Virus record (IMG/VR): IMGVR_UViG_3300032893_000056
Location: 1-56,411 of that record
Strand: one strand, 5' to 3'
From: a virus
Lineage: Duplodnaviria > Caudoviricetes
Length of the DNA: 56,411 nt
The notes under the pieces were generated by a model that was not told the origin of the DNA, did no database searches, and was given only the letters and a program-made list of their open reading frames with translations. How positions within the stretch are numbered: the first letter of the stretch is position 1; the number at the start of each line of letters is the position of its first letter. Position numbers and translations under genes: made by a program. Positions 1-56,411 of the stretch are shown in pieces.

Positions 1-52
1 GCAACTTCAAACATGGGTTCAAGCCCTCCAAGGTAAGTTTAGTTCCAAATAA
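1..52 (+). CDS. 3' end of endolysin (partial, duplicate of 53734-53785)
   Basis: Encodes QLQTWVQALQGKFSSK*, identical to the C-terminus of 53237..53785. Confidence 0.9.
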   Translation, partial: QLQTWVQALQGKFSSK

Positions 53-54
53 AT

Positions 55-78
55 AAGGCCCCGAAAGGGGCCTTTTTC
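55..78. terminator. Bidirectional intrinsic terminator between the convergent arms
   Basis: AAGGCCCC-GAAA-GGGGCCTT hairpin, T-run on + and A-rich flank on the other side, between convergent stop codons. Confidence 0.9.
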
Positions 79-79
79 T

Positions 80-235
80 CTACAGTTCCTCGTCTCCCTC
101 ATCCACGATCTCGATATCTTTGTACCACGTAACTCGAAGAAGTCCTATATCAGCATTCACTCCAAATCCCAGAGTCTCATTGTCAAAGTATTCGAGACCC
201 ACACTCGCACCCTTAATCAGTTGCCAAGTAATCAT
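80..235 (-). CDS. Small hypothetical protein (51 aa)
   Basis: Read manually: MITWQLIKGASVGLEYFDNE...EGDEEL, GGAG upstream; differences in copy B are synonymous. Confidence 0.75.
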   Translation of the reverse strand: MITWQLIKGASVGLEYFDNETLGFGVNADIGLLRVTWYKDIEIVDEGDEEL

Positions 236-249
236 GCTTCATGTCTCCG

Positions 250-2139
250 TTAGAGCCATTCGCAAGCGCCACTCGAACAGGCGTATTCTTGCGAACCATT
301 AGTTGTATCTTCAGCTTTCTCATAGCCATCGAACATATTCCAATCGATCGATGGGAAGTTCGCGGCTAATTGTTGATAGTCCGCTTCGGAAAGATCCTGA
401 TATGGAGCCTGTTGATATACGTGATCAGAATGCGGAAGGAACGATACACCACCCACATCATCCAAGTGCTTATATACCCAAGCACCAACATCCATCCATT
501 CATGTTCTTTTACGTAAACAGTAATACTAGGATTGTGTTCACACCAATGACGCTTGAAAGATAGATAATGTTCCAACTGTTCGATTGCACCACGGTCCGA
601 TCGGACCACGCTACCAGTTGGAGAAGCCACTGGAAAACTGAACACAAGATTAGAAGGATTAGTAACGTCAGTTTCACAAGGCACACCTTGGTCTTTTAGA
701 AAAGTAGCAAGAGGGTCTTTAACATCAGCCCGAACAGTGCGAATATAGTACGGATTGTGACGAGGATGAATCCCACTAGCAGAATCAACAAGCTGGCTAA
801 CCGTACCAGATGGCTTGATCGTTGTGATGGCTGCACTGGCAGGAATCTGTAGCTTCTCCGCCCAATCCTTGTTAGTCGATACCGCATGATTCTTCATCCG
901 TGTAAGCGTATCAGCCAACCCATCGCTATTGCTCCCGTTAAGAAGGCTGTTATCCATAATACCAGTAAGGCTGACACCAAGCAGACGCTCTTCTTCAGCA
1001 TTTATCCTCCATGCTTTTCGGAGGTATCGGAAGTCTGTGAGAGTGCTTTGAAAGGTTCCGAGAATCGTAGCGAGTTCAACCTTGTTGCACAGCGTCTCGC
1101 AAGTATCTCCTGCTCGTACAATGACTTCGCTAAGATTGCAAAATCCGTTGGGTCGAAGGATGATTTCTCCGCAAGGGTTCGTTCCAAAATCCCAATCCAC
1201 ATCTCGACGTCCTGTAGCGCCCGCTTGGCGCTTCGCGCTAACCCGATTAAAAATTCCTCGCTCACCACTCTTTGATTCATATAGTGCGTGCCACTCCTTC
1301 ATCCAAATTCCAACATCAGGTCGTTCTGTGTATGCTACGCTGTTGTTAGCCAGTGCTCGATGGCCACTACCTTCCCACCAAGCACCGTTTTTAGCGTTAC
1401 GCATCCGTTCGTCAGTAAGGTTACTGAGAGAGATAAGAGCACTCCGACGAACACCACCAACCACGACAATCTGAGCAATCTTACATACCAGATCATGACA
1501 CTCCAGAGAGTTTAGTTTTCGGCCCACGGCCTGTTTGAATAGTTGCTTAGTGAAGTTGAATAGGTCCACCAAAGGCGCAGGACCACTTGCTCTGCCTCCG
1601 AAAGTTTTAAGGCGCGCTCCCGCAGGTCGGACTCGGCTAACATCAAGTATCGGAGATTGTCCTGAATATAGGAGGGAGATGAGTTGGCGAAAAGCGCTAG
1701 CCCAACCTTGCTTAGAATCCGCGACAACAATAACTGTTTCTGAATCGTAAATTCGTTCTGGAACTTCTGGAAGTTTATTGATGTACTGTCGTTCGACACT
1801 GAAGCCTACTCCTGTACCATTCATAAGAATAAACATACACTCATCAAAAGCCTTGGGATCATCGATGGGCAGATAACTACAATTGTATCCAGCAATGTTA
1901 TCTCGTTCAAGGGCTGGGCCTGCCACCATCAGTGCCCGCATGCTGGGGACTACATCCAGATTGTAGATCCCCTCAAACACTCGCTGGTAGGGGAACACAT
2001 CCCCATATCGATTAGCCCAGAAGTCACAGTATCGTTGGACTGTTTCGGACCATCGCTCCCGACGACCCTCCTTCTCTAGCCAGCGTGCGTACCTCGATTT
2101 ATATACGTATTCCTGCAAATCTGTAGAGAAATCACTCAC
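250..2139 (-). CDS. nrdJ: Class II (adenosylcobalamin-dependent, monomeric RTPR-type) ribonucleotide reductase, allele A
   Basis: PSMR, YNCSY, GTGVGFSVE, VGGVRRSA, TNPCGEI catalytic motif, TIKPSGTVS, C-terminal CSSGAC redox pair; no beta subunit gene nearby. Confidence 0.92.
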   Translation of the reverse strand: MSDFSTDLQEYVYKSRYARWLEKEGRRERWSETVQRYCDFWANRYGDVFPYQRVFEGIYNLDVVPSMRALMVAGPALERDNIAGYNCSYLPIDDPKAFDECMFILMNGTGVGFSVERQYINKLPEVPERIYDSETVIVVADSKQGWASAFRQLISLLYSGQSPILDVSRVRPAGARLKTFGGRASGPAPLVDLFNFTKQLFKQAVGRKLNSLECHDLVCKIAQIVVVGGVRRSALISLSNLTDERMRNAKNGAWWEGSGHRALANNSVAYTERPDVGIWMKEWHALYESKSGERGIFNRVSAKRQAGATGRRDVDWDFGTNPCGEIILRPNGFCNLSEVIVRAGDTCETLCNKVELATILGTFQSTLTDFRYLRKAWRINAEEERLLGVSLTGIMDNSLLNGSNSDGLADTLTRMKNHAVSTNKDWAEKLQIPASAAITTIKPSGTVSQLVDSASGIHPRHNPYYIRTVRADVKDPLATFLKDQGVPCETDVTNPSNLVFSFPVASPTGSVVRSDRGAIEQLEHYLSFKRHWCEHNPSITVYVKEHEWMDVGAWVYKHLDDVGGVSFLPHSDHVYQQAPYQDLSEADYQQLAANFPSIDWNMFDGYEKAEDTTNGSQEYACSSGACEWL

Positions 2140-2317
2140 TCGTAATCTTCCTCCCCCTCATCGAAATATTCAAGCAATACATCGTATCGCTCCTCAATAT
2201 AATCTTCTAGTACCATAACCAATTCCGTACTTGTTACATTTAGCAACTCAATTAAAGTCAACTCATCCAATTGAGTAAGCGACGCTTTTAGTTCTTCTAG
2301 AGTTCTTTCATTAATCA
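2136..2317 (-). CDS. Small acidic hypothetical protein (MINERT...)
   Basis: Coupled to the RNR start; homologue at 56233-56411. Confidence 0.75.
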
Positions 2318-2727
2318 TATGTATTAATATATTTAATTGCTGCATTCATGATTGTGCTATCTTCTCGAAAGTAACCCAGCCCTACATTGCAAAAAGTACA
2401 AAGTAAGCCCCGGACGTTCCCCGTAGTATGATTGTGATCAACACATACTTTTGAATCTTCAAACAATTGGTTACAAATGGCACACCGATTTTCTTGTGCT
2501 TGGAGCAACTTATGGTATTGTTCGAGTGTTAATCCATAACGAACCTTTAAATTGCGTTTGAAAATATATTCTGGTGTCTCATTGACTTCTCGCCATTTTC
2601 TATTGGCTTCATTAATTTTCTGTGGATTTCGTTTATAATACTTCCGATTGTATTCATTTCGGCACGATTGGCACCACCGTTGTGATGGTGCTCGTGGGTT
2701 TATTTTACATTTTGAACAGAGACTCAT
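2311..2727 (-). CDS. Endonuclease VII-family (HNH-like) free-standing, probably homing endonuclease
   Basis: N-terminal CxxC..CxxC; YGLT..Y..L...Q..RCAIC..VDHNH.TG.VRGLLC..CN.GLG. Confidence 0.85.
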   Translation of the reverse strand: MSLCSKCKINPRAPSQRWCQSCRNEYNRKYYKRNPQKINEANRKWREVNETPEYIFKRNLKVRYGLTLEQYHKLLQAQENRCAICNQLFEDSKVCVDHNHTTGNVRGLLCTFCNVGLGYFREDSTIMNAAIKYINTYD

Positions 2728-3038
2728 TCGTACTTAATAGGTGGTTGAAACCATACGTTTAGTTTTAGCATTCGTGCCACTTGAAATTCCGCATTGGCAC
2801 CTTCACTCTTTTCCCATCCCCGAAGCAGATAGATCCCATCACAATCGCACAAAGCTTTCAGATCGATCCGCATACACTCGATGTAATCCGCTTCAGGGTC
2901 CGGATTCAGTTCTACTGGATTGACAACCTCATATCCAAGTTGCCGCAGAGTCTTAGCTGTTGCATTGAAAGCAGGGAAGTTCAACTCTGGATAACCCCGC
3001 ATGGGACCTGCTATATAATATTTAGGGAGAATTCTCAT
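2724..3038 (-). CDS. DUF4406-like protein (nucleoside 2-deoxyribosyltransferase-like fold)
   Basis: YIAGPMRGYPELNFPAF..NP..CDGIYLLRGWEKSEGANAE. Confidence 0.8.
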   Translation of the reverse strand: MRILPKYYIAGPMRGYPELNFPAFNATAKTLRQLGYEVVNPVELNPDPEADYIECMRIDLKALCDCDGIYLLRGWEKSEGANAEFQVARMLKLNVWFQPPIKYE

Positions 3039-3343
3039 TTGTTTAGATCATCCAAGTCAGGTCGGTTCTTCATCATGTGGGACAAGAACATTAGACAGCA
3101 TTGAGCGTGATCGACGTGAGGGAGGCCAGACTCTTCATCATAATACTCACCCCGTAGTATGGCAAATAGATGACGAAAAGCAGCAGCAATGAGGCGAGAA
3201 TAAACGATGCCACCTCGCCAATTATTTCTGGCATATTTTTTTGCACCGAACTCCAGTACCCTTGCAAGACCTTCCATAGCATCTGGGTCCAGAAGATCAA
3301 GTGGAACTTTTCCTTGATCATACTTGATTCCCTGTTCAGCCAT
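3035..3343 (-). CDS. dATP/dGTP diphosphohydrolase-domain (DUF5664-like) protein
   Basis: GIKYDQGK..DLL..VLEFGAKKYARNNW..RHL..DEESGLPHVDHA; start set at MAEQ after the RBS. Confidence 0.8.
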   Translation of the reverse strand: MAEQGIKYDQGKVPLDLLDPDAMEGLARVLEFGAKKYARNNWRGGIVYSRLIAAAFRHLFAILRGEYYDEESGLPHVDHAQCCLMFLSHMMKNRPDLDDLNK

Positions 3344-3557
3344 TAATCCTCTCTCCCAGCGGGCCATAGAATGTAGGTTTATCGGAGGCAGTTTCAAGTC
3401 GGGCCAATCGAGTTTGAATATCAAGAAGAGCTAGTCCAAGTGTGTTAAATGACATGGCATCAGCACGTACTACATCAGGAATCTCACCTGCACTATTGGC
3501 TATTCCGCCTGCTTGGTAGATGAGTTCCTGTAGTCTCTTCCAGTCTTCACTGTCCAT
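3336..3557 (-). CDS. Hypothetical protein
   Basis: Tightly packed in the operon. Confidence 0.6.
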   Translation of the reverse strand: MDSEDWKRLQELIYQAGGIANSAGEIPDVVRADAMSFNTLGLALLDIQTRLARLETASDKPTFYGPLGERING

Positions 3558-4314
3558 ACTTTTTCCTCAAATAGTCTAGGGGGACGTACATTTCATCAAA
3601 CTCACCATCAGACACATCATGAAGCATAACAACACCACGCCAGTGATTATTACCTTGTGGCCCGAGGTAATCTTCATTATGCTCATAGCAAGAGCCAGCA
3701 ATGATGCTAGTAATGCGTTTACCATCAGCACGGTAAGCAGATGCACTTTGTCTCCCCTGTTGGTGACCTGCAACACAGGACATATGCTTCTTATTCAGTT
3801 GGGCAGCAGCAGTGGAGGCAGGACGGCCAGCCACACCAGTGACAAAATAATGGCTGTAAGCAACACCATCAATAACAACAACCTCAAGAAACGGATGTAC
3901 TTCCCAACCAGCAGCTTCGTAGCCCAAGTCGCTGAGGTCAAGAGTCCCATCCAACTTGGGATCAGAATTAATAGCACGACTAATACGATCCTCGTGGTTT
4001 CCGAGTGTAAGAACTCGTCGAGGGTGGTACTGACGTTTGCCATTTCGGCGCTGCTTATCATTGTAAGCATTGAGGGGACCGAGGAGAACTGCCATACCAT
4101 TTTTAGCTGCCTCAATGTCAGACTTGTATCGACGGCCTTCAAACGACTTCTTGCCCACATCGTAACTACTCAACGAGGGCATGTCAGCAAAATCTCCGAT
4201 CTGGACAATCACATCTGGTTGCTTATCCACGATGTAGTGGCCAATATTTTCCAGAAATTTTAGATCATCCTGCGCGCGTAGCTGTGTATCCGGAATTACC
4301 AAGTGTTTCGTCAC
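3547..4314 (-). CDS. Calcineurin-like metallophosphoesterase
   Basis: IPDTQ, GDFAD, GNHEDR, SHY, AGHQQ motifs. Confidence 0.85.
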   Translation of the reverse strand: MTKHLVIPDTQLRAQDDLKFLENIGHYIVDKQPDVIVQIGDFADMPSLSSYDVGKKSFEGRRYKSDIEAAKNGMAVLLGPLNAYNDKQRRNGKRQYHPRRVLTLGNHEDRISRAINSDPKLDGTLDLSDLGYEAAGWEVHPFLEVVVIDGVAYSHYFVTGVAGRPASTAAAQLNKKHMSCVAGHQQGRQSASAYRADGKRITSIIAGSCYEHNEDYLGPQGNNHWRGVVMLHDVSDGEFDEMYVPLDYLRKKYGQ

Positions 4315-4505
4315 TGCATCTCCTCCGGAGGTTCGTGAACATCGTGAGCACTTCGGAATTCATTGGTAGCTGTAAAGGGAATCATCCCACCTTTAATTAA
4401 GGCTTCAAGGCCGATCTCCAATACAAAGGAGAGTTCCTTCCCTTCCAGAACTCCTTGAAATACTACCGAGCCATCTTCCTTCTCTACTGTGTGCTTGATC
4501 ATCAT
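4311..4505 (-). CDS. Hypothetical protein
   Basis: Start/stop overlaps with both neighbours. Confidence 0.6.
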   Translation of the reverse strand: MMIKHTVEKEDGSVVFQGVLEGKELSFVLEIGLEALIKGGMIPFTATNEFRSAHDVHEPPEEMQ

Positions 4506-4870
4506 CGTTTGAGCCATTCCTTTGGGATAGTATCTATCGTGGCCCAAGGAATCCCGTGCTTGTCACACCATTCCGCGTATGTTGTATTGGATGCGCGGTT
4601 TAACTTATTGTTAGGATTTTGGAAAATTAGATAGATGGTTAGTTCGGGGTGTTGTTCTTTAATATGAAGATGTTTGGCACGATCTGCACTTTGCATCAAC
4701 CCCTTAGTTTCACAATATACCCCTTCTCGTACTTTCCAGTCAGGGGTATAACTGTGTTCCACAGTGTACTTGATCTTATCTTTTTCATATTCAAGTTGTG
4801 GATACTTCTTAGCAAAGGTTGCCTCGAAGTTGCTCTTATATTTGTCGTTACGCTTCTTCCGTCGGGCCAT
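4502..4870 (-). CDS. Endonuclease I (T7 gp3-like Holliday junction resolvase)
   Basis: YKSNFE..YE..Y..YTPDW..ETKG..DR.KH..TTYAEWC.KHG. Confidence 0.88.
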   Translation of the reverse strand: MARRKKRNDKYKSNFEATFAKKYPQLEYEKDKIKYTVEHSYTPDWKVREGVYCETKGLMQSADRAKHLHIKEQHPELTIYLIFQNPNNKLNRASNTTYAEWCDKHGIPWATIDTIPKEWLKR

Positions 4871-5567
4871 TCGTCTCCTTTGGAGAGCTTCCACCTTGTG
4901 GAGTGGGGGCCTCCCACATTTTATTTTCTTCTCGAAGAATGTAAAGCAACTGGCAGTTCAGATGCAATCTTTCTTCGTTGTTGTATATCGCTCGCACAGC
5001 TTGGTACATGTCCCATTCGGTGGTGAGGTCGTCGATGATTTTTCCGGCGGTGACTGGTCCCATTCTTTTGAGTCCCGAGATAATGTTATCAGTTCGATCA
5101 CCGGTAAGAACAGAGCGATAAAAAGACCTAAGCCCATCAACAGTAGAGACCACATCAAACTCATTCTTTCTCCAGTTATAGTGGTTACCAGGAATCTGCT
5201 TCAAATCCTTATCAATGGAGCAAATGATAAAAGAATCGAGTCGGCTAGATGCGATACCGATTGCATCATCTGCCTCGTAGCCGTCAGTAACGGTTCCACC
5301 ATATTCAGTAACGATGTAAGCGTTTGCCTCTGCTCGGTATTGAGGTTCGGGTTTCCCTTTGCGGTTTGCCTTGTAATCTGGATAGATGCTATAACGGAAG
5401 TTATTAGATCCTGAAATAAAGCATTCAAAGTCGGTAGCTCCTGTAGTTTCTAGGATGCGCTTCATGAGATTATCAATATCCTCACGGCACGCATCCCAGC
5501 CCCACTGCTCATTGTACGCCGCACAACTGAATGCTACAATATCCGCGTCAATAAGAGCGACAGTCAA
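4848..5567 (-). CDS. 5'-3' exonuclease (T7 gp6/FEN-like)
   Basis: IDADIVAF, NFR..YKANR, YEADD, SIDKDL.QIPG, GDRTDNI. Confidence 0.9.
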   Translation of the reverse strand: MTVALIDADIVAFSCAAYNEQWGWDACREDIDNLMKRILETTGATDFECFISGSNNFRYSIYPDYKANRKGKPEPQYRAEANAYIVTEYGGTVTDGYEADDAIGIASSRLDSFIICSIDKDLKQIPGNHYNWRKNEFDVVSTVDGLRSFYRSVLTGDRTDNIISGLKRMGPVTAGKIIDDLTTEWDMYQAVRAIYNNEERLHLNCQLLYILREENKMWEAPTPQGGSSPKETNGPTEEA

Positions 5568-5569
5568 TA

Positions 5570-5776
5570 TTAGACCTCAAAGGTAAGGGTTTTAGTCTTT
5601 TCCTTGATCACGAAAGCAGCTTTCATCGCAGAATCTTCATCAAAAAAGAAACCAGCACTATCCCAATATGTTTGTTGAAGTCCACCACCAGCATCGTAAC
5701 TACGCTCATACATCAGTTCGTATGCATCTTCCCCACTATAATGACGATTAGGCCGCCACTCAATCTTACATTTCAT
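5570..5776 (-). CDS. Hypothetical protein
   Basis: Start MKCKIEW right after the upstream stop. Confidence 0.55.
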   Translation of the reverse strand: MKCKIEWRPNRHYSGEDAYELMYERSYDAGGGLQQTYWDSAGFFFDEDSAMKAAFVIKEKTKTLTFEV

Positions 5777-5777
5777 A

Positions 5778-6032
5778 TTAGTACACGTCTCCATTAAGTG
5801 CCTTCTTTTGGTCCTCATAAGGCACAGCCACACGCCTATAGAATTCCTGCTTGGCACATTCAAGGACACCAATGATCTCATTGATACCACGATACGATTT
5901 GGTATCCATCGTATCCGCAAGGAACCGAGTGATTACGTAGTTGGCGATACCCGGACTGATCAGTTGGATATTCAGCAGTTCGTTCAGGGCGGGATCAACC
6001 AACTCCTGCTCCGATTGGTTGATGTATGGCAT
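5778..6032 (-). CDS. Conserved phage protein (DUF6899-like)
   Basis: MPYI..G.ANY.IT..Y..INE.IGVLECAKQEFYRR...PYED.K...NGDVY. Confidence 0.7.
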   Translation of the reverse strand: MPYINQSEQELVDPALNELLNIQLISPGIANYVITRFLADTMDTKSYRGINEIIGVLECAKQEFYRRVAVPYEDQKKALNGDVY

Positions 6033-6033
6033 G

Positions 6034-6204
6034 TTACTTACCCCGGACCTTCTTCAAAGCGGGATTAGCCTTCTTCGCCGCAGGGGATGCCTTACGAGTA
6101 GCGCTAGCAAGAATGGCACCAGCACGATCCTTACTTACACCCTCTTCCTTTGCAATCTTATTTTGAACACTGGCAAAGCCAGGATGCGATTTTTTACCGG
6201 CCAC
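6034..6204 (-). CDS. Small basic protein
   Basis: GGAGG then GTG start; K/A-rich, HPGFASVQNKIAKEEGVSKDRAGAILA. Confidence 0.7.
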   Translation of the reverse strand: MAGKKSHPGFASVQNKIAKEEGVSKDRAGAILASATRKASPAAKKANPALKKVRGK

Positions 6205-6358
6205 GAGAATTCCTCCGTTGGGGTTTAGTTGCTTTGCCTTGATCGGCATTATTAAATTCACGACCTACAGATTGGGGTACTCCAACCTTCTTTGCAAAGC
6301 CGGGCGAATGCGCAACAGCCGCCATGAAGCGCTTTTGTTTAGGCGTCTTGCTTGGCAT
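6194..6358 (-). CDS. Small basic protein (54 aa, below the ORF-track cutoff)
   Basis: Read manually: MPSKTPKQKRFMAAVAHSPGFAKKVGVPQSVGREFNNAD...; fills the gap with overlaps on both sides. Confidence 0.7.
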   Translation of the reverse strand: MPSKTPKQKRFMAAVAHSPGFAKKVGVPQSVGREFNNADQGKATKPQRRNSRGR

Positions 6359-6545
6359 CTTCCACTACCTTTTCAGTATCTGCTGCAACAGTTTCAATCT
6401 TCTTTACTTCCTCTTCAGTTTGCGCCACCACGGTGTTGTGGTTGAAGAGCGCGTCAACCTTAGCCTCCAGAGTGACCAAACGCTGATGGACAGCATCAAA
6501 ACCAGCAATAACTTCATTCTTGAACTTCCCAATAAATCCGAACAT
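6339..6545 (-). CDS. Hypothetical coiled-coil protein
   Basis: GGAG upstream of MFGFIGKF. Confidence 0.6.
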   Translation of the reverse strand: MFGFIGKFKNEVIAGFDAVHQRLVTLEAKVDALFNHNTVVAQTEEEVKKIETVAADTEKVVEDAKQDA

Positions 6546-6606
6546 ATCACTTATCTCCGAAATAAAATCAACAATCTTAACTACTGCTGCGACTTTCAAA
6601 AGAAGA

Positions 6607-7170
6607 TCAGAAGGGGATATCCTCAGCGATGTCTTCAATGAGCCCAGAGTCTGTAGCAATCTTCGAAAAAGCTTCAGTATCAGTACCAAAAACGTACGAC
6701 TCAAGCTGCTTAGCCAGACCAATGATTTCCTCCGCTTTAAGAACGTTCTTGTCCGTCTTCAGGGCCGCTACCGCTGTGCTCAGGCTGCTCTGGCGGATGA
6801 TGTACACTTGCTTCTTGGCTCGCTCCTCCGGAGTCTCCCAACCACCTTTTGAAGTGGCAGTCGATGCATGAGGTGAGCCCGGCGCCGATTTCGAAACCTG
6901 TCCCCCCGCAGCGGGAGCACTCCCCTTCACTGCCTTTACCCAATCGTTGTACCCCTTATCGTTCTTGACGACTTCAATCTCATACACATCCGACGGCTTG
7001 GCTGACTGCATCGTGATTGCAGTATCCTTCCCTGCACCAAACGGCATCAGCTTCTTGGACTCCACCTTCCCGTTAAACGACAGATTCTTGTAGGCAACTT
7101 CCACAACTTGGTACGGACCCTTGGCACCTTGAACGGTATCCGTGGTAGCACTCAGAACTTGAATTTGCAA
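6607..7170 (-). CDS. Probable single-stranded DNA-binding protein
   Basis: Beta-rich N-terminus, G/S/A linker, acidic tail ending EDIPF, located beside the polymerase; AAGGAG RBS with TTG start. Confidence 0.6.
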   Translation of the reverse strand: MQIQVLSATTDTVQGAKGPYQVVEVAYKNLSFNGKVESKKLMPFGAGKDTAITMQSAKPSDVYEIEVVKNDKGYNDWVKAVKGSAPAAGGQVSKSAPGSPHASTATSKGGWETPEERAKKQVYIIRQSSLSTAVAALKTDKNVLKAEEIIGLAKQLESYVFGTDTEAFSKIATDSGLIEDIAEDIPF

Positions 7171-7196
7171 AACGCTCTCCTTAGTTGATATGATAT

Positions 7197-7225
7197 ATCT
7201 TATATTAGATTGTTACGAAAAGCAA
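7197..7225 (-). promoter_or_regulatory. Putative sigma70 promoter for the SSB
   Basis: TTGCTT-17bp-TAAGAT in an AT-rich gap. Confidence 0.5.
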
Positions 7226-7944
7226 GCATCTCGTGTAATTTTTTCCATGTTCTTGAGATCCATGCCGAACTTCACCTCACAGTCGAGGGGAACGACCCAC
7301 TCGTAACCGAAACATCTCTTGATGTTGGCGATCAGATCATCGAACACTTCGTAAAACAAGCGTGCGATCTGGGAAATATACTGAGCCTCCGCATCGATCA
7401 CAATCGAATCGTGTACGGTGGAAACAACCAAGGCTGGGATTCCACTTGATTTCAGTCGCCGGAAGAAGCTGATCCGGGCAATCATCATAACATCCGCACC
7501 TGTGCCCTGCACCGGGTAGTTCGTCAGAGTTGTCCATGGTATCTTTATCTCTCCCGATGGGCTACGACCAAGGTTGATGATCCACTGCCTTCCACTCGGA
7601 CCCTCCAATGGCCTTCCGGCAACGACACTGTTGCACCATTGTTTGTGGCACTTATCGATTCCGGAATACTTGGAGTAGAACTTTTCTCCGATTCCATCCC
7701 AGAACTTTGGATCGTTAGAGACGTGAGTAAAGGCTGGATCGTGCGCAAATGACCAACCACTTCCTCGATAGATTGTGCGGAAGAGATAGATCTTTGCAAT
7801 GAGGCGAGAAGGCAGATCAAATGATGCTTGGTTGAGACTATGTGTATCCGCTCCTGCAAGGACTTCAGCAATTCCTGTTGAGTCACGACTCATCTCCAGT
7901 AGTACGCGCCACTCAAGCTGGCTTGCGTCCGCTTGTATTAGCAA
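7213..7944 (-). CDS. Family A DNA polymerase, C-terminal part (palm/fingers)
   Basis: Motif A ADASQLEWR, motif B RLIAKIYLFRTIY, NYPVQGTGAD, motif C TVHDSI. Confidence 0.9.
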   Translation of the reverse strand: MLIQADASQLEWRVLLEMSRDSTGIAEVLAGADTHSLNQASFDLPSRLIAKIYLFRTIYRGSGWSFAHDPAFTHVSNDPKFWDGIGEKFYSKYSGIDKCHKQWCNSVVAGRPLEGPSGRQWIINLGRSPSGEIKIPWTTLTNYPVQGTGADVMMIARISFFRRLKSSGIPALVVSTVHDSIVIDAEAQYISQIARLFYEVFDDLIANIKRCFGYEWVVPLDCEVKFGMDLKNMEKITRDACFS

Positions 7945-7947
7945 TAA

Positions 7948-8133
7948 TTAGACTCCGATAATGCCGTTATCATCTCCCTTAATCTCTCGAAGTTTGATCT
8001 GCAACTTCAATTCATCGAAAGTTTCCTTCGGAAGACCTTGAACAAAATCATAAAAATTATCACTGTACTCAAGAAGAACGAACATATCGTTCAACATCTT
8101 CTCTTCATTTAGCCGGGATTTGCTGCGAGCCAT
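7948..8133 (-). CDS. Hypothetical protein between the polymerase halves
   Basis: GGAG RBS, tight packing. Confidence 0.6.
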   Translation of the reverse strand: MARSKSRLNEEKMLNDMFVLLEYSDNFYDFVQGLPKETFDELKLQIKLREIKGDDNGIIGV

Positions 8134-8264
8134 GTGGTGATCTCCGCATTTTGTTCATTAAGATTTTGAATCATCGCCAACAGATTGGTAATGTCCGCCT
8201 GATAGGCAGCCAATTGCTGTTGGTTATTCTGAAGGAGTTGTTGTAGTACTTGTTGAATTGTCAA
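8109..8264 (-). CDS. Small Q-rich coiled-coil protein between the polymerase halves (51 aa)
   Basis: Read manually: GAGG, TTG start overlapping the pol stop; MTIQQVLQQLLQNNQQQLAAYQADI... Confidence 0.55.
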   Translation of the reverse strand: MTIQQVLQQLLQNNQQQLAAYQADITNLLAMIQNLNEQNAEITTWLAANPG

Positions 8265-9397
8265 TCGTTATACCTCGAAATGAAAAGGTCGTTTGCTTCA
8301 CTATCTAGATTCTGGAGATTCGGGCCACTGGAACTGAGACGCCCGGTGGCTACGGTCACTTGATTAAATTGGCCGTGGAGATATCCCGGTTCCCAATTCT
8401 GTTCCGCTGCTTTCTTGACCAGTCCTTCATATGTCTTGGACAACAGAGTCTCCAGTCGTGTTTGCTTTTGGATAAGCTCGATAATCCTCCGAGTCTTTCG
8501 TGATGGTTTCAGCTTCAGTAGGGTATCAGCATTGGTAGCGAAGTACCCCTCCTTCTTAAGTGCTGACCCACGGAGAGGTTCAACCAGCCGAGGCAATTGG
8601 TGCTCTACTTTATTTACTTTGAAGCGAGGTTCACCAATTCGTTTGCCTGACTTGTAATAACCGATACACTCCCTTACTTCTTCAACAATCGTCCCACCGT
8701 AAAGAAAGGCAGACAGATGGTCCCCAGAAGAGAAGTTAATAGGCACATCAGGATAAACTCCGTGAAGTTCGTTGGTGATTTCTGATATCTCGTTTTTAAT
8801 CTCCTCAGCACGGCTCCTACAGAGTTCCTCATTATACCTGATGCCGTTCCACTCCATCTCCTCCAGTACCAACAGGTCCAAACACATCAGCCGCACTAGT
8901 CGCTTTGATGTTGGCGGCATATGTTCCATCTGGTTGTAGTACAAATTCAAGGTTTGTTGGGCATCCGTGGATGCATAGGATGAAAGTATCTCCCACGGAA
9001 TATCCTCCGTCTGAATTCCCTTCGCCCAATACTCCTTCGCCACTACGTCTTCCTTGTGTCCAAGCCCATATTTGACTAAAGACTCCTCCAGTGAGGGATA
9101 CTTCCATGTTTGATTGCTCCTTACAAATTCAGCTAGCTGGCAGTCCCAGACTCGTTTGTCCCCCCACTCGACTCCAAGTTTTCTAAGGACGTGTGCATCA
9201 TATTTGAAATTGAAACCAACGAGAAGGTCAGCTTGTCTAATTCGTTCTGCAAGTTCCGCAAGACTATCCGGGCTTGTCTTAACTGCTCCTGCACCACTTT
9301 GATCTGCCCAACTCCAGCATACATTTTTGAATCGTCGATCAAATGGGGCCCCAACATTATAGGTATTATTTTCCGTATCCAAAGCTAGAACTTTCAA
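8261..9397 (-). CDS. Family A DNA polymerase, N-terminal part (3'-5' exonuclease + thumb)
   Basis: ExoI LDTE, ExoII GFNFKYD, ExoIII YASTD, EMEWNG, ATGRLSSSGPNLQN; GGAGG then TTG overlapping the HNH stop. Confidence 0.9.
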   Translation of the reverse strand: MKVLALDTENNTYNVGAPFDRRFKNVCWSWADQSGAGAVKTSPDSLAELAERIRQADLLVGFNFKYDAHVLRKLGVEWGDKRVWDCQLAEFVRSNQTWKYPSLEESLVKYGLGHKEDVVAKEYWAKGIQTEDIPWEILSSYASTDAQQTLNLYYNQMEHMPPTSKRLVRLMCLDLLVLEEMEWNGIRYNEELCRSRAEEIKNEISEITNELHGVYPDVPINFSSGDHLSAFLYGGTIVEEVRECIGYYKSGKRIGEPRFKVNKVEHQLPRLVEPLRGSALKKEGYFATNADTLLKLKPSRKTRRIIELIQKQTRLETLLSKTYEGLVKKAAEQNWEPGYLHGQFNQVTVATGRLSSSGPNLQNLDSEANDLFISRYND

Positions 9398-9822
9398 ATA
9401 CGCCTCCAAGATTTTCGGAGTTTGATAGCACTAACATTGGCTTTGGTAATTCCATACTCTTTGGCAATCTCCAATTGTGGTCGAACATCCTCACGTATCC
9501 GCAGTACCTGTTCTGCCGTTAACTTTGGTGTTCCATTTCGAGCTGCCCTCCCTTTACGTACCATATCCTCCATATTGTCTTTGTGTGTTCCTATGAACAA
9601 ATGAGCAATCTCATAACACGCGGGATTATCACAATGATGGCAAATTTTCATGCCTGTTGGAATAGGTCCGTTATATTTCATCCACTCCAATCTATGAACT
9701 CCTTGTGGACGACCCTCATATTGTTTCATTCCATAGCCGTCTTTGTCCTTATATCCCGCCCATTCTTTACACGGAACTGTATTCCACGTGTTATTCTCGG
9801 TATCGATCGCTAATACGTTCAC
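9394..9822 (-). CDS. HNH homing endonuclease with C-terminal HTH
   Basis: C.EW.G..DKDGYG..VHRL..ICHHCDNPAC..HLFIGT..DN..D..KGR; KLT..V..IR..LEIAKEYGI. Confidence 0.88.
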   Translation of the reverse strand: MNVLAIDTENNTWNTVPCKEWAGYKDKDGYGMKQYEGRPQGVHRLEWMKYNGPIPTGMKICHHCDNPACYEIAHLFIGTHKDNMEDMVRKGRAARNGTPKLTAEQVLRIREDVRPQLEIAKEYGITKANVSAIKLRKSWRRI

Positions 9823-10031
9823 TTATTCTGTTGTTCAAAAAGAGCAGTTGCCATCAACTCAAACGTATATTCCTTGATCTCCCTATCTTCAAATTCCTGA
9901 TTGTATGCACTCACTGTTTCATCAGCTTCATCAGCATCCGCTGCATGGAACACTGCACAGGGAATACTGGAGTTATCAACAAGGTTACGACGCATCACGA
10001 TGTATACAATTTGATACTTACGATCTGACAT
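9819..10031 (-). CDS. Hypothetical protein
   Basis: GGAG RBS, operon packing. Confidence 0.6.
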   Translation of the reverse strand: MSDRKYQIVYIVMRRNLVDNSSIPCAVFHAADADEADETVSAYNQEFEDREIKEYTFELMATALFEQQNK

Positions 10032-10043
10032 TTATTCTCCCAA

Positions 10044-11282
10044 TCACAGGTCCACATACCTACCACGTTCAGGATCTAGAAGTGCCTCCCAGCGTGCATG
10101 TCTCATATTGGAATCAGAATCTTCATCACCAATGAGTTTATTCTTACTCAAATGGAGATATCGTAGATTCTCATAACCAATGTCATTCACCTTCCCTATC
10201 CCGAGTATCCAGTCTGCTTCGGCCTGTTTACTCGTCTTGGCATTGGCTACATTTGCCATAGTAAGCCATCTCTGACCCTCACCTGAGCCATCAGCTTGAC
10301 ATACACCAATGATGGGGCAGTACTTCTTAGCTAACTCACGAGCCCAGATGTAGATAGAGCCAAGTCGGAGATCTTCCCGATCATTATCAAATCCCTTCAC
10401 CTTATCTATCTGATCAAATACAATCAATGAAGGTTTATGTTTATCAATCAAGCGTTCAATCTGAACTTTTGAAGCAGATACGATATCGACAATCTTGAGT
10501 CGTCCTTTGATGATCTCTTGGAATCGTTCTCCATTACCTTTTACATCTCTCATCAATTCTGTAAGAGTCAGATTCAGAACTGACTGGTAGCACCGAAGCA
10601 TCACCTTATTAGATTGCTCTTCATTGTTTAGCCAGAGGATGGGTCCTTCGGCGTGCTGAGCCATATATGTAACTTCACTAGCCAAGAACGTAGTTTTACC
10701 AGTCTCCGGTCTCGCAAAGATAAAGCCGAAGTCTCCTTTACGAAGTGATCCAAGAGCTTTATTAAGAGAGTTAAGACGAAATCTAAGGCCCGCCACAGTA
10801 TGACTTGAAGCAATAAGCTCCCCAAGGTCATCAGATGTGAAAGTAATTTCACCGGAATCTTCATCGTTAGCATCCTCGCTATTTGTTGATAGTCCCTCCA
10901 TTAGCTTGAGCACATCAGAGACGCCCTTCCTGCCGTCCGCAGCATCGTAGGCTAGTACGGATAGCTCCCGAAGCTTGTGGGCCGTCTGGAGGCCTTCTAT
11001 GAGCTTCAGAGTGCTATCGACACTGGAGTCGTTCTCCTTCAGAGCTTGGAACACCTCGGTGTAGTACTCACCCTTCTGTCTCGGTGTGGCGAAGAACAGG
11101 TTACTGAGATCATCAACGGATAGATCCACCGGATCATCTGTAGATTTAAAATATCCATCGAGAGTTGTGATTACTGGATATAGTTCCTTGGTAAGATACT
11201 CCAGTTTTATGTTATCTCGGTAAGCCTCGTAAAACTCTTTGGAGCACAGGTGTTTAATAATCGATAGATTCATATCTCCCAT
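10044..11282 (-). CDS. DnaB-like (SF4) replicative helicase
   Basis: Walker A ARPETGKT, NNEE, Walker B IVFDQ, VCQAD, SKNK. Confidence 0.9.
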   Translation of the reverse strand: MGDMNLSIIKHLCSKEFYEAYRDNIKLEYLTKELYPVITTLDGYFKSTDDPVDLSVDDLSNLFFATPRQKGEYYTEVFQALKENDSSVDSTLKLIEGLQTAHKLRELSVLAYDAADGRKGVSDVLKLMEGLSTNSEDANDEDSGEITFTSDDLGELIASSHTVAGLRFRLNSLNKALGSLRKGDFGFIFARPETGKTTFLASEVTYMAQHAEGPILWLNNEEQSNKVMLRCYQSVLNLTLTELMRDVKGNGERFQEIIKGRLKIVDIVSASKVQIERLIDKHKPSLIVFDQIDKVKGFDNDREDLRLGSIYIWARELAKKYCPIIGVCQADGSGEGQRWLTMANVANAKTSKQAEADWILGIGKVNDIGYENLRYLHLSKNKLIGDEDSDSNMRHARWEALLDPERGRYVDL

Positions 11283-11712
11283 TCACAAGAGTTTTATTTT
11301 TAAGATACTCTTCAACTGCTGCACGAACTTGTCGAGGGGTAAAAGAGGCACGCCTAACGGGTGCTGTTTGCGTAGGCTTCTGATCGAGGATATCACCTAC
11401 TTGTTTGAAGTGCTCCACCCGATCTTCGGTAGCCATAGCTTTGAGGTTGGACCAAGCGAGATTACGTGGGTTACCATCCTTGTATCCAATCAGGTGATCT
11501 GGCCATTCACCTGTAGCCATGAACCAAGCCAGCTTGGGTCCGTGAAACTTCTCACCGTTGAAGGTGATACAGAGATACCCATTAATGGAAAAGGAACCCG
11601 CAGTTTCACTGCGACCTTTTCGATGGTTTACCCAATAAAAATTACCAGTATCTTCTTCATATTTTATTTCTTTAAGAAGATTATATAGATTACTATTATA
11701 TGTTTTAATAAT
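11254..11712 (-). CDS. Degenerate HNH-endonuclease-derived protein, apparent ATT start
   Basis: Frame is open upstream of the track ORF: YEEDTGNFYW..AGS..GY..I..GPKLAWFMATGEWP..IGYKDGNPRNLAWSNL; AAGGA 8 nt before ATT. Confidence 0.6.
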   Translation of the reverse strand: MIKTYNSNLYNLLKEIKYEEDTGNFYWVNHRKGRSETAGSFSINGYLCITFNGEKFHGPKLAWFMATGEWPDHLIGYKDGNPRNLAWSNLKAMATEDRVEHFKQVGDILDQKPTQTAPVRRASFTPRQVRAAVEEYLKNKTLVNGRYESIDY

Positions 11713-11744
11713 CTTTTTATTCCTTTATATAAACTACCTGAACC

Positions 11745-11797
11745 GAAGAAAGAAAAACAGAAGAAGTTAAATTTTTTCTTCTGTAAAAAGAAAGAAG
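11745..11797 (-). other. Mirror-repeat-flanked hairpin element, copy 1
   Basis: gaagaaagaaaaa (11745-57) / aaaaagaaagaag (11785-97) exact mirror around the cagaagaa..ttcttctg stem. Confidence 0.8.
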
Positions 11798-11804
11798 ACT
11801 ATTG

Positions 11805-11833
11805 ATGGTATATATTCTTGATCACTTTGTCAA
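11805..11833 (-). promoter_or_regulatory. sigma70 promoter P1
   Basis: TTGACA-aagtgatcaagaatata(17)-TACCAT. Confidence 0.8.
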
Positions 11834-11894
11834 GCATACTAGGGTATCTACCTACTCGACACCCTAGCTGCTCTACCATCAGACGTACATTATC

Positions 11895-12242
11895 TCACAT
11901 CTCTACAGGTTTGTCAATCCCCTCCTTGCGCTCGATCTCGGCTTTGCGGGCGGCGTCTATCGCGGCATCCCACTGGCCCCACGGCGTCGAGAGCATGATC
12001 CTTTGCTGGTCTGGAATGCTCGAACGCATCTTTAGCCACCTATACCGCTCCGCGTCCTCCGCGTCGCTCAGCGCTGCTTGCGATGCTGCCGCGCGGGCTT
12101 GCCATGCCTTCCATGATGCTCGTGCAGCCGGGTACGCATATTCATCGCTGTTGTGAGCGCTACGCACGATGCTAATGGCTTCGTTGAGCGCCCATGCCTC
12201 AAACGCCGCCCGCTTGCCGTCCTTCATCGTTTCATTGGTCAT
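11895..12242 (-). CDS. Hypothetical protein, GC-rich, resembling temperate-phage accessory proteins
   Basis: RAAFEAWA..WKAWQARAA..DAERYRWLK..DAAIDAAR; visibly higher GC than the flanks. Confidence 0.7.
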   Translation of the reverse strand: MTNETMKDGKRAAFEAWALNEAISIVRSAHNSDEYAYPAARASWKAWQARAAASQAALSDAEDAERYRWLKMRSSIPDQQRIMLSTPWGQWDAAIDAARKAEIERKEGIDKPVEM

Positions 12243-12388
12243 TGGTTGTCCTCCTGCCAGTCCATCTCTCCATCCACGTATCCCTCGATCCACTCCCAGA
12301 AGCGATCGTCGTCAGCCTCGTAAGGATTAGATTCTTCGGACTCACCATGATACCCAGCATAGTGCCCTTCATTGTATACGCGTGTCAT
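12239..12388 (-). CDS. Rmf/CrpP-fold small protein
   Basis: YNEGHYAGYHG....NPY......WEWIEGY matches the Rmf pattern GY.AG..G.....CPY......W..GW. Confidence 0.6.
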   Translation of the reverse strand: MTRVYNEGHYAGYHGESEESNPYEADDDRFWEWIEGYVDGEMDWQEDNQ

Positions 12389-12395
12389 ATAGATC

Positions 12396-12734
12396 TTACT
12401 CATCCGGTATAACTGCACGGTGTCCAACATTCCTCTCAAGAGCCTTAGCACAATGATCCTTTTGGAAGATGGCTAGGAAAGAACACATCCGGCATCCCCA
12501 CCCCCATCGAGGATACAGTAGACTCTGTTCATATGCCTGAGCCTTCGCAGAACGGCTTGAGATCGTCTCGTCGGGGTCACCCCCTAGGATGGTATTACCC
12601 AAGCAGTCCAACGTCACCAAGACGTTTTTAACGTACCCGTCGTCTTTGCTGTACTGATAGAGTCCGAAGGGAGACTTCACCAGTCGGGCTGCTGCGATGG
12701 TACAGTTTTTGATATAGAGTACCACTTTGTTCAT
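12396..12734 (-). CDS. Conserved phage hypothetical protein
   Basis: LD.LGNT.LGGDPDETISSR..W..C.FL..F.KDHC. Confidence 0.65.
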   Translation of the reverse strand: MNKVVLYIKNCTIAAARLVKSPFGLYQYSKDDGYVKNVLVTLDCLGNTILGGDPDETISSRSAKAQAYEQSLLYPRWGWGCRMCSFLAIFQKDHCAKALERNVGHRAVIPDE

Positions 12735-12874
12735 CGCTTTGTTTGCCTCTCCAGATAAGCTTTAAAATCCTTTTCATCGGTATCTTCAATAATCTCTTCT
12801 TCCTTTTTATCCGGAAGGGGATGGCCCAATACTACAGGAGAATCATTACTGTTGTCTTGGTTTGAATGCGTCAT
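12731..12874 (-). CDS. Small acidic hypothetical protein (47 aa)
   Basis: Read manually; ATGA overlap with the next gene. Confidence 0.5.
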   Translation of the reverse strand: MTHSNQDNSNDSPVVLGHPLPDKKEEEIIEDTDEKDFKAYLERQTKR

Positions 12875-12933
12875 ATAATACCTTTAAAATAAGAATGGTT
12901 AATACAAACTTACCAAGATAATCCCAGAATAAA

Positions 12934-13593
12934 TCACTTGACAGGAGTTGCAATATTGATGCCATAAGGAGTTTCACCAAAACCTTGAGGGTTAAAAATG
13001 GCTTCTGCTTGTCCCAAAACACAACCTTCTTCAGTATCGATTACTGCTCCACCACTATTTCCCGGAAGAATCTTGGCATCCAGAATAATCACACCGTCAT
13101 TATCGGGCTTCTGAATATATCCAAAGGACATACTATCCATAACCCCATATGGTGCTCCCATAATGGCGATAAACTCTCCGTAATAAGGTTTGAATGTACA
13201 AACTTTGAGGCCCGAGACCACGTGACTTGTGTCCGTTTTCGGAATGAGTGTGGCAAAATCCTCCTTATCAGCATCAACGGTACTTACCCAATCAGTTTTC
13301 CAAAGCTCTATTGTCTTATCCGAGAAATACACAACCACTTCGTGTTCTCCCGGATGGAAGTCAAAACAGTGTGCAGCCGTGTGAATCTTTCCATCTTTTG
13401 CACTGATCCAACCAGAACATACGGCTCCGCCATCCGTCTCAAACTGCACCACATTCTCTTGTAACTGCGTCAATGTGGGAGGTTGATGACTGTTGATATA
13501 GTTAACTTCCACCTTCTGATGAATACCAATAGCTACTAATACTGCGAATGAAAGTGCTCCAAGAAAGGAACCGAATTTGATAAGAGTGTTCAT
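12934..13593 (-). CDS. Trypsin-like serine protease with N-terminal membrane anchor
   Basis: Hydrophobic N-terminal helix; TAAHC, EDFA, PGNSGG catalytic triad motifs. Confidence 0.85.
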   Translation of the reverse strand: MNTLIKFGSFLGALSFAVLVAIGIHQKVEVNYINSHQPPTLTQLQENVVQFETDGGAVCSGWISAKDGKIHTAAHCFDFHPGEHEVVVYFSDKTIELWKTDWVSTVDADKEDFATLIPKTDTSHVVSGLKVCTFKPYYGEFIAIMGAPYGVMDSMSFGYIQKPDNDGVIILDAKILPGNSGGAVIDTEEGCVLGQAEAIFNPQGFGETPYGINIATPVK

Positions 13594-13778
13594 TTGAGGA
13601 TCTCAGCAAGTTTTTCATCATCATAAATTGCGTGAATCATCTCATTAGCCAAGCGAATACTCTGACGCATAAGACCATCAGTGGTCTGAAATTGCGTAGT
13701 TACACTATTGCTTAGCATTGCATCAAAGATACCAGCAGAATAACAAAGCAGCCTTTCTTTTTCAGAATTAACTTTCAT
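13590..13778 (-). CDS. Hypothetical protein
   Basis: Operon packing. Confidence 0.55.
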   Translation of the reverse strand: MKVNSEKERLLCYSAGIFDAMLSNSVTTQFQTTDGLMRQSIRLANEMIHAIYDDEKLAEILK

Positions 13779-13780
13779 GC

Positions 13781-14092
13781 TTAAGCCACCAGTGAATCGT
13801 CAGGATAAAACCAGTGAAAACTCTCCGATCCATCATATTCATGAATCTCGAAACGATTACCTTTTGGCACCCATTCAATTCGAAGGTCTGGAGCCCCTCC
13901 CGTATAAAGATATTCACCGGGATATTTATTTTTAACATACTCCGGAATATCTTCACGCCTATTCTCTTCTACCATTTGCACCACAACCGGATCAAATATG
14001 AGTTCTTCTTTGTTATGCCAGCTATACCAACCAGCACCATAGCCGGGAGAATAAAGCACGGCAATCTTTCCATCACGTTCAACTTTGTCCAT
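13781..14092 (-). CDS. Conserved phage hypothetical protein
   Basis: DGKIAVLYSPGYGAGWYSW..FDP..GG..DL.IEW..F.I.EYDGSE. Confidence 0.7.
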   Translation of the reverse strand: MDKVERDGKIAVLYSPGYGAGWYSWHNKEELIFDPVVVQMVEENRREDIPEYVKNKYPGEYLYTGGAPDLRIEWVPKGNRFEIHEYDGSESFHWFYPDDSLVA

Positions 14093-14855
14093 AAACTTTT
14101 TCCTTAATATAGCGTTGAATGGCAACCTCGCTATAATCTTTTGGATCTAGCTCCGTATAGATCACATAGGATTTACAGCCTAATAGGTCAGTTCGTTCCT
14201 TCTGCTTCTGTGCATCTTTATACTTATCAGCATCCAACCACCACACTAGGTGGTCAAATCGCTTGCTGATCCGGGCAAGTTTCCGAGGCGAAACTGTTGA
14301 AGAAAAGCACGGGATTCCGACAAAGCCGGACTTTCCCACTTTGAGTGCGCTGATGCAATCTTCGACAAATACTCCAACCGGACCGTCCGTTTGTTTTGGA
14401 GGATAAGTTGCAATAACTTCTTCTGGTGTTCCTCCAGTAAAGAAGCGTGATTTGTGGTCGGTGCCGCTTCTGAAGTTTCGGGCTTGCCAGAGGACAACAT
14501 CCTCATCTTGTCCATAAAAGAGGTATACGAGTTGTTCACGACGTTGACTCCATTTGATGTTGTTACGAATAAGATCTTCTACATGTAGATCATACTTCCT
14601 TATCCAATGAATGGCAGCCTCTCCGTACTCAAAGTTAAGGTCTTCAGGAGGGGGTCGTAGTCCTTGATCTGATAATGATGGTGCCGAATTACCCCTTTCA
14701 GCCCCTCTAATTGCCGTTTCCACTTCTCCTCGGTAGAATTTTCCGCATCCAAAACAAAAACCCGTCCCGTTAGAATACCATCCAACGTTGTCTCGACTAC
14801 CACACGTCTCACAAGGGCCGTGTCGAACAAATCTAGTTCGGTCTCGTTCATACAT
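14079..14855 (-). CDS. DNA primase (Zn-binding + TOPRIM)
   Basis: H.PCETCGS.D..CFGC; VEDCISALK; WLDAD; DPK. Confidence 0.88.
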   Translation of the reverse strand: MYERDRTRFVRHGPCETCGSRDNVGWYSNGTGFCFGCGKFYRGEVETAIRGAERGNSAPSLSDQGLRPPPEDLNFEYGEAAIHWIRKYDLHVEDLIRNNIKWSQRREQLVYLFYGQDEDVVLWQARNFRSGTDHKSRFFTGGTPEEVIATYPPKQTDGPVGVFVEDCISALKVGKSGFVGIPCFSSTVSPRKLARISKRFDHLVWWLDADKYKDAQKQKERTDLLGCKSYVIYTELDPKDYSEVAIQRYIKEKVYGQS

Positions 14856-15162
14856 GTTTACCTCTATTGACTTTCTTGGGTTTGATGATCTCCATCGTCA
14901 ACAACGGAGCCACAGTTACCCACAACTGGTAGTGTTCATCTTCGGCTCGATTGGTGGAGATGCATTCTTCCTTCTTACGTACGATATAACCAGCCGAACC
15001 CTTTGCCTTGTCGATTGCTTGCGCTGCTCGTCGCATTGATAATTGTACCTCCGGACACATACAGCTACTTGGTTGGTCACACGTAGTGTTCTTTTTCCAC
15101 GCGTCACCACTTTCAAACACCCTTCCACAAGCCTTACAGGTAACCTTACCGACTGTCTTCAT
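14848..15162 (-). CDS. Cys-rich hypothetical protein
   Basis: CKACG..TCDQPSSCMC. Confidence 0.55.
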   Translation of the reverse strand: MKTVGKVTCKACGRVFESGDAWKKNTTCDQPSSCMCPEVQLSMRRAAQAIDKAKGSAGYIVRKKEECISTNRAEDEHYQLWVTVAPLLTMEIIKPKKVNRGKHV

Positions 15163-15394
15163 CGTACCCTTCTTCGAGTCCAGTGATCCCAAACCCACTT
15201 GTTTCGAAGCTTTCATCGGTTGCATCATCTCCCATATCAATGTTTTCGACGTAACCTTCTCCGTCGACGGCAGCAATATCATCAGCAACATAAGAATAAC
15301 AACGATCACATAGATCCACGAAGCTTCCATTGGATGAATATTTCCTTGTTGATTCTCGATTGTTTAGTCGTTTATCGCAGGAAAGGCATCTCAT
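15146..15394 (-). CDS. Zn-finger protein with acidic tail
   Basis: MRCLSCD..L...E.TRK..DLCDRC, D/E-rich C-terminus. Confidence 0.7.
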   Translation of the reverse strand: MRCLSCDKRLNNRESTRKYSSNGSFVDLCDRCYSYVADDIAAVDGEGYVENIDMGDDATDESFETSGFGITGLEEGYDEDSR

Positions 15395-15837
15395 TATCGA
15401 CGACCTCGAAGAATTTGTTGGTTTGCTAGGCGGATCAGTGCTTCTTGACGGAGCCGTTGTTGGTTCTCATTCAGATCGTTCCAACCAATAGCGAATTCTT
15501 CCTGTACCGCATATACGGGTTCTGGTTCCTGTTTCTTTTTCACATTCGGTGGTACCAGAGTAAGGATAATATCTTCCTGCGTGAGCCGATCCGGGAAGTT
15601 GCGGGCCTTACTGTTGAAGTAAGACACCTGGCCCGTGATCGGAGCCTTAATGGACTCCAGCGCATCATTGGTTTCAATCACCAACATGGCCCCTTCCTGC
15701 TCCACACGACGCGTATCGGCTTGCAGCACATGGAAACATTCATTCATCTTGCGGTTGATGAACGCTTGCACGAATCCGATGTTGATAGTCCCATCTTCTT
15801 GCTCATCAATCCAGATATCACCTTGAACTTGTTTCAT
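15394..15837 (-). CDS. Glycine-cleavage H-protein (GcvH)-fold protein lacking the lipoyl-lysine
   Basis: IWIDEQEDGTINIG / VIETNDALESIKAPITGQV..N..P aligns by eye to GcvH EWLRKEADGTYTVG / VAESVKAASDIYAPVSGEI..N..P. Confidence 0.72.
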   Translation of the reverse strand: MKQVQGDIWIDEQEDGTINIGFVQAFINRKMNECFHVLQADTRRVEQEGAMLVIETNDALESIKAPITGQVSYFNSKARNFPDRLTQEDIILTLVPPNVKKKQEPEPVYAVQEEFAIGWNDLNENQQRLRQEALIRLANQQILRGRR

Positions 15838-16007
15838 TTCCGAATCTCCTCAACGGATACAGCGGTTACCAGATATCGCTTGCCATAGAATTTCTGGCGA
15901 CGATCTACGATCTTAACAGGAAAGTTATCGGTGCGAACGTACCCATCGAGTTCCCATTCCCCGTCTTCAATTCGGGTCACGGTTATAACATAGAGTTCCA
16001 ATTTCAT
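15834..16007 (-). CDS. Small hypothetical protein (57 aa)
   Basis: Read manually: MKLELYVITVTRIEDGEWELDG...; TGATG and ATGA couplings to neighbours. Confidence 0.65.
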   Translation of the reverse strand: MKLELYVITVTRIEDGEWELDGYVRTDNFPVKIVDRRQKFYGKRYLVTAVSVEEIRK

Positions 16008-16870
16008 CACACACCTCGAATGTGTTTTACAAAAGCCGCTGCGTATTTGTCCACCGTCGATCCCTCAAGACCGGGAGCCGTGTTGACTTCCAAACAGTAC
16101 ACCTCGTTCCGTTTGGCATTATATATGAGGTCAACGGCTCCAAAGTCCAAGCCAAGTTTCGACACAGCCGCCACCGCCATTTCTCGCAGTCGCTCTGGTT
16201 CGACGATGTTTTCACGACAATAGACCCATCCGGTCTGATGATTACGTACCTGAAAGTTTGTAGCGAAGTCGTCGGGGAGATCTCTTCGCTTTCGCTTTTC
16301 TTGAACATCGATCACTTCTCCAAAGGCTACGTGAACACGGAACTCCTGTTGCTTCTTCACATATCGGACATATAGCGGCGCAGCAGGCAGCGTAGCATCT
16401 TGCTCACTAACCAATACAATCCCAGCCCCGCTATGACCAGTAAGCTTAGTACGAGCCACAACAGCCACATGATCTTCTCGAAGCCACTTGTAGGCCACAT
16501 CAACATCGGTTGTGAATTCAGGAATTCGAATACCTTCTGCATCTTTCAGGGCCTCGAAAGTATGTAGCTTATTACCAGCACGAGCCACAGAATCAAACCG
16601 ATTGATAACGTGATCCACCCTAACATTCCCATTACTGCACCCCCAATTAATCAAATGCCGAACACCTCGTCGATCAAAGATCGGATTGGGGCGATCATTG
16701 TAGAGTCGTACCACTCGGGACGACAATAACTGAGCCATTCTTGCCGACAGGTTCGCCGCTGACTGACTCGCTATCTTGTATGGCAGCAGAGCGACTAGTC
16801 GCGGGCTGGCCCTTACGATCCTGTTGAACTGCAAGTTTCTTCTGGTAGTACGTTTGGCTGTATTTTGCAT
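16007..16870 (-). CDS. ATP-grasp ligase (RimK/phiEco32-like)
   Basis: PYK.ASQSA, INWG, NKL..F, GHSGAGI, EFRVHV, VRNH..GW, LDFGAVD, LEVNTAPGL. Confidence 0.88.
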   Translation of the reverse strand: MQNTAKRTTRRNLQFNRIVRASPRLVALLPYKIASQSAANLSARMAQLLSSRVVRLYNDRPNPIFDRRGVRHLINWGCSNGNVRVDHVINRFDSVARAGNKLHTFEALKDAEGIRIPEFTTDVDVAYKWLREDHVAVVARTKLTGHSGAGIVLVSEQDATLPAAPLYVRYVKKQQEFRVHVAFGEVIDVQEKRKRRDLPDDFATNFQVRNHQTGWVYCRENIVEPERLREMAVAAVSKLGLDFGAVDLIYNAKRNEVYCLEVNTAPGLEGSTVDKYAAAFVKHIRGV

Positions 16871-18329
16871 AGAACTCCCCATCGAGGGCCTTCATAATAC
16901 AATCGGGACACACGACTTCAACTGCGTTAATCGGATTGCCACTCTGAGTCTTGCCGTGGACACCCTTGGTTTTGACACTTGTCCAACCACGTTCCCAATC
17001 TTCGATTAGACCACCACAATCACGGCAGGAACAGGTGTCAGTTACATGATGCCACAGGCGCTCACTAACAACTTGAGCATTGTGGGCCAGTGTTTGCGGA
17101 AGCAATTCACAATCCCGAACATAGACCGAGATACCACAGACAGTCTTGGTACACCAGCCCACCTTGGCAAGAATGGGAAATTCCATCCACCGAGGCCACT
17201 CATTCCCAAGGAGGCTGCGAGGCAAGAACCCTTGAGCGTCGTACATCTCGACGCCGGGCTCGACGACTTTGCCTGTCCATTTGATAGCGCCGTTGGGCAA
17301 GGCTTTCACATCCCAGATCTTCACCGCGATCTCTCGGCCTTTTGGGAGGTCTGCCAACTCCACCTTCAAAGACTGTTGCTGTGCCTCCAGACTAGTAAGG
17401 CCATCCTCTCCACCGACCTTCTTCGATTTGGAGTCGCTGTTCGTCGTACTGGTCGACGTCAGAGCACACGTCTTTTGCATCGGTGATGCAGGGGAACAAT
17501 CTTTTTTTGCCGCCGGAAAGGTTACCTGCGTCCCCTTCAGCGGCAATGCCTCCCCCAAGTCATCCTCCCATGTGCCGGCAACGCCTTGCGAGGCCATCCA
17601 AGCCTTGTATCGAGCTGCCATCTGCGGATCTTGATGGAGACCCACTGGCTCTGTCTTCAACTCACCCCTCAGATTGAATGTGAGCAACTCCCCGGGTTCA
17701 ATTTCCTTTGACTCAATGACTTTGATACGCTCACGGATACACGGAATGGTCGCCATCCACGACTCACTGGCGAGAAAGTAGAAGTCATCTGTGGTGATCA
17801 AAGACAGGGGCCGTTGGTCATTCCGCACAGCATGGAACAACTCCGTTTCCATATCGAACCACAGCAGAGCAAACGCCCCTTCGATAGTGGGGATAACTTT
17901 CTGTGGTGTACCTTCCGTCAGTGCATGGCAGATTGCATGGCTATCAACTTCCACCTTTTCAGTGGTGAGCTTTTCCCAACCATAATCGAGAGTACCATTG
18001 TGCATCAGCACGATGTTCTTCTCATAGAACGGATGGGCATTCTCATTGGTCACATTGCCACGAGTTGCTGCTCGGTTGTGGCCCGCAAGAATACGACCTT
18101 CACCTGTGGAACGCAGTCGAAACTGATTCCATTGTTGACACCGGAGCATGAAGTATGGCTGCTCCGCTTGTTTCATCATATCCACCGATCCATCTCGGCG
18201 AATGTTGATAACTCCAGTCGAATCTTTGCCTCGAACAGTATCGAAAATCAACATCTGTTCGAACATATCCAGAGTCTTTGAGTTGAAACCCATCGGTCGT
18301 CGAGCGACAATGCTTACGAGGCCGCACAT
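16695..18329 (-). CDS. Class II (Ntn) glutamine amidotransferase with long C-terminal extension
   Basis: N-terminal MCG, RGKDSTG, GHNRAAT.G, NAHPF, HNGTL, VDS, RN..RPL; C-terminal CxxC pairs. Confidence 0.88.
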   Translation of the reverse strand: MCGLVSIVARRPMGFNSKTLDMFEQMLIFDTVRGKDSTGVINIRRDGSVDMMKQAEQPYFMLRCQQWNQFRLRSTGEGRILAGHNRAATRGNVTNENAHPFYEKNIVLMHNGTLDYGWEKLTTEKVEVDSHAICHALTEGTPQKVIPTIEGAFALLWFDMETELFHAVRNDQRPLSLITTDDFYFLASESWMATIPCIRERIKVIESKEIEPGELLTFNLRGELKTEPVGLHQDPQMAARYKAWMASQGVAGTWEDDLGEALPLKGTQVTFPAAKKDCSPASPMQKTCALTSTSTTNSDSKSKKVGGEDGLTSLEAQQQSLKVELADLPKGREIAVKIWDVKALPNGAIKWTGKVVEPGVEMYDAQGFLPRSLLGNEWPRWMEFPILAKVGWCTKTVCGISVYVRDCELLPQTLAHNAQVVSERLWHHVTDTCSCRDCGGLIEDWERGWTSVKTKGVHGKTQSGNPINAVEVVCPDCIMKALDGEFYAKYSQTYYQKKLAVQQDRKGQPATSRSAAIQDSESVSGEPVGKNGSVIVVPSGTTLQ

Positions 18330-18334
18330 AGAGG

Positions 18335-19252
18335 TTAGATTCCTTTAACGATTTTGGTGGTAAAGAACGGAGCGGTAGCAACGTCTCGCTCAACAATCAA
18401 CTTCGTGGTCGTGCCGGTGGAGATAAACGCTTGCTTCATATTGGCCACAGATTCACGAATCTCTTCGTAACCAGTATATCCAAGAGCTCCCATATTTGAA
18501 GTTCCGAAGATATCCAATAACAGCAGGCCGACGTTGACGGACTCGTCAAATCCATGCAGCAGTTTTCGAAGCTCACCTACATCTGACTTATGGACGAAAT
18601 CCACCAAACGGGTAAGCATATCCACCCACTTCGTGAGCTTGGCCACATCGCGAGTACCGTGCATATGGCGGAACTCAATGGTGCCTTTCTCTCGTAACGG
18701 AACCAGATTCAGCCCGGAATACTTCGACCAACCATCGGTAACGTTGTTCAATCGCTTATCTGCGATACCGGAAAGTTGGGCTGTCTCCAGTACAGGAACA
18801 CAAAAGATATTCTTGTTTCGCCCACGACCAGCAAATCGATAGAACAACGGTTCGAACACTGAATACAGCAGCACAATATTCGAGATCTTTTCGATGGGCA
18901 CATCTTGACAGTTCACGTGGACATGTACACTTGTCCGAGGACTGAAGCAACATTCATCCATCAGTGCTTCATTCATCAGATTGTGCAGTGCTCCCGGTGC
19001 ATATCGCGCTTGGATGGGCCGAGTGAGCCATTCGATGCCATTATTGCGCAAGCTCCCATCATCGGTAGCTGTCCACACAGCCTTTGGATATTGACGAAGC
19101 TCATGATTTTCCACTTCAACTTCAATGCCAACCAGCCGATTTGATAGTCCTTCTTCCGGCTGGATACCATCAGGCACATGCTCTCCCACCGCATCTAGTC
19201 CGAAGTAATTTCGAACGGTTACCACCTTCGGAGCAGCAGGTTTCTTCGCCAT
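18335..19252 (-). CDS. Putative amidoligase (glutamine synthetase/GCS-like, Amidoligase_2)
   Basis: GIEVEVE, DDGSLR..GIE, RTSVHVHVN, KYSGLN, GTIEFRH. Confidence 0.85.
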   Translation of the reverse strand: MAKKPAAPKVVTVRNYFGLDAVGEHVPDGIQPEEGLSNRLVGIEVEVENHELRQYPKAVWTATDDGSLRNNGIEWLTRPIQARYAPGALHNLMNEALMDECCFSPRTSVHVHVNCQDVPIEKISNIVLLYSVFEPLFYRFAGRGRNKNIFCVPVLETAQLSGIADKRLNNVTDGWSKYSGLNLVPLREKGTIEFRHMHGTRDVAKLTKWVDMLTRLVDFVHKSDVGELRKLLHGFDESVNVGLLLLDIFGTSNMGALGYTGYEEIRESVANMKQAFISTGTTTKLIVERDVATAPFFTTKIVKGI

Positions 19253-19253
19253 C

Positions 19254-19874
19254 TTAGCTTCCATGTAGAACCTCATTGACGTTAGCTTCCATCACCTCTT
19301 CATACAAGGTGGCCAGTTTCCCATCAGCAGTCACACGAGCAACCGGATCTGTCCAGAACAGCAACAGATGCTCCTTCGCCTGAGTCGGACTGAGTGCAAT
19401 CGAGAAGTTATTCTCCAATGCAACACTCCGAGCCATGCGCTTATCTAACAGTTGCAGGGCTTCACCTATCGGATATGTCTTGTGCTTAAATGCGGCACTC
19501 ACCGTATTGATGGACATATTATGTCCCGGCCCACCCAGATGGCGCATGGTAGTGGACAACGTACTATTGTCTGAACAGATACCACGCCGCCACTGACGAG
19601 CAGGCCGCCTATGGAAATAACACGCATTGCTCCCATGTTGAAATACACCACTCTTGGGATAACGGAACATCAGGCTGTGATCCGAACTACCAAGATTTAT
19701 AGTCATGGAGCCGTAGTCCGCAGACTCAAGGTGTAGCACACCTACCTTGCTCTCGTCGTGTTCTACTTGGCGGACGAATACCAGCGTTTCAATTCCCTTA
19801 CCCTTCATCTTCAGCCAGACGTAGGTCTCTTGCCAGCGTCGGCGAAAGTCTTCTACTACCTGTGCGTTATCCAT
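19254..19874 (-). CDS. Hypothetical protein embedded in the ligase cluster
   Basis: P.SG.F..R.PARQWRRG; position between two ligases. Confidence 0.7.
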   Translation of the reverse strand: MDNAQVVEDFRRRWQETYVWLKMKGKGIETLVFVRQVEHDESKVGVLHLESADYGSMTINLGSSDHSLMFRYPKSGVFQHGSNACYFHRRPARQWRRGICSDNSTLSTTMRHLGGPGHNMSINTVSAAFKHKTYPIGEALQLLDKRMARSVALENNFSIALSPTQAKEHLLLFWTDPVARVTADGKLATLYEEVMEANVNEVLHGS

Positions 19875-19875
19875 A

Positions 19876-20652
19876 TTAAAGGTCGAACTCCAGTTTCAGT
19901 TCAGCCAGCAGATCCATGTCGCTCTCGTTGATACAGCGTTGAATCCTTATACCTTGTTCTTCCGTGAAGCCTTTGCCACTACGAGCATAAGCAAGAGCCT
20001 TCTCCGACTGGTCCCATGCCCATTGAATACGCTCGTCCGTTTCGATCCAAGCGTTGGATGCCGTGCGATACTCCACACCATACGGCTTGTACCGGAATGC
20101 ACCAGCTTTGCCATACAACTCCCTCCGTTGTTTGTCGTGGTCAAACTCCAACATGAGACAGCCCACGAACAGATCCATTGCCTTGATTACTTCGATCGGA
20201 TCATCGACACCCATATCCAATGCAACATGAATGTGACCACCACACGAACGAAGATTCTTATTCTTCGAACGCGGGCGGGGATTCATCCGACCATCCTTCC
20301 ACGCATTGAAGTCGGGCTCACACCCGAACGTTTGAGCTTCTCGACTGTGCAATTGTTCGTCGGTAAACTCAGCCGATGGGATGATACACATCTCCAGACC
20401 AAGGGACTTCGCCTTCTCGGCGATCCATTCCTTGTTGATGTTGATGTGCTTGATGAAGTCTGCTGCGGATTGGCACGGCGGAGTGTTGAACTCCACTGCA
20501 ACGTTATCCTCCTGCACAGCGTTGCCCTGTTCATCGATGGGCATCGGACGTTCCTTTGAACCCCCGATCTTACGAACACTGCTGATGAACTCTCCATTCA
20601 GCGGATTGCGGAGAAACACTTCCGGGTCGCTTCCGAGCATAAAGTTTTGCAT
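19876..20652 (-). CDS. phiEco32-like COOH-NH2 ligase type 2
   Basis: LGSDPEVF, IGGSK..P, QEDNVAVEFN, FGCEPDFNAW, RSCGGHIH, RRELYGKAG..R.KPYGVEYRT.SN.W. Confidence 0.9.
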   Translation of the reverse strand: MQNFMLGSDPEVFLRNPLNGEFISSVRKIGGSKERPMPIDEQGNAVQEDNVAVEFNTPPCQSAADFIKHININKEWIAEKAKSLGLEMCIIPSAEFTDEQLHSREAQTFGCEPDFNAWKDGRMNPRPRSKNKNLRSCGGHIHVALDMGVDDPIEVIKAMDLFVGCLMLEFDHDKQRRELYGKAGAFRYKPYGVEYRTASNAWIETDERIQWAWDQSEKALAYARSGKGFTEEQGIRIQRCINESDMDLLAELKLEFDL

Positions 20653-20669
20653 GTTCAAACTCCCTTACA
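20645..20669 (-). promoter_or_regulatory. TGTAAG-N3-GTTTG-N6-CAAAM site covering the RBS and start of the COOH-NH2 ligase
   Basis: TGTAAG GGA GTTTG AACATG CAAAA; matches the early-region copies. Confidence 0.55.
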
Positions 20670-21348
20670 GATCGTTAAGGATAAACTTATGAACAAGTTG
20701 CATACAATACTGTACAAACGGATCATTCTCCGGGTCCGAATGGAACTCCGGGTGACCCTGAATAGCCAATGCCTTGATCTTCGGGAACCACACAATCTCA
20801 GGTTCTACCTTATCCTCCATACGTGGATCAGACGTATCATCCCCAATGATGTAGCAACCACGCGAGCGAGGCTTCTGTGCCCACGCAATCATCTCGTGAT
20901 CCACATCAAACGGATACATCATCTGATGGTGTACCGAACTAGTCACGATATCATCACGTCCATCGAACGTAGACAACAGGTGCCTCCTGCCGTGGTTCTC
21001 GACGTGTTGGATCAACCGTCCCCCAGCAAGGGCACATACCAGTTGAGCGCCTCGACATACACCAATAATGGGGATATCCCTCTTGATGCACTCTTCGACG
21101 GCGGCTTTTTCGACGATATCACGGTGAGATAGACGGGCATCAGCCCCATTTGCCGCAGATACCTTGTCTCCGTAGATGGTCGGCGAGATATCTTCCCCAC
21201 CCCATACAACCAGCGCGTCAATGTCGGCTCCATCGGCGATATCCTTTGGACGAACAAACAAACCCTTCGGGTACACTTGATCAAACGGCTCATGTTCACC
21301 TGTACCCATCCCAAGATAACCCAACGTCTTAATAGTCATTGTCATCAT
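20665..21348 (-). CDS. Class I glutamine amidotransferase / peptidase C26 (gamma-glutamyl hydrolase-like)
   Basis: GGEDISP, GVCRGAQL nucleophile elbow, S.HHQ, QGHPE. Confidence 0.88.
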   Translation of the reverse strand: MMTMTIKTLGYLGMGTGEHEPFDQVYPKGLFVRPKDIADGADIDALVVWGGEDISPTIYGDKVSAANGADARLSHRDIVEKAAVEECIKRDIPIIGVCRGAQLVCALAGGRLIQHVENHGRRHLLSTFDGRDDIVTSSVHHQMMYPFDVDHEMIAWAQKPRSRGCYIIGDDTSDPRMEDKVEPEIVWFPKIKALAIQGHPEFHSDPENDPFVQYCMQLVHKFILNDL

Positions 21349-21368
21349 CCTCGTCAATAATCCGATCT

Positions 21369-21734
21369 TCAACCGTTTTTTTGATTGTAAATGTACCAGC
21401 TATCTACCGTGTTGCTGGAATTTTCGTTGTAAAACGTGCCGATGTGCTTGGCATCTGGATGTGCCTTGACAAGAGCACGCAATTCTCCCGCACAGTAGCC
21501 CTCTTCATCCTTCACCCCATAAACATCTTCCTCATATTCGTCCGGATACTTGGGCTTGACAAAGTTGAAGATAAGAGGTTGATCTTGGGCTTCTTCGAGG
21601 GCACTCTTCAACACCTTTTCCCATGAGTTATGTTGAATCTCGCAGGAGCTATAACCATCCCGCACGCGGAAATAACCGGCTTCATAGAAACCGCAGCAGT
21701 GGGGAAGGGGATTCACATCACAGCCGTATCTCAT
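21369..21734 (-). CDS. Hypothetical protein (CCG motif)
   Basis: PHCCGFYE..FYNENSSNTV. Confidence 0.65.
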   Translation of the reverse strand: MRYGCDVNPLPHCCGFYEAGYFRVRDGYSSCEIQHNSWEKVLKSALEEAQDQPLIFNFVKPKYPDEYEEDVYGVKDEEGYCAGELRALVKAHPDAKHIGTFYNENSSNTVDSWYIYNQKNG

Positions 21735-22132
21735 GGTTGATTCTCCTTCAGAACCAATTCACCAGCATTGTTGAACGTTTTCTCGATTACCGGAGCCTCA
21801 CCGGTTTCATATACGGAGAGCACACCAAGCACACCATACAAAACCTTTGGATTCTTGGTTGCCAACTCCTTTGCATGGACTTCTGCAATCTCTTGAGTGG
21901 AGAAAACGATCACCGGATCACGCAACTCACTGCGAATCAACTCCTGCCCAAAACCATCTGCTTCCAGATAAATCGGATTGGGTTCAGCAGCGACCAATTC
22001 CTCCGGAGCAGGACCAACATCGAAGTTACGAAAACCGCGCTGTCCACGAGGCGCTTGTGGCATCTGTCCGAGAACAGGTTTGGTATTGTCTCGTTGCCGC
22101 CCGAGACGAATCACATAAAACTCAGGTTTCAT
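21731..22132 (-). CDS. Hypothetical protein
   Basis: Operon packing, RBS. Confidence 0.65.
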   Translation of the reverse strand: MKPEFYVIRLGRQRDNTKPVLGQMPQAPRGQRGFRNFDVGPAPEELVAAEPNPIYLEADGFGQELIRSELRDPVIVFSTQEIAEVHAKELATKNPKVLYGVLGVLSVYETGEAPVIEKTFNNAGELVLKENQP

Positions 22133-22135
22133 ATC

Positions 22136-22381
22136 CTACTCCACAATAATCTGGGGAACTCCATTATCGACTAGAAAATCAGCATCAGCATTGGTGAGTC
22201 TGACCTGTGAAACAATTGCTAATGGCCGTAGACCCTCCAACTTCCGACCTGTTTTTTCCTCCAATGCCAGCAACACCTCCGGAAAAGAGCGATATCGGGA
22301 CAAGATACCATAATACTGGCCCCGAGCAATCACCGTTGTATACAGTTCATAATATGGCCATTCATTGGTCTGAACGATCAC
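22136..22381 (-). CDS. Hypothetical protein
   Basis: Operon packing. Confidence 0.6.
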   Translation of the reverse strand: MIVQTNEWPYYELYTTVIARGQYYGILSRYRSFPEVLLALEEKTGRKLEGLRPLAIVSQVRLTNADADFLVDNGVPQIIVE

Positions 22382-22929
22382 ACTTCCACTCCTTGAGCTT
22401 CTGCGATGGCATCAAGAGTATCGTCATCCAAAGCCGCATGAATGACAATCAAATCTTCTGCCCACGCTTGCTCTATCTCTCCGATCATATGCCACTTGAC
22501 CGAGTATGGATGATATGGAGCCATCATTCCACGTGGAATCTTGTGGACAAGCATGATGGTTCCCCACTGCTGAGACCACTTATGGTGGCCCTTAGCTGCC
22601 CACTTACGACACACAATGGCACCTTCACCAAAACCCTCCACTCGCTTGAGATCCAGATAATCTTGAACCTCTTGAAGTGAGGGATGCGGAGTCAACAGAT
22701 ATTGAACCTCCTTGGGAACACGACTATTCATCGCATTCTTGCTGCTAATCAAACGACAATTCGTTCGATCTCGATAGTTTACAAGATTCACGGGTTCTTT
22801 CCTCGGATCGGTGTATGGCTCCGGAGTTTTCTTTTTCTCCCCAAATGAAAGATTGTGAGTAATGGGAGCCTCAAAATAATACTTACCCGGCTCCCCCTTG
22901 TCCACATACACATGTGCTCGCTTAGCCAT
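22378..22929 (-). CDS. Hypothetical protein
   Basis: Operon packing. Confidence 0.65.
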   Translation of the reverse strand: MAKRAHVYVDKGEPGKYYFEAPITHNLSFGEKKKTPEPYTDPRKEPVNLVNYRDRTNCRLISSKNAMNSRVPKEVQYLLTPHPSLQEVQDYLDLKRVEGFGEGAIVCRKWAAKGHHKWSQQWGTIMLVHKIPRGMMAPYHPYSVKWHMIGEIEQAWAEDLIVIHAALDDDTLDAIAEAQGVEV

Positions 22930-23764
22930 CTTTTCTTACGCCAAGGTCTTCAACAACATAATTTTGTATTCCTTTGAGATAGGCGTTCCCGCCAAGAAAA
23001 GGAGCGAAACCTCCTTGGTCAATCGGTTGCGGAACAACCGGAGCCGGGTCCAGTTTTGGAACCCCTGCCCTGAGTGCAGGTCGAACATCTGATGCCCCAA
23101 CGGCACCAAGAGATCCCCGTTCTCCAGCTTTTGCCTTTTGTTGAGCCATTGCTTCACGAGCTTGTCGTTGTTCATCTTCCCACACTCCTTTCATATAAAG
23201 GGGAATAAAGGTGCTTTCGGTATTCCAATACACCCAGTCGTTAAGCTTTTCTGCACAGTTGCGTGGATTCCACCGAATCAGGTGCAGATTTTCGGGACCG
23301 TGGACATTATTGGGGAAAATGCCCATATCCACCGCACCATGATCCATAAACCACTTTGGCAGGTCACAATCACCCCACTTATTCTCAAACTGACTTTCCG
23401 TCACACACATCAACAGATCAGGAACCCGCAAAAACCCTTCCTTTGGTTCCCAATACAACATTCCCCGGAGAATCATGGACAGCGCTTCTTGCCACTGGAT
23501 ACTGTCGCTTGTCCAAATTCCGTGCAACTGTTCAATCGAGCTTGTACCACAACAGATAAACACGCCGTTTTCAACCATGAGAGAATTCCAACCCTGTCTC
23601 TGCGTGATACAAGTCTTAACGTTGTACACACGAGGCGGAAACTGGCCTGCTCCGATGTGTTCCGCCCGAATCGTAGAAAAGGCTTCCGGCTTCATCCAAC
23701 CAGTTGAATCAAAGATGTTGCTGGCTTTTAAAGAAACAGGTTTGTGCGTCACAGCCGCTCCCAA
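22922..23764 (-). CDS. Hypothetical protein (CCG motif); start uncertain
   Basis: FICCGTSSI..TESQ..IFPNNVHGPENL. Confidence 0.65.
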   Translation of the reverse strand: MGAAVTHKPVSLKASNIFDSTGWMKPEAFSTIRAEHIGAGQFPPRVYNVKTCITQRQGWNSLMVENGVFICCGTSSIEQLHGIWTSDSIQWQEALSMILRGMLYWEPKEGFLRVPDLLMCVTESQFENKWGDCDLPKWFMDHGAVDMGIFPNNVHGPENLHLIRWNPRNCAEKLNDWVYWNTESTFIPLYMKGVWEDEQRQAREAMAQQKAKAGERGSLGAVGASDVRPALRAGVPKLDPAPVVPQPIDQGGFAPFLGGNAYLKGIQNYVVEDLGVRKDG

Positions 23765-23870
23765 TAAAAATCAACGGTTGACTTTCCGACTTTTCCTTTT
23801 CTTCCTCGCCGATTTGGCGCAAAAGAGCATTGATCTCGTCGAACGATTCTTCATTCAGAACAGGAATCAC
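23709..23870 (-). CDS. Small hypothetical protein (53 aa)
   Basis: Read manually: GGAGG then GTG, MIPVLNEESFDEINALL. Confidence 0.5.
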   Translation of the reverse strand: MIPVLNEESFDEINALLRQIGEEEKEKSESQPLIFIGSGCDAQTCFFKSQQHL

Positions 23871-24124
23871 AGCGCCTCCATGATGGCATCAAAAGGTTTC
23901 TGGTCGTGCAGCACAAAAATCTCCCGCACATAACGAGCGGACTTCAGACGGCCTTCAGCCTTCACACGACCAGTTCGGCGACAGAAATTGTCGCGTTCAT
24001 GGCACTTGGCAAGAGCGAAGCGAACGATACCATTTTCGTAGATAAATGCCACAGTCGTGCCACCCTTGACCGTGACACAATGATTAGCGTCGCGATTGCG
24101 AAGATGAATAAACTTAGCATCCAT
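23867..24124 (-). CDS. Conserved phage early protein
   Basis: GGTTVAF..AKC..RDNF.RR.GR..A.GR. Confidence 0.65.
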   Translation of the reverse strand: MDAKFIHLRNRDANHCVTVKGGTTVAFIYENGIVRFALAKCHERDNFCRRTGRVKAEGRLKSARYVREIFVLHDQKPFDAIMEAL

Positions 24125-24268
24125 AGTTACTCTCCAGAATGACCAATCGTTCAGATACATCTTTGTACTCTTTTGCAAGAGCGCGTAACGCTAACGCGAC
24201 TGGAGAGATTACATCATCTTGCTCCAGCACATCAGCAATTCTTAATGCTTCGGTGATATCCATGTCGA

Positions 24269-24616
24269 CTACTCCTCGTATTCGACTTCAAATTCCTTGA
24301 TGATGGGGCGATCGTAGATTTTCGCCCACTTACGATTCCTTTCAGTATCACTACACACGTGAACGGCCTTATTCGTGTTTCGATACAAAAAGAACTTCGC
24401 TTTCTTGAATTCAGGGAGCATTCGAAGGCTAGTCGGCGGTCGGAAAGCGATATTACCATTAACGCCATATTCGTAAACAATATCTCCCCTTGTAGTAGTT
24501 CCAATGAATCGGAAATTGTTTTCAAAGAGGATGCCATTATAGAACTGAACAAAAGGCTTCCCAGCTTTTGCCTTTTCCAGATCAAACGGCTTGAGCTTCA
24601 ACGGGTCCATATCCAT
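24269..24616 (-). CDS. Hypothetical protein (KPFDLEKAKAG family)
   Basis: AGGAG RBS; motif familiar from proteobacterial phages. Confidence 0.6.
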   Translation of the reverse strand: MDMDPLKLKPFDLEKAKAGKPFVQFYNGILFENNFRFIGTTTRGDIVYEYGVNGNIAFRPPTSLRMLPEFKKAKFFLYRNTNKAVHVCSDTERNRKWAKIYDRPIIKEFEVEYEE

Positions 24617-24791
24617 AGCCAAACTCCTTAGAAAGATCGGTTGCATGAAAACGAGCAGAACGGATGAAATAATCCGGATACAACTTTTCCGCTTCACTGT
24701 GTGCTTCAACGATAGTTTGCGTATTGACGTGAATCCGCTTAACGTCAAACGGAGCCTGCGTATTTACCATCGTTACTTCCCAATTAGTCAT
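24582..24791 (-). CDS. Hypothetical early protein
   Basis: GGAGG RBS before MTNWEV. Confidence 0.6.
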   Translation of the reverse strand: MTNWEVTMVNTQAPFDVKRIHVNTQTIVEAHSEAEKLYPDYFIRSARFHATDLSKEFGYGYGPVEAQAV

Positions 24792-24802
24792 AAAACCTCC
24801 TG

Positions 24803-24988
24803 CTAATGCATTGGTGCTGCGAGTAAAGAACCCATCAAAATCGGATAGGCTTGGCACAACTCTGAAATAGAATCGCATCCCAATTCCGGGTGCGCCGCAA
24901 GATATTTTTCGAACGCTTCACTACCACTTGACGCTTCATGGCGTTCAATCATATTCAGGCTTGTATTGTGGATGATTGCATATTCCAT
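24803..24988 (-). CDS. Hypothetical early protein
   Basis: GGAG RBS. Confidence 0.6.
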   Translation of the reverse strand: MEYAIIHNTSLNMIERHEASSGSEAFEKYLAAHPELGCDSISELCQAYPILMGSLLAAPMH

Positions 24989-25002
24989 GGCAAATCTCCA
25001 AA

Positions 25003-25027
25003 GTTTGCAGGTTCAAACACCCTTACA
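25003..25027 (-). promoter_or_regulatory. TGTAAG-N3-GTTTG-N6-CAAAC site next to an RBS
   Basis: TGTAAG GGT GTTTG AACCTG CAAAC TT TGGAG. Confidence 0.65.
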
Positions 25028-25132
25028 GGTGCCTAACACCATACAATTTCGTCAAACGACACGAATTGATGGTCAATTAGGCCTTTACCCTTACGCAGAC
25101 GATAATAGCCATCCGGGAAGATATACATTTTG

Positions 25133-25288
25133 TTAACCATGATGGTAATTATCCGTGTCAGTCCATTCTTGATGGACGGTGTAGTTAACATCGGTCACTT
25201 GCATCATACTGTTTTGCAAGTGTTGATTGCGGCAATCGATTACCCAAAGGTGCATAACCGTTGCCAACCCGACAAGTGCGGTAACCAT
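25133..25288 (-). CDS. Small hypothetical protein
   Basis: Read manually; AGGAG RBS. Confidence 0.45.
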   Translation of the reverse strand: MVTALVGLATVMHLWVIDCRNQHLQNSMMQVTDVNYTVHQEWTDTDNYHHG

Positions 25289-25289
25289 A

Positions 25290-25439
25290 TCAATGCTCCT
25301 GTTCCGAAGTCAAAAAGAGCCATGCCTGCTCATAATTACCTTGTCCGTCGAATGCGGACCATTCAAAACCATAGTCATCCACTACAAGGGAACAGAACCA
25401 ACATGGGGAGTTATCGCTTACGGCAAAGTCTAAAACCAT
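25290..25439 (-). CDS. Small hypothetical protein
   Basis: Read manually; TGGAG RBS directly after the palindromic site. Confidence 0.5.
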   Translation of the reverse strand: MVLDFAVSDNSPCWFCSLVVDDYGFEWSAFDGQGNYEQAWLFLTSEQEH

Positions 25440-25449
25440 GATGACTCCA

Positions 25450-25474
25450 GTTTGAACGTACAAACATCCTTACA
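25450..25474 (-). promoter_or_regulatory. TGTAAG-N3-GTTTG-N6-CAAAC site next to an RBS
   Basis: TGTAAG GAT GTTTG TACGTT CAAAC TGGAG. Confidence 0.65.
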
Positions 25475-25508
25475 AACCTGTAAGACCATCTACAGGGCCT
25501 TGTAATGC

Positions 25509-25530
25509 AAAAAGCCCGCATATAGCGGGC
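25509..25530 (-). terminator. Intrinsic terminator, last of three tandem hairpins at 25509-25606
   Basis: GCCCGC-TATAT-GCGGGC-TTTTT on the minus strand. Confidence 0.75.
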
Positions 25531-25634
25531 ATCGAAAGGAAACAGAGGAACCCCGCATAAAGCGGGGTCCGGTTACTTCAGTTCAAGGTAGTTAGCTGAA
25601 ACTACCAGAAACCATTGTACAGTGGTATTACAGA

Positions 25635-26480
25635 TCATTCTTCGGTAACTTCCTCTTCTTCAACGTGCTCAACCTCAAGTGCGCCGGATTCTGCCCCCGC
25701 ACGTAGCAGTGCTTCCGCTTCGGCGTCGCTAACTTCAGACTGGCCTGCGTTATCGGCCTTGAGAACGCCTTGCAGGCCGGACATAATCAGGGCCAATACT
25801 TCCCGATCATACTTTTTGGACAAGCGTTCTATTTCCTTTTCCGCCTGTTCCAACATTTGATCTTCACGCGCCTTTATCACCTGCTTTTGCGCGACTTCAG
25901 CAATGCGAGCTTGCCACGAAACAAACGACTCATTGACCGCGCGAGGCGTTTCCTTCGTTGCATCAAGAAAAGCCTGTGTTTCTGCTTTGGTTTCGCGCAA
26001 ACGGGCCTTTTGGGCCTTCTGTGCATCCGACGGGATATCGTGTCCCGTCCAGATCTTGCCGGCCCGCTCCAAAGCAGGCTTGGCCATGTTGCGGGCTTCG
26101 AGCCAACCCGTTTGATCGGTAAAGCCCATTGCCTGCATTTCAGGTGCCGCAAACTTCAGGGCACCATAAATCTGTTGCACGAACGTGCGAACGTTCATTG
26201 CCGTATTACGCTTCGGCCCGCGTTCTTTCTCAGGTACGCCGTTCGCTTCATCGGCCTTTGCGGCAAGCTTCACAAGCTCATCGCACGCACCCTTAACTTG
26301 CAGGGCATCAGCGTTCGGGACCAAAACCTCACGAATCCACGCCATGCGCGTTTGGGTTTGCGCATCCGGGACCATGAACATGTTATACAACCCTTGACCC
26401 GTAACAATCAATTGACGGGTTTCGGGGGCCTTATTGATGGGTTCGAGCTTGTTCTCGACAACCGCAGCAGTAGCAGACAT
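25635..26480 (-). CDS. Early helical protein of unknown function, own transcription unit
   Basis: GGAG RBS before MSATAAV; upstream promoter and downstream terminator; Ala/Glu-rich. Confidence 0.8.
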   Translation of the reverse strand: MSATAAVVENKLEPINKAPETRQLIVTGQGLYNMFMVPDAQTQTRMAWIREVLVPNADALQVKGACDELVKLAAKADEANGVPEKERGPKRNTAMNVRTFVQQIYGALKFAAPEMQAMGFTDQTGWLEARNMAKPALERAGKIWTGHDIPSDAQKAQKARLRETKAETQAFLDATKETPRAVNESFVSWQARIAEVAQKQVIKAREDQMLEQAEKEIERLSKKYDREVLALIMSGLQGVLKADNAGQSEVSDAEAEALLRAGAESGALEVEHVEEEEVTEE

Positions 26481-26515
26481 TTTGAAAGTCTCCACAGGAT
26501 GAACAAACACCAAAA

Positions 26516-26540
26516 GTTTGAACCCTCAAACTTGCTTACA
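26516..26540 (-). promoter_or_regulatory. TGTAAG-N3-GTTTG-N6-CAAAC site in the leader
   Basis: TGTAAG CAA GTTTG AGGGTT CAAAC. Confidence 0.65.
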
Positions 26541-26587
26541 GCCTGCAAGGGAGATTCAAACGACCGATACAACACCATACAATGAGG

Positions 26588-26616
26588 ATTATAGGCGATA
26601 GGCAAGTCAGTACCAA
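26588..26616 (-). promoter_or_regulatory. sigma70 promoter
   Basis: TTGGTA-17bp-TATAAT with AT-rich upstream DNA. Confidence 0.65.
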
Positions 26617-26651
26617 GGGGTATTTACAAATTGTTACATTTGTAAGGTAAT

Positions 26652-26676
26652 TGTAAGATAGTTTGAATAGACAAAA
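26652..26676 (+). promoter_or_regulatory. Inverted copy of the TGTAAG-N3-GTTTG-N6-CAAAM site
   Basis: TGTAAG ATA GTTTG AATAGA CAAAA on +. Confidence 0.55.
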
Positions 26677-26696
26677 GAAAAGCCCCATAAAGGGGC
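26673..26696 (-). terminator. Intrinsic terminator
   Basis: GCCCC-TTTAT-GGGGC-TTTTCTTTT on the minus strand. Confidence 0.7.
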
Positions 26697-26718
26697 CTTA
26701 GAGGGTTTACAACAGGTT

Positions 26719-26910
26719 TCAATCGAATCTGGCTACATCCCTATACTCAACATCTTCGGGCGGTTCTATGGGCCATTTAACCCCCTTAGCGCGCCTCTTT
26801 GCATTCTCAATGTTCCACAGCTTGTCGAGATACCAAAGGTAGGCAAGCCAGAAACCGACGAACACTTCGCCACAGAGAACGATCTTACAGATCAATGACA
26901 CAATATCCAT
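26719..26910 (-). CDS. Small membrane protein
   Basis: Hydrophobic N-terminal helix. Confidence 0.6.
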   Translation of the reverse strand: MDIVSLICKIVLCGEVFVGFWLAYLWYLDKLWNIENAKRRAKGVKWPIEPPEDVEYRDVARFD

Positions 26911-26918
26911 AATAGGGG

Positions 26919-27083
26919 TTATTCCTCAAAAACCGACAAGGTAAAGGGGATTTGGAACTCAATTAAGGTATTAATGTAATCATGCATACCCTCTGTCTCA
27001 CTAGCTGCGGATAGATAGAACGCAACTACCTGTGAAACCCCCTCTTGCGTAAACCTAACTTCGGCGATCCATTCCTTAGACAT
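26919..27083 (-). CDS. Small hypothetical protein (54 aa)
   Basis: Read manually: MSKEWIAEVRFTQEG... Confidence 0.5.
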   Translation of the reverse strand: MSKEWIAEVRFTQEGVSQVVAFYLSAASETEGMHDYINTLIEFQIPFTLSVFEE

Positions 27084-27268
27084 AATGGTTACCCCTTAAT
27101 CCAATAGTAAAGAGCGATTGCTCCCGTAGCGACACCTGAGACAACTACGCGAACGATATCCATCAATATTTCCCCTTGCTGTCATTACGCTGTTTTTCGG
27201 CTTTATCCGCTGCATCCATTACCGTACCATACACCCAAATAGCAATGGGAAGAATGAAAAACATCAAG

Positions 27269-27490
27269 TCATACATAATCCCATCCTTTGTAGTCTTTTG
27301 CGATTTGTTCGGCTTCACCAATAGCCTTGTCAAAACAGGCTTGACACCCGTGGCTCTCAATCCATCCGCCCCCATTCCACACGTAGCGGGAACGCTTCTT
27401 AACATCCTCCTCTTTTACAAAGGTGTTACAGATTGGGCAGGGAACAGCGGTTGTTACCTGAAAGTGATAGCTCGGACGATAGCGGGACAT
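27269..27490 (-). CDS. Small Zn-ribbon protein
   Basis: CPIC...HGCQAC; GAGGAG RBS. Confidence 0.6.
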   Translation of the reverse strand: MSRYRPSYHFQVTTAVPCPICNTFVKEEDVKKRSRYVWNGGGWIESHGCQACFDKAIGEAEQIAKDYKGWDYV

Positions 27491-27493
27491 AGC

Positions 27494-27697
27494 TTAATGC
27501 TCCTCAATGAGACAACCGATGGTACGCATTCCGGCTTGTTCGAATGATTGACCGTTAGCAAACCGATAGGCATTCCACCATGCAGCGTTTGAACGCCGGG
27601 ACAGATCAGCGAACGGCTTTACAAGGTTACCGAAGTCATCCACTACGGAATGCCAATCGACGTCAACCGGGACATACTTGAAGTGAGTAAGGATCAT
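27494..27697 (-). CDS. First early gene, hypothetical
   Basis: AGGAGG RBS; promoter just upstream. Confidence 0.65.
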   Translation of the reverse strand: MILTHFKYVPVDVDWHSVVDDFGNLVKPFADLSRRSNAAWWNAYRFANGQSFEQAGMRTIGCLIEEH

Positions 27698-27722
27698 ATA
27701 CCCTCCTGTTGAACATGACTAC

Positions 27723-27732
27723 ATCTTAGCAC
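27723..27732 (-). promoter_or_regulatory. Extended -10 early promoter
   Basis: TG-c-TAAGAT ~25 nt upstream of the first early gene. Confidence 0.5.
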
Positions 27733-27836
27733 AAATACAGGGAAGTGCATCAGGGAATACCCTAGGATTGGGTTAGTTTGAACATGCAAACTCGGGTGTT
27801 ATGGGTCTGACGAGCACCTATGGACGGATGAGCTAA

Positions 27837-27878
27837 CTCATTGATTATCATTCTCAGCTCGTAATAACAATCATTCTC
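27837..27878. promoter_or_regulatory. Two tandem Fur-box-like sequences
   Basis: ctcattgattatcattctc (13/19) and cgtaataacaatcattctc (14/19) vs GATAATGATAATCATTATC. Confidence 0.4.
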
Positions 27879-28112
27879 ATCTAGCGCACCCTCTTTTTCT
27901 TCTTAAAAATACCATCTCTTTGAAGGGGGGATGGGGGGAAAACCCGAAGGCTCGAAAAGCTCGAAAGGATGGATGCTACATTTTTATATATTTTTGAAAG
28001 GAGGGGATGTCTTAGTATTTACCCTTAGTTATCTATTCTTTACCCACTGAGGAGCTCGGATCAAAAAACCGATCCTCGCAAGCTCGAAGAGCTAATACTA
28101 AAACCTTCAAAC

Positions 28113-28177
28113 AGAAAGAAGAAACAGAAGTTGTAGTTTTTTTTAATTTAAACTACTTCTTCTGTAAAGAAGAAAGA
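28113..28177 (-). other. Mirror-repeat-flanked hairpin element, copy 2
   Basis: agaaagaagaaa (28113-24) / aaagaagaaaga (28166-77) exact mirror around the cagaag-tt-gtagttt..aaactac-tt-cttctg stem. Confidence 0.8.
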
Positions 28178-28184
28178 ACTTATA

Positions 28185-28213
28185 ATGGTATATATTCTTA
28201 ATGCATTTGTCAA
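28185..28213 (-). promoter_or_regulatory. sigma70 promoter P2
   Basis: TTGACA-aatgcattaagaatata(17)-TACCAT. Confidence 0.8.
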
Positions 28214-28261
28214 GTACTTTTTGTACTTTTGTAGAAATATTTGTGTTTGTAAAGAAAAAGC

Positions 28262-28290
28262 TTGACAAATCGATCAAGATAGTATATAAT
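28262..28290 (+). promoter_or_regulatory. Consensus sigma70 promoter P3 for the morphogenesis arm
   Basis: TTGACA-aatcgatcaagatagta(17)-TATAAT. Confidence 0.9.
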
Positions 28291-28337
28291 ATACATCTGT
28301 TGTAGAAAAGTTGTTGACAAACTGTCTCAACTATGTT

Positions 28338-28395
28338 AAAGGAGGTGATCCTTTATCTCGTCCAGCAGGGGGCGGACGTTAAGCTAAACCCCTGG
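28338..28395 (+). ncRNA. Putative structured RNA: 16S-tail complement + H-type pseudoknot
   Basis: AAAGGAGGTGATCC; stems CGTCC/GGACG and CAGGGG/CCCCTG; no start codon at SD spacing. Confidence 0.45.
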
Positions 28396-28420
28396 CCTAA
28401 CAATCCCCAGGAACCCAGAG

Positions 28421-29014
28421 ATGCTTTCAGACAAAGTTAAAAATCAGTACATGCCGACCAGAAAGCGGCGTCCTGATGGGGAAGCTGGATTCCGTCGTCG
28501 ATTCAGTGATTCCCAAAAAATTGAAGCAGTAACGACCTACTTGATGCTTGGCAGCCTAACACTTGTTTCATCGGTGCTCAAGATCAACATCAATACCCTT
28601 AAGCTCTGGAAAAAGAGTGAATGGTGGAAAGAGGTCGAGCGAGATCTTCGTACTCAGCAAGATCTTCAACTATCCAAACGTCTCCAGAATATTGTTACCA
28701 GATCTCTGGATGTGATTGAAGATCGGATGGAGCGGGGAGATTTTGTATATGACCAAAAGACCGGTCAGATGCGACGTAAACCGGTAAACATGCGAGATGC
28801 AGCCAAAGTAATGATGGATCTCAACGAAAGGGCCGAGACTCTGGTTGACCGTCACATCCAAAATGAAAGTATCTCGACAGACAAAGTTGAACAGACACTC
28901 AAGAATCTTGCTGATGAATTCGCAAGAATCGCAAACCAAGTTACCTCCAAATCAGCAGTTGAGGTTACTGATGTACTTTTCGGAGACGATACCCGTGCCA
29001 AGGATGAAACCTAA
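28421..29014 (+). CDS. Terminase small subunit (probable)
   Basis: N-terminal HTH (SDSQKIEAV..Y..LG....V...L.I..NTL..WK..WW); first gene of the packaging module. Confidence 0.7.
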   Translation: MLSDKVKNQYMPTRKRRPDGEAGFRRRFSDSQKIEAVTTYLMLGSLTLVSSVLKININTLKLWKKSEWWKEVERDLRTQQDLQLSKRLQNIVTRSLDVIEDRMERGDFVYDQKTGQMRRKPVNMRDAAKVMMDLNERAETLVDRHIQNESISTDKVEQTLKNLADEFARIANQVTSKSAVEVTDVLFGDDTRAKDET

Positions 29015-29252
29015 TGGAGAGCGAGACTACTCCTACGATACCCACTACGAAGCCAGTGCTGCCCAGCGAAAGCACCGATCTGAGCGCGTATTGGCCCGAA
29101 GGGAAATGGCCAAAGAAGGGAAGGTTCACAAAGGTGATAATAAGGATGTTGATCACAAGCGCTCGCTATCTAATGGCGGGTCAAACGATCGATCAAATAT
29201 GCGTGTCACGAGTGCTCACTTTAACCGCTCCCGGAAGAACAAAGACAAATGA
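28995..29252 (+). CDS. Small HNH endonuclease
   Basis: RDY..R..R..ARR..G...KGD.KDVDHK..LS.GGSN..SN.RV.S...NRS. Confidence 0.8.
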   Translation: MPRMKPNGERDYSYDTHYEASAAQRKHRSERVLARREMAKEGKVHKGDNKDVDHKRSLSNGGSNDRSNMRVTSAHFNRSRKNKDK

Positions 29253-30766
29253 TCTTGACAGCAGATGTAGTGTCAGGGTTTGTCGGAAGTGTCCTTGCTC
29301 CGAAGTTTGAAGATAGTTGTGCCTCGCCAGCATTCCACCATGAAATGTGGGAGTATTGCTGCTCTAAGAATCGCTACATTGCTATCGCTGCACCTCGGGG
29401 TCATGCGAAAACAACAGCAGTAACTCTTGGATACGGGTTGTCGTGTTTGCTGTTTCGAGAACGAAAATTCATGTTGTTGGTCTCTAACACGGAAGCACAA
29501 TCAGCACTATTTCTCGGAAATATCAAGCAACAACTTACAACTAACGAAACTCTGATTGACCTGTTCGGGATTAAACGACAACCTGATGGAAAGGTCAAAT
29601 TCATAAAAGATAGCGAAACAGACATCATCGTAGAGATGGATGACGGACATCAGTTCCGGATTATCGCTAAAGGTAGTGAACAAAAAGTTCGTGGTACCAC
29701 TTGGGGAACTGCTCGACCAGATCTGATTATTTGTGATGATATGGAAAATGATGAGCAGGTTATGTCCAAAGATCGTCGAGAAAAGTTCAAACGATGGTTC
29801 ACAGGCGCTTTGATTCCCTGTATGTCAGACAAAGGTATCATTCGAATGGTTGGCACCATCCTCCACATGGATAGTATGCTGGAGAATCTGATGCCTAAAC
29901 CCTACGATAAGAACACAATAACACTGCCTCTCAAGGAATACAGTCGTAAACCTATGAAGTGGGTGTCGATTAAGTACCGAGCCCATACAGACGATTTTAA
30001 GCAGCTTCTATGGCCTGAAAAGAAGTCAGCGGAGGATTTCCGAATTGAACGTGCTGATGCATTTGCCAATGGTCTTCAAGACGTTTATAGTCAGGAATAT
30101 CTTAATATTCCGATTGATGAATCGAGTACCTACTTCCGAAGAGCAGATTTTCGACCAATGGCAGAAGCAGACTTCTCGAAACCGGTACGCTTTTATATCA
30201 CCTGCGACTTGGCAATTTCCGATAAAGAGTATGCCGACTATTCTGTGTTTGTAGTTGGATCTGTCGATGAAGACAAGATTCTCAGTATTCGGAATGTGAT
30301 CCGGGAACGGATGGATGGTCGAGAGATTGTCGATACGATTCTAGCATTGCAACGGATGTACAAACCTGAAGCAATCGGTATTGAAGAAATGCAAGTATCC
30401 AAAGCAATTGGACCATTCCTTCGAGAAGAGATGGTCAAGCACAATAACTTCATCTCTCTGTATCCTCTGAAGCATGGTGGTAAGGATAAACTGACTCGCA
30501 GCCGTTCCATTCAAGCACGTATGCGTGCTCACGGATGTAAGTTCGATAAGTCGGGGGACTGGTATCCTCTCTTTGAAGAAGAGTGTATGCGATTCCCTAG
30601 GGATAAGCATGATGACCAGGTAGATGCTTTTGCTTATCTTGGTATGATGCTTGATGTGATTATCGAAGCACCTACGGTAGAAGATCTTGAAGAAGATGAA
30701 TATCAACGCGAACTAGAAGAATCCGGATTGGGTGATTCTGGTCGTAACGAGATAACGGGATATTGA
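29249..30766 (+). CDS. terL: Terminase large subunit
   Basis: APRGHAKT Walker A, ICDDME Walker B, GTILH, QEY.N.P, nuclease CDLA, DYS, HDDQVDA. Confidence 0.93.
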   Translation: MILTADVVSGFVGSVLAPKFEDSCASPAFHHEMWEYCCSKNRYIAIAAPRGHAKTTAVTLGYGLSCLLFRERKFMLLVSNTEAQSALFLGNIKQQLTTNETLIDLFGIKRQPDGKVKFIKDSETDIIVEMDDGHQFRIIAKGSEQKVRGTTWGTARPDLIICDDMENDEQVMSKDRREKFKRWFTGALIPCMSDKGIIRMVGTILHMDSMLENLMPKPYDKNTITLPLKEYSRKPMKWVSIKYRAHTDDFKQLLWPEKKSAEDFRIERADAFANGLQDVYSQEYLNIPIDESSTYFRRADFRPMAEADFSKPVRFYITCDLAISDKEYADYSVFVVGSVDEDKILSIRNVIRERMDGREIVDTILALQRMYKPEAIGIEEMQVSKAIGPFLREEMVKHNNFISLYPLKHGGKDKLTRSRSIQARMRAHGCKFDKSGDWYPLFEEECMRFPRDKHDDQVDAFAYLGMMLDVIIEAPTVEDLEEDEYQRELEESGLGDSGRNEITGY

Positions 30767-33063
30767 TGGCGATCAACAACACTCCTGGAAGTGCCCTCCA
30801 GGCTATGCAAGCGGGCGCACAACAGCCTGCTGACGGTGGACAAGGGGGTGGTATGGGTCAGGGCTTCGATCCCAACCAAGACCCGTATAACCTCGCTGCT
30901 GTGGGTCAGATGGCAGGCCAACAACAACAGCAGATGAATCAGATGCCCCAAGGAGGTCCCGAACAACCGGATATCCAGCACCCAGATTATCAGCATCCTA
31001 GCCAAAAACTTCGTGGTTTCATCGAAGAAGTCAACATCGCTGAGCATTTGGATGACGATAAGCTCAAGAAAATTGGATATGATTGTGCGGAAGGTTTTGA
31101 AACTGATCTAATGTCTCGGGAAGTTTGGGAACGGAAGTGTGATGAATATACGAAACTGGCTCTCCAAATTCAAGACCAAAAAGCCTACCCATGGCCAAAG
31201 GCCAGTAATGTTAAATATCCTCTTCTATCTACTGCTGCTATGCAGTTTGCTGCACGGGCTTATCCAACTCTGGTTCCTTCAGATGGTAAAGTGGTTCTTG
31301 GGCAAGTAATCGGTAAAGATCCAGACGATTCAAAGCAAGAACAAGCTGAGCGTATCTCAACCTATATGTCTTATGACATTATGCATCAGATGACGGGTTG
31401 GGAAGAAGACATGGACAAACTTTTGATCATGCTTCCAATTGTTGGGATCATGTTCAAAAAGACTTATTGGGACCCGATTAAGAAGAAAAACTGTAGTCAT
31501 CTGCTTTTGCCAAAGAGTGTTGTGGTCAATTATTGGGCCACGAATATGTGTGATACGGAACGGATCAGTGAGATCATTCCCATGTCTAAGCGTATTCTCA
31601 AACAGAAGCAAATGAGTAAACTGTATCTAGATTGTGATCTTGGGGCTCCTCCTAGCATTCCTTTTGAGTTCCATCCACGCCAGACGGATTGGATGCCTTC
31701 AAATGATGATACGACACCTTATGAGATCATCGAGCAACATTGTTATCTAGATCTGGATGAGGATGACTATGCTGAACCGTACATTGTTACGTTTCATCGA
31801 CAATCTCGAAAGGTTCTCCGGATTACTGCACGGTATGATGAGAGCACTATTCTATTTAATGATGATGGTACTCTTGCTGGTATTGAGCCCATTCATTACT
31901 ATACTAAGTTTGGCTTTATTCCTAGCCCTGATGGTAGTTTCTACGATATTGGGTTTGGGATGCTTCTGGGTCCTCTCAATGAATCGGTCAATACACTCAT
32001 TAACCAGTTGGTTGATGCAGGTACACTGAATAACCTTCAAGCTGGCTTTATTGGGAAGGGCCTTCGACTTCGTATGGGCGATATGCGCTTCATGCCCGGC
32101 CAATGGCAAGCAGTGAATGCAGTAGGCGATGATCTCAAGAAGCAGATTTTCCCACTTCCTACTAAAGAACCGAGTCCGGTTCTGTTCCAATTGATGGGAA
32201 CTCTGATCACTTCGGGTAAGGAATTGGCCTCTGTAGCTGAAATCTTTACTGGTAAAATGCCCGGTCAGAATACTCCTGCTACGACCACGATGGCTACGGT
32301 TGAACAAGGGATGAAGGTTTTCACGGCAATTTATAAGAGAATTTATCGTGCGCTCCAAGAGGAATTTTGCAAACTCTTTAAACTCAATGCCACGTATCTT
32401 GATCCCCAAACGTACAGTTCCGTCATTAATGAACCGATTGGACCGGATGATTTCGACGAAACAACGTATCGAGTTATTCCAGCAGCGGACCCCAATGCTG
32501 TTAGCGCTCAGGAAAAACTTCAGAAAGCAGAGAGTCTGCTCCAGCTTCTTCCGATTGGTGTTCTCGATCCTGTGGCAGTTATTAAGCGTGTTCTTCAAGC
32601 TCAGGAACAGCCGAACTTCGAACAACTCCTTAATCAACAGGTACAACAGACAGGCCAAATGCCTCCACCGCCGCCTGATCCGAAGGTACAAGAACTTCAA
32701 ATGAAGCAGCAAGCTCAACAGCAAGATGCTCAATTGAAGATGACTATGGGTCAGCAACAGATGGAATTGGATGCACGAGATAAGCAACAACAGATGGCTA
32801 TGGCCGCACAAGAGCATCAACAGAAGATGCAAATGCAAGCCCAAGAAGCTCAGATGAATGCTGCTGCTCAAGCACACCAAATCCAAGCTCAGATTCAAGG
32901 TGAAAACCTGAAGATGCAGCACCAGCAACAAATGCATCACCAAGCACTACAACAGACACAAGAAACGCATAAGGCGAATCTCAAACATACCGCAGAGGTC
33001 ACAAAATCGAAAGCCGCAGCAGCCAAACACGCGCCTTCCAAGACTGGAAGCGCCAAGAAATAA
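30766..33063 (+). CDS. Portal protein (podovirus type) with Q-rich termini
   Basis: Follows TerL; PWP.ASNV..PLL..A..QF.A.AY; NQL.DAGTL.N; ATTT.A..EQG.KVF..I.KR; long C-terminal coiled coil. Confidence 0.88.
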   Translation: MAINNTPGSALQAMQAGAQQPADGGQGGGMGQGFDPNQDPYNLAAVGQMAGQQQQQMNQMPQGGPEQPDIQHPDYQHPSQKLRGFIEEVNIAEHLDDDKLKKIGYDCAEGFETDLMSREVWERKCDEYTKLALQIQDQKAYPWPKASNVKYPLLSTAAMQFAARAYPTLVPSDGKVVLGQVIGKDPDDSKQEQAERISTYMSYDIMHQMTGWEEDMDKLLIMLPIVGIMFKKTYWDPIKKKNCSHLLLPKSVVVNYWATNMCDTERISEIIPMSKRILKQKQMSKLYLDCDLGAPPSIPFEFHPRQTDWMPSNDDTTPYEIIEQHCYLDLDEDDYAEPYIVTFHRQSRKVLRITARYDESTILFNDDGTLAGIEPIHYYTKFGFIPSPDGSFYDIGFGMLLGPLNESVNTLINQLVDAGTLNNLQAGFIGKGLRLRMGDMRFMPGQWQAVNAVGDDLKKQIFPLPTKEPSPVLFQLMGTLITSGKELASVAEIFTGKMPGQNTPATTTMATVEQGMKVFTAIYKRIYRALQEEFCKLFKLNATYLDPQTYSSVINEPIGPDDFDETTYRVIPAADPNAVSAQEKLQKAESLLQLLPIGVLDPVAVIKRVLQAQEQPNFEQLLNQQVQQTGQMPPPPPDPKVQELQMKQQAQQQDAQLKMTMGQQQMELDARDKQQQMAMAAQEHQQKMQMQAQEAQMNAAAQAHQIQAQIQGENLKMQHQQQMHHQALQQTQETHKANLKHTAEVTKSKAAAAKHAPSKTGSAKK

Positions 33064-33239
33064 CTCAGGCAATCTTTGAGACTCTTAAGGCCCTAAAAGC
33101 TGTGAGTCTTGAACACCTAGAGTTTAATGCGGGCAAAGAGCCCACAGAAGACCGGTACCATGTAGGATTTATTGCCGGAATCAACGCAGTGTTGAACGTT
33201 CATCTAGATGATCTTGTAGAGGATATTAATGACGATTAA
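33006..33239 (+). CDS. Small post-portal protein with apparent ATC start (absent from the ORF track)
   Basis: GAGG-7nt-ATC; FQDWKRQEITQAIF..L..AG.....D....G..AG...VL; fills the portal-GroES gap. Confidence 0.6.
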   Translation: MESRSSQTRAFQDWKRQEITQAIFETLKALKAVSLEHLEFNAGKEPTEDRYHVGFIAGINAVLNVHLDDLVEDINDD

Positions 33240-33570
33240 AGCTGTTCTCCATCGGCTTGTAGTCAAGCCTGTTGAATTGGAAGAGTATGATGAAGTTGAT
33301 GCCAAACTCAAAGAACTTGGGTTTGTCAAAGGTATCACCGAAGAAACTAAGTATCACAAGACTCAAATTGACCAAGGTTATGTGTTGGATGTAGGTCCGA
33401 CGGCTTTTCTGGATTATGTAAAGAAGCACGATCTTCCAGTTCCTGTCAAAGTTGGTACTCTTGTTACGTATGCTCGCCACAGTGGCAAGTGGCTCAAAGA
33501 TGGTGAAGAAGATGTAGTAGTTATCAATGATGATGATGTGCTTGCATATCACGTCAAATCAGAGGAATAA
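33229..33570 (+). CDS. groES: GroES-like co-chaperonin
   Basis: I.AV.HRLVVKP..G.VLDVGP..VKVG..V.YARHSG...D.E...VIND.DVLA. Confidence 0.8.
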   Translation: MTIKAVLHRLVVKPVELEEYDEVDAKLKELGFVKGITEETKYHKTQIDQGYVLDVGPTAFLDYVKKHDLPVPVKVGTLVTYARHSGKWLKDGEEDVVVINDDDVLAYHVKSEE

Positions 33571-33576
33571 ACAGAG

Positions 33577-34359
33577 ATGAGCGAAGAAATCCAAGCCTCC
33601 CAAAACGAAGGCACAGCAGTTCCCGGTGAATTTACCCCAACTCAACAAGAGGCAATTAGCCAAGGTTGGGTGCCCAAGGAAGAGTATGAAGGTGATCCGG
33701 AAAAATGGGTAGATGCCGGTGAATTTGTCCGCCGCGGTGAACTATTCCGTAAGATTGAATCTCAATCCAAGGAACTCAAGGATGTGCGAAAGGCCCTTGC
33801 AGAACTGGCTAAGCACAATTCCAAAATTCGAGAGATTGAGTATCAACGTGCTCTCGACGCTCTTAAGCAAGAGAAGAAGCTAGCTCTTAATGAAGGTGAT
33901 GCAGATCGAGTTGTAGATATCGATGAAAAGATCGATCTCGTAAAGACACAACAACGCCAAGACCAACAAGCGGCTGTGCAGGCAGCAGTGCCTCAAGAAG
34001 TCCATCCTGAGTTGAAGAACTGGATTAACCGCAATGGTTGGTATGAAACGACTCCCTCAATGCGAGGCTGGGCAGATGCCCGAGGTGTTGAACTTGCACA
34101 AGAAGGCAAGTCTCCCAATGAAGTCCTTAGCATTCTGGAACGGGAAGTCAAAACTCGCTTCAGTGAAAAGTTCCACAACCCTAACAGGGAAAGGCCCGCT
34201 GCGGTAGAGGCTCCGGCCCGTACCCGTGGTACTAAGGCAGAGCCCGAATACGAGTTGTCGGATGTTGAGAAACAAGTTATGAATACTCTCATTCGCCAAG
34301 GTGTGATGACGAAAGAGAAGTATATTGCCGATCTCAAGGCAATCAAGGAAAAGAATTAA
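33577..34359 (+). CDS. Head scaffolding protein (probable)
   Basis: A..QGW.PKEE..GDPEKWVDA.EFV; coiled coil; W...N.W; position before the capsid genes. Confidence 0.7.
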   Translation: MSEEIQASQNEGTAVPGEFTPTQQEAISQGWVPKEEYEGDPEKWVDAGEFVRRGELFRKIESQSKELKDVRKALAELAKHNSKIREIEYQRALDALKQEKKLALNEGDADRVVDIDEKIDLVKTQQRQDQQAAVQAAVPQEVHPELKNWINRNGWYETTPSMRGWADARGVELAQEGKSPNEVLSILEREVKTRFSEKFHNPNRERPAAVEAPARTRGTKAEPEYELSDVEKQVMNTLIRQGVMTKEKYIADLKAIKEKN

Positions 34360-34377
34360 TCCCAGAGGATCAACGAA

Positions 34378-34815
34378 ATGAACCGTAGAAACGCTAATAC
34401 ATCGGTAGACTCGAATGTGGTTGCGGAGGCGCGACCGAAACGGATTGCAGTTGGTTTGCGTCCGAAACTGGCTCTCATTGGAAAAGACCCCAACTACGAA
34501 TATCGTTATGTGAATGATACTCCGGGTCGTATTTCAATGTTTAAACAAGGTGGTTGGGAACTCGTGACTAATCATGAGGTAGACACCGGTAACTTCCGTG
34601 CAGAAGATGCATCGGAACTCGGTAGTCTGGCTTATTCGATTGTCGATAGCGGTACTGGACTGAAGGCTTATGTCATGAAGATTCGAAAAGAGTGGTATGA
34701 TGAATTCATGCAAGAGGCTGAACAGGAAGTCCACCGAACTGAGGAAACCCTTCGCCCTAATGATAACGATGGCGGATATGGCTCTGTTAAAATTGATCGT
34801 TCTGGTCGAAAGTAA
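34378..34815 (+). CDS. Head-module hypothetical protein
   Basis: Y.YR.VND..GRI..F...GWE.V..MKI..EWY. Confidence 0.65.
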   Translation: MNRRNANTSVDSNVVAEARPKRIAVGLRPKLALIGKDPNYEYRYVNDTPGRISMFKQGGWELVTNHEVDTGNFRAEDASELGSLAYSIVDSGTGLKAYVMKIRKEWYDEFMQEAEQEVHRTEETLRPNDNDGGYGSVKIDRSGRK

Positions 34816-34861
34816 AACATCCGTTAGCCATCTATATATTTAACCTAAATGGAGTTTATAA

Positions 34862-35476
34862 ATGGCTAACGTTAGTCGCCCGAATGGCCTCCGTCCGGTG
34901 AAGCATATTAACGGTTCCCCCTTCAATGGTCAAGTGAACCGCTATTACGCTGCTTCTACGGATGGCACGGCTATTTTCAATGGTGATCTGGTAACCCTCG
35001 CGGCAGTCACCGAAAACCCCGGTGCTACACTTCTGGGTGGTTTTAATGCAACTGTTGGTGGTACCCAAGGTGTGACCAAAGCTACGCTTGGTGCAGGTAA
35101 TCCTGTGGTTGGTGTTGCTGTTGGTTTTATGATTAATCCCCTTAACTTGAATACGCCGCAGTATCGTACGGCTTCGACGGCAATGTATGTTCTCGTTGCG
35201 GACAATCCGGATACCGTGTTTGAAATTCAATCCCAAGTCGCTCCGACGCCTACGGATCTGAATAGCAATGCAGTGGTTACGGATGGTGGTGGTTCGACTA
35301 CGACTGGTCTTTCGGGTCAATATATCAGTTCGTACAACACTGGTGCAACGAACCAGCTTAAGGTTGTTGGTGCAGTTCAACGTGTTGACAACGATATCAC
35401 GTCGGCAAATTACAAGGTTCTTGTTGTGCTTAATAACCACCAGTATAACGGTGGCACCGGCACGGCTGGCGTCTAA
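34862..35476 (+). CDS. Capsid-associated (decoration/cement-like) protein
   Basis: MAN...P.GLRPV..IF.GD.V..V.D.PD..FEIQ; directly upstream of the MCP. Confidence 0.65.
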   Translation: MANVSRPNGLRPVKHINGSPFNGQVNRYYAASTDGTAIFNGDLVTLAAVTENPGATLLGGFNATVGGTQGVTKATLGAGNPVVGVAVGFMINPLNLNTPQYRTASTAMYVLVADNPDTVFEIQSQVAPTPTDLNSNAVVTDGGGSTTTGLSGQYISSYNTGATNQLKVVGAVQRVDNDITSANYKVLVVLNNHQYNGGTGTAGV

Positions 35477-35491
35477 TAGGAGGATTAAAAA

Positions 35492-36406
35492 ATGCCCGGT
35501 CTTATTAATAGTAGTTCATTTGCCAAGGCCCTTTGGCCCGGTGTAAATACATGGTATGGTAAGTCGTATGATGAGTATCCGGTTGAGTGGGACAAACTCT
35601 TCGAAAAGTTTACCTCGCGTAAGCAGTATGAAGAAGATGTTGGTATCTCGTCTTTTGGTCTTGCTTCGGTGAAACCGGAAGGTTCGGCTATCACGTATGA
35701 TGGTGAAAACCAAGCGTTCACGACTCGCTATACGCACGTTGTGTATGCTCTTGGCTTCCAGATCACGCGTGAAATTATGGAAGATGATCAGTATGACGTG
35801 GTTGGTCAGCGTCGTGCTCAAGGTCTTGCATTCTCGATCCGCCAGACGAAGGAAGTGGTTGGTGCCAACGTGTACAATCGGGCCTTCAACTCGTCGTATG
35901 TTGGTGGTGATGGCGTCTCGATGATCAATGCATCGCACCCGAACTTCGCTGGTGGTACGTGGTCGAATCAGATCGCTACCGCAGCCGACCTTTCGGAAGC
36001 GGCCCTTGAACAAGCTTGTATTGACATTGCCAACTTCACGAACGATCGTGGTCTGCGTATTGCTGTTCGTCCGGAATCGCTTATTCTTCCGATTCAACTT
36101 GAATTTGAAGCTGAGCGTATCCTGAAGACAGAGCGGCGTGTTGGTTCGAATCTGAACGACATCAATGCAATCCGTGAGACGGGTCGTTTCCCGAAGGGCA
36201 TCGTCCTTAACCACTACTTCACGAATCCGCTTGCTTGGTTCATCCGCACGGATGTGAAGAATAGTCTGAAGATGTTTGAGCGTCGTGGTGACGAATTCGA
36301 GATGGATAACGACTTCGATACTGAAAATGCTCGCTTCAAGGCAACGTCGCGTTATAGCTTTGGTTGGACTGATCCGCGTGGTATCTACGGTTCGGCTGGC
36401 GTCTAA
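35492..36406 (+). CDS. Major capsid protein (Mu gpT-like HK97 fold)
   Basis: L.PG....G..Y, EE.V..S.FG.A.VK.EG..I.YD, A.GF.IT.E..EDD.Y, GGDG....HP, RYSFGW.DPRG.YGS.G; biased codons; AGGAGG RBS. Confidence 0.88.
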   Translation: MPGLINSSSFAKALWPGVNTWYGKSYDEYPVEWDKLFEKFTSRKQYEEDVGISSFGLASVKPEGSAITYDGENQAFTTRYTHVVYALGFQITREIMEDDQYDVVGQRRAQGLAFSIRQTKEVVGANVYNRAFNSSYVGGDGVSMINASHPNFAGGTWSNQIATAADLSEAALEQACIDIANFTNDRGLRIAVRPESLILPIQLEFEAERILKTERRVGSNLNDINAIRETGRFPKGIVLNHYFTNPLAWFIRTDVKNSLKMFERRGDEFEMDNDFDTENARFKATSRYSFGWTDPRGIYGSAGV

Positions 36407-36415
36407 TCTGAATCC

Positions 36416-36436
36416 GGGGCCTCTTCGGGGGCTCCT
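36416..36436 (+). terminator. Hairpin after the capsid gene
   Basis: GGGGCCTC-TTCG-GGGGCTCC, weak U-tract. Confidence 0.55.
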
Positions 36437-36452
36437 TAATGGAGAAATTTAA

Positions 36453-36932
36453 ATGGGTATTAAAAATGTAGCTGATCTCGTTCAGCTCAACCCCAGTTTC
36501 CCGGATGCCCTGAACCCGGTTCGCAAATCGTATCTGGTAGTTCCCTTTCAGGTTCTGCGCACGAATACGACTGCTACGAAGATCGCTGTTCTTCCGGCGG
36601 ATGCAACGATTCTTGGTATTCGGATGTACAGTACGACGGCATCCAATGCTGGTACGACGGCCACGATTGCTCTTACCGGCCAAGGTGTTGGTCCTTCGGG
36701 TCAAGCAATGAACTTTGGTACGTTCAACGTTCTTGCTGCCGGTGGTTTGACTCCGGGGACGGTGCTGTTGAATACGACGGTTGGTCCCTCGGGTACTGGT
36801 GTTTACAATCTGGAACGTGCTCCAGCAGTACAAACGCAAGGCGACATGATCATCTATGCAACGTACGCGGAAACGGGTACGGCTTCGAGCACGGGTGGTC
36901 CGTGGTATTTTGTGATTGAGTATGTGAGGTAA
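36453..36932 (+). CDS. Virion structural protein
   Basis: Beta-rich T/G/A composition, directly after the MCP. Confidence 0.65.
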   Translation: MGIKNVADLVQLNPSFPDALNPVRKSYLVVPFQVLRTNTTATKIAVLPADATILGIRMYSTTASNAGTTATIALTGQGVGPSGQAMNFGTFNVLAAGGLTPGTVLLNTTVGPSGTGVYNLERAPAVQTQGDMIIYATYAETGTASSTGGPWYFVIEYVR

Positions 36933-36963
36933 TGGGAGGGGGCTACGGCCCCCATCCCTACTT

Positions 36964-37413
36964 ATGGCACTCGATAACGGAAAAATTGCATGGAAAATTG
37001 GATCGAATGATCTGATTGTTCCTGATCGAAAGCCGATTCTTTATGCATCGGTTGTTCTTAATGCCGCGTCAGGAACAACTCCTGTTACGCTGATTACAGG
37101 TTCACCTTATTATTATATCACGCGTCTTTTGGTATCTATCGATCCCACCTGTACGACTTCTGGTGGTGGTATTGTAGCGGTGAATTTTACTGATTCCGCT
37201 TTTGGTCTCATTGGTTCCGCACGCGGATATTGCCCGGCTTCCTTTACTGCTCCTACAATGGCCATCGCATCTACCATTGTTGAATCTGGTACGGGCTACT
37301 ATTTCAACTCGACGACGGTGGGTTCTACCCTTTCGGTGGCTCTCAATAACGCACTTACTGCTGGTTCGTATCGGGTGGCAATTAATTATGGTCTTACTAA
37401 CTATACGGCTTAA
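36964..37413 (+). CDS. Virion structural protein
   Basis: Beta-rich; preceded by a GC hairpin at 36934-36957. Confidence 0.6.
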   Translation: MALDNGKIAWKIGSNDLIVPDRKPILYASVVLNAASGTTPVTLITGSPYYYITRLLVSIDPTCTTSGGGIVAVNFTDSAFGLIGSARGYCPASFTAPTMAIASTIVESGTGYYFNSTTVGSTLSVALNNALTAGSYRVAINYGLTNYTA

Positions 37414-37418
37414 ATATC

Positions 37419-37733
37419 ATGAGACGAATCACTGAAACAGTTACCGGCGTTGGTACGTCGCCTATCCTGCCGATGGATTATCGGTCACAAGTATTTAATG
37501 TCGGGTTCGGCTGTGAAGTTACCGGTTCTGCTACCTACACAGTCCAACATACCTTTGATGACATTTACAATACGGCAATCACTCCCGTGTGGTTCAACCA
37601 TGCCTTTGTCGCAGGCGCGACTACGAATATGGATGGTAACTATGCATTCCCTATTGCCGCTATGCGCTTGAATATTACTGCCGGCACTGGTAGTGTCACG
37701 ATCAATATCCTGAGCACCTCTGGTCAAGGCTAA
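37419..37733 (+). CDS. Virion structural protein
   Basis: YTVQHTFDD..WF.H..GNYAFP..A.RL. Confidence 0.65.
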   Translation: MRRITETVTGVGTSPILPMDYRSQVFNVGFGCEVTGSATYTVQHTFDDIYNTAITPVWFNHAFVAGATTNMDGNYAFPIAAMRLNITAGTGSVTINILSTSGQG

Positions 37734-37735
37734 GT

Positions 37736-38953
37736 ATGACAATATCCATTTATTCCGGGGTTACTGCTTCGGGTGGATCAGGATCGGGATCATCATATAA
37801 ATATACGACCGGGACTACTTATACCGGACTGGTAGCTACACGCTGCAAGGCGGCGACTGCTGGTAATCAAGGCGTGCTGCAACATATGGCCCGCTCAATT
37901 CACGTAGCACGAACTAATATCACCCAGATTGGTGTTGCTGTTGCTAATTGGTATGTTAGTTCGACATATGAGTTCAGCGGCGGAGCCGATTGTACTGTTA
38001 AAGTCAGCATTGAGTATCCACTAGGCGGTACGATTTATCCCCTCACTTTTGGCGGAAATGCGACCGGACTCGTCTATAATCTGACCACTCTCATGAGTGA
38101 TCTGGCAAATGTGAATATTCCCAATGGAGCGACTTTTGCAGTTCGGGAATACCGAGTTTGTAACTCTGGAGGTTCTCCGGTTTGTAATGGTGGCAGTGAG
38201 AATATGTTTCTCGATCAGACCAATGGAGAATGTTATGCACAGGGTAATAGCCTAAGTGATTTGACTGGCGTTCCCGGTACGTTTGCTAATACCGGAAATA
38301 TGATCACTCTTGCGTTTTATCGCCCTGTGGCGATATTTGGCCCAACGACAGTTCCAAGTTATGCCCTTTGTGGTGCAAGTGCTACTGAAGGATATATGGA
38401 TCAATATAATGGGTCATGGGATTGTGGATTGGTTGCTCGTACAATCGGTCCAATTCGTGCTTATACGAATCTTGGACGCGGCGGAGAGACGATTCAGAAT
38501 GTCACGGATACGGGTAATTTTTCGCTCCGGGCACAAATTGTTAAAGCCTTTTGCACACACATGACATGTGACTATGGTGCTAATGACTTTATAGCCGGTG
38601 CAAATGCCCAAAATACTCTAGCACGACTTCTAAAATTTCGTGCTATGTTTCCAGAGAAGTATTTCTACTATGTTACTAGTTGTCCTGATACTACTTCAAC
38701 TGATGGTTGGACGACAGTTGTTAATCAGACTGTGGAGACTGGAGCAAGTGAGCGAGTAGAATACAATAACTATGTTCGGGCAAATACCAGTTGGGCCGGA
38801 AGTAATTTTGATGGTGTCTATGACACTACTCCCATCACGGAGTCTTCAATTAACTCATCGAAATGGGTACCGGGACTGACCACAGATGGGGACCATCCGA
38901 CACCCGCAGGCTATGCAGCTATCGCCGCATCAGGTATTATCAAGGTAATGTAG
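37736..38953 (+). CDS. SGNH/GDSL esterase-domain virion (spike) protein
   Basis: Blocks GAS.TEG, N.G.GG, YGAND, DGDHP. Confidence 0.75.
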   Translation: MTISIYSGVTASGGSGSGSSYKYTTGTTYTGLVATRCKAATAGNQGVLQHMARSIHVARTNITQIGVAVANWYVSSTYEFSGGADCTVKVSIEYPLGGTIYPLTFGGNATGLVYNLTTLMSDLANVNIPNGATFAVREYRVCNSGGSPVCNGGSENMFLDQTNGECYAQGNSLSDLTGVPGTFANTGNMITLAFYRPVAIFGPTTVPSYALCGASATEGYMDQYNGSWDCGLVARTIGPIRAYTNLGRGGETIQNVTDTGNFSLRAQIVKAFCTHMTCDYGANDFIAGANAQNTLARLLKFRAMFPEKYFYYVTSCPDTTSTDGWTTVVNQTVETGASERVEYNNYVRANTSWAGSNFDGVYDTTPITESSINSSKWVPGLTTDGDHPTPAGYAAIAASGIIKVM

Positions 38954-38954
38954 C

Positions 38955-39128
38955 ATGACTTCTAATGTCACTATTGTTCCTCATGTGGAAGAAGGCTCTG
39001 GTGTTACACAGTATCCGAGTGTGACTGAATATCTTTCAACCACATCGGGAGCAACTCCCGGATATCTGAATCTAATGTCTAGTGGCATTCTTTTGTTGAT
39101 GACTAACGGTGGCGTTCTTCTAGTATAA
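38955..39128 (+). CDS. Small tail-associated protein (57 aa)
   Basis: Read manually: MTSNVTIVPHVEEGSG...LLLMTNGGVLLV. Confidence 0.55.
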   Translation: MTSNVTIVPHVEEGSGVTQYPSVTEYLSTTSGATPGYLNLMSSGILLLMTNGGVLLV

Positions 39129-39140
39129 TTAAGGTATAAT

Positions 39141-40181
39141 ATGGCAGCTAATCAAAATGTAACACAACTTACACAGCAGAGCGGGACTGCCGATACTACG
39201 TCTCTATTTTATGCTGTGACTAATAGCACCACCGATACTGGTCTTCCTTTGTCTGTGCTTGTTCATAGTTTAGGACTTACCGGCACTCCTACAGCACCCA
39301 CAGCCTCTCCCGGAACGAACACTACACAAATCGCAACTACGGCTTATGTAGCAACTAGTTATGCTCCATTGGCCTCACCCACGTTTACAGGAACTGTGAC
39401 GATTCCTAGTGGAGCATCTATTGCAGGATATTTGACTTCTGCACTGGCAGCTTCCACATATGCCCCATTATCTAGTCCTACGTTTACTGGCACAGTAACT
39501 ACAAATAACTTAACGGCCTCTGGTGCTTTGACCGGGTTTGTTGGCCGACTATTAAACGTTCAAGTTTTTACTGCAAGTGGTACTTATACACCTACAACTG
39601 GTACAAACTCGATTATTGTAGATGTCGTAGGTGGTGGTGGTTCAGGTGGGGGTGTCGCCTCGACTTCATCTTCACAGTGGGCTTCTGCGTCTGGAGGTGG
39701 GGGTGGTTCTTGGGCGCGTTCCCGACTAACTTCGGGATTTTCTGGCGCGACGGTGACTGTTGGTGCAGGCGGTGCGGCACCTTCTGCTGGCGCGAACAAT
39801 GGTAATGCTGGTGGAACATCTTCATTTGGTGCGGGAATTAGTGCTCCTGGTGGAAGTGCTGGTAGTGGGCTAGTTGCATTTTCGGCGGCTTTTGTTAATC
39901 CAGCGGCACAAAATGCAGTAGCAACTGGCGGCACAATTGTTAACAGTAATGGTCAAACTCCTGCACCTGCTATTGGTTTGGGACTTACTGCTACTGTTTC
40001 TGGGGGTGGAGGTAACTCTCCCTATGGTTCGGGAGGACAACCCCGAGCCGGATCTGGTGCTGGTATTGCCGGAACAGGTTATGGTTCGGGCGGTGGAGGA
40101 GCAAATGCTAATGCAAGTGCTTCCGCCGCAGCCGGAGCCGCTGGACAAGGCGGAATTGTTGTTGTTTACGAATACTCCTAA
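39141..40181 (+). CDS. Tail fibre with glycine-rich domain
   Basis: GTPTAPTA..GTNTTQIATTA, YAPL.SPTFTGTVT repeated twice, FTASGTYTP, GGGGG tracts, G..GIVVVYEY. Confidence 0.8.
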   Translation: MAANQNVTQLTQQSGTADTTSLFYAVTNSTTDTGLPLSVLVHSLGLTGTPTAPTASPGTNTTQIATTAYVATSYAPLASPTFTGTVTIPSGASIAGYLTSALAASTYAPLSSPTFTGTVTTNNLTASGALTGFVGRLLNVQVFTASGTYTPTTGTNSIIVDVVGGGGSGGGVASTSSSQWASASGGGGGSWARSRLTSGFSGATVTVGAGGAAPSAGANNGNAGGTSSFGAGISAPGGSAGSGLVAFSAAFVNPAAQNAVATGGTIVNSNGQTPAPAIGLGLTATVSGGGGNSPYGSGGQPRAGSGAGIAGTGYGSGGGGANANASASAAAGAAGQGGIVVVYEYS

Positions 40182-40183
40182 TC

Positions 40184-40627
40184 ATGGCTCGTAATTGGTT
40201 TAAAAATGGTGAGTGGAATGTTTGGTGTATGGTTTGTAATCGAAAGATTAAATCCGGCATTGCACTCAAACGTTGGGATGGACTAATTGTCTGCCCGGAG
40301 GATTACGAGAATAGACATCCACAAGACTTTATTCGGACCCGACAAGAACGTATAACCGTTCCCTTTGCCGCGCCAACTTCGTTTAATCTGTTCGATGGAC
40401 CTGATTATCCTCAATATCCATATTGCACCGCTACTGGATCTAGTGGTATTCCCACGTACGCCATTGCAGGTTGTATGAGACCCAATTTAGGATTTCCAAA
40501 TGGTCTTCCAACCACACCTGTTGAGATTCCAGATGAACCAAATTATATTGCCTTGTCACTGCTCTCTGGTGGAAATTGGCTTACAGTTAGTGGAAATACT
40601 TTAGTGACGGTGACTTTGGATGACTGA
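40184..40627 (+). CDS. Conserved virion-module protein (Cys motif)
   Basis: G.WN..C.VC..K.K...L..RWDGL.VC..D.E.RHPQDF. Confidence 0.7.
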   Translation: MARNWFKNGEWNVWCMVCNRKIKSGIALKRWDGLIVCPEDYENRHPQDFIRTRQERITVPFAAPTSFNLFDGPDYPQYPYCTATGSSGIPTYAIAGCMRPNLGFPNGLPTTPVEIPDEPNYIALSLLSGGNWLTVSGNTLVTVTLDD

Positions 40628-40820
40628 ACTACATGAACGAATCGCAGCACTTGAAGAACGTGCTGAACTAAAAGAACAACAAATTGAAAAGATTCTAAAG
40701 CATGTAGAATCGATTGATGCTCAATTAAATAAATATAAAGGATTTCTTGGGGCCATCTGGTTTGCAATCTCCTGCGTGGGAATCTTTCTCAGTGGGTGGA
40801 AGTTTCTACATAAAGGGTAA
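40620..40820 (+). CDS. Small coiled-coil + TM protein (holin/antiholin-like)
   Basis: ERIAALEE..YKGF.G + C-terminal TM helix. Confidence 0.55.
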   Translation: MTELHERIAALEERAELKEQQIEKILKHVESIDAQLNKYKGFLGAIWFAISCVGIFLSGWKFLHKG

Positions 40821-41215
40821 TGATTATGAGTATAACTGGTGTTGGTGAAGTCGCTGATTTGGCATCTACCATTGTCAATAAAATTTGGCCCGATAAAACA
40901 GCCCAAGAACAACAAGAAATCGCAGCCGCCGCCGCCATTATTCAAGGCCAATTGAATATCGACAATACCGAAGCCTCCAATCAGAAGATCTTTGTGTCTG
41001 GCTGGAGACCATTTATTGGTTGGATTTGTGGCTCATGTCTTGCCTGGAATTATGTGGGCACTCCACTTGTGACATCAATCATGATAATTCTTGGACATCC
41101 GGTATCAATTCCGCAAGCGGATCTCAGCGAGATGATGCCAATTCTTATCGGTATGTTGGGCCTTGGCGGTATGCGTACGTATGAAAAAATTAATGGGGTA
41201 AGTAGTGGCCACTAA
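40820..41215 (+). CDS. Holin (3TM gene-transfer-release type)
   Basis: KIWPD, N..EA....FVSGWRPFIGW.C, GMLGLGGMRTYEK. Confidence 0.8.
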   Translation: MIMSITGVGEVADLASTIVNKIWPDKTAQEQQEIAAAAAIIQGQLNIDNTEASNQKIFVSGWRPFIGWICGSCLAWNYVGTPLVTSIMIILGHPVSIPQADLSEMMPILIGMLGLGGMRTYEKINGVSSGH

Positions 41216-42695
41216 TCAAACATTTGTAGATTTTGTTACACCTGTCCCTGCCGATTGGTTGAATTATGTTAACACAACTGTCAATGAAAGTATTTCTGTA
41301 AAACAAACAGGTGCTTTTGGTGATGGTGTTCATAATGATACGACTGCCTTTTTGGCAGCAATCGCCACAGGTAAAAATGTCTATGTTCCCCAAGGTACAT
41401 ATAACATCAATCAAACTTTGATTCTGAATAATCAACATTTGTTTGGTGATGGACAAAATACATCATTTATTCGCTGGATTGGAACCAATGTCACCGATAC
41501 TATTATCTATCTGGGGGCTCTGGGAACCGTAAGTAAGGTATATATTTCATTTAACAATGCAGATGGTTCGAGCATTGTTACTGGAACCGAAACATCAGGT
41601 CAACGTGTTTGTATTGATGTGGGTGCCGGACAGTACCCAGTACAACGTGGTGGTGGTGTACATCAAGTAAAATTTGGTGAATGTGGGACGGCATTATTCA
41701 ATTCGTCTAATTCTAATCAGTCGTGTTTTAGTGCCCATTTTTTCGATATTGAATGCCAAAATTTCTCATATGCGGGAATAGAGTTTCTGTCTCCAGTTCG
41801 TACGGGGAATGTCTATTCAAATATCTATTTCAATGCTCCCAAGTGGCCAAACATTACCTATGCATTGTGTCTAGCTGGTGAAGAAAGTGAATCGTCAGTG
41901 GATCAAATTAATATTGAATCCATGACTTGTATTCAGGGTGCATTCTTTTCTGGATGCCGCGCGTTGCGTGTCGGCACGATGCATTTTGAAGAGTGTATCC
42001 TAAGCACCGATAGTTCTGGGTATATTCAGTGGCGAAATTCCGCTGGTCAGATTGATTCATTGACATTTTACTATTGTAACTTTACAACTCCTAATCTGTA
42101 TCTAATTAAACTTGGCGATTCTACCTATACAGGAGCTAATTTTAATCCCAACACTTGTGATTATCTTCGCATTGGAGTGCTTCATTGTAAAGGACTAAAC
42201 AATGGTAATGGAGATAACACCGGCATCGGCAGTTATCCGGGATTCTACTTTATTGCGAGGCCAGCGGGTGCCGCCGGAACGATGTGGTGTCAAATTGATG
42301 CATATGTCTGGAATACCTTTCTGACTGATCAGGCAACCTATGAAGCATTTCCTGCCGATCCACAAGGCAATATTGCACAGATCCGTACAGCAGCAGGTCC
42401 ACTAACGTGGGGTTCTACGATCCCAACTTCTGGCTTTAGTCCGGCTTATTGGAGAGATACTTCAGGGATTGTTCATCAGTTTGGTACATTTTCTGTCGGT
42501 GGAAATGCTACAGTGACGGTATCCTATCCTATTCCGTTCTCGAATCAGGCTTTTTGGGTAAATGCTATGCCTATCGATACTAGTACAAGTTCCACCTATA
42601 GTATCCGGACGAATCCAGTCAATGCCAGTACATTTCAAATTACAAACACAAGTTCTACTACAATTACAGGTCGTTGGGCAAGTGAAGGGATATAA
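41205..42695 (+). CDS. Tail spike, pectate-lyase-like beta-helix
   Basis: SVK..GA.GDG...DT.AF.AAI..V.VP.GTY; C-terminal Q.G....V.YPIPF.N tip domain. Confidence 0.8.
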   Translation: MATNQTFVDFVTPVPADWLNYVNTTVNESISVKQTGAFGDGVHNDTTAFLAAIATGKNVYVPQGTYNINQTLILNNQHLFGDGQNTSFIRWIGTNVTDTIIYLGALGTVSKVYISFNNADGSSIVTGTETSGQRVCIDVGAGQYPVQRGGGVHQVKFGECGTALFNSSNSNQSCFSAHFFDIECQNFSYAGIEFLSPVRTGNVYSNIYFNAPKWPNITYALCLAGEESESSVDQINIESMTCIQGAFFSGCRALRVGTMHFEECILSTDSSGYIQWRNSAGQIDSLTFYYCNFTTPNLYLIKLGDSTYTGANFNPNTCDYLRIGVLHCKGLNNGNGDNTGIGSYPGFYFIARPAGAAGTMWCQIDAYVWNTFLTDQATYEAFPADPQGNIAQIRTAAGPLTWGSTIPTSGFSPAYWRDTSGIVHQFGTFSVGGNATVTVSYPIPFSNQAFWVNAMPIDTSTSSTYSIRTNPVNASTFQITNTSSTTITGRWASEGI

Positions 42696-42697
42696 TC

Positions 42698-43462
42698 ATG
42701 ACTACATCGGGTAATGCCAACTGGAATTATACTAGAGATCAAATAATCAATGCTGCCTATCGTAAGATTGGTATTGGTGTTGATGGTTCCACTGCCACAA
42801 CAACCCAACTCACCAATGCACAAGAGGCACTGAATAATCTAGTATTTTCACTATATGCCATTGGCATGCCTGTGTGGGCCATGACCACGACATATTTTAC
42901 TTTAACTCAAGGGGTATATCAATATCCGGTGGGTACAGGGATTGGAACTGGTAATTTGAATATTGTAGCTCCGCTTAAGATTACACAAGCATGGAATCTG
43001 GATGTGACAGATCCGATGAATACTTATCGGATTCCAATGAACATCTATACTCAATATAATTATAATCTATTGAGTGCTCCACTGGATCAAGGATATCCAA
43101 TCCACCTTTGGTATCAACCCGGCAATCAATCCGGAATGATCAATATTTGGCCTGCTCCGGATTCAGCTAGTGCTCTGTATAGACAAATTTGGTTTGTATA
43201 TCAACGTCCCTTTGATCAATTCAATGCGAGTACGGATACTCCGGATTTTCCTCAAGTATGGATTGAGCCGTTGATTTATTCGTTGGCACACCGTCTTGCC
43301 CCAGAATTTGGCCTTCCTTTGAGTGAAGTCGATAAACTAAATGAGACGGCCAATACATTAATCATGAATGCTCTGAGTTTTGGTACAGAAGAAGGGGCTT
43401 TGTTTATTCAACCAGATTGGGTGGTTATGGGTATGGGACAAGGGAATCCCAATGGATATTAA
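42698..43462 (+). CDS. Head-tail adaptor / tail tubular-like protein
   Basis: MTTSG..F/Y..II..A.RK.G..A..ALN, IWPAPD, DFPQ.W...L.Y.LA..LAPEFG. Confidence 0.7.
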   Translation: MTTSGNANWNYTRDQIINAAYRKIGIGVDGSTATTTQLTNAQEALNNLVFSLYAIGMPVWAMTTTYFTLTQGVYQYPVGTGIGTGNLNIVAPLKITQAWNLDVTDPMNTYRIPMNIYTQYNYNLLSAPLDQGYPIHLWYQPGNQSGMINIWPAPDSASALYRQIWFVYQRPFDQFNASTDTPDFPQVWIEPLIYSLAHRLAPEFGLPLSEVDKLNETANTLIMNALSFGTEEGALFIQPDWVVMGMGQGNPNGY

Positions 43463-43775
43463 TTTTGCTAAATGGTATGCTAAGTTTCGAGGATCGTCAG
43501 TCTTTTTGTGGGGACTTCTGGGTTTTATTGTCTCGTGGTTAGTATTACACTCTATACTTATTTGGTGGGATAAGGATCTAGCTGTCATTAATCTTATCTT
43601 GAGTTCAGAAGCTTCTGTATCTCTGGCCTTTTTTGCTATGATGCAAGAGCAAACTGATATGCAGCACTCAGAGGTAATGAATGTCATCAAACAAATGTTG
43701 GAGCAATCTCAAAAAGTTGACGCAGAGATTCTAGAAACTGTGGAAGATATCGAGGATAAAATCGATGAGCACTAA
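43452..43775 (+). CDS. DUF1003-like membrane protein
   Basis: GS..F......F...W.....D......NL.LS.EA......M.Q, two TM helices. Confidence 0.6.
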   Translation: MDINFAKWYAKFRGSSVFLWGLLGFIVSWLVLHSILIWWDKDLAVINLILSSEASVSLAFFAMMQEQTDMQHSEVMNVIKQMLEQSQKVDAEILETVEDIEDKIDEH

Positions 43776-45219
43776 CCCCTATTTTACACAGCTACATACT
43801 CAACGATTTTCGTTTATTGGATCTCCCCAACAGCGCGATGGTACGGATGCCAAAGATCAACGATTTGTCAATCTATATCCTGAGTTAATTAAATCACCAA
43901 TCAGTGATGGAAAGAAGTACTATCTCAAGAAAAGGCCGGGACTGGCTCTGACAACTACAATTCCTGGGGCATCGGGAACTGTGCTTGGCTTTTTTTATTG
44001 GGAATATAATACTACCTATTATTCTGTAGTAGGCAGTACACTCTACGCTGGAACAACCTCTATTCTAACAGGAATTTCCACATCTGCTGGAACCACGGGC
44101 TTTACAGTATTTCGTAGTGATTCCGAAGATATATTGTTTTTTTGTGACGGAGTTAGTGGTTGGGTTATTACTAATACCAATACCGTAATTCCAGTCACTG
44201 ACTCTAATTTTCCATCTCCACACATTCCAACGCCTGTCTTTCTAGATGGTTATATTTTCTTGCCTAAGCAAGGAACACAATCCATCTATAATAGTGCATT
44301 GCAAGATCCGCTAACTTGGCCATCTGATGGTTTTATTGATGCAGAAATGTATCCTGATAATTTGATCGGGCTATACAAGGTCCAGAATTATATTGCCGCT
44401 GTGGGATCAGATTCTATTGAATGGTTTTATGATAATGCAAATGCAACGGGTAGTCCCCTGCAACGCAATGCTCCGGCCGTGTCTCAATTTGGAAGTCCCT
44501 ACGCAGCAGCAACAATCAATCAAACGGAAAGAGAGTTGATTCTGGTAGGACAAACAAATAATGGTGGTAGAACTGTTTGGACGCTGAATGGATTTCAACC
44601 AACAGAGATTGCTAATGAACCAGTGCGAGAAGCTTTGGATCTGGAAGGGGCATCTATAGCCGGAGCTAGTGCATTTACTATCCAAAGTGCGGGCCATAAA
44701 TGGTATGTTCTAAATCTTATTGGAGCCGGTCGAACCTTTGTGTTTGATTTTGAAGAAAACATGTGGCATGAGTGGACTTCCGGACTAGGGCAACAAGTAT
44801 TCGGTATGCGCTTTGCGGCAGATAGTGGTAATGGTTATCCCCTTATGATGGGCTATGGTGGAGGCCTACAATACATCTTTGCTCCAACAGAGTATACTGA
44901 TGCCGGAACAACAATCAATTGTCAAGTAACGACAGTCAAACTTGATTTTGATACCATCATGCGAAAACGTTTCTTCCGATTGTCTTTGATCTGTGATGGC
45001 CCTAATGATGATTCCAATGTCCCGATGAATGTGGCATGGAGTGATGACGACTATAATACTTGGGTTGGCAATCTAACAATGGAAGTAAATGCAAGTTATC
45101 CAACAGTAACTCAACTTGGGTATTCTCGGAGACGCGCATTTCAGTTCACCTTCCAACAACCGTATCCTCTTCGTATGGAATCATTTGAATTGGATTACAC
45201 ACAAGAAGTGAGACGCTAA
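43765..45219 (+). CDS. Tail/packaged-DNA stabilisation protein (P22 gp10-like)
   Basis: N.YPE, RPGL, FLDGY, S.L.D...W, AE..PD, SIE.F, GH..YVL, WHEW, WSDD. Confidence 0.78.
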   Translation: MSTNPYFTQLHTQRFSFIGSPQQRDGTDAKDQRFVNLYPELIKSPISDGKKYYLKKRPGLALTTTIPGASGTVLGFFYWEYNTTYYSVVGSTLYAGTTSILTGISTSAGTTGFTVFRSDSEDILFFCDGVSGWVITNTNTVIPVTDSNFPSPHIPTPVFLDGYIFLPKQGTQSIYNSALQDPLTWPSDGFIDAEMYPDNLIGLYKVQNYIAAVGSDSIEWFYDNANATGSPLQRNAPAVSQFGSPYAAATINQTERELILVGQTNNGGRTVWTLNGFQPTEIANEPVREALDLEGASIAGASAFTIQSAGHKWYVLNLIGAGRTFVFDFEENMWHEWTSGLGQQVFGMRFAADSGNGYPLMMGYGGGLQYIFAPTEYTDAGTTINCQVTTVKLDFDTIMRKRFFRLSLICDGPNDDSNVPMNVAWSDDDYNTWVGNLTMEVNASYPTVTQLGYSRRRAFQFTFQQPYPLRMESFELDYTQEVRR

Positions 45220-45221
45220 TT

Positions 45222-45725
45222 ATGGCAGCAGGAGTTCCTCCACCTCCATTGAATTCCCCATCTGGGAGTTATTATTGGCTAGAATGGTATACCAATCTCA
45301 CCAACTTCTTGAATGGAACAAACATTCCATGGGCGAATCTGAATTTCACTGGATCTAATCTTCATGATATTATTACCAGATTGCACAATACGCTGCAAAG
45401 TATTCAAGGCGGCAATGCTGGTGGAGATTTAACTGGAACAGGAAATGCTTGGCACATGTCCGGTCGTGGATATGTATCCTCATCTGGTACTGGTACAGGA
45501 CTTCCCTCTGGATGGTCTATTGTTCATACGAGCACAGGAACTTATACCCTAACTCATAATCTTGGTCTGGCTTCTCCCAATATTGGAGCACTTGCCACAT
45601 CAAATACAACGGGTGTGCTGGTTCAGTGGATTGATGTATCTACTACAAATACGGTGGTGTTCCATTTGACAAATACCTCTGGATCGGCCACTGATGGAAA
45701 TTTTACTTTTGTGGTCTCCTCCTAA
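45222..45725 (+). CDS. Tail protein
   Basis: PPPP..W..W..L; HN.LQ.IQGG; TGTYTLTHNLG. Confidence 0.65.
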   Translation: MAAGVPPPPLNSPSGSYYWLEWYTNLTNFLNGTNIPWANLNFTGSNLHDIITRLHNTLQSIQGGNAGGDLTGTGNAWHMSGRGYVSSSGTGTGLPSGWSIVHTSTGTYTLTHNLGLASPNIGALATSNTTGVLVQWIDVSTTNTVVFHLTNTSGSATDGNFTFVVSS

Positions 45726-46171
45726 TGATTAAAACACAATTGACCCGAGAAGATGCCTTGGTGGTTCTTGAGATGGGTCGTCGATTCCATAGTGAATCAC
45801 AATTCAAAGACACGCCCTATGATGAACAACGGTGTTGGGGACTGCTTGAAGCTACCGTGTCTCATCCCGATCAGTTCTTCATCGCATACGATGATCAGTT
45901 CAAAGGATTCATTATTCTTCAAATGGGGATACAATTCTTCTCCGGATTGAAGTGGGCTGCTGATCAAGTTTTCTATGTGGCACCAGAATACAGAGGAGGC
46001 TCGCTTGCTATGCGCCTTCTTCGCGCAGGAGAAGCATGGGCTAAGGAAAAGGGAGCCTCTGAATTTACGATTATGCATAATGCTGGTATCGGGTTGGAGA
46101 CAGCCGAAAAGTTTTATACCAAACTTGGGTTCGGACTTTCCGGCCTTATCTTCAATAAAAAGGTAAATTAA
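45725..46171 (+). CDS. GNAT acetyltransferase
   Basis: FYVAPEYRGG..A.RLL...E.WA..KGA; FY.KLGF. Confidence 0.85.
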   Translation: MIKTQLTREDALVVLEMGRRFHSESQFKDTPYDEQRCWGLLEATVSHPDQFFIAYDDQFKGFIILQMGIQFFSGLKWAADQVFYVAPEYRGGSLAMRLLRAGEAWAKEKGASEFTIMHNAGIGLETAEKFYTKLGFGLSGLIFNKKVN

Positions 46172-46172
46172 T

Positions 46173-47588
46173 ATGTGTGGTATTGTTGATGATCTTCTAC
46201 CCGTAATTGGTAGTATCGCAGGATTTGCACTAGGAGGTCCGTGGGGAGCTGCTGCTGGCGGGGCATTGGGGGGGTCTATTGGTAACTATGCCCAAACCCA
46301 TAATTGGGGTTCTGCCGCACTTGGAGGTGTCACAGGGGGTATTGGAGGCTACTTTGGAGGTGGCTCACTTGCAAATGCTCTACAAGGTATTGGACAAGCC
46401 GGTGTCGGAGCAACCTCTGCTGCATTTGATACTGGTCTTGCTTCCAGTACGGCTCCAACGACTCTTGGTGGATTGGAAGGCGCAGCAGGCGGTGCTGCCA
46501 TGTTCGGTCCAGCCGCCGGTACAGGTACTGCAATTGGCTCCGCTGCGGCTGGGCTTGGTGGAGGTGGTTTGGGTGAAGCCGGTGCTGGGGCTCTTTCTGG
46601 TGTGACGGATACCGGATTGGGATATCTGGGTGGTCTTGGTGGAGGCACTCAAGGAACTGGTCTTGGACTTGGTACCAGTCTTGGTGGACAAGCGGGTCTT
46701 ACTGGTGCTGAGGCAGCAACTTCCGGTGGTGGAATTACTACTGGCCTCGGGCAGGGTGTCGGACAAGCTAGCCCTGTTTCAACTCTTGGGCAAACTAATG
46801 CTACGAACACTGGAGTTCTTGGAACCCAACCGACGACTCCCATTGGGACAGGCACGGGTTTGGAAGGTTCACAAGTAGCAACCACGGGTTCTGGTGCTCC
46901 GGTTGCATTTAACTCTAACAGTGGGACTGCACTGGAAGGAGCCCAAGCTGCCACTCAGGGCGGTGGTCAATCCGGTACTCTTGCAGCAATGTATGGACCT
47001 ACAAGTACCGCTCCAGCAAGTCCAATTGGTCAAGGAATTGCCGGTACACAAGTGGAAGTGCCGGGAGCAAGTAACGTTCAATTTGGAGCATTGGGAGAAG
47101 GAACCCCAGCGGCTCCGGGTGTAGCAGCAACTGGCGCAACGACAGGGGGAGCCAAAGTGGGTGAAAATCTTATGAGCATGTATCAGCAGTATGCGCCATG
47201 GATGCGCTTGGCAAATACGGGATTGAATGCATACCAACAGTATGCGCAACAGCAAGCACAGAATCGTTACGCTGATCAGATCAATCAGATGTTTGCTCCG
47301 AATAGTCCATATGCACAACAGATGCAACAAACTCTGGCACGCCAAGACGCTGCTGCGGGGCGTAATAGCCAATATGGTAATCGTGCTGTGCAACTGGCGG
47401 CTGCGTTGACTCAGGCACGTGCGCAAGCTCTGGGCAATCAAAATTACTATCGTGCTGCTACGGCCACTCCTGGGGCATCGATGCTTAATGGTTTGTTTGC
47501 CAATTTCTCCAGTCCCCAAGGGATTCAACAATTGGGTCAGATTGGTAGTGCGGGTCTTAATGGCCTTCAATCTCTCTTCGGTGGATAA
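46173..47588 (+). CDS. Gly-rich internal virion / DNA ejection protein
   Basis: MCG start, G/A-rich TM-like N-terminus, Q-rich C-terminus; position. Confidence 0.65.
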   Translation: MCGIVDDLLPVIGSIAGFALGGPWGAAAGGALGGSIGNYAQTHNWGSAALGGVTGGIGGYFGGGSLANALQGIGQAGVGATSAAFDTGLASSTAPTTLGGLEGAAGGAAMFGPAAGTGTAIGSAAAGLGGGGLGEAGAGALSGVTDTGLGYLGGLGGGTQGTGLGLGTSLGGQAGLTGAEAATSGGGITTGLGQGVGQASPVSTLGQTNATNTGVLGTQPTTPIGTGTGLEGSQVATTGSGAPVAFNSNSGTALEGAQAATQGGGQSGTLAAMYGPTSTAPASPIGQGIAGTQVEVPGASNVQFGALGEGTPAAPGVAATGATTGGAKVGENLMSMYQQYAPWMRLANTGLNAYQQYAQQQAQNRYADQINQMFAPNSPYAQQMQQTLARQDAAAGRNSQYGNRAVQLAAALTQARAQALGNQNYYRAATATPGASMLNGLFANFSSPQGIQQLGQIGSAGLNGLQSLFGG

Positions 47589-47590
47589 TT

Positions 47591-48568
47591 ATGCCGTATC
47601 AAAATGACATGATGAGTTTGGCAGATGTGGTTGGTCCGGCCTACGCTGCTCAGCAAATGGGCATGCAGAATGATGAAGCTAACCAACAAGAACAAATAAA
47701 AACGCAGATTGCCCAGCAAACAATGCCCCAAGATATTCAGAAAGCTACTCTGGTAAACCAACTTCTTGGTGCTCAAGGTTATGCTGAACAAGGTCTCGGA
47801 ATGCAACAACAAGCAAAGGGTCTTGCTGATCTCTATGCTGCTCCTTCAGCGGCTCAAGCTCAAGTTGCTGGTAATCAAGCTAAGCTGACCGAAGTTCATG
47901 TAGGTCAACTCCAAAGTCTTGGTCAAATTGTTGGTCAGTTGGATAATCAACTCCAAGGTATTCCGGATGCAGCTAAACCGGCTGCTGTTGGTCAATTCCT
48001 CGATAGCAATGGTGTTCAAGACCCGGGTATCCGTCAAATGATGTTGAATGCAGCTAGTCAGCCGGGTGGCCTTACTCAAATCTCCAATGGTCTATTCCAA
48101 GCCAGTACTGCTGTGCGTTCGAAACTTGCCGAAGAAAATGTACGTGGCGGTTATCAATTGGCAACCACTGGAATGGACGTAGCTGGTCGTGAACAAGTGG
48201 CGAAGCAACAAGCAGACGCTCGTCGCTACATTGCTGATCAGAAAGCTCAAACCGATCGACTCAAACAAACCACTGATCAAGCGCTCGCGCAGATTGTCAC
48301 TCGTCTTGGAACTCCCAATGAACAACCAGGTGATCGTGAACGAGCACAATTCCTGCAACAACAATCTGAACAGCTTCGTCAGATGCAAGCTCTCACTAAT
48401 CAGCAACTGCTTGGTATTGGTGTACCGCAAGCGAACATCAATCAAATTCCGCAAGCAGGTGGTGCTCCGGCTCCCAATGTCCCTCAAGGGCAGGGGAACA
48501 ATGCTCCTCCGGCAGGGGCTGAAGATGCAGTGACGGCAGAAATGCGTAAACGTGGACTCTTAAAGTAA
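47591..48568 (+). CDS. Internal virion / ejection protein
   Basis: Q/A-rich helical protein between ejection genes. Confidence 0.65.
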   Translation: MPYQNDMMSLADVVGPAYAAQQMGMQNDEANQQEQIKTQIAQQTMPQDIQKATLVNQLLGAQGYAEQGLGMQQQAKGLADLYAAPSAAQAQVAGNQAKLTEVHVGQLQSLGQIVGQLDNQLQGIPDAAKPAAVGQFLDSNGVQDPGIRQMMLNAASQPGGLTQISNGLFQASTAVRSKLAEENVRGGYQLATTGMDVAGREQVAKQQADARRYIADQKAQTDRLKQTTDQALAQIVTRLGTPNEQPGDRERAQFLQQQSEQLRQMQALTNQQLLGIGVPQANINQIPQAGGAPAPNVPQGQGNNAPPAGAEDAVTAEMRKRGLLK

Positions 48569-48572
48569 AACT

Positions 48573-51500
48573 ATGGCTCTTGATCTCTCCGGCCTCAGCG
48601 ATGAGGCTCTCCAACAACTGTACCAATCCCAGCAGACGATTCAAAAGTTGGAATCAAACAACGCTCCCGATACGTCGACGATTACCAGTCCCAAAGGAGC
48701 CCAAGGATCTATGCAGGTTATGCCTGCCACTCAAGTCCGGCCCGGATTGGGTGTCACTCCGTCGAATGGTACTCCTCAAGACACGGCCCGCGAGGGCCGT
48801 GATTATTTGGCTGCCCTGACTCAGAAGTATGGTAATCCGATGTATGCTGCTATGGCATATAATTGGGGGATGGGTAATATGGATAAGTGGTTGAAGAGTG
48901 GTGCTGATCTTTCAAAGGTTCCTGATGAAACCTTGAAATATGCCTATAACTATAACAAAGCCAATCCTCAACAGCAACCTGCTGCTACTCCGGCGGTCAC
49001 CTCGGTTTCGACTGATCCGTCAAAGATGACTGATGAGCAGTTGAAGCAAGCTTACACTCAGCAGCAACAGCAAGCTTCATCTGGTGGACTATGGAACAAC
49101 ATCAAGGGTGCGGGACTTCAGGCCGCTAATTTGGGCGTGATGGGTCTGGAAGCAGTTCCCGGCATGGCATCTGGTATCGCTCATCTTGGTGAGAATCTCT
49201 ATGGCGGTCAAAACCTCTCTCAAGCTTTGCAAGGAGCAGTATCCCAGACTGGCCAAGAATTCCAACAATTTGGCGCGGAAAATATTCTTAACAAAATGGG
49301 AGTGGATACTTCAGGTCTGCATGGTACCCAAGGATACCAAGTTGGTGAGAAGATCATGAATCTTCCCGGTGAAGCTATTCATGCCGCTGCACCTTACCTT
49401 GCTCAAGGCATTGCTAATCAGACGGGGTATGATAAACCTATTACTCCCCAAGATGTACAGGATGTAGAGAACCTTGGTAACGCTGCCATGATCGCAGCAC
49501 CGATAGCTCATGTTCTTGGTCGTGGAGCGGGGGTTATTCCTAAAGATTTGGAAACGAAACTGGATACTGGTAATTGGGATCAACCGGGAACTCCTCCGGG
49601 TCCTGAAGCCACACCCACCAGTAACTTTGAAACGGAACCAATTCCGTATCGCCAATACTTCCAACAACCTGATCTCTTCGGTCCGGGGGAAGGTGGAGAA
49701 GCTCCGGCTGGTCCGGGTCTTGGTCTGCGTCCTGATGTAGAAACACCGGAACCCGGGACTCGTGGTGGGTTGAGCAATGCTCGTCAGATGGAACTTCAAC
49801 TAAACCAAGGTGAAACTCTCCGAGTGTCTCCGGAAGGTGAAGTATTCCCTGAAAGTGTTGCTGGACTTCGAGATCAAATGTCTGCTCGGGTAAAGGACTT
49901 CAATGAGGCCGTCCAACGTGGTGATGAGTTTACCCAAGGTGATCTGTTTAATGAACTGAGCCAGCGTTCATATGATCAGTATACCGGTGAACAACCTCGT
50001 GCGCTCAGTGAAGATGAGTTCACCCAGACGATGCAGAATCTGGCAAATCAAGAGGGAACTCGATTTGAACTTCCTGAAGATCCCAAGAAAGCCTATGAAC
50101 AATATCTAAATACCGTTTCTGATGAACAAGGTGGTCTCTTTGACCGCCCCACCATCGCCAAGAATTTTGTGGAAACGGCTGCGCAAGCAGCGGTGGATCG
50201 ATTTGTCAATGACCATCCGACTGTGAAAGCCAATGAACAAAAACTTGCTGCTGCACAGTTGGCCTTTGATCAAGCTCGTGACAGTCAAACTAAGATGGGT
50301 GCTGCTGGTGATCTGAAGCGTGCCCAAGATCTGGTGGACAAGTCTCGTGAGAATATCGCCAAGTTCTACAAGGGTGATGGTCGCTTTGGTATGTATGAGA
50401 AGGATGGGATTATCCACATGAATAGTGGTGTGCCTATTCCGGACTGGATCAAGAATGGTCTGTTGAAGATGCTCCAAGGATTGCATGGAGTTGTGGTGGA
50501 ATTGGCTGACCGTGCTTTCCAGAAGTTCCGCAACATAAACTCGGCAGCCAAGGTCTTCCAAGCTGGGATGCGTCAAGCAGCCAATGAGCGAGCTACTCGT
50601 TCTGTAGATACCAAGGTCAATGAGAAACAGGTTGATCTGATCAAGAAGAATGTTCCGGGTGAAGGCATTAAGGAGTTTGTTCCCGATGACCGGCCTTATC
50701 AGGAGGCCAAGCAGGATCTGGCTGCTGCCCCGGATATGTCTTCGAATTGGATTACTCGCAATATCACTAGCCAAGGTGGTGTATGGGCAAGTGCTCTCTC
50801 AAAGAGTCCTACGGTTAAGTGGGCCTTCACTCACATCCAGAATGCAATCAAGGAAGCTGATTTTACGTCCAAACGTTTGTTGACCAACAATGATGATGGT
50901 CTACGTACTCTGATCCAGAAGATGAATTCACGGGAGAAGGGTGAGATCCATGCTTTGATGGATATGGATGAAGGACAAACTCTCCGTTCTGATAATGAAC
51001 TTCGTCAACGCGGATTCAATGAGAAGCAACGTGCCTATTACCAACGCTTCCAAGAAGTAATGGGTGAAGTATATGATCGCTTCAACAAGGCTATGGTTGA
51101 CGCAGGAATGCCTCCGGTAGATAAGCGGGTGGCCTATATGACTTCTCGTTTCATGGGGGACTTCCGCTCATTGGTGTACCAGAAGGGTACTACCAAGCCT
51201 GTTGGCTTTATTGGTGGAAACACCAAGTGGCATGTGGAGGGTGTGAAGAACTTGCTGGAAAAACAGAATCCCGGTAAGTATGATTTTGAACCTACCACAT
51301 TGAATCGCCAGTTCCAAGGAAAGGTTGGTCCCGATATGTTCCAAGGGTATCTGAATGTGTTGAATCATTTCCAGTTGAATGATCCAGCCATGAAAGAAAT
51401 CATGGATACCTATCGTCAGTACTTCACGTCCAATGCTGCTAAGGCTATGGGTGCTTTGAAGCACGCTAAGGAAAAGGGTGGTATCTTTGGTGCAGAAGGT

Positions 51501-53240
51501 AAGAAGGCTTGGCTGACCCAAGAACAGAATGCTATTGAAGGGATGAAATCTCAACTTGTATATGCAGATCACATGATTAAGTGGTCAGCCATGCAAGAAG
51601 CAGCCGGTAAGGTCAAGGAGATGATGAATGATCCCGATATCAATCAACCTAATGCCAAAGCCTATGTGAAGGATTATCTCTCGAATGCTTTGGGTCAATC
51701 GACCTCAAAGTGGGCACAGGGTGTATCGAGTGTTCTGGATGGAGTAGCTCAACAAACGGGTATAGGTCCTTCGGTATTGCGTGGCTTGAACAGCACCCAG
51801 AAGAGTGCTCTACTTCAACTGTGGCTGGGTTTCTTCCGTCTACCACATGCTCTACTCACGATGACTCAGTTTCTCCAAAGCAATCCTGCAATGGCTGAAC
51901 TGGTACGTAGTCGAGGAGAAGGTAACTTCTGGGCAAACAGCTATAAAGGTCTAGGTACCACGATGCAGATGGCCCTGAAGCAGTTGAATCCTGAGCACAA
52001 GCTCAGTGGTTTTGATCAAGCAATCTGGGATTACAACCAAAAGAATCAAGTATTCAATGCCAACTTGACAAACCATCTTGCTGATGTCAATAGTTCCAAG
52101 GCTGGTCGAGCTTTTCGTCATATTATGGAAGCAAACATCACTTATCCGGAAGCAGCTATTCGTTCGAGTACCTTCTCTATCTGGGCACACACCCTGAAGG
52201 AAGCAGGTTATTCGACTAAGGATGCTCTTGGTACCGCTGAGAATCTGACTAGGGCCGCTTTGACGGATTATCGGCCTTCGGAACGTCCGCTGGTGTTTGG
52301 TAAAATGGGTATGATGGGTGATATTGCATCGACACTCACGCGCTTCAAGATGAATCAGATCAGTCAGCATCAGTACTTTGGTAAGGAAGCGATTGGAGGC
52401 AAGAATTTTACTCCGATGGCAGCTTTGTTGGCTTCGTCGATTGCATTTGCTGGCGTGTCAGGTCTACTTGGTTTCAACTACGCAGATGAAGCCTACCAAC
52501 AAATCACTCATCATGTGCTGGGTAAACCAGATACTCTGAAGGCTGTGTTGCTTCGTAATCTTCCTGATTGGGCTAACTATGGAATGTTTGCACAGTTTGG
52601 TATCAATATGCAAGGATCATTCAGCAACGCGGATACCATCCCCGATAATCCGATTTCGACACTGTTCCCGACTAGCAGTACTCTGATGGACATGGGGAAG
52701 AGTGCCTACGAGGCAGCATACTACCATGATGATACGACGATGAAGAAGATGCTGTACAACTTCTCACCAACTTCTATCAAAGGCATCGAAGAAAATCAAT
52801 TGTTTAGTAAGGATGTGGGTAATGGTAACAAGTTGTATATCAACCCCAACACTGAGAAAGGGCAGGCTATTCGGACTCCCGGTGAACAAATGACGCGTAA
52901 TCTGGCTTTCCATCCGATTACTGAAGCTCGTAAACGGGACATTGATCAAGCCAAGAAAACGATCGATCAGGGGTATAGCAATCTTAGGGAGAAGGATCTT
53001 AAGCGGATTGAGCACCAATTTGCTCAAGGCACTGTGACCGATGCAGACCGGGAGCGATTCAAGCAAGATTGGACAAGTCACCGTGGGGATGTATCTGCGG
53101 CCAACTCGATTACTGAGTATCTCCGTAACCAGAAACTTACGGACTTCCAGCGTGACGAACTGGCTGGTGCTCAAGGAAACGTCCAGGCCAAGGAATCGCT
53201 GAAAGATATTTTTGCAATGAAAGGGAATGTGAATCGATGA
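48573..53240 (+). CDS. Large ejection protein with N-terminal lytic transglycosylase (SLT)
   Basis: ES...SPKGAQG.MQVMP.T..YL....YG....A.AYNWG.G; 1555 aa. Confidence 0.82.
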   Translation: MALDLSGLSDEALQQLYQSQQTIQKLESNNAPDTSTITSPKGAQGSMQVMPATQVRPGLGVTPSNGTPQDTAREGRDYLAALTQKYGNPMYAAMAYNWGMGNMDKWLKSGADLSKVPDETLKYAYNYNKANPQQQPAATPAVTSVSTDPSKMTDEQLKQAYTQQQQQASSGGLWNNIKGAGLQAANLGVMGLEAVPGMASGIAHLGENLYGGQNLSQALQGAVSQTGQEFQQFGAENILNKMGVDTSGLHGTQGYQVGEKIMNLPGEAIHAAAPYLAQGIANQTGYDKPITPQDVQDVENLGNAAMIAAPIAHVLGRGAGVIPKDLETKLDTGNWDQPGTPPGPEATPTSNFETEPIPYRQYFQQPDLFGPGEGGEAPAGPGLGLRPDVETPEPGTRGGLSNARQMELQLNQGETLRVSPEGEVFPESVAGLRDQMSARVKDFNEAVQRGDEFTQGDLFNELSQRSYDQYTGEQPRALSEDEFTQTMQNLANQEGTRFELPEDPKKAYEQYLNTVSDEQGGLFDRPTIAKNFVETAAQAAVDRFVNDHPTVKANEQKLAAAQLAFDQARDSQTKMGAAGDLKRAQDLVDKSRENIAKFYKGDGRFGMYEKDGIIHMNSGVPIPDWIKNGLLKMLQGLHGVVVELADRAFQKFRNINSAAKVFQAGMRQAANERATRSVDTKVNEKQVDLIKKNVPGEGIKEFVPDDRPYQEAKQDLAAAPDMSSNWITRNITSQGGVWASALSKSPTVKWAFTHIQNAIKEADFTSKRLLTNNDDGLRTLIQKMNSREKGEIHALMDMDEGQTLRSDNELRQRGFNEKQRAYYQRFQEVMGEVYDRFNKAMVDAGMPPVDKRVAYMTSRFMGDFRSLVYQKGTTKPVGFIGGNTKWHVEGVKNLLEKQNPGKYDFEPTTLNRQFQGKVGPDMFQGYLNVLNHFQLNDPAMKEIMDTYRQYFTSNAAKAMGALKHAKEKGGIFGAEGKKAWLTQEQNAIEGMKSQLVYADHMIKWSAMQEAAGKVKEMMNDPDINQPNAKAYVKDYLSNALGQSTSKWAQGVSSVLDGVAQQTGIGPSVLRGLNSTQKSALLQLWLGFFRLPHALLTMTQFLQSNPAMAELVRSRGEGNFWANSYKGLGTTMQMALKQLNPEHKLSGFDQAIWDYNQKNQVFNANLTNHLADVNSSKAGRAFRHIMEANITYPEAAIRSSTFSIWAHTLKEAGYSTKDALGTAENLTRAALTDYRPSERPLVFGKMGMMGDIASTLTRFKMNQISQHQYFGKEAIGGKNFTPMAALLASSIAFAGVSGLLGFNYADEAYQQITHHVLGKPDTLKAVLLRNLPDWANYGMFAQFGINMQGSFSNADTIPDNPISTLFPTSSTLMDMGKSAYEAAYYHDDTTMKKMLYNFSPTSIKGIEENQLFSKDVGNGNKLYINPNTEKGQAIRTPGEQMTRNLAFHPITEARKRDIDQAKKTIDQGYSNLREKDLKRIEHQFAQGTVTDADRERFKQDWTSHRGDVSAANSITEYLRNQKLTDFQRDELAGAQGNVQAKESLKDIFAMKGNVNR

Positions 53241-53785
53241 ACAACATGAAGATGAGTCAGAACGGTCTCAACTTGATCGAGACCTCTGAAGGATGCCGCA
53301 CTACTGCCTACCAAGACAGTGTGGGTGTCTGGACAATCGGATATGGACATACATCTAATGTATCTCCTGGGGAGACTTGCACGTTGCAGCAAGCCCAAGA
53401 GTGGCTTCAACAAGACGTATCAGGGGCAGAATATGTGGTCAATACGGTTGTTAAAGCGCCTCTCAATCAGAACCAGTTTGATGCTCTTGTGGATTTTGTA
53501 TTCAATCTTGGCAGCGGTAACTTTCAGAGTTCTACACTTCTCAAGCTCCTCAATGCGGGAGATTACCAGGGTGCATCGAATGAGTTCCCCAAGTGGAATC
53601 ACGCAGGGGGAGTAGTGGAGCCGGGCCTCACAACCCGGCGGTTGGCTGAACAGAAATTGTTCAACACACCCATTACTTTGCCCACCACAACTTCAGCACA
53701 AACAGGAGCAACGCAATCGCCAACGCTAGTAGAGCAACTTCAAACATGGGTTCAAGCCCTCCAAGGTAAGTTTAGTTCCAAATAA
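53237..53785 (+). CDS. Endolysin, GH24 phage lysozyme
   Basis: EG....AYQD..GVWTIGYGHT, NQFDALV.F.FN.G, S.LL..LN, W..AGG....GL..RR.AE..LF. Confidence 0.92.
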   Translation: MNNMKMSQNGLNLIETSEGCRTTAYQDSVGVWTIGYGHTSNVSPGETCTLQQAQEWLQQDVSGAEYVVNTVVKAPLNQNQFDALVDFVFNLGSGNFQSSTLLKLLNAGDYQGASNEFPKWNHAGGVVEPGLTTRRLAEQKLFNTPITLPTTTSAQTGATQSPTLVEQLQTWVQALQGKFSSK

Positions 53786-53787
53786 AT

Positions 53788-53811
53788 AAGGCCCCGAAAG
53801 GGGCCTTTTTC
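53788..53811. terminator. Bidirectional terminator (copy B)
   Basis: Same hairpin as 55-78. Confidence 0.9.
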
Positions 53812-53812
53812 T

Positions 53813-53968
53813 CTACAGTTCCTCGTCTCCCTCATCCACGATCTCGATATCTTTGTACCAAGTAACTCGAAGAAGTCCGATATCAGCATTCACTCCAAAT
53901 CCCAGAGTCTCATTGTCAAAATATTCGAGACCCACACTCGCACCCTTAATCAGTTGCCAAGTAATCAT
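53813..53968 (-). CDS. Small hypothetical protein (copy B of 80..235)
   Basis: Same protein, synonymous changes. Confidence 0.75.
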   Translation of the reverse strand: MITWQLIKGASVGLEYFDNETLGFGVNADIGLLRVTWYKDIEIVDEGDEEL

Positions 53969-53982
53969 GCTTCATGTCTCCG

Positions 53983-55887
53983 TTAGAGCCATTCACACGC
54001 ACCGGAGGTGCATGAGAGTTCTTGGGCTCCGTTAGTTGTATCTTCAGCTTTCTCATAACCATCGAACATGTTCCAATCGATCGACGGGAAGTTCGCGGCT
54101 AATTGTTGATAGTCCGCTTCGGAAATATCTTGGTAAGGAGCTTGCTGATATACGTGCTCGCTGTGCGGAAGGAATGATACACCACCCACATCATCCAAGT
54201 GCTTATATACCCAAGCGCCAACATCCATCCATTCATTTTCTTTTACGTACACAGTAATAGAAGGATTGTGTTCACACCAATGACGCTTAAAAAGAAGGTA
54301 ATGGTCAAGCTGTTCAATGGCAGACCGATCACTCCGCACAAGGCTGCCGCTAGGAGAACGGACAGGAAAACTGAACACAAGGTTCGAAGCGTTAGTAACG
54401 TCCGGTTCACAAGGAACCCCTTGGTCTTTTAGAAAAGTAGCAAGAGGGTCTTTAACATCAGCACGAACAGTTCTGATATAATACGGATTATGACGCGGAT
54501 GGATGCCACTAGCAGAATCAACAAGCTGACTGACAGTACCAGAAGGCTTAACGGTAGTGATAGCAGCACTCTGAGGAATACCCAAGGTGGCTGCCCATTG
54601 TTTGTTGGTTTCAACCGCATGATTCTTCATACGCTCCAATGTATCAGCGAGCAGACGCCCACTGTGATCACTAACGCTACCGTTAAGAATGGGATTGTCC
54701 ATGATGCCAGTAAGGCTAACACCCAGGAGACGCTCTTCTTCAGCATTTACCCTCCAAGCTTTTCGGAGGTATCGGAAGTCGGTGAGAGTTGATTGAAAGG
54801 TTCCGAGAATCGTAGCGAGTTCGACTTTGCTGCACAAAGTCTCGACTGTATCTCCAGCTCGTACAATAACCTCGCTAAGATTGCAGAAGCCATTGGGTCG
54901 TAGGATGATCTCACCGCAAGGGTTCGTTCCAAACTCCCAATCCAATTCTCTACGTCCTGTAGAGCCTGCTTGGCGCTTTGCAGATACGCGATTAAAAATG
55001 CCTCGCTCACCGGACTTACTTTCATATAGTGCGTGCCACTCCTTCATAAAGATACCGATATCTGGCTTTTCCGTGTAGGCTACGCTGTTATTAGCCAGAG
55101 CACGGTGACCACTAGACTCCCACCAAGCGCCGTTCTTGGCGTTACGCATACGCTCGTCTGTGAGGTTAGACAGGCTAATAAGAGCACTCCGACGCACACC
55201 CCCAACAACCACGATCTGAGCAATCTTGCAAACAAGGTCATGACATTCCAGAGAGTTTAGCTTTCGTCCGACTGCATTCCTAAAAAGATTGACTGTGAAG
55301 CTAAATAGGTCAATAAGGGGTGCAGGTCCGGATGCTCGTCCACCAAACGTTTTAAGTCGAGCCCCCGCAGGTCGTACACGAGACGTATCCCACTTGGCCA
55401 CCTGACCAGCATATAGTAGGGAAACCAACTGCCGGAAAGCAGAAGCCCATCCCTGTTTAGAATCTGCGACAACGATAACAGTATCCGAGTTATGGAGCGT
55501 GTCCGGGATTTCCGGTAGCTTGTTGATGTATTGTCGTTCGACACTGAATCCTACTCCTGTTCCGTTCATTAATACGAACATAACTTCTGAGAATGCTGCT
55601 TGATCGTCAATGGGCAGATAGGAACAGTTATATCCTGCGATATTATCCCGTTCCAAGGCAGGTCCTGCCGTCATTAGTGCGCGCATGCTAGGAACTACGT
55701 CAAGATTATAAATACCCTCGAAGACCCTTTGGTATGGGAATACGTCCCCATACCGGCCTGCCCAGAAGTCACAGTAACGGGTAACGGTCTCGACCCACGT
55801 TTCTCGACGACCCTCTTGCTGAAGCCATCTGGCGTAGCGACTACGAAATACATACTCTTGGAGATCGGTGTTAAAGTGTTTCGTCAT
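53983..55887 (-). CDS. nrdJ: Class II ribonucleotide reductase, allele B
   Basis: TNPCGEI, TVKPSGTVS, C-terminal CTSGAC; 634 aa vs 629 aa for allele A. Confidence 0.92.
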   Translation of the reverse strand: MTKHFNTDLQEYVFRSRYARWLQQEGRRETWVETVTRYCDFWAGRYGDVFPYQRVFEGIYNLDVVPSMRALMTAGPALERDNIAGYNCSYLPIDDQAAFSEVMFVLMNGTGVGFSVERQYINKLPEIPDTLHNSDTVIVVADSKQGWASAFRQLVSLLYAGQVAKWDTSRVRPAGARLKTFGGRASGPAPLIDLFSFTVNLFRNAVGRKLNSLECHDLVCKIAQIVVVGGVRRSALISLSNLTDERMRNAKNGAWWESSGHRALANNSVAYTEKPDIGIFMKEWHALYESKSGERGIFNRVSAKRQAGSTGRRELDWEFGTNPCGEIILRPNGFCNLSEVIVRAGDTVETLCSKVELATILGTFQSTLTDFRYLRKAWRVNAEEERLLGVSLTGIMDNPILNGSVSDHSGRLLADTLERMKNHAVETNKQWAATLGIPQSAAITTVKPSGTVSQLVDSASGIHPRHNPYYIRTVRADVKDPLATFLKDQGVPCEPDVTNASNLVFSFPVRSPSGSLVRSDRSAIEQLDHYLLFKRHWCEHNPSITVYVKENEWMDVGAWVYKHLDDVGGVSFLPHSEHVYQQAPYQDISEADYQQLAANFPSIDWNMFDGYEKAEDTTNGAQELSCTSGACEWL

Positions 55888-56233
55888 TATTCCTTTTTAG
55901 ATACTCAATGATTCGTTCAAAAGTTTCAATCTTGTCGTAGAACATTCCTAGGCCTAAGTTACATTGGCGACAGAGAAGTCCTCTCACTTTACCTGAAGTA
56001 TGACAATGATCAATATCCGCAGTCTCATTTATTTCTTTAAGGCACAGAGCACACTTGTGGTCTTGATCTTCTAACATCACATTTAAGCTTTCGGGGGTGA
56101 TTCCGAACTTCTTTTTACGGTAATAAATCTTTTGTCGCTCTAGATAAGCTGCTTTGTTCTTATGATAGCGGGCCCGTTGTTTAGCATTTTGATCCTCTCG
56201 GTTAGCGGCCCACCAGTCCTTGTTATACCCCAT
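55871..56233 (-). CDS. Endonuclease VII-family endonuclease (different from 2311..2727)
   Basis: FGIT......Q..KCALC....IDHCH.SGKVRGLLC..CN.GLG.F.D. Confidence 0.85.
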   Translation of the reverse strand: MGYNKDWWAANREDQNAKQRARYHKNKAAYLERQKIYYRKKKFGITPESLNVMLEDQDHKCALCLKEINETADIDHCHTSGKVRGLLCRQCNLGLGMFYDKIETFERIIEYLKRNNDETL

Positions 56234-56411
56234 TAATCTTCCTGATCTTCTTCAGCAAAGTATTCCAGCAGAATGTCATACCGTTCCTCAATCTGATCAA
56301 TGAGCATCGGAGCTAGTTCCTCACTAGTGATATCCAGAAGCTCAAGGATTGTCAGTTCATCTTCTTGTTGGAGACGTTCAATCATCTCACTAATTGTTCG
56401 TTCATTAATCA
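56233..56411 (-). CDS. Homologue of 2136..2317 (window ends inside its start codon)
   Basis: Read manually: INERTISEMIERLQQEDELTILELLDITSEEL..IEERYDILLEYF. Confidence 0.75.
   Translation of the reverse strand, partial: INERTISEMIERLQQEDELTILELLDITSEELAPMLIDQIEERYDILLEYFAEEDQED

Follow-up and report, generated by a model that had tools for sequence, protein, structure and literature searches.

Two sites in the viral DNA analysed here (the window, G000, a complete virus record of 56.4 kb) were found, as judged by their sequence, each to consist of a sigma-70-type promoter and, near the presumed start site, a T-rich homopyrimidine mirror repeat that is split by a hairpin; in related phages the arms change in pairs and the mirror symmetry is kept, and this covariation in the sequences strongly suggests selection on a triplex. 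An earlier note on this DNA had described both copies and proposed that their transcripts clamp the template strand in a triplex that primes replication or attenuates transcription. The observation was confirmed and extended to what appears from sequence comparison to be a conserved family, and the interpretation seems partly supported.

Up to ~28 kb the genes of the window are on the minus strand; from 28.4 kb onwards their orientation is plus. Copies 1 and 2 were both located in the form in which they had been described (Table 1), and the promoter TTGACA-17-TACCAT reported for them is present at each (score 10/12); its strand is minus, so that 'downstream' means leftward and the arms are pyrimidine tracts in the RNA and the non-template strand. 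Both copies, read in the transcribed direction, have the order promoter, 7 nt, pyrimidine arm 1, A, hairpin, arm 2, and the first T of arm 2 is able to pair with the A that precedes the stem (this one-T offset, and the stem base common to both copies, had been given correctly). The first base of arm 1 in copy 1 is 7 nt past the -10 hexamer, which would place it at about +1 to +3 of the predicted RNA. Similarity between the two copies extends from the -35 hexamer through arm 2 and no further. The spacers between the arms are 27 nt (copy 1) and 41 nt (copy 2) long; elements including arms (55 and 67 nt) had predicted folds of -9.1 and -14.1 kcal/mol, respectively, and comparison with 200 shuffles gave z = -2.44 (2/200 as good) and z = -2.82 (1/200) for the two hairpins. 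The hairpin cores have AT-rich stems (-8.6 and -13.6 kcal/mol) followed by a U tract, and neither copy was listed by a terminator scan. In Rfam no family reached its gathering score (MIR162_1, 19 bits vs 75; RsaOG, 21.2 bits vs 50).

Table 1. Positions of the two elements and of neighbouring features in the window.
Feature	Position	Strand	Remarks
DnaB-like replicative helicase	10044..11282	-	next gene downstream of the HNH_3-like frame
HNH_3-like open frame	11254..11724	-	first gene past copy 1; 24.7 bits vs cut-off 24.8
Copy 1, arm GAAGAAAGAAAAA	11745-11757	+	
Copy 1, inverted repeat cagaagaa...ttcttctg + t	11758-11784	+	
Copy 1, arm AAAAAGAAAGAAG	11785-11797	+	exact 13-nt mirror
Copy 1, -35 TTGACA	11828..11833	-	
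Copy 1, -10 TACCAT	11805..11810	-	within 15-mer AAGAATATATACCAT (11805-11819)
Copy 1, arm 1, sense CTTCTTTCTTTTT	11785..11797	-	
Copy 1, hairpin A-CAGAAGAA / TTCTTCTG-T	11758..11784	-	9 pairs
Copy 1, arm 2, sense TTTTTCTTTCTTC	11745..11757	-	exact mirror of copy 1 arm 1
Tandem upstream promoter TTGACA-17-GATAAT with TG	11889..11917	-	11/12; 84 nt upstream of copy 1 promoter
Non-coding leader, ~415 nt	27698..28112	-	between copy 2 and first leftward ORF (27494-27697)
Copy 2, arm AGAAAGAAGAAA	28113-28124	+	
Copy 2, hairpin region	28125-28165	+	
Copy 2, arm AAAGAAGAAAGA	28166-28177	+	exact 12-nt mirror
Copy 2, -35 TTGACA	28208..28213	-	
Copy 2, -10 TACCAT	28185..28190	-	
Copy 2, arm 1, sense TCTTTCTTCTTT	28166..28177	-	
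Copy 2, hairpin	28125..28165	-	stem base ACAGAAG/CTTCTGT as in copy 1, AA/AA internal loop, 7-pair upper stem
Copy 2, arm 2, sense TTTCTTCTTTCT	28113..28124	-	exact mirror of copy 2 arm 1
Divergent promoter TTGACA-17-TATAAT	28262..28290	+	12/12; faces terminase genes

Copy 2 is situated at the head of the leftward early operon, where early and late genes diverge, opposite a rightward consensus promoter and the terminase genes, and its leader contains a block conserved in the relatives G001-G003. Inside this non-coding block (TTTCGAGCTTTT ... TTTTCCCCCC), ~190 nt downstream of copy 2, is a G6-T-G6 / C6-A-C6 motif (window 27922-27942, + strand GAAGGGGGGA-T-GGGGGGAAAA), itself a purine-pyrimidine mirror repeat, which is present too in L119, L120, L123, L146 and L156 and may belong to an origin, to a packaging site or to a structured RNA. 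Copy 1 is located behind a second, stronger tandem promoter and precedes the HNH_3-like frame and the DnaB-like helicase, in agreement with its earlier placement just upstream of HNH-like, helicase and polymerase genes; tandem promoters are likewise found before the copy 1-type element in G001, G002 and G003. After the strong tandem promoter of the window, and just upstream of the copy 1 promoter, a hairpin CTAGGGT...ACCCTAG was seen (tandem promoter and hairpin together at 11838-11917, minus strand). The HNH_3-like frame has no ATG, GTG or TTG before 11520 (residue 69 of the open frame), and an ATT was noticed by eye 8-9 nt after AAGGA; its orthologues in G001-G003 have an ATG start 20-30 nt past arm 2. 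Positions 1-2100 and 53734-55836, at the two ends of the record, represent diverged versions of one sequence (identity of successive blocks, 93%, 86%, 80% and 74%) with a spacing of ~53.74 kb, near the genome length of relatives (52-55 kb), which looks like a circular or concatemeric assembly running into a second strain and not like a true terminal repeat.

No close DNA relatives were found in the phage collection (megablast with window 11000-13000). Two sequencing runs were located for this phage, both of wetland metagenome DNA, and no RNA run is listed for it. The nearest isolate and only cultured relative, Alcaligenes phage vB_Af_QDWS535 (~49-55% protein identity), has no such element. By annotation, its early arm (L285, 35557-39905) carries an ATP-grasp / Gn_AT_II / amidoligase / COOH-NH2 ligase gene cluster. 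Sites were collected blind to symmetry with the pattern TTGACA-N28-34-Y10, which matched two sites only in the window (9 overlapping matches with 0.28 expected; 0/100 shuffles reached 9) and exactly two in each of the four complete genomes G000, G001, G002 and G003, at distances of 16,380, 16,707, 17,475 and 18,255 nt, respectively. The paired sites occupy the same two genomic positions in all four, namely the early/late divergent junction and the region upstream of the HNH-like gene and helicase, and arm 1 starts 3-7 nt past the -10 hexamer in 8/8 sites. The reversed pattern, used as a control, gave 0 matches in all genomes scanned; a fourth related record had one match, apparently in coding sequence, and a fifth had none because the promoter is further from the arm. 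Within each genome the two special promoters have a 15-16-mer in common (spacer end plus -10), which differs between genomes (AAGAATATATACCAT; TAAGATAGCATAAGAT; AAACTGTGTCAGGTT; AAAAYGTGTCAGAYT). In the window it is exact at 11805-11819 and 28185-28199 and is surrounded by flanks and arms that differ between the copies; it could have arisen through gene conversion over a very short stretch or through co-evolution with a factor specific to the phage. An IMG/VR scan for the 15-mer of the window returned chance matches only (0/115 stretches with TTGAC upstream or a pyrimidine-rich downstream region).

Protein-anchored IMG/VR searches yielded 141 loci, which were then scanned for exact polypurine mirrors. 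Many of them showed a sigma-70-like promoter, 6-9 nt, a pyrimidine arm, A, a hairpin and the mirror arm (arm length 15 nt in L123, 12 in L198, 11 in L224 and L254, 10 in L183 and L185, 9 in L179), and short-spacer variants without hairpin were also found (L118, 16-nt arms with a 7-nt spacer; L186, 5-nt spacer). Exact mirrors in relatives measured 8-16 nt overall. A second symmetry-blind retrieval, based on the conserved promoter and arm 1 and run over IMG/VR and a metagenome collection, gave 31 distinct sequences with new arm types in L547, L529 (4-nt spacer, no hairpin), L543 and L541; all 6/6 with the leader marker (C6..C5) have mirrors of at least 12 nt, and 3/25 others reach 8 nt. Classification of the metagenome matches by promoter geometry was dropped, and the leader marker used instead, because the classes were not clean (mirrors of at least 8 nt in 6/12 with good geometry and 3/19 without). 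Three further observations were made among the contigs. L186 (2896-2924) and L240 (2947-2974) have purine mirror repeats that are oppositely oriented, the purines being on the sense strand of the helicase; that of L186 is just upstream, not downstream, of a TTGACA-17-TATAAT promoter. The arm pair TCTTTCTTTTT / TTTTTCTTTCT around a 10-12 nt spacer (core GGCGCAAC) occurs in the otherwise different IMG/VR contigs L319, L357, L361, L475, L344 and L390 and may be the antisense of a lysine-rich coding motif. In L118 (~2843-2920) a tRNA-like sequence (gcccctttagctcagttggtagagca...) was seen by eye just upstream of a small-terminase-like gene.

Loss of the symmetry in homologues had been named in the earlier note as an outcome that would refute its proposal. 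The symmetry held: 8/8 promoter-proximal sites in the four complete genomes are exact mirrors of 9-15 nt with differing arm sequences, and the hairpin sequences differ as well. For 11 distinct arm types, cognate pairs were perfect in 11/11 and non-cognate pairs in 4/110, and 0/100,000 shuffles reached 11; the positions of the C's vary among the types, 9/11 are asymmetric, and in these the partner arm shows the C spacings in reverse and not in the same order. These 11 types stem partly from the mirror scan and are related by descent. The first concern is answered by the eight sites and the six marker-bearing sequences, which were picked without regard to symmetry, and the second by the number of different arm types at orthologous sites. 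As background, 500 adjacent pyrimidine-tract pairs in 1.03 Mb were compared and had no mirror bias (mirror better in 102, direct better in 123, ties in 275). Exact pyrimidine mirrors (9 nt or longer, spacer up to 60 nt) were also sought in five complete genomes; G000, G001 and G003 yielded only the two elements, and G002 the two elements plus one 9-nt extra. Identical arms were found around unrelated hairpins (L224 vs L254; G002b vs L514 vs window copy 2), so the hairpin is conserved in its structure, and the arms in their symmetry to each other. The dinucleotide CC is absent from 15/15 arm types vs 57.5% of 1,162 composition-matched background tracts; isolated C's are tolerated best by pyrimidine-motif triplexes. 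Among the IMG/VR matches listed for mirror and direct versions of an arm pair, most of which were low-complexity arrays or coding sequence, the spacer was at least 80% pyrimidine in 59/124 mirror and 50/130 direct cases, and a promoter at the right distance was found in 2 mirror and 0 direct cases.

Most members of the family have a hairpin-forming spacer of 15-41 nt, and spacers of at least 15 nt fold as hairpins with the sole exception of L150 (22-nt spacer, no predicted fold). In a comparison of strands for 11 hairpins, the sense strand was more stable in 6, the antisense strand in 4, and one was equal. Four sense-strand hairpins contain G.U pairs, a hint of a third strand supplied by a single-stranded sense molecule (RNA or non-template DNA); overall hairpin energies favour neither strand. 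Other explanations of the hairpin were rejected: a dimeric DNA-binding protein on the central palindrome, with the flanks read by shape, is unlikely as the hairpins differ between copies of one genome; folding of arm 2 onto its own hairpin stem as an intrastrand triplex would cover ~5 nt only in the window copies and none in G001a (by eye); and primase GTC sites, present in some hairpins and missing in others, are too short to be meaningful.

Mirror symmetry is meaningless to a protein that reads sequence and to Watson-Crick pairing; it is the condition for a pyrimidine strand to align in parallel with the purine strand at its own locus, either in H-DNA or with the transcript or displaced strand as third strand. 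Since a pyrimidine strand needs this symmetry to Hoogsteen-pair with its own locus, we infer that selection acts on a Py.Pu-Py triplex in which the arms pair with the purine strand of the template and which would form as H-DNA or with RNA arms. For arms of at least 12 nt, no exact purine target was found elsewhere in cis or in trans (five genomes), so that the triplex partner can only be the element's own DNA (template strand), and the earlier idea that the transcript clamps its own template fits this result. The purine tract between the tandem promoters was tried as a clamp target and rejected (loose fit in G002a by eye, no fit in the window).

Our preferred reading, put forward tentatively on the basis of the analysis above, is that each site may be a promoter with a triplex-prone unwinding element, similar to the T4 oriF/oriG R-loop origins, in which the mirror arms would lock the R-loop. 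The module would then resemble the origins of T4 (oriF/oriG), T7 (primary origin) and ColE1, in which a promoter is combined with an unwinding element: transcription starting at the promoter would open the element, pyrimidine RNA would remain hybridised to the purine template of one arm, and the freed pyrimidine strand (or the other RNA arm), returned by the hairpin, would bind as third strand and keep the rPy:dPu hybrid, which is the weakest hybrid type, from displacement. The R-loop held in this way would prime or license DNA synthesis in the leftward direction, carried out by the family A polymerase, primase and helicase of the phage. More doubtful is the full proposal, in which the nascent transcript, with its 5'-terminal arm, hairpin and mirror arm, or else the displaced non-template strand would clamp the purine template; locked in this way, the R-loop would serve as primer for replication from two fixed sites, and the triplex would be kept by selection in a phage clade.

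A DNA-level role coupled to transcription is favoured because of low duplex stability, (TA)n-like tracts in wider relatives and the T4 oriF/oriG-like layout. When 100-bp segments were ranked by nearest-neighbour free energy, the element loci were the two least stable in G000 and G001 and had ranks 1 and 3 in G002 and G005; in G003 one locus had rank 1, and the elements themselves were not extreme (0.4-1.1% of 100-bp segments less stable). Any intergenic region rich in AT is expected to have low duplex stability. At the equivalent junction of 13 relatives' loci (L124, L126, L128-L134, L145, L152, L153 and L170), (TA)n-like sequence of 60-100 nt with 75-99% A+T comes directly after a consensus leftward promoter, and (TA)n is another classic supercoil-sensitive, easily melted structure. 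At T4 oriF/oriG, according to the available text of PMC4412123, a promoter is combined with a downstream unwinding element and a persistent RNA-DNA hybrid primes synthesis; at sequence level the sites studied here likewise have the promoter directly upstream and low downstream duplex stability (weaker in G003). Against an origin, the 27-41 nt spacers are long for H-DNA, and hairpin extrusion would be needed. C+.G-C triplets require protonation, and the weakness of rPy:dPu hybrids likewise speaks against this reading, as do the absence of the element from the cultured relative vB_Af_QDWS535 and the mixed strand preference of the hairpins. A/T-rich leaders past strong promoters are common in the clade, some apparent cases being coding sequence. 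AT-rich 'leaders' upstream of the helicase in relatives were partly artefacts (the L229 tract is coding) and were not counted as support, and the GC-skew minimum near 28 kb is uninformative on an origin as it coincides with the switch in gene orientation. Also against an origin, no more than 20-30 nt separate the copy 1 type from a start codon whose gene lacks a clear Shine-Dalgarno (SD) sequence, so that a plain 5'-UTR role would be enough for that copy.

Such a role at the RNA level, in which single-stranded pyrimidine arms (S1/standby or RNA-binding protein site) and a 5' stabilising hairpin drive translation of SD-less genes, is an unlikely explanation of the family. It is consistent with the start codons ~12-30 nt past arm 2 without clear SD in G001b, G002a, G003a, L198, L224 and L254, set against the strong SDs of other genes (for example AGGAGG before 27697), with arms predicted to be unpaired in 3/8 leaders, and with the G.U pairs of the sense-strand hairpins; it leaves the exact mirror symmetry and its covariation without a reason, because RNA is read 5' to 3' by proteins, which would select direct and not mirror repeats, and the copy 2-type elements are 400-500 nt from the first ORF.

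Still less probable is an attenuator or small RNA, for which the hairpin and the U-rich arm 2 would form a weak intrinsic terminator that releases a 45-65 nt RNA, or in which read-through would depend on UTP/CTP owing to the T runs in the initial transcribed region. Five to eight U's (U5-U8) stand directly past the hairpin in window copy 1, L123, L224, L254, G003b and L547, and T runs from about +2 are at a place of known reiterative transcription, as at pyrBI, codBA and upp. The stems are weak, however (-2.5 to -8.6 kcal/mol in 7/12 folded cores), the terminator scan passed over both window copies, L118, L186 and L529 with their short spacers have no hairpin at all, the long operons must also be expressed from these promoters, and the upstream arm and the mirror symmetry remain unexplained.

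To about the same degree improbable is a self-acting promoter switch with no replication role, in which H-DNA, or the transcript as third strand on +2..+55 of its own duplex, would block escape or elongation and so provide negative feedback or supercoiling control. It shares with the preferred origin reading the evidence from symmetry and from the element's own DNA as target, the position of arm 1 close behind the -10 hexamer in 8/8 sites would suit it, and the genome-specific 15-16-mer common to both promoters suggests a common special control; the (TA)n at the same place in wider relatives would go unexplained unless any supercoil-sensitive structure suffices, and no bacterial precedent was found in the open-access literature.

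That T-rich tracts beside a hairpin merely look mirrored, (CTT)n-like sequence being nearly self-symmetric, is very improbable and already largely refuted, for although 2/11 arm types (L150 and L198) are self-mirrors, all types hold direct sub-matches of 7-13 nt, and in IMG/VR one arm pair is common in its mirror as well as its direct version (at least 124 and at least 130, respectively), the remaining 9/11 are asymmetric with reversed C-spacing order in the partner, background tract pairs lack a mirror bias, and three of the genomes have no such repeats other than the elements.

It has long been asked if triplexes or H-DNA serve a selected function at all in bacteria or phages, and the evidence to date is biophysical or concerns genome instability. 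The evolutionary signal described here is of the kind used to prove RNA helices, in that paired changes hold the mirror symmetry across many phage genomes. If the reading as a triplex lock is true, this would be the first natural triplex element in a bacterial virus for which covariation speaks in the way it does for RNA helices. Should the element be an origin, it would also represent a new way of stabilising a primer R-loop and would locate origins in a large group of uncultured freshwater/wetland phages with T7-like replication proteins that use host RNA polymerase. The paired arm changes at two fixed promoter-adjacent places make triplex function directly testable with small constructs.

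The earlier statement that no phage element of this form has been described agrees with the open-access literature, in which no promoter-proximal mirror-repeat element of phages or bacteria was found. Lambda nut and HK022 put likewise are present in two copies per genome as hairpin-containing RNA elements just downstream of an early promoter; the family described here differs from them in having no boxA-like conserved sequence and hairpins that are not conserved even between the two copies of one genome, and nothing in nut or put requires mirror-symmetric flanks. ENE / MALAT1-type RNA triple helices share the two U-rich strands flanking a stem, which could clamp one purine strand by Watson-Crick and Hoogsteen pairing, whereas the element here has C in its arms, no purine-rich partner in cis or elsewhere on the sense strand, and no lower stem, which is impossible as arm 1 is at the RNA 5' end. 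The E. coli PIT / BoxC / TM intrastrand triplex repeats are also conserved bacterial sequences with triplex potential; as far as the available text of PMC4666352 goes, they are G/C-rich intergenic repeats in which a single strand carries blocks of both purines and pyrimidines; they show no strand bias, act neither as promoters nor as terminators, and have no link to phages. H-DNA motifs and 'H-loops' have in common with the elements the exact mirror arms, all purine on one strand and T-rich with isolated C's on the other, and the classical 4-7 nt spacers are found in L118, L186 and L529; most members, including both in the window, differ by the longer, hairpin-forming spacer (an inverted repeat that could extrude), by a fixed orientation to the promoter and by symmetry that is kept through covariation, for which no report on any phage or bacterial H-motif was found in the open-access literature. 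The T7 primary origin has its promoter(s) followed by an unwinding element next to replication genes, and its tandem promoters, reportedly phi1.1A/B, can be likened to the tandem promoters of copy 1. Compared with T4, T7 and ColE1, the promoters here are of host sigma-70 type, the plain AT-rich tract is replaced by a homopurine-homopyrimidine mirror repeat with hairpin, the G-rich RNA of ColE1 by an expected pyrimidine-rich RNA, and the origin role is a proposed one. What the two window elements share with T4 oriF(uvsY)/oriG(34), the T7 primary origin and ColE1 is a promoter directly before an easily melted element, at few sites per genome and beside replication genes (for the T4 layout, see the available text of PMC4412123).

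Follow-up and report, generated by a model that had tools for sequence, protein, structure and literature searches.

A lysine-less H-protein-like protein encoded directly after the ATP-grasp gene of a phage amidoligase module

The window analyzed here is an entire viral record of 56,411 bp, and one of its genes encodes a small protein resembling the glycine cleavage H-protein (GcvH), located immediately behind the ATP-grasp gene in a phiEco32-type amidoligase cluster. This raises the question of what a protein with a swinging-arm fold, an acidic residue in place of the lipoyl-lysine and a neighbourhood of carboxylate-activating ligases might do for a phage. The cluster is widespread, with ATP-grasp homologues identified in 315 of 50,697 deposited phage records, and the available part of PMC10580990 describes the roles of phage amidoligases and amidotransferases as still to be explored. 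Similarly, the available part of PMC8989533 describes such genes as adjoining thymidine-hypermodification genes, with function unknown, and that of PMC6209634 only lists them. A small conserved protein following the ATP-grasp gene, with a fold that presents a residue to enzymes, is a concrete candidate for a substrate or partner of the cluster. The original prediction for this gene, made from the sequence alone, combined an observation, a GcvH-type fold with aspartate at the lipoylation site, with an interpretation, namely that the protein serves the ligases as carrier or substrate or else acts as a decoy. As described below, the observation holds, while the interpretation finds partial support.

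H-protein fold, hairpin tip and family

The first approximately 95 residues had been predicted to align with GcvH, and profile, model and structural comparisons all agree with this. The protein matches the Pfam GCV_H profile (PF01597) with an E-value of 2.5e-5 (24.6 bits, cut-off 22.2) over residues 7-84, corresponding to positions 7-84 of the 122 in the profile. An AlphaFold2 model built with 150 relatives has a mean pLDDT of 92, with residues 1-100 at 96-98; an earlier model built with 7 sequences only (pLDDT 58, hairpin region below 50) was set aside in its favour. All 22 Foldseek matches in the PDB at E <= 0.001 are H-proteins or H-protein complexes, and VIA-align comparison with 19 H-protein entries gave Z scores of 11.4-13.2 and rmsd values of 2.1-2.6 over 97-98 aligned residues spanning residues 1-99. 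Against plain lipoyl and biotinyl domains the Z score drops to approximately 6-7, therefore the protein represents the H-protein version of the fold. Look-alikes in the ESM Atlas are likewise H-protein clusters. A single-sequence phmmer search of the PDB reached an H-protein only at E 1.3, with the better rows being unrelated helical proteins that match the tail, and among the viral structures of BFVD there were no matches at E <= 0.001, two giant-virus lipoyl domains appearing at E ~0.01. The H-protein match of this open reading frame (ORF) is far above chance, and its product belongs to the H-protein branch of the lipoyl/biotinyl swinging-arm fold but has no tip lysine.

The placement of an aspartate where H-proteins carry their lipoylated lysine was also correct. 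In the model, strands 50-56 and 60-64 are joined by the turn N57-D58-A59, and the family profile aligns "ETnd" both with "ESvK" of the Thermotoga H-protein and with "EGDK" of the E. coli E2p lipoyl domains, placing D58 in the lipoyl-lysine column. The proposed comparison of an AlphaFold model with GcvH therefore ended with the lipoyl-type fold upheld and the tip residue fixed as D58. Since the tip lysine is missing, lipoylation at the usual place would be impossible for this protein.

In an alignment of 155 sequences, comprising the best 150 of 160 cluster representatives together with close hits, position 58 is acidic in 139 (D in 114, E in 25) and lysine in none. The remaining 16 sequences, which include two of the six closest relatives, carry T (6), S (4), N (2), G (2), C (1) or M (1), and as a single residue D58 ranks 30th of 100 columns in conservation. 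Around it, E55 is kept in all 155 sequences, T56 and N57 in 136 each and L60 in 133. Other kept positions are P66 and P82 (155 each), G21 (153), G69 and A78 (152 each), W9 (151), P50 (148) and F81 (141). Because asparagine, aspartate and glycine commonly form beta-turns, a structural role could account for part of the tip motif; the conservation of the tip is stronger than is usual for a purely structural turn.

Two further residues, C34 (140/155; 11th of 100 columns) and H36 (141/155; 9th), align with V and Y of the Thermotoga H-protein and are specific to the phage family. Both are better conserved than D58, and neither was mentioned in the original prediction.

The lysine of the nearby ESIK motif had been judged not to lie in the hairpin, and this holds. 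K64 was dismissed as a functional lysine, as it ends the second strand and is lysine in only 33 of 155 sequences (91st of 100 columns), although it is invariant among the seven closest sequences.

The completeness of the fold brings up mimicry as one explanation, in which a lysine-less copy of host H-protein or lipoyl domains would block GcvP, GcvT, GcvL, lipoate ligases or the E1/E3 enzymes. In favour of this, the protein has the entire H-protein fold including the N-terminal part missing from plain lipoyl domains (Z 11.4-13.2 versus approximately 7), and its domain is acidic, containing 15 D/E versus 9 K/R. However, the domain shares only 11-19% identity with solved H-proteins in the structural alignments, no canonical H-protein is found among the best 150 of 160 phmmer matches, and mimicry accounts neither for the strict placement behind the ATP-grasp gene nor for the conserved C34/H36 or the variability of the tail. 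No support was found for the decoy of host lipoyl or ADP-ribosyl enzymes put forward originally, and a decoy role is considered highly improbable.

An exhaustive phmmer search indicates that the family comprises approximately 160 clusters at 50% identity (160 representatives at E <= 0.001, 138 of them at E <= 1e-10). It corresponds to no PHROG family, and in tblastn searches of the 50,697 deposited phage records neither the window protein nor a short divergent form (from contig L053) had any match, while the ORF from an Alcaligenes phage matched only itself. The family is large, unannotated and phage-specific, having so far been seen only in phage-type contigs. The domain is followed by a fast-evolving tail, which ranges from 12 to 170 aa (median 86) and is rich in A (13.5%), R (10.3%), P (9.8%) and Q (8.0%). 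Of the 155 sequences, 41 end in R and 38 in F, a bias that suggests a recognised C-terminal end, and 41 of the 155 tails contain an acidic stretch capped by a hydrophobic residue. The tail of the window protein is short (48 aa) and half helical. When the family profile is matched to E. coli E2p, the match extends past the lipoyl domain into the Ala/Pro linker. The tail is missing altogether from short divergent relatives (94-106 aa); four of these (L038, L053, L059 and L065) carry E-G-S-D at the tip and have lost both C34 and H36. The tip column is occupied by R, L and N in the divergent members L062, L088 and L029, respectively, and by Y in the Alcaligenes phage ORF.

The locus and the slot after the ATP-grasp gene

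Early and replication genes occupy the minus strand of the window from approximately 27,000 to 250, and structural genes the plus strand from 28,421 to 53,785. Upstream of the GcvH-like gene and on the same strand lie the six genes of the cluster, in the order class-I amidotransferase/C26 peptidase, COOH-NH2 ligase, 206-aa protein, Amidoligase_2, class-II amidotransferase and ATP-grasp ligase (Table 1).

Table 1. Coordinates of the GcvH-like gene, its features and its neighbours in the window
Feature	Position	Strand	Basis
GcvH-like ORF, 147 aa	15394..15837	-	ORF call; Pfam GCV_H above cut-off; AF2 pLDDT 92; H-protein structural matches Z 11.4-13.2
H-protein-type domain, residues 1-99	15541..15837	-	pLDDT 96-98; structural alignments cover residues 1-99; conserved portion of the family
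Hairpin tip E55-T56-N57-D58-A59-L60	15658..15675	-	Turn between strands 50-56 and 60-64; profile alignment; counts in 155 sequences
D58 codon GAT	15664-15666	-	Lipoyl-lysine column
C34-F35-H36, family-specific conserved Cys and His	15730..15738	-	On the strand after the helix
K64 of ESIK	15646..15648	-	Terminates strand 60-64; not the hairpin tip
Variable C-terminal tail, residues 100-147	15397..15540	-	Linker, then helix 120-145, end RGRR; pLDDT linker 62-80, helix 82-94
Shine-Dalgarno GAGGAG of GcvH-like gene	15846..15851 (plus-strand numbering)	-	8 nt ahead of ATG
58-aa ORF bridging ATP-grasp and GcvH-like genes	15834..16010	-	GTGA and ATGA overlaps
RimK-like ATP-grasp ligase	16007..16882	-	Pfam RimK E 8.6e-5; phrog_2599 E 3.3e-72
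Class-II glutamine amidotransferase, C-terminal half without family	16695..18329	-	Pfam GATase_6 E 7.2e-13, residues 76-189; phrog_4736
Amidoligase_2 (glutamine-synthetase-like ligase)	18335..19276	-	PF12224 E 6e-8; phrog_7469 E 2.7e-40
206-aa cluster protein, no named family	19254..19874	-	phrog_11055 (unknown function); kept in syntenic loci
phiEco32-type COOH-NH2 ligase	19876..20658	-	PF14395 E 2e-10; phrog_3815 E 1.4e-70
Class-I amidotransferase / peptidase C26	20665..21372	-	PF07722 E 1.9e-18; phrog_7218
82-aa CxxC...CxxC (zinc-ribbon) protein, acidic tail	15146..15394	-	Downstream flank, not ligase module; overlap-coupled to GcvH-like gene

The genes from the ATP-grasp ligase to the zinc-ribbon protein are joined by stop/start overlaps. 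The ATP-grasp stop overlaps the start of the intervening ORF in GTGA (16007-16010), the stop of this ORF overlaps the GcvH-like start in ATGA (15834-15837), and the GcvH-like stop overlaps the start of the 82-aa ORF in TAATG (15392-15396). The originally described linkage through overlaps to the ATP-grasp gene was thus correct, while the intervening ORF encodes 58 aa rather than 57. This small ORF has no Pfam or PHROG match and tblastn searches of 10 related loci found nothing at E <= 1e-3; with no counterpart detected in related loci, it was dismissed as a conserved part of the system. The related contig L006 lacks the ORF, and there the ATP-grasp stop overlaps the GcvH-like start directly. 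The true start of the window ATP-grasp gene is probably later than 16882, since most called homologues are approximately 240 aa. Downstream, primase and helicase genes come after the 82-aa CxxC...CxxC ORF, which is kept in relatives both with and without the ligase cluster. Pfam searches with the 20 window proteins encoded between 12934 and 26513 identified no glycine-cleavage P, T or L enzyme, no lipoate ligase, and no sirtuin, macrodomain or LplA2. A megablast search with 12 kb of the window returned no match, and no RNA run is listed among the sequencing runs containing window DNA; the single run that holds it in full is a wetland metagenome, from which this DNA may derive.

Related contigs were collected from IMG/VR by pattern scans, with 80 more loci obtained by scanning for the neighbouring helicase; other pattern scans returned nothing in viral contigs (two queries) or in genome contigs (one query). 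The counts given here cover the contigs retrieved, and most of the approximately 160 family members lie outside them. All 17 contigs with readable upstream DNA (the window, L002-L006, L009, L011, L014, L015, L038, L053, L059, L062, L065, L088 and L007) have an ATP-grasp homologue directly upstream of the GcvH-like gene, at a distance of 0-528 bp, with the exception of L088 in which one other gene lies between. Three further family members are located at contig ends and are uninformative for context. L007 is Alcaligenes phage vB_Af_QDWS535, the one cultured phage carrying a family member, in which the gene is unannotated. All of these contexts belong to a single syntenic phage lineage with helicases that are 45-60% identical, therefore the 17 of 17 contigs do not constitute independent evidence, and the shared position may be no more than a consequence of conserved gene order.

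Among the 80 helicase relatives, 10 loci contain both the ligase genes and a family member, 30 contain the ligase genes without a member, 5 contain neither, and no locus has a member without ligase genes; the remaining 35 loci are uninformative. The ligase genes were scored absent only where at least 2.5 kb of upstream sequence was seen. A member was scored absent where none was found at HMM E <= 1e-3. The association between the member and the ligase genes follows the expected direction, however the comparison lacks statistical power (Fisher p = 0.27). The slot that follows the ATP-grasp gene differs between loci, holding the GcvH-like gene, an unrelated protein, both or nothing. The unrelated protein, of 213-301 aa, fills the slot in 20 loci, and comparison with Pfam and the Atlas gave it no family and no useful match; a further 3 loci have nothing in the slot. 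A family member is also lacking within 4-7 kb of the ATP-grasp gene in all five of the more distant cultured phages with the cluster (Pseudomonas phage K4, oyster phage KZY1, Vibrio phage 1.208.B, Rhizobium phage RHph_N3_13 and Escherichia phage 1-6bf). The co-occurrence with ligase clusters, originally proposed as a check, stands in one direction, with an ATP-grasp gene beside the member in all 17 readable contigs, and not in the other, as three quarters of the cluster-bearing relatives (30/40) have no member. The claim that the gene is positionally tied to the cluster is borne out by the 17 of 17 upstream ATP-grasp genes and by the absence of a member from all five relatives without ligase genes. 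A single lineage of phages of roughly 50-56 kb carries the GcvH-like gene as an accessory, placed immediately behind the ATP-grasp gene of the module in a slot whose content varies.

A rival reading gives the protein no functional link to the ligases. It would then be a small protein of the early or replication module occupying a hypervariable slot, with N-D-G as a good beta-turn that persisted once the lysine had been lost and with tail ends, either acidic with a terminal Phe or basic, that bind replication or host proteins. On its two sides the gene is flanked by the ligase genes and by the zinc-ribbon, primase and helicase genes, with overlap coupling in both directions, all contexts come from the one lineage of conserved gene order, and the association reported above is not significant. 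The tails add to this, given their frequent terminal F and their acidic stretches ending in a hydrophobic residue, as phage replication proteins with acidic, Phe-terminated tails are known. However, the five relatives without ligase genes carry no member even though their zinc-ribbon, primase and helicase genes are retained, divergent forms of the protein still follow the ATP-grasp gene (in L088 with one gene between), and the tip is more conserved than a leftover turn would usually be. An unlinked role appears unlikely, and should the ligase link prove to be only positional, the protein would still represent a large phage family of approximately 160 clusters that is unannotated and has no PHROG family.

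Candidate roles beside the ligase module

The favoured reading, held tentatively and with a probability of roughly 40%, makes the GcvH-like protein a lineage-specific substrate or carrier protein for the ligase module; the acceptor would likely be D/E58, the C-terminal end being a less likely site. Protein carboxylates, side chains included, are activated by ATP-grasp enzymes of the RimK, LysX, TTLL and graspetide type. The fold of the GcvH-like protein holds one residue at the hairpin tip for visiting enzymes and its neighbours activate carboxylates, which plausibly fits a carrier. The protein would most likely be a partner of the amidoligase module in which the tip T56-N57-D/E58 is offered to the carboxylate-activating ligases in much the way that a lipoyl domain offers its lysine. 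The tip carboxylate may be phosphorylated by the ATP-grasp enzyme and then joined to an amine, and the tail may function as a flexible tether with a short docking or acceptor end at the C-terminus; this layout of a domain with a flexible tail recalls lipoyl domains on their linkers. The four short relatives that keep an acidic E-G-S-D tip despite the loss of C34 and H36 are in favour of such a function. The module also exists without the protein, which would therefore be a lineage-specific target or add-on rather than a universal carrier.

Several observations weigh against a carrier. The absence of the gene from most cluster-bearing relatives and from all five distant phages speaks against an obligatory one. 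A dedicated acceptor at position 58 would also have to accommodate a residue that is not invariant and that appears as Y, R, L or N in the most divergent relatives. The turn-forming tendency of N, D and G and the single gene order behind all contexts also count against it. The conservation of C34 and H36 is left unexplained by the carrier model, and overlaps couple the gene just as much to the zinc-ribbon ORF downstream and the replication genes. Co-folding of residues 45-291 of the ATP-grasp ligase with the GcvH-like protein, both entered as alignments, speaks neither for nor against a complex of this one pair, the score of 0.27 lying under the mark of 0.32.

These same features lend themselves to a second role beside the ligases, that of a non-covalent adaptor, regulator or pseudo-substrate that would dock through the tip or the C34/H36 face and tune or redirect an enzyme without ever being modified itself. 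A variable slot is better suited to an exchangeable accessory than to a core carrier, the tip residue varies, and C34 and H36 point to a surface other than the tip. However, T56-N57-D/E58 is kept across sequences that are approximately 30% identical, as would be needed for a presented residue, and the swinging-arm-like linker is also what a presented residue would need. Taken with these points, an adaptor that is never modified seems rather unlikely.

A bolder reading is an "inverted" swinging arm, in which the tip Asp/Glu would anchor an amide-linked amine or peptide arm built by the ATP-grasp and glutamine-synthetase-like ligases, with the Ala/Pro/Arg-rich tail and its R/F end tethering the protein to an enzyme assembly. 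This version is doubtful. If true, no prosthetic arm anchored on a carboxylate would have preceded it on this fold, and the phiEco32-type amidoligase cluster would gain its first known protein substrate. More generally, if the protein is a carrier or partner, the H-protein scaffold can be reused without lipoate.

Comparison with known systems

The neighbouring genes match the phiEco32-type amidoligase cluster, reportedly defined by Iyer et al. in 2009, in which PF14395 and PF12224 ligases and an ATP-grasp enzyme are accompanied by two amidotransferases. This cluster is often found without a GcvH-like gene, as in the relatives and distant cultured phages counted above. The original remark that no GcvH-like component was known to its author from described versions agrees with those five phages, in which none is annotated or found, and with the full texts searched, in which no H-protein-like gene is described in the cluster; Iyer et al. 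2009, outside that search, may mention one.

Compared with GcvH itself (PF01597), the phage protein has the same fold over residues 1-99 and shares E55, the P66...G69 motif and P82. However, GcvH carries a lysine at the tip, whereas the phage protein carries Asp there, Cys and His at positions 34 and 36, and in its family a tail of 12-170 aa. Its sequence is far from those of H-proteins and its gene neighbours are ligase, amidotransferase and replication genes. As the defining lysine is absent, the protein is not a functional H-protein.

The GcvH-L proteins of SirTM/LplA2 operons (5a35) are likewise stand-alone H-protein-like proteins encoded beside protein-modifying enzymes, with 5a35 scoring near the top of the structural comparisons (Z 12.3; TM 0.69 by target). 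GcvH-L keeps the lysine and is both lipoylated and ADP-ribosylated. The phage protein has no such lysine and has amidoligase neighbours rather than a sirtuin, macrodomain or LplA2, and is for both reasons not a GcvH-L.

A layout that may be similar, with a barrel-sandwich hairpin domain followed by a flexible Ala/Pro-rich segment, is found in the E2 lipoyl domains, represented by E. coli E2p (7b9k), in which the family profile matches three lipoyl domains and extends into the linker at E 5.4e-9; the phage tails, however, are rich in R and Q as well as in A and P, and that of the window protein is short and half helical. Unlike E2p, the phage protein lacks the lysine and has no catalytic core past the linker, its tail ending instead in a short helix or motif. 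Swinging-arm domains in general share its fold (Z ~6-7), with the difference that the modifiable lysine at the tip is absent from the phage protein.

A parallel in logic is LysW, a small acidic zinc-ribbon carrier encoded beside the RimK-family ligases LysX/ArgX, in which a carboxylate at the C-terminal Glu becomes amide-linked to the substrate. The two proteins differ in structure, as the phage protein has an H-protein-like fold rather than a zinc ribbon and its C-terminus is RGRR rather than Glu. What the LysW/LysX system and the phage locus have in common is an adjacent gene for a RimK-family ATP-grasp enzyme, a likeness in logic only.

Members of the GcvH-like family and the position after the ATP-grasp gene

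The sole GcvH-like family member found in any cultured phage is a 94-aa ORF of Alcaligenes phage vB_Af_QDWS535, which matches the family HMM with an E value of 3.5e-15, has Tyr at the tip column (hairpin position 58) and is missing both of the conserved family-specific residues, C34 and H36. This ORF is without annotation and is located immediately 3′ of the ATP-grasp gene. The slot directly after the ATP-grasp gene is occupied in 20 related loci by another protein family, 213–301 aa in length, that has no Pfam match and is unrelated to the GcvH-like family (three example ORFs are tabulated; there are 17 others). Two phage loci, L088 and L029, contain both a protein of this second family and a divergent GcvH-like gene.

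Within the alignment of 155 GcvH-like sequences, the C-terminal residue is R in 41 members and F in 38/155, and two tail endings are repeated: one is basic, of the R-x-R type, and the other is an acidic stretch with Phe as its final residue. These last residues, together with the two recurring types of ending, suggest from sequence that the extreme tail end of these proteins is recognised by something.

Taken at its longest, the ATP-grasp ORF of the window shares 188 nt with the amidotransferase gene. The true ATP-grasp start is probably downstream of 16882, because the homologues as called are mostly ~240 aa and similarity begins near residue 25–30.

Coordinates of the features described in the text
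Feature	Location	Strand
GcvH-like 94-aa ORF, vB_Af_QDWS535	L007 (locus of this phage):7782-8063 (record 35404-35685)	
Slot-filling family, example ORF	L032:6375-7055	
Slot-filling family, example ORF	L039:7000-7671	
Slot-filling family, example ORF	L088:4837-5574	
ATP-grasp/amidotransferase overlap	window 16695-16882	
82-aa CxxC...CxxC protein	window 15146-15394	-
Trypsin-like serine peptidase	window 12934-13593	-
Family-A DNA polymerase region ORF	window 7213-7944	-
Family-A DNA polymerase region ORF	window 8261-9409	-
Family-A DNA polymerase region ORF	window 9394-9822	-
Ribonucleotide reductase	window 250-2139	-
Ribonucleotide reductase	window 53983-55887	-

Neighbouring downstream genes

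Adjoining the GcvH-like gene on its downstream side is a gene for a CxxC...CxxC protein of 82 aa whose tail is acidic. This protein is kept in relatives whether or not they have the ligase cluster, and its sole match, to DUF7685, is weak (E 0.016). Between the primase and helicase genes lies one for a serine peptidase of the trypsin-like type (PF13365, E 4.7e-11), and this gene is kept in most related loci.

Ribonucleotide reductase and DNA polymerase genes

Each end of the record carries a full-length ribonucleotide reductase gene, and the two proteins share 88% identity (553/630). Should the genome be circular or permuted, the two might be tandem paralogues; alternatively, the assembly could have run through one complete circle and on into the sequence of a related strain.

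The family-A DNA polymerase of the window appears to be in pieces, with a 243-aa ORF of this region matching DNA-polymerase PHROGs. A 142-aa ORF is placed between the helicase and the 382-aa polymerase piece, and its opening stretch resembles the start of that piece; on inspection of its motif by eye, this ORF looks like a putative HNH homing endonuclease.

Follow-up and report, generated by a model that had tools for sequence, protein, structure and literature searches.

The window, by which we mean the whole 56,411-bp stretch of DNA analysed here, is a complete uncultivated virus record in which the minus strand carries the genes left of ~27,850 and the plus strand, from 28,421 on, those for packaging, head and tail. 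Judged by TerL, the named viruses closest to it, at only 48-55% identity, are a spring-water Caudoviricetes record and an Alcaligenes phage. Short or absent SDs are the rule for the phage's own genes. The late arm opens with a consensus promoter and a leader that contains a module of ~55 nt, followed by the first late genes:

28262..28290, plus strand: sigma-70 consensus promoter of the late arm (TTGACA-17-TATAAT, 12/12)
28338..28351, plus strand: block 1, AAAGGAGGTGATCC, a 14-nt perfect complement of the single-stranded 3' tail of 16S rRNA
28354..28358, plus strand: after a TTT spacer, UAUCU, the single-stranded flank 5' of P1
28359..28363, plus strand: 5' strand of P1, CGUCC, pairing with 28374-28378
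28366..28371, plus strand: 5' strand of S2, CAGGGG, within the P1 loop, pairing with 28389-28394
28374..28378, plus strand: 3' strand of P1, GGACG
28379..28382, plus strand: L3, UUAA, the conserved loop predicted to span the groove of P1 if the pseudoknot is H-type
28389..28394, plus strand: 3' strand of S2, CCCCUG, which closes the pseudoknot
28421..29014, plus strand: likely small terminase subunit (TerS), the first late gene, by position and a weak phrog_14025 match
29249-30766, plus strand: TerL (phrog_38, 9e-82)
30763-33063, plus strand: portal (phrog_1216)

Two minor observations concern these genes. The portal (30763-33063) ends in a C-terminal tail of ~150 residues that is Q/A/M-rich and of low complexity. 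A small HNH-like ORF lies between TerS and TerL (window ~29006-29252), and its homologue in two of the loci described below (L059, at 7117-7392, and L225), assigned to phrog_4590 with a weak match to the HNH family phrog_4578, is the gene directly 5' of the module.

Every element that a preliminary description had named at this locus was confirmed in position. The 14-mer starts ~40 nt past the inferred start site of the 28262-28290 promoter, the ATG of TerS at 28421 lies 70 nt past the 14-mer, and the SD-like block has no start codon to serve, ATG, GTG and TTG being absent from 28352-28365; the sole GTG nearby (28345-28347) is internal to the 14-mer. Transcription would begin at ~28297, placing the module at about +41. 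The closing strand CCCCUG is followed by GCCUAAC, without a U-run.

Taken alone, the window proves nothing, and the case that the module exceeds chance rests on its recurrence and covariation in other phages. The window contains a single exact copy of the 14-mer, for a chance expectation of ~4e-4 copies (arithmetic over 2 x 56411 positions), and at up to 3 mismatches the count is ordinary (8 seen against 5.64 ± 2.41 expected, with 22 of 100 shuffles reaching 8). RNAfold, applied to the single window sequence, gave a stability no better than that of shuffles (z = -0.08 and -0.38). A covariance model built from 19 members of the family (R1) recovered a single copy of the module in the window. 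Separately, a second GGTGA...TATCTCG arrangement occurs at 8774-8792 on the plus strand, antisense to the ORF at 8261-9409; with neither a purine block nor a P1, and missed by R1, it was read as a chance match and not as a second module.

Searches for relatives covered viral records, metagenomes and species genomes. The blastn search of the window region against 50,697 phage records returned zero matches. The closest TerL relative with upstream sequence (locus L002, 76% identity) carries the same leader element, with loop and partner both changed (GGUGG/CCACC instead of CAGGGG/CCCCUG). A strict 18-base pattern spanning two 5' blocks retrieved six viral stretches, mostly from unrelated, AT-rich, Firmicutes-type phages, and the whole module was present in 6/6. 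With a two-block pattern that left block 1 free (TATCTCGTCC plus ACGTTAA), 60 stretches with 52 distinct sequences were retrieved; 17 of these 52 showed the covarying architecture and the remainder lay in coding-like context. A strict three-block pattern gave 13 stretches in metagenomes (the new members L126 and L129, duplicates of viral contigs and three chance matches) and only three among 185,579 species genomes, one of them real (L119, in an Anaerotignum MAG). The 3'-relaxed pattern (AGGTGATC, 2-5 nt, TATCTCG) matched at least 115 stretches and revealed a much larger family in which P1 is variable; at 15 bases, many chance matches are expected from this pattern, and about a third of the stretches look like chance.

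From these searches, an automatic filter (tail complement of at least 8 nt, UAUCU, P1 of at least three pairs closed by C-G/G-C, and either a long P1 or a helix between loop and tail) picked out 46 variants in 46 loci. This count is crude: about nine members with bulged long hairpins, recognisable by eye, escaped the filter, and two or three of those picked out may be false. Among 151 genomes of Lachnospirales, the order to which the Anaerotignum MAG belongs, R1 detected diverged copies in 5, and one unverified faecal contig also carries the module. At 56 loci of more distant TerL relatives R1 found no module, only three weak partial matches to the SD part (E 0.19-0.55), and it follows that these phages can do without it. 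Cultured-phage look-ups starting from L099, L078, L146 and L178 returned gene-level relatives only, all without the module, and 16S genes sought in the two assemblies reached via L119 and L120 were not found. Overall, the module recurs in dozens of unrelated viral contigs and in some prophages, and this recurrence is not chance; the family members are phylogenetically related in clusters, and the invariance of TATCTCG, ACGTTAA and GGTGA is imposed largely by the search patterns. The shared order is tail complement, a spacer of 2-7 nt, UAUCU, P1 closed by C-G/G-C, UUAA and the loop-pairing strand.

The pseudoknot drawn in the preliminary description stood up in relatives, where both helices keep pairing with changing sequence and covariation was found. 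R1 failed to realign the variable second helix, and covariation was scored by separate scripts and in one length-homogeneous subgroup. For the loop-tail pairing S2, the mean best-helix score of cognate loops and tails across 32 non-redundant members was 11.3, compared with 7.70 ± 0.39 when tails were permuted, and none of 5,000 permutations reached the cognate score; about 19 distinct S2 helix sequences occur across relatives. P1 is represented by 13 distinct helices, in which the first two pairs stay C-G and G-C and the remainder change jointly (CGUC/GACG, CGGA/UCCG, CGAC/GUCG, CGUGGU/ACCACG, CGGAAG/CUUCCG, CGUU/AACG, CGGGGGC/GCCCCCG). The third pair of P1 is U-A in 20, G-C in 8, A-U in 3 and U.G in 1, a count conditional on the filter, which required three pairs. 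On the 3' strand of P1, ACG is fixed by the search patterns, and the bases preceding it covary with the 5' strand. In the length-homogeneous subgroup A3 (18 portal-protease sequences), 98.6% of cells pair, versus 25-67% with slid partners, and two pairs are double-changed (C-G to U-A in three sequences and G-C to A-U in four; 7 cells), a number matched in none of 500 shuffles.

The architecture is compact. The smallest modules have a P1 of 3 bp, an L1 of 1 nt, an S2 of 5 bp and an L3 of 4 nt, and in some lineages a long hairpin, rich in G+C and capped by a UUCG loop, replaces the pseudoknot and has CGUU after it. L3 is UUAA in 35 of 47 non-redundant variants, part of the set having been found with patterns that fix TTAA; UCAA, UUAU, UCAU and UUUU occur as well. 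UAUCU was left free in one search pattern and was still present in four of the five distinct lineages which that pattern found. RNAfold also draws a hairpin, P0, between block 1 and the UAUCU flank (GAGGUGA with UUAUCUC), which is weak, contains G.U pairs and is without covariation support, its UAUCU strand being near-invariant. The module is a structured RNA with a conserved, covarying 16S-tail complement and pseudoknot.

An Rfam search, which the preliminary description had proposed as a check, yielded zero family matches. The module is not in Rfam 15: an E-value scan of 27000-29500 gave noise only (MIR162_1, FTX_3 and CC2171, whose 13-19 bits fall below the gathering scores of 55-75), no family was returned for 101 nt even with E raised to 10, and when 14 and 17 family loci were scanned at gathering thresholds the sole match was GP20-b beside the module. 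Full-text literature searches found no description of it. The module may already be listed in an IMG/VR-based catalogue from 2023, which comprises about 10,000 candidate structured RNAs of viruses (PMC10690425).

We assessed how far complementarity to the 16S tail extends across the family. The contiguous tail complement (G.U allowed) in the 24 nt upstream of two-block matches was bimodal, with at least 8 nt in 18 of 57 and at most 7 nt in 39 of 57; two-block matches in coding context have at most 7 nt. With block 1 left free, 14 of 17 structure-positive rows (13 of 16 distinct upstream blocks) carry a complement of at least 9 nt directly upstream, and two structure-positive members score low, L072 (6 nt) and L099 (5 nt). 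A complement of at least 9 nt was present in 45 of 49 distinct module blocks, versus 2.3% of 888 ORF candidate starts in the same 59 loci, none of which reached 13 nt, although this comparison is partly biased by the search patterns. The sequence GGUGAUCC is shared by 34 of 46 variants, with A or AA often coming next, so that the complement runs past what P0 would need and into AUCC (+A/AA), the would-be P0 loop. Lineages with an inserted base remain complementary on both flanks (AAGGA-A-GGUGAUC and AAGG-C-AGGUGAUC). A start-like triplet between block and P1 is present in only 1 of the 46 non-redundant variants, at an unsuitable spacing; the SD-like block, suspected from the window to be an orphan, is without a serving start codon there and in 45 of 46 non-redundant relatives. 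Together these sequence patterns are good evidence, not proof, that pairing with the rRNA tail is selected, and part of the conservation of block 1 could be intramolecular, via UAUCUC pairing.

The module occupies a wide range of late-gene junctions. By PHROG annotation, it lies between minor head and scaffold, portal and maturation protease, protease and major head, and holin and endolysin genes, as well as ahead of a portal, a tail protein and a small zinc-ribbon regulator, and after an HNH-like gene. In the clade of the window (the window, L002, L126 and L060) it sits in a 5' leader between a consensus promoter and TerS, the 28262-28290 promoter being kept in all three relatives. The preliminary description had envisaged a switch for the morphogenesis arm; in other phages the module precedes many different late genes, and a switch specific to that arm finds no support. 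Such varied downstream genes speak against a metabolite riboswitch and favour a device of general use on late polycistronic mRNA. Of 76 candidate instances, 65 have an ORF stop no more than 16 nt ahead of the purine core (43 of these 65 ORFs have at least 30 codons; 22 are shorter, some perhaps spurious), and neither the window nor L126 is among them; no ORF ends before the block in the window. The downstream gene's own RBS is 28-120 nt from the module.

Comparison with cultured phages suggests that the module is insert-like. In two cultured portal-protease relatives, Acetoanaerobium phage ANDSL2_ph1 (L253) and Paenibacillus phage Likha (L254), the two genes abut or overlap, and a plain terminator hairpin stands at the corresponding junction of Ruminococcus phage RG-TP1 and Clostridium phage phiCT9441A; the module-bearing spacer of ~70 nt therefore looks like an insertion and appears cassette-like. 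In three loci, GP20-b RNA (RF03003) stands immediately 3' of the module (L058, 1263-1326, minus strand; L061, 9489-9544, minus strand; L099, 2552-2612, plus strand), giving two structured elements in tandem within one leader before GP20-type scaffold genes. GP20-b is likewise a cis element that precedes such genes, but it is a separate RNA that adjoins the module without overlap and shares no sequence with it, and RF03003 was not found in the window. An intrinsic terminator would resemble the module as a hairpin after a stop codon, and in 10 of 47 variants the second helix leads into a U-run; however, terminators are without a conserved SD complement, UAUCU and UUAA, the other 37 variants and the window have no U-run, and no terminator-like plus-strand site was found in 27700-28600. 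With a U-run in so few variants, any terminator aspect is not general.

Several known systems hold ribosomes on mRNA without starting translation. Orphan SDs of this kind are found at a few Gram-positive genes as bare purine runs, and the SP82 polypurine stabiliser is a Gram-positive 5' mRNA stabiliser akin to STAB-SD. The aprE leader reportedly combines a stem-loop with ribosome binding in the absence of translation. In entrapment pseudoknots of the rpsO/S15 type, the SD is paired to 16S rRNA and the mRNA is kept out of the channel, leaving a docked, non-initiating 30S; this type contains the regulated gene's real SD and start codon and needs a repressor, unlike the module, which is without a start codon. 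In STAB-SD, that of cry3A, a non-initiating SD-like sequence binds the 30S and blocks RNase J1 (PMC4113751). The module resembles STAB-SD in that an untranslated region contains an SD-like stretch able to pair with the 16S 3' end (in the module, a 14-nt perfect complement) and, by sequence, in having no start codon; STAB-SD is proposed to lengthen mRNA half-life by holding a 30S against 5'-to-3' decay. STAB-SD is, however, a bare purine run of ~9 nt without a fixed partner structure, whereas the complement of the module is 13-14 nt or more and stands at a fixed short distance from a conserved UAUCU-pseudoknot-UUAA, usually after a stop codon in late operons and in phages of apparently different host groups. 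STAB-SD is the nearest precedent, and the module would be a new version of the orphan-SD stabiliser idea.

The explanation we favour, tentatively and at rather less than even confidence, is that the module is an orphan ribosome-docking site whose channel-barred fold forms a barrier or insulator for late mRNA; it is possibly a new RNA class. A free 30S, or a ribosome that has just terminated at the adjacent upstream stop, would be held by the unusually long SD:anti-SD duplex. The fold starts ~5 nt past the would-be start codon or P site, such that the mRNA could not be threaded unless the fold opens, and with no initiator codon and threading blocked the 30S would remain docked and non-initiating. 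Docked subunit and fold together would then act as a barrier or insulator on the late polycistronic mRNA, shielding the downstream segment from 5'-end-dependent decay and setting downstream expression independently of the upstream cistron; in Firmicutes-type copies with a U-run, docking may also decide if the second helix terminates. Pairing with the ribosome tail without initiation is the best-supported component of this scheme; 30S binding and all downstream consequences are inferred. Docking alone leaves the conserved UAUCU, the basal C-G/G-C pairs of P1 and UUAA unexplained, which suggests an additional partner or some tertiary fold. Hosts with RNase J are where the decay-barrier idea has its firmest basis, and the genes of the window phage itself have short SDs.

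The complement covers the whole accessible 16S tail and is joined to a conserved mini-pseudoknot, and the unit behaves as if portable across head, packaging, tail and lysis genes of many unrelated phages. If docking holds true, the module shows how phages partition expression along long late operons, and offers a compact natural part (~55 nt) with which to stabilise or insulate cistrons in engineered operons. If the invariant bases instead bind something else or catalyse cleavage, it would represent a new RNA class.

A local effect on TerS translation drew no consistent support. Masking the pseudoknot or block 1 in silico moved the accessibility of the TerS RBS from 0.53 to 0.67, 0.70 to 0.64, 0.52 to 0.70 and 0.47 to 0.40 in the four clade members. 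For a ribosome standby site, in which an unstructured or high-affinity landing place for the 30S adjoins a structured, otherwise closed RBS, the relevant observations are that this RBS is only partly paired and that its response to module state was inconsistent among them. The simple form of the unmasking idea, in which the leader acts as a translational switch, is not supported.

A more serious alternative, though one that we consider doubtful, is a conditional attenuator or factor-binding pseudoknot in which the SD-like strand pairs intramolecularly with the anti-SD-like UAUCUC(GUCC), and the balance between P0 and the pseudoknot is tipped by a small ligand, by the ribosome or by a protein of phage or host origin. 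The outcome would be termination in Firmicutes-type copies, or a changed fate of the downstream mRNA. The pairing of GAGGUGA with UUAUCUC drawn by RNAfold fits this, and where the 3' strand differs, in a single lineage (L136-L138, UACUCAC), the change adds Watson-Crick pairs with GUGA; nevertheless, two of the pairs in P0 are G.U, its outermost pair is not kept and it lacks covariation, and 16S complementarity continues into its would-be loop (AUCC, then AA). The invariant P1 flanks and UUAA recall the junction bases of aptamers. Ligand riboswitches are a poor match on other grounds: the gene-association test placed varied structural and lysis genes downstream, not ligand metabolism, and the pseudoknot riboswitches in Rfam 15 (preQ1, SAM-II/V, guanidine-III, fluoride and others) gave zero matches at E up to 10 over 101 nt. 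For termination as the output, the minority of copies with a U-run and the plain terminators at the matching place in RG-TP1 and phiCT9441A count in favour, and the U-run-free majority, which includes the window, counts against. Copies from the order Lachnospirales (L256-L261) are preceded by mini-ORFs of 7-8 codons with strong SDs of their own (MKKLLVGF, MKKLLIGF, MRKLPMGF, MIMLPMDL, MKKFVLL) that end 3-6 nt before the purine block, an arrangement comparable with leader-peptide attenuators, in which translation of a conserved short ORF from its own RBS determines the structure that follows. Moreover, the window promoter is a perfect consensus, such that late timing may need control after initiation.

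A further reading, which we regard as unlikely, is a ribosome-sensing switch. Here the 16S 3' tail would itself be the ligand: a weak default hairpin of tail complement and UAUCUC(GUCC) would give way once a 30S, or a ribosome newly released at the neighbouring stop codon, captures the complement, freeing UAUCUC(GUCC) for the pseudoknot and so deciding termination, decay or reinitiation for the late gene that follows. If true, the module would be a portable cassette that ties late-gene output to ribosome availability in many phages, and a new structured RNA class with a universal, rRNA-based effector.

It is distinctly improbable, in our estimate, that the module works without ribosomes as a processing or decay-blocking element (a self-cleaving ribozyme, a nuclease site or an exonuclease-resistant ring-like knot) that splits the late polycistronic mRNA into segments differing in stability. 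A compact pseudoknot with few invariant bases, intergenic within phage late operons, would suit such a role, as would the larger amounts in which downstream products are needed (protease after portal, scaffold after minor head, capsid after protease). The pistol ribozyme (RF02679) has stems P1-P3, a P1 loop pseudoknotted with the P2/P3 junction and a GU cleavage junction (PMC4604425), and the module bears a superficial likeness to its 5' half in the short P1 hairpin, the loop pairing with a downstream strand, the phage association and the few invariant bases. The module lacks the features that define pistol, namely stems P2 and P3 and the GU junction, however, and the Rfam pistol, hatchet, twister and hammerhead models gave nothing at E up to 10, the pistol model over 101 nt. 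Pistol is also without a 16S-tail complement, which the module has and which the processing scheme leaves unexplained.

The preliminary description also raised a trans-acting 30S sponge, a stable small RNA that titrates anti-SD tails and shifts translation away from SD-dependent host mRNAs. Full-length tail complementarity would suit a sponge, as would the short or missing SDs of the window phage's own genes and the U-run copies, which could end as discrete small RNAs. We nevertheless consider it very unlikely: the module is single-copy in the window genome and embedded in an mRNA, its stoichiometry against tens of thousands of ribosomes is implausible, and most motif-bearing Firmicutes-type phages have strong SDs on their own genes.

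A leader peptide in the window can be given almost no credence. The 35-codon ORF (28333-28440, plus strand) put forward for this role does exist, is open and overlaps the TerS start, but neither its frame nor its start is conserved: ATG 28333 is absent from L002, L126 and L060, lies only 5 nt before the SD-like block without an SD of its own, and the ORF has zero PHROG matches. The inter-block spacers vary by non-multiples of three (the inner segment is 0, 1 or 2 modulo 3 in 11, 7 and 22 of 40), which excludes coding, including by this ORF, as the source of the conservation. Readings as a promoter for a single-subunit RNA polymerase, a late-promoter DNA site, a readthrough or frameshift signal or a boxA/nut-like element were rejected on the variable spacing, the covarying pairs, the lack of a slippery site and a stop codon at least 20 nt from the fold; these rejections rely on what we take to be the usual features of such elements.

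The leftward leader of the same intergenic region holds further elements. A weaker promoter-like site (10/12) runs leftward from 28213 to 28185 between the two arms. Between this site and the first leftward genes, GCTCGAA units are repeated (27949-27968 and 28073-28092), and a terminator-like hairpin with a T-run lies in the early leader on the minus strand (28090-28073); part of this region (cctcgcaagctcgaagagc) is kept in L126. The repeats and the minus-strand hairpin may form an early-leader attenuator or a set of operators. A G-rich element, GAAGGGGGGATGGGGGGAAAACC (27921-27946), recurs near letter-for-letter in the closest relative L002 (59-82), and on the minus strand reads as a C-rich stretch in the early leader. 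Finally, a second SD-like run, AAAGGAGGGGATGT (27997-28010), differs from the 14-mer at three positions and is followed by ATG TCT TAG, a two-codon start-stop.
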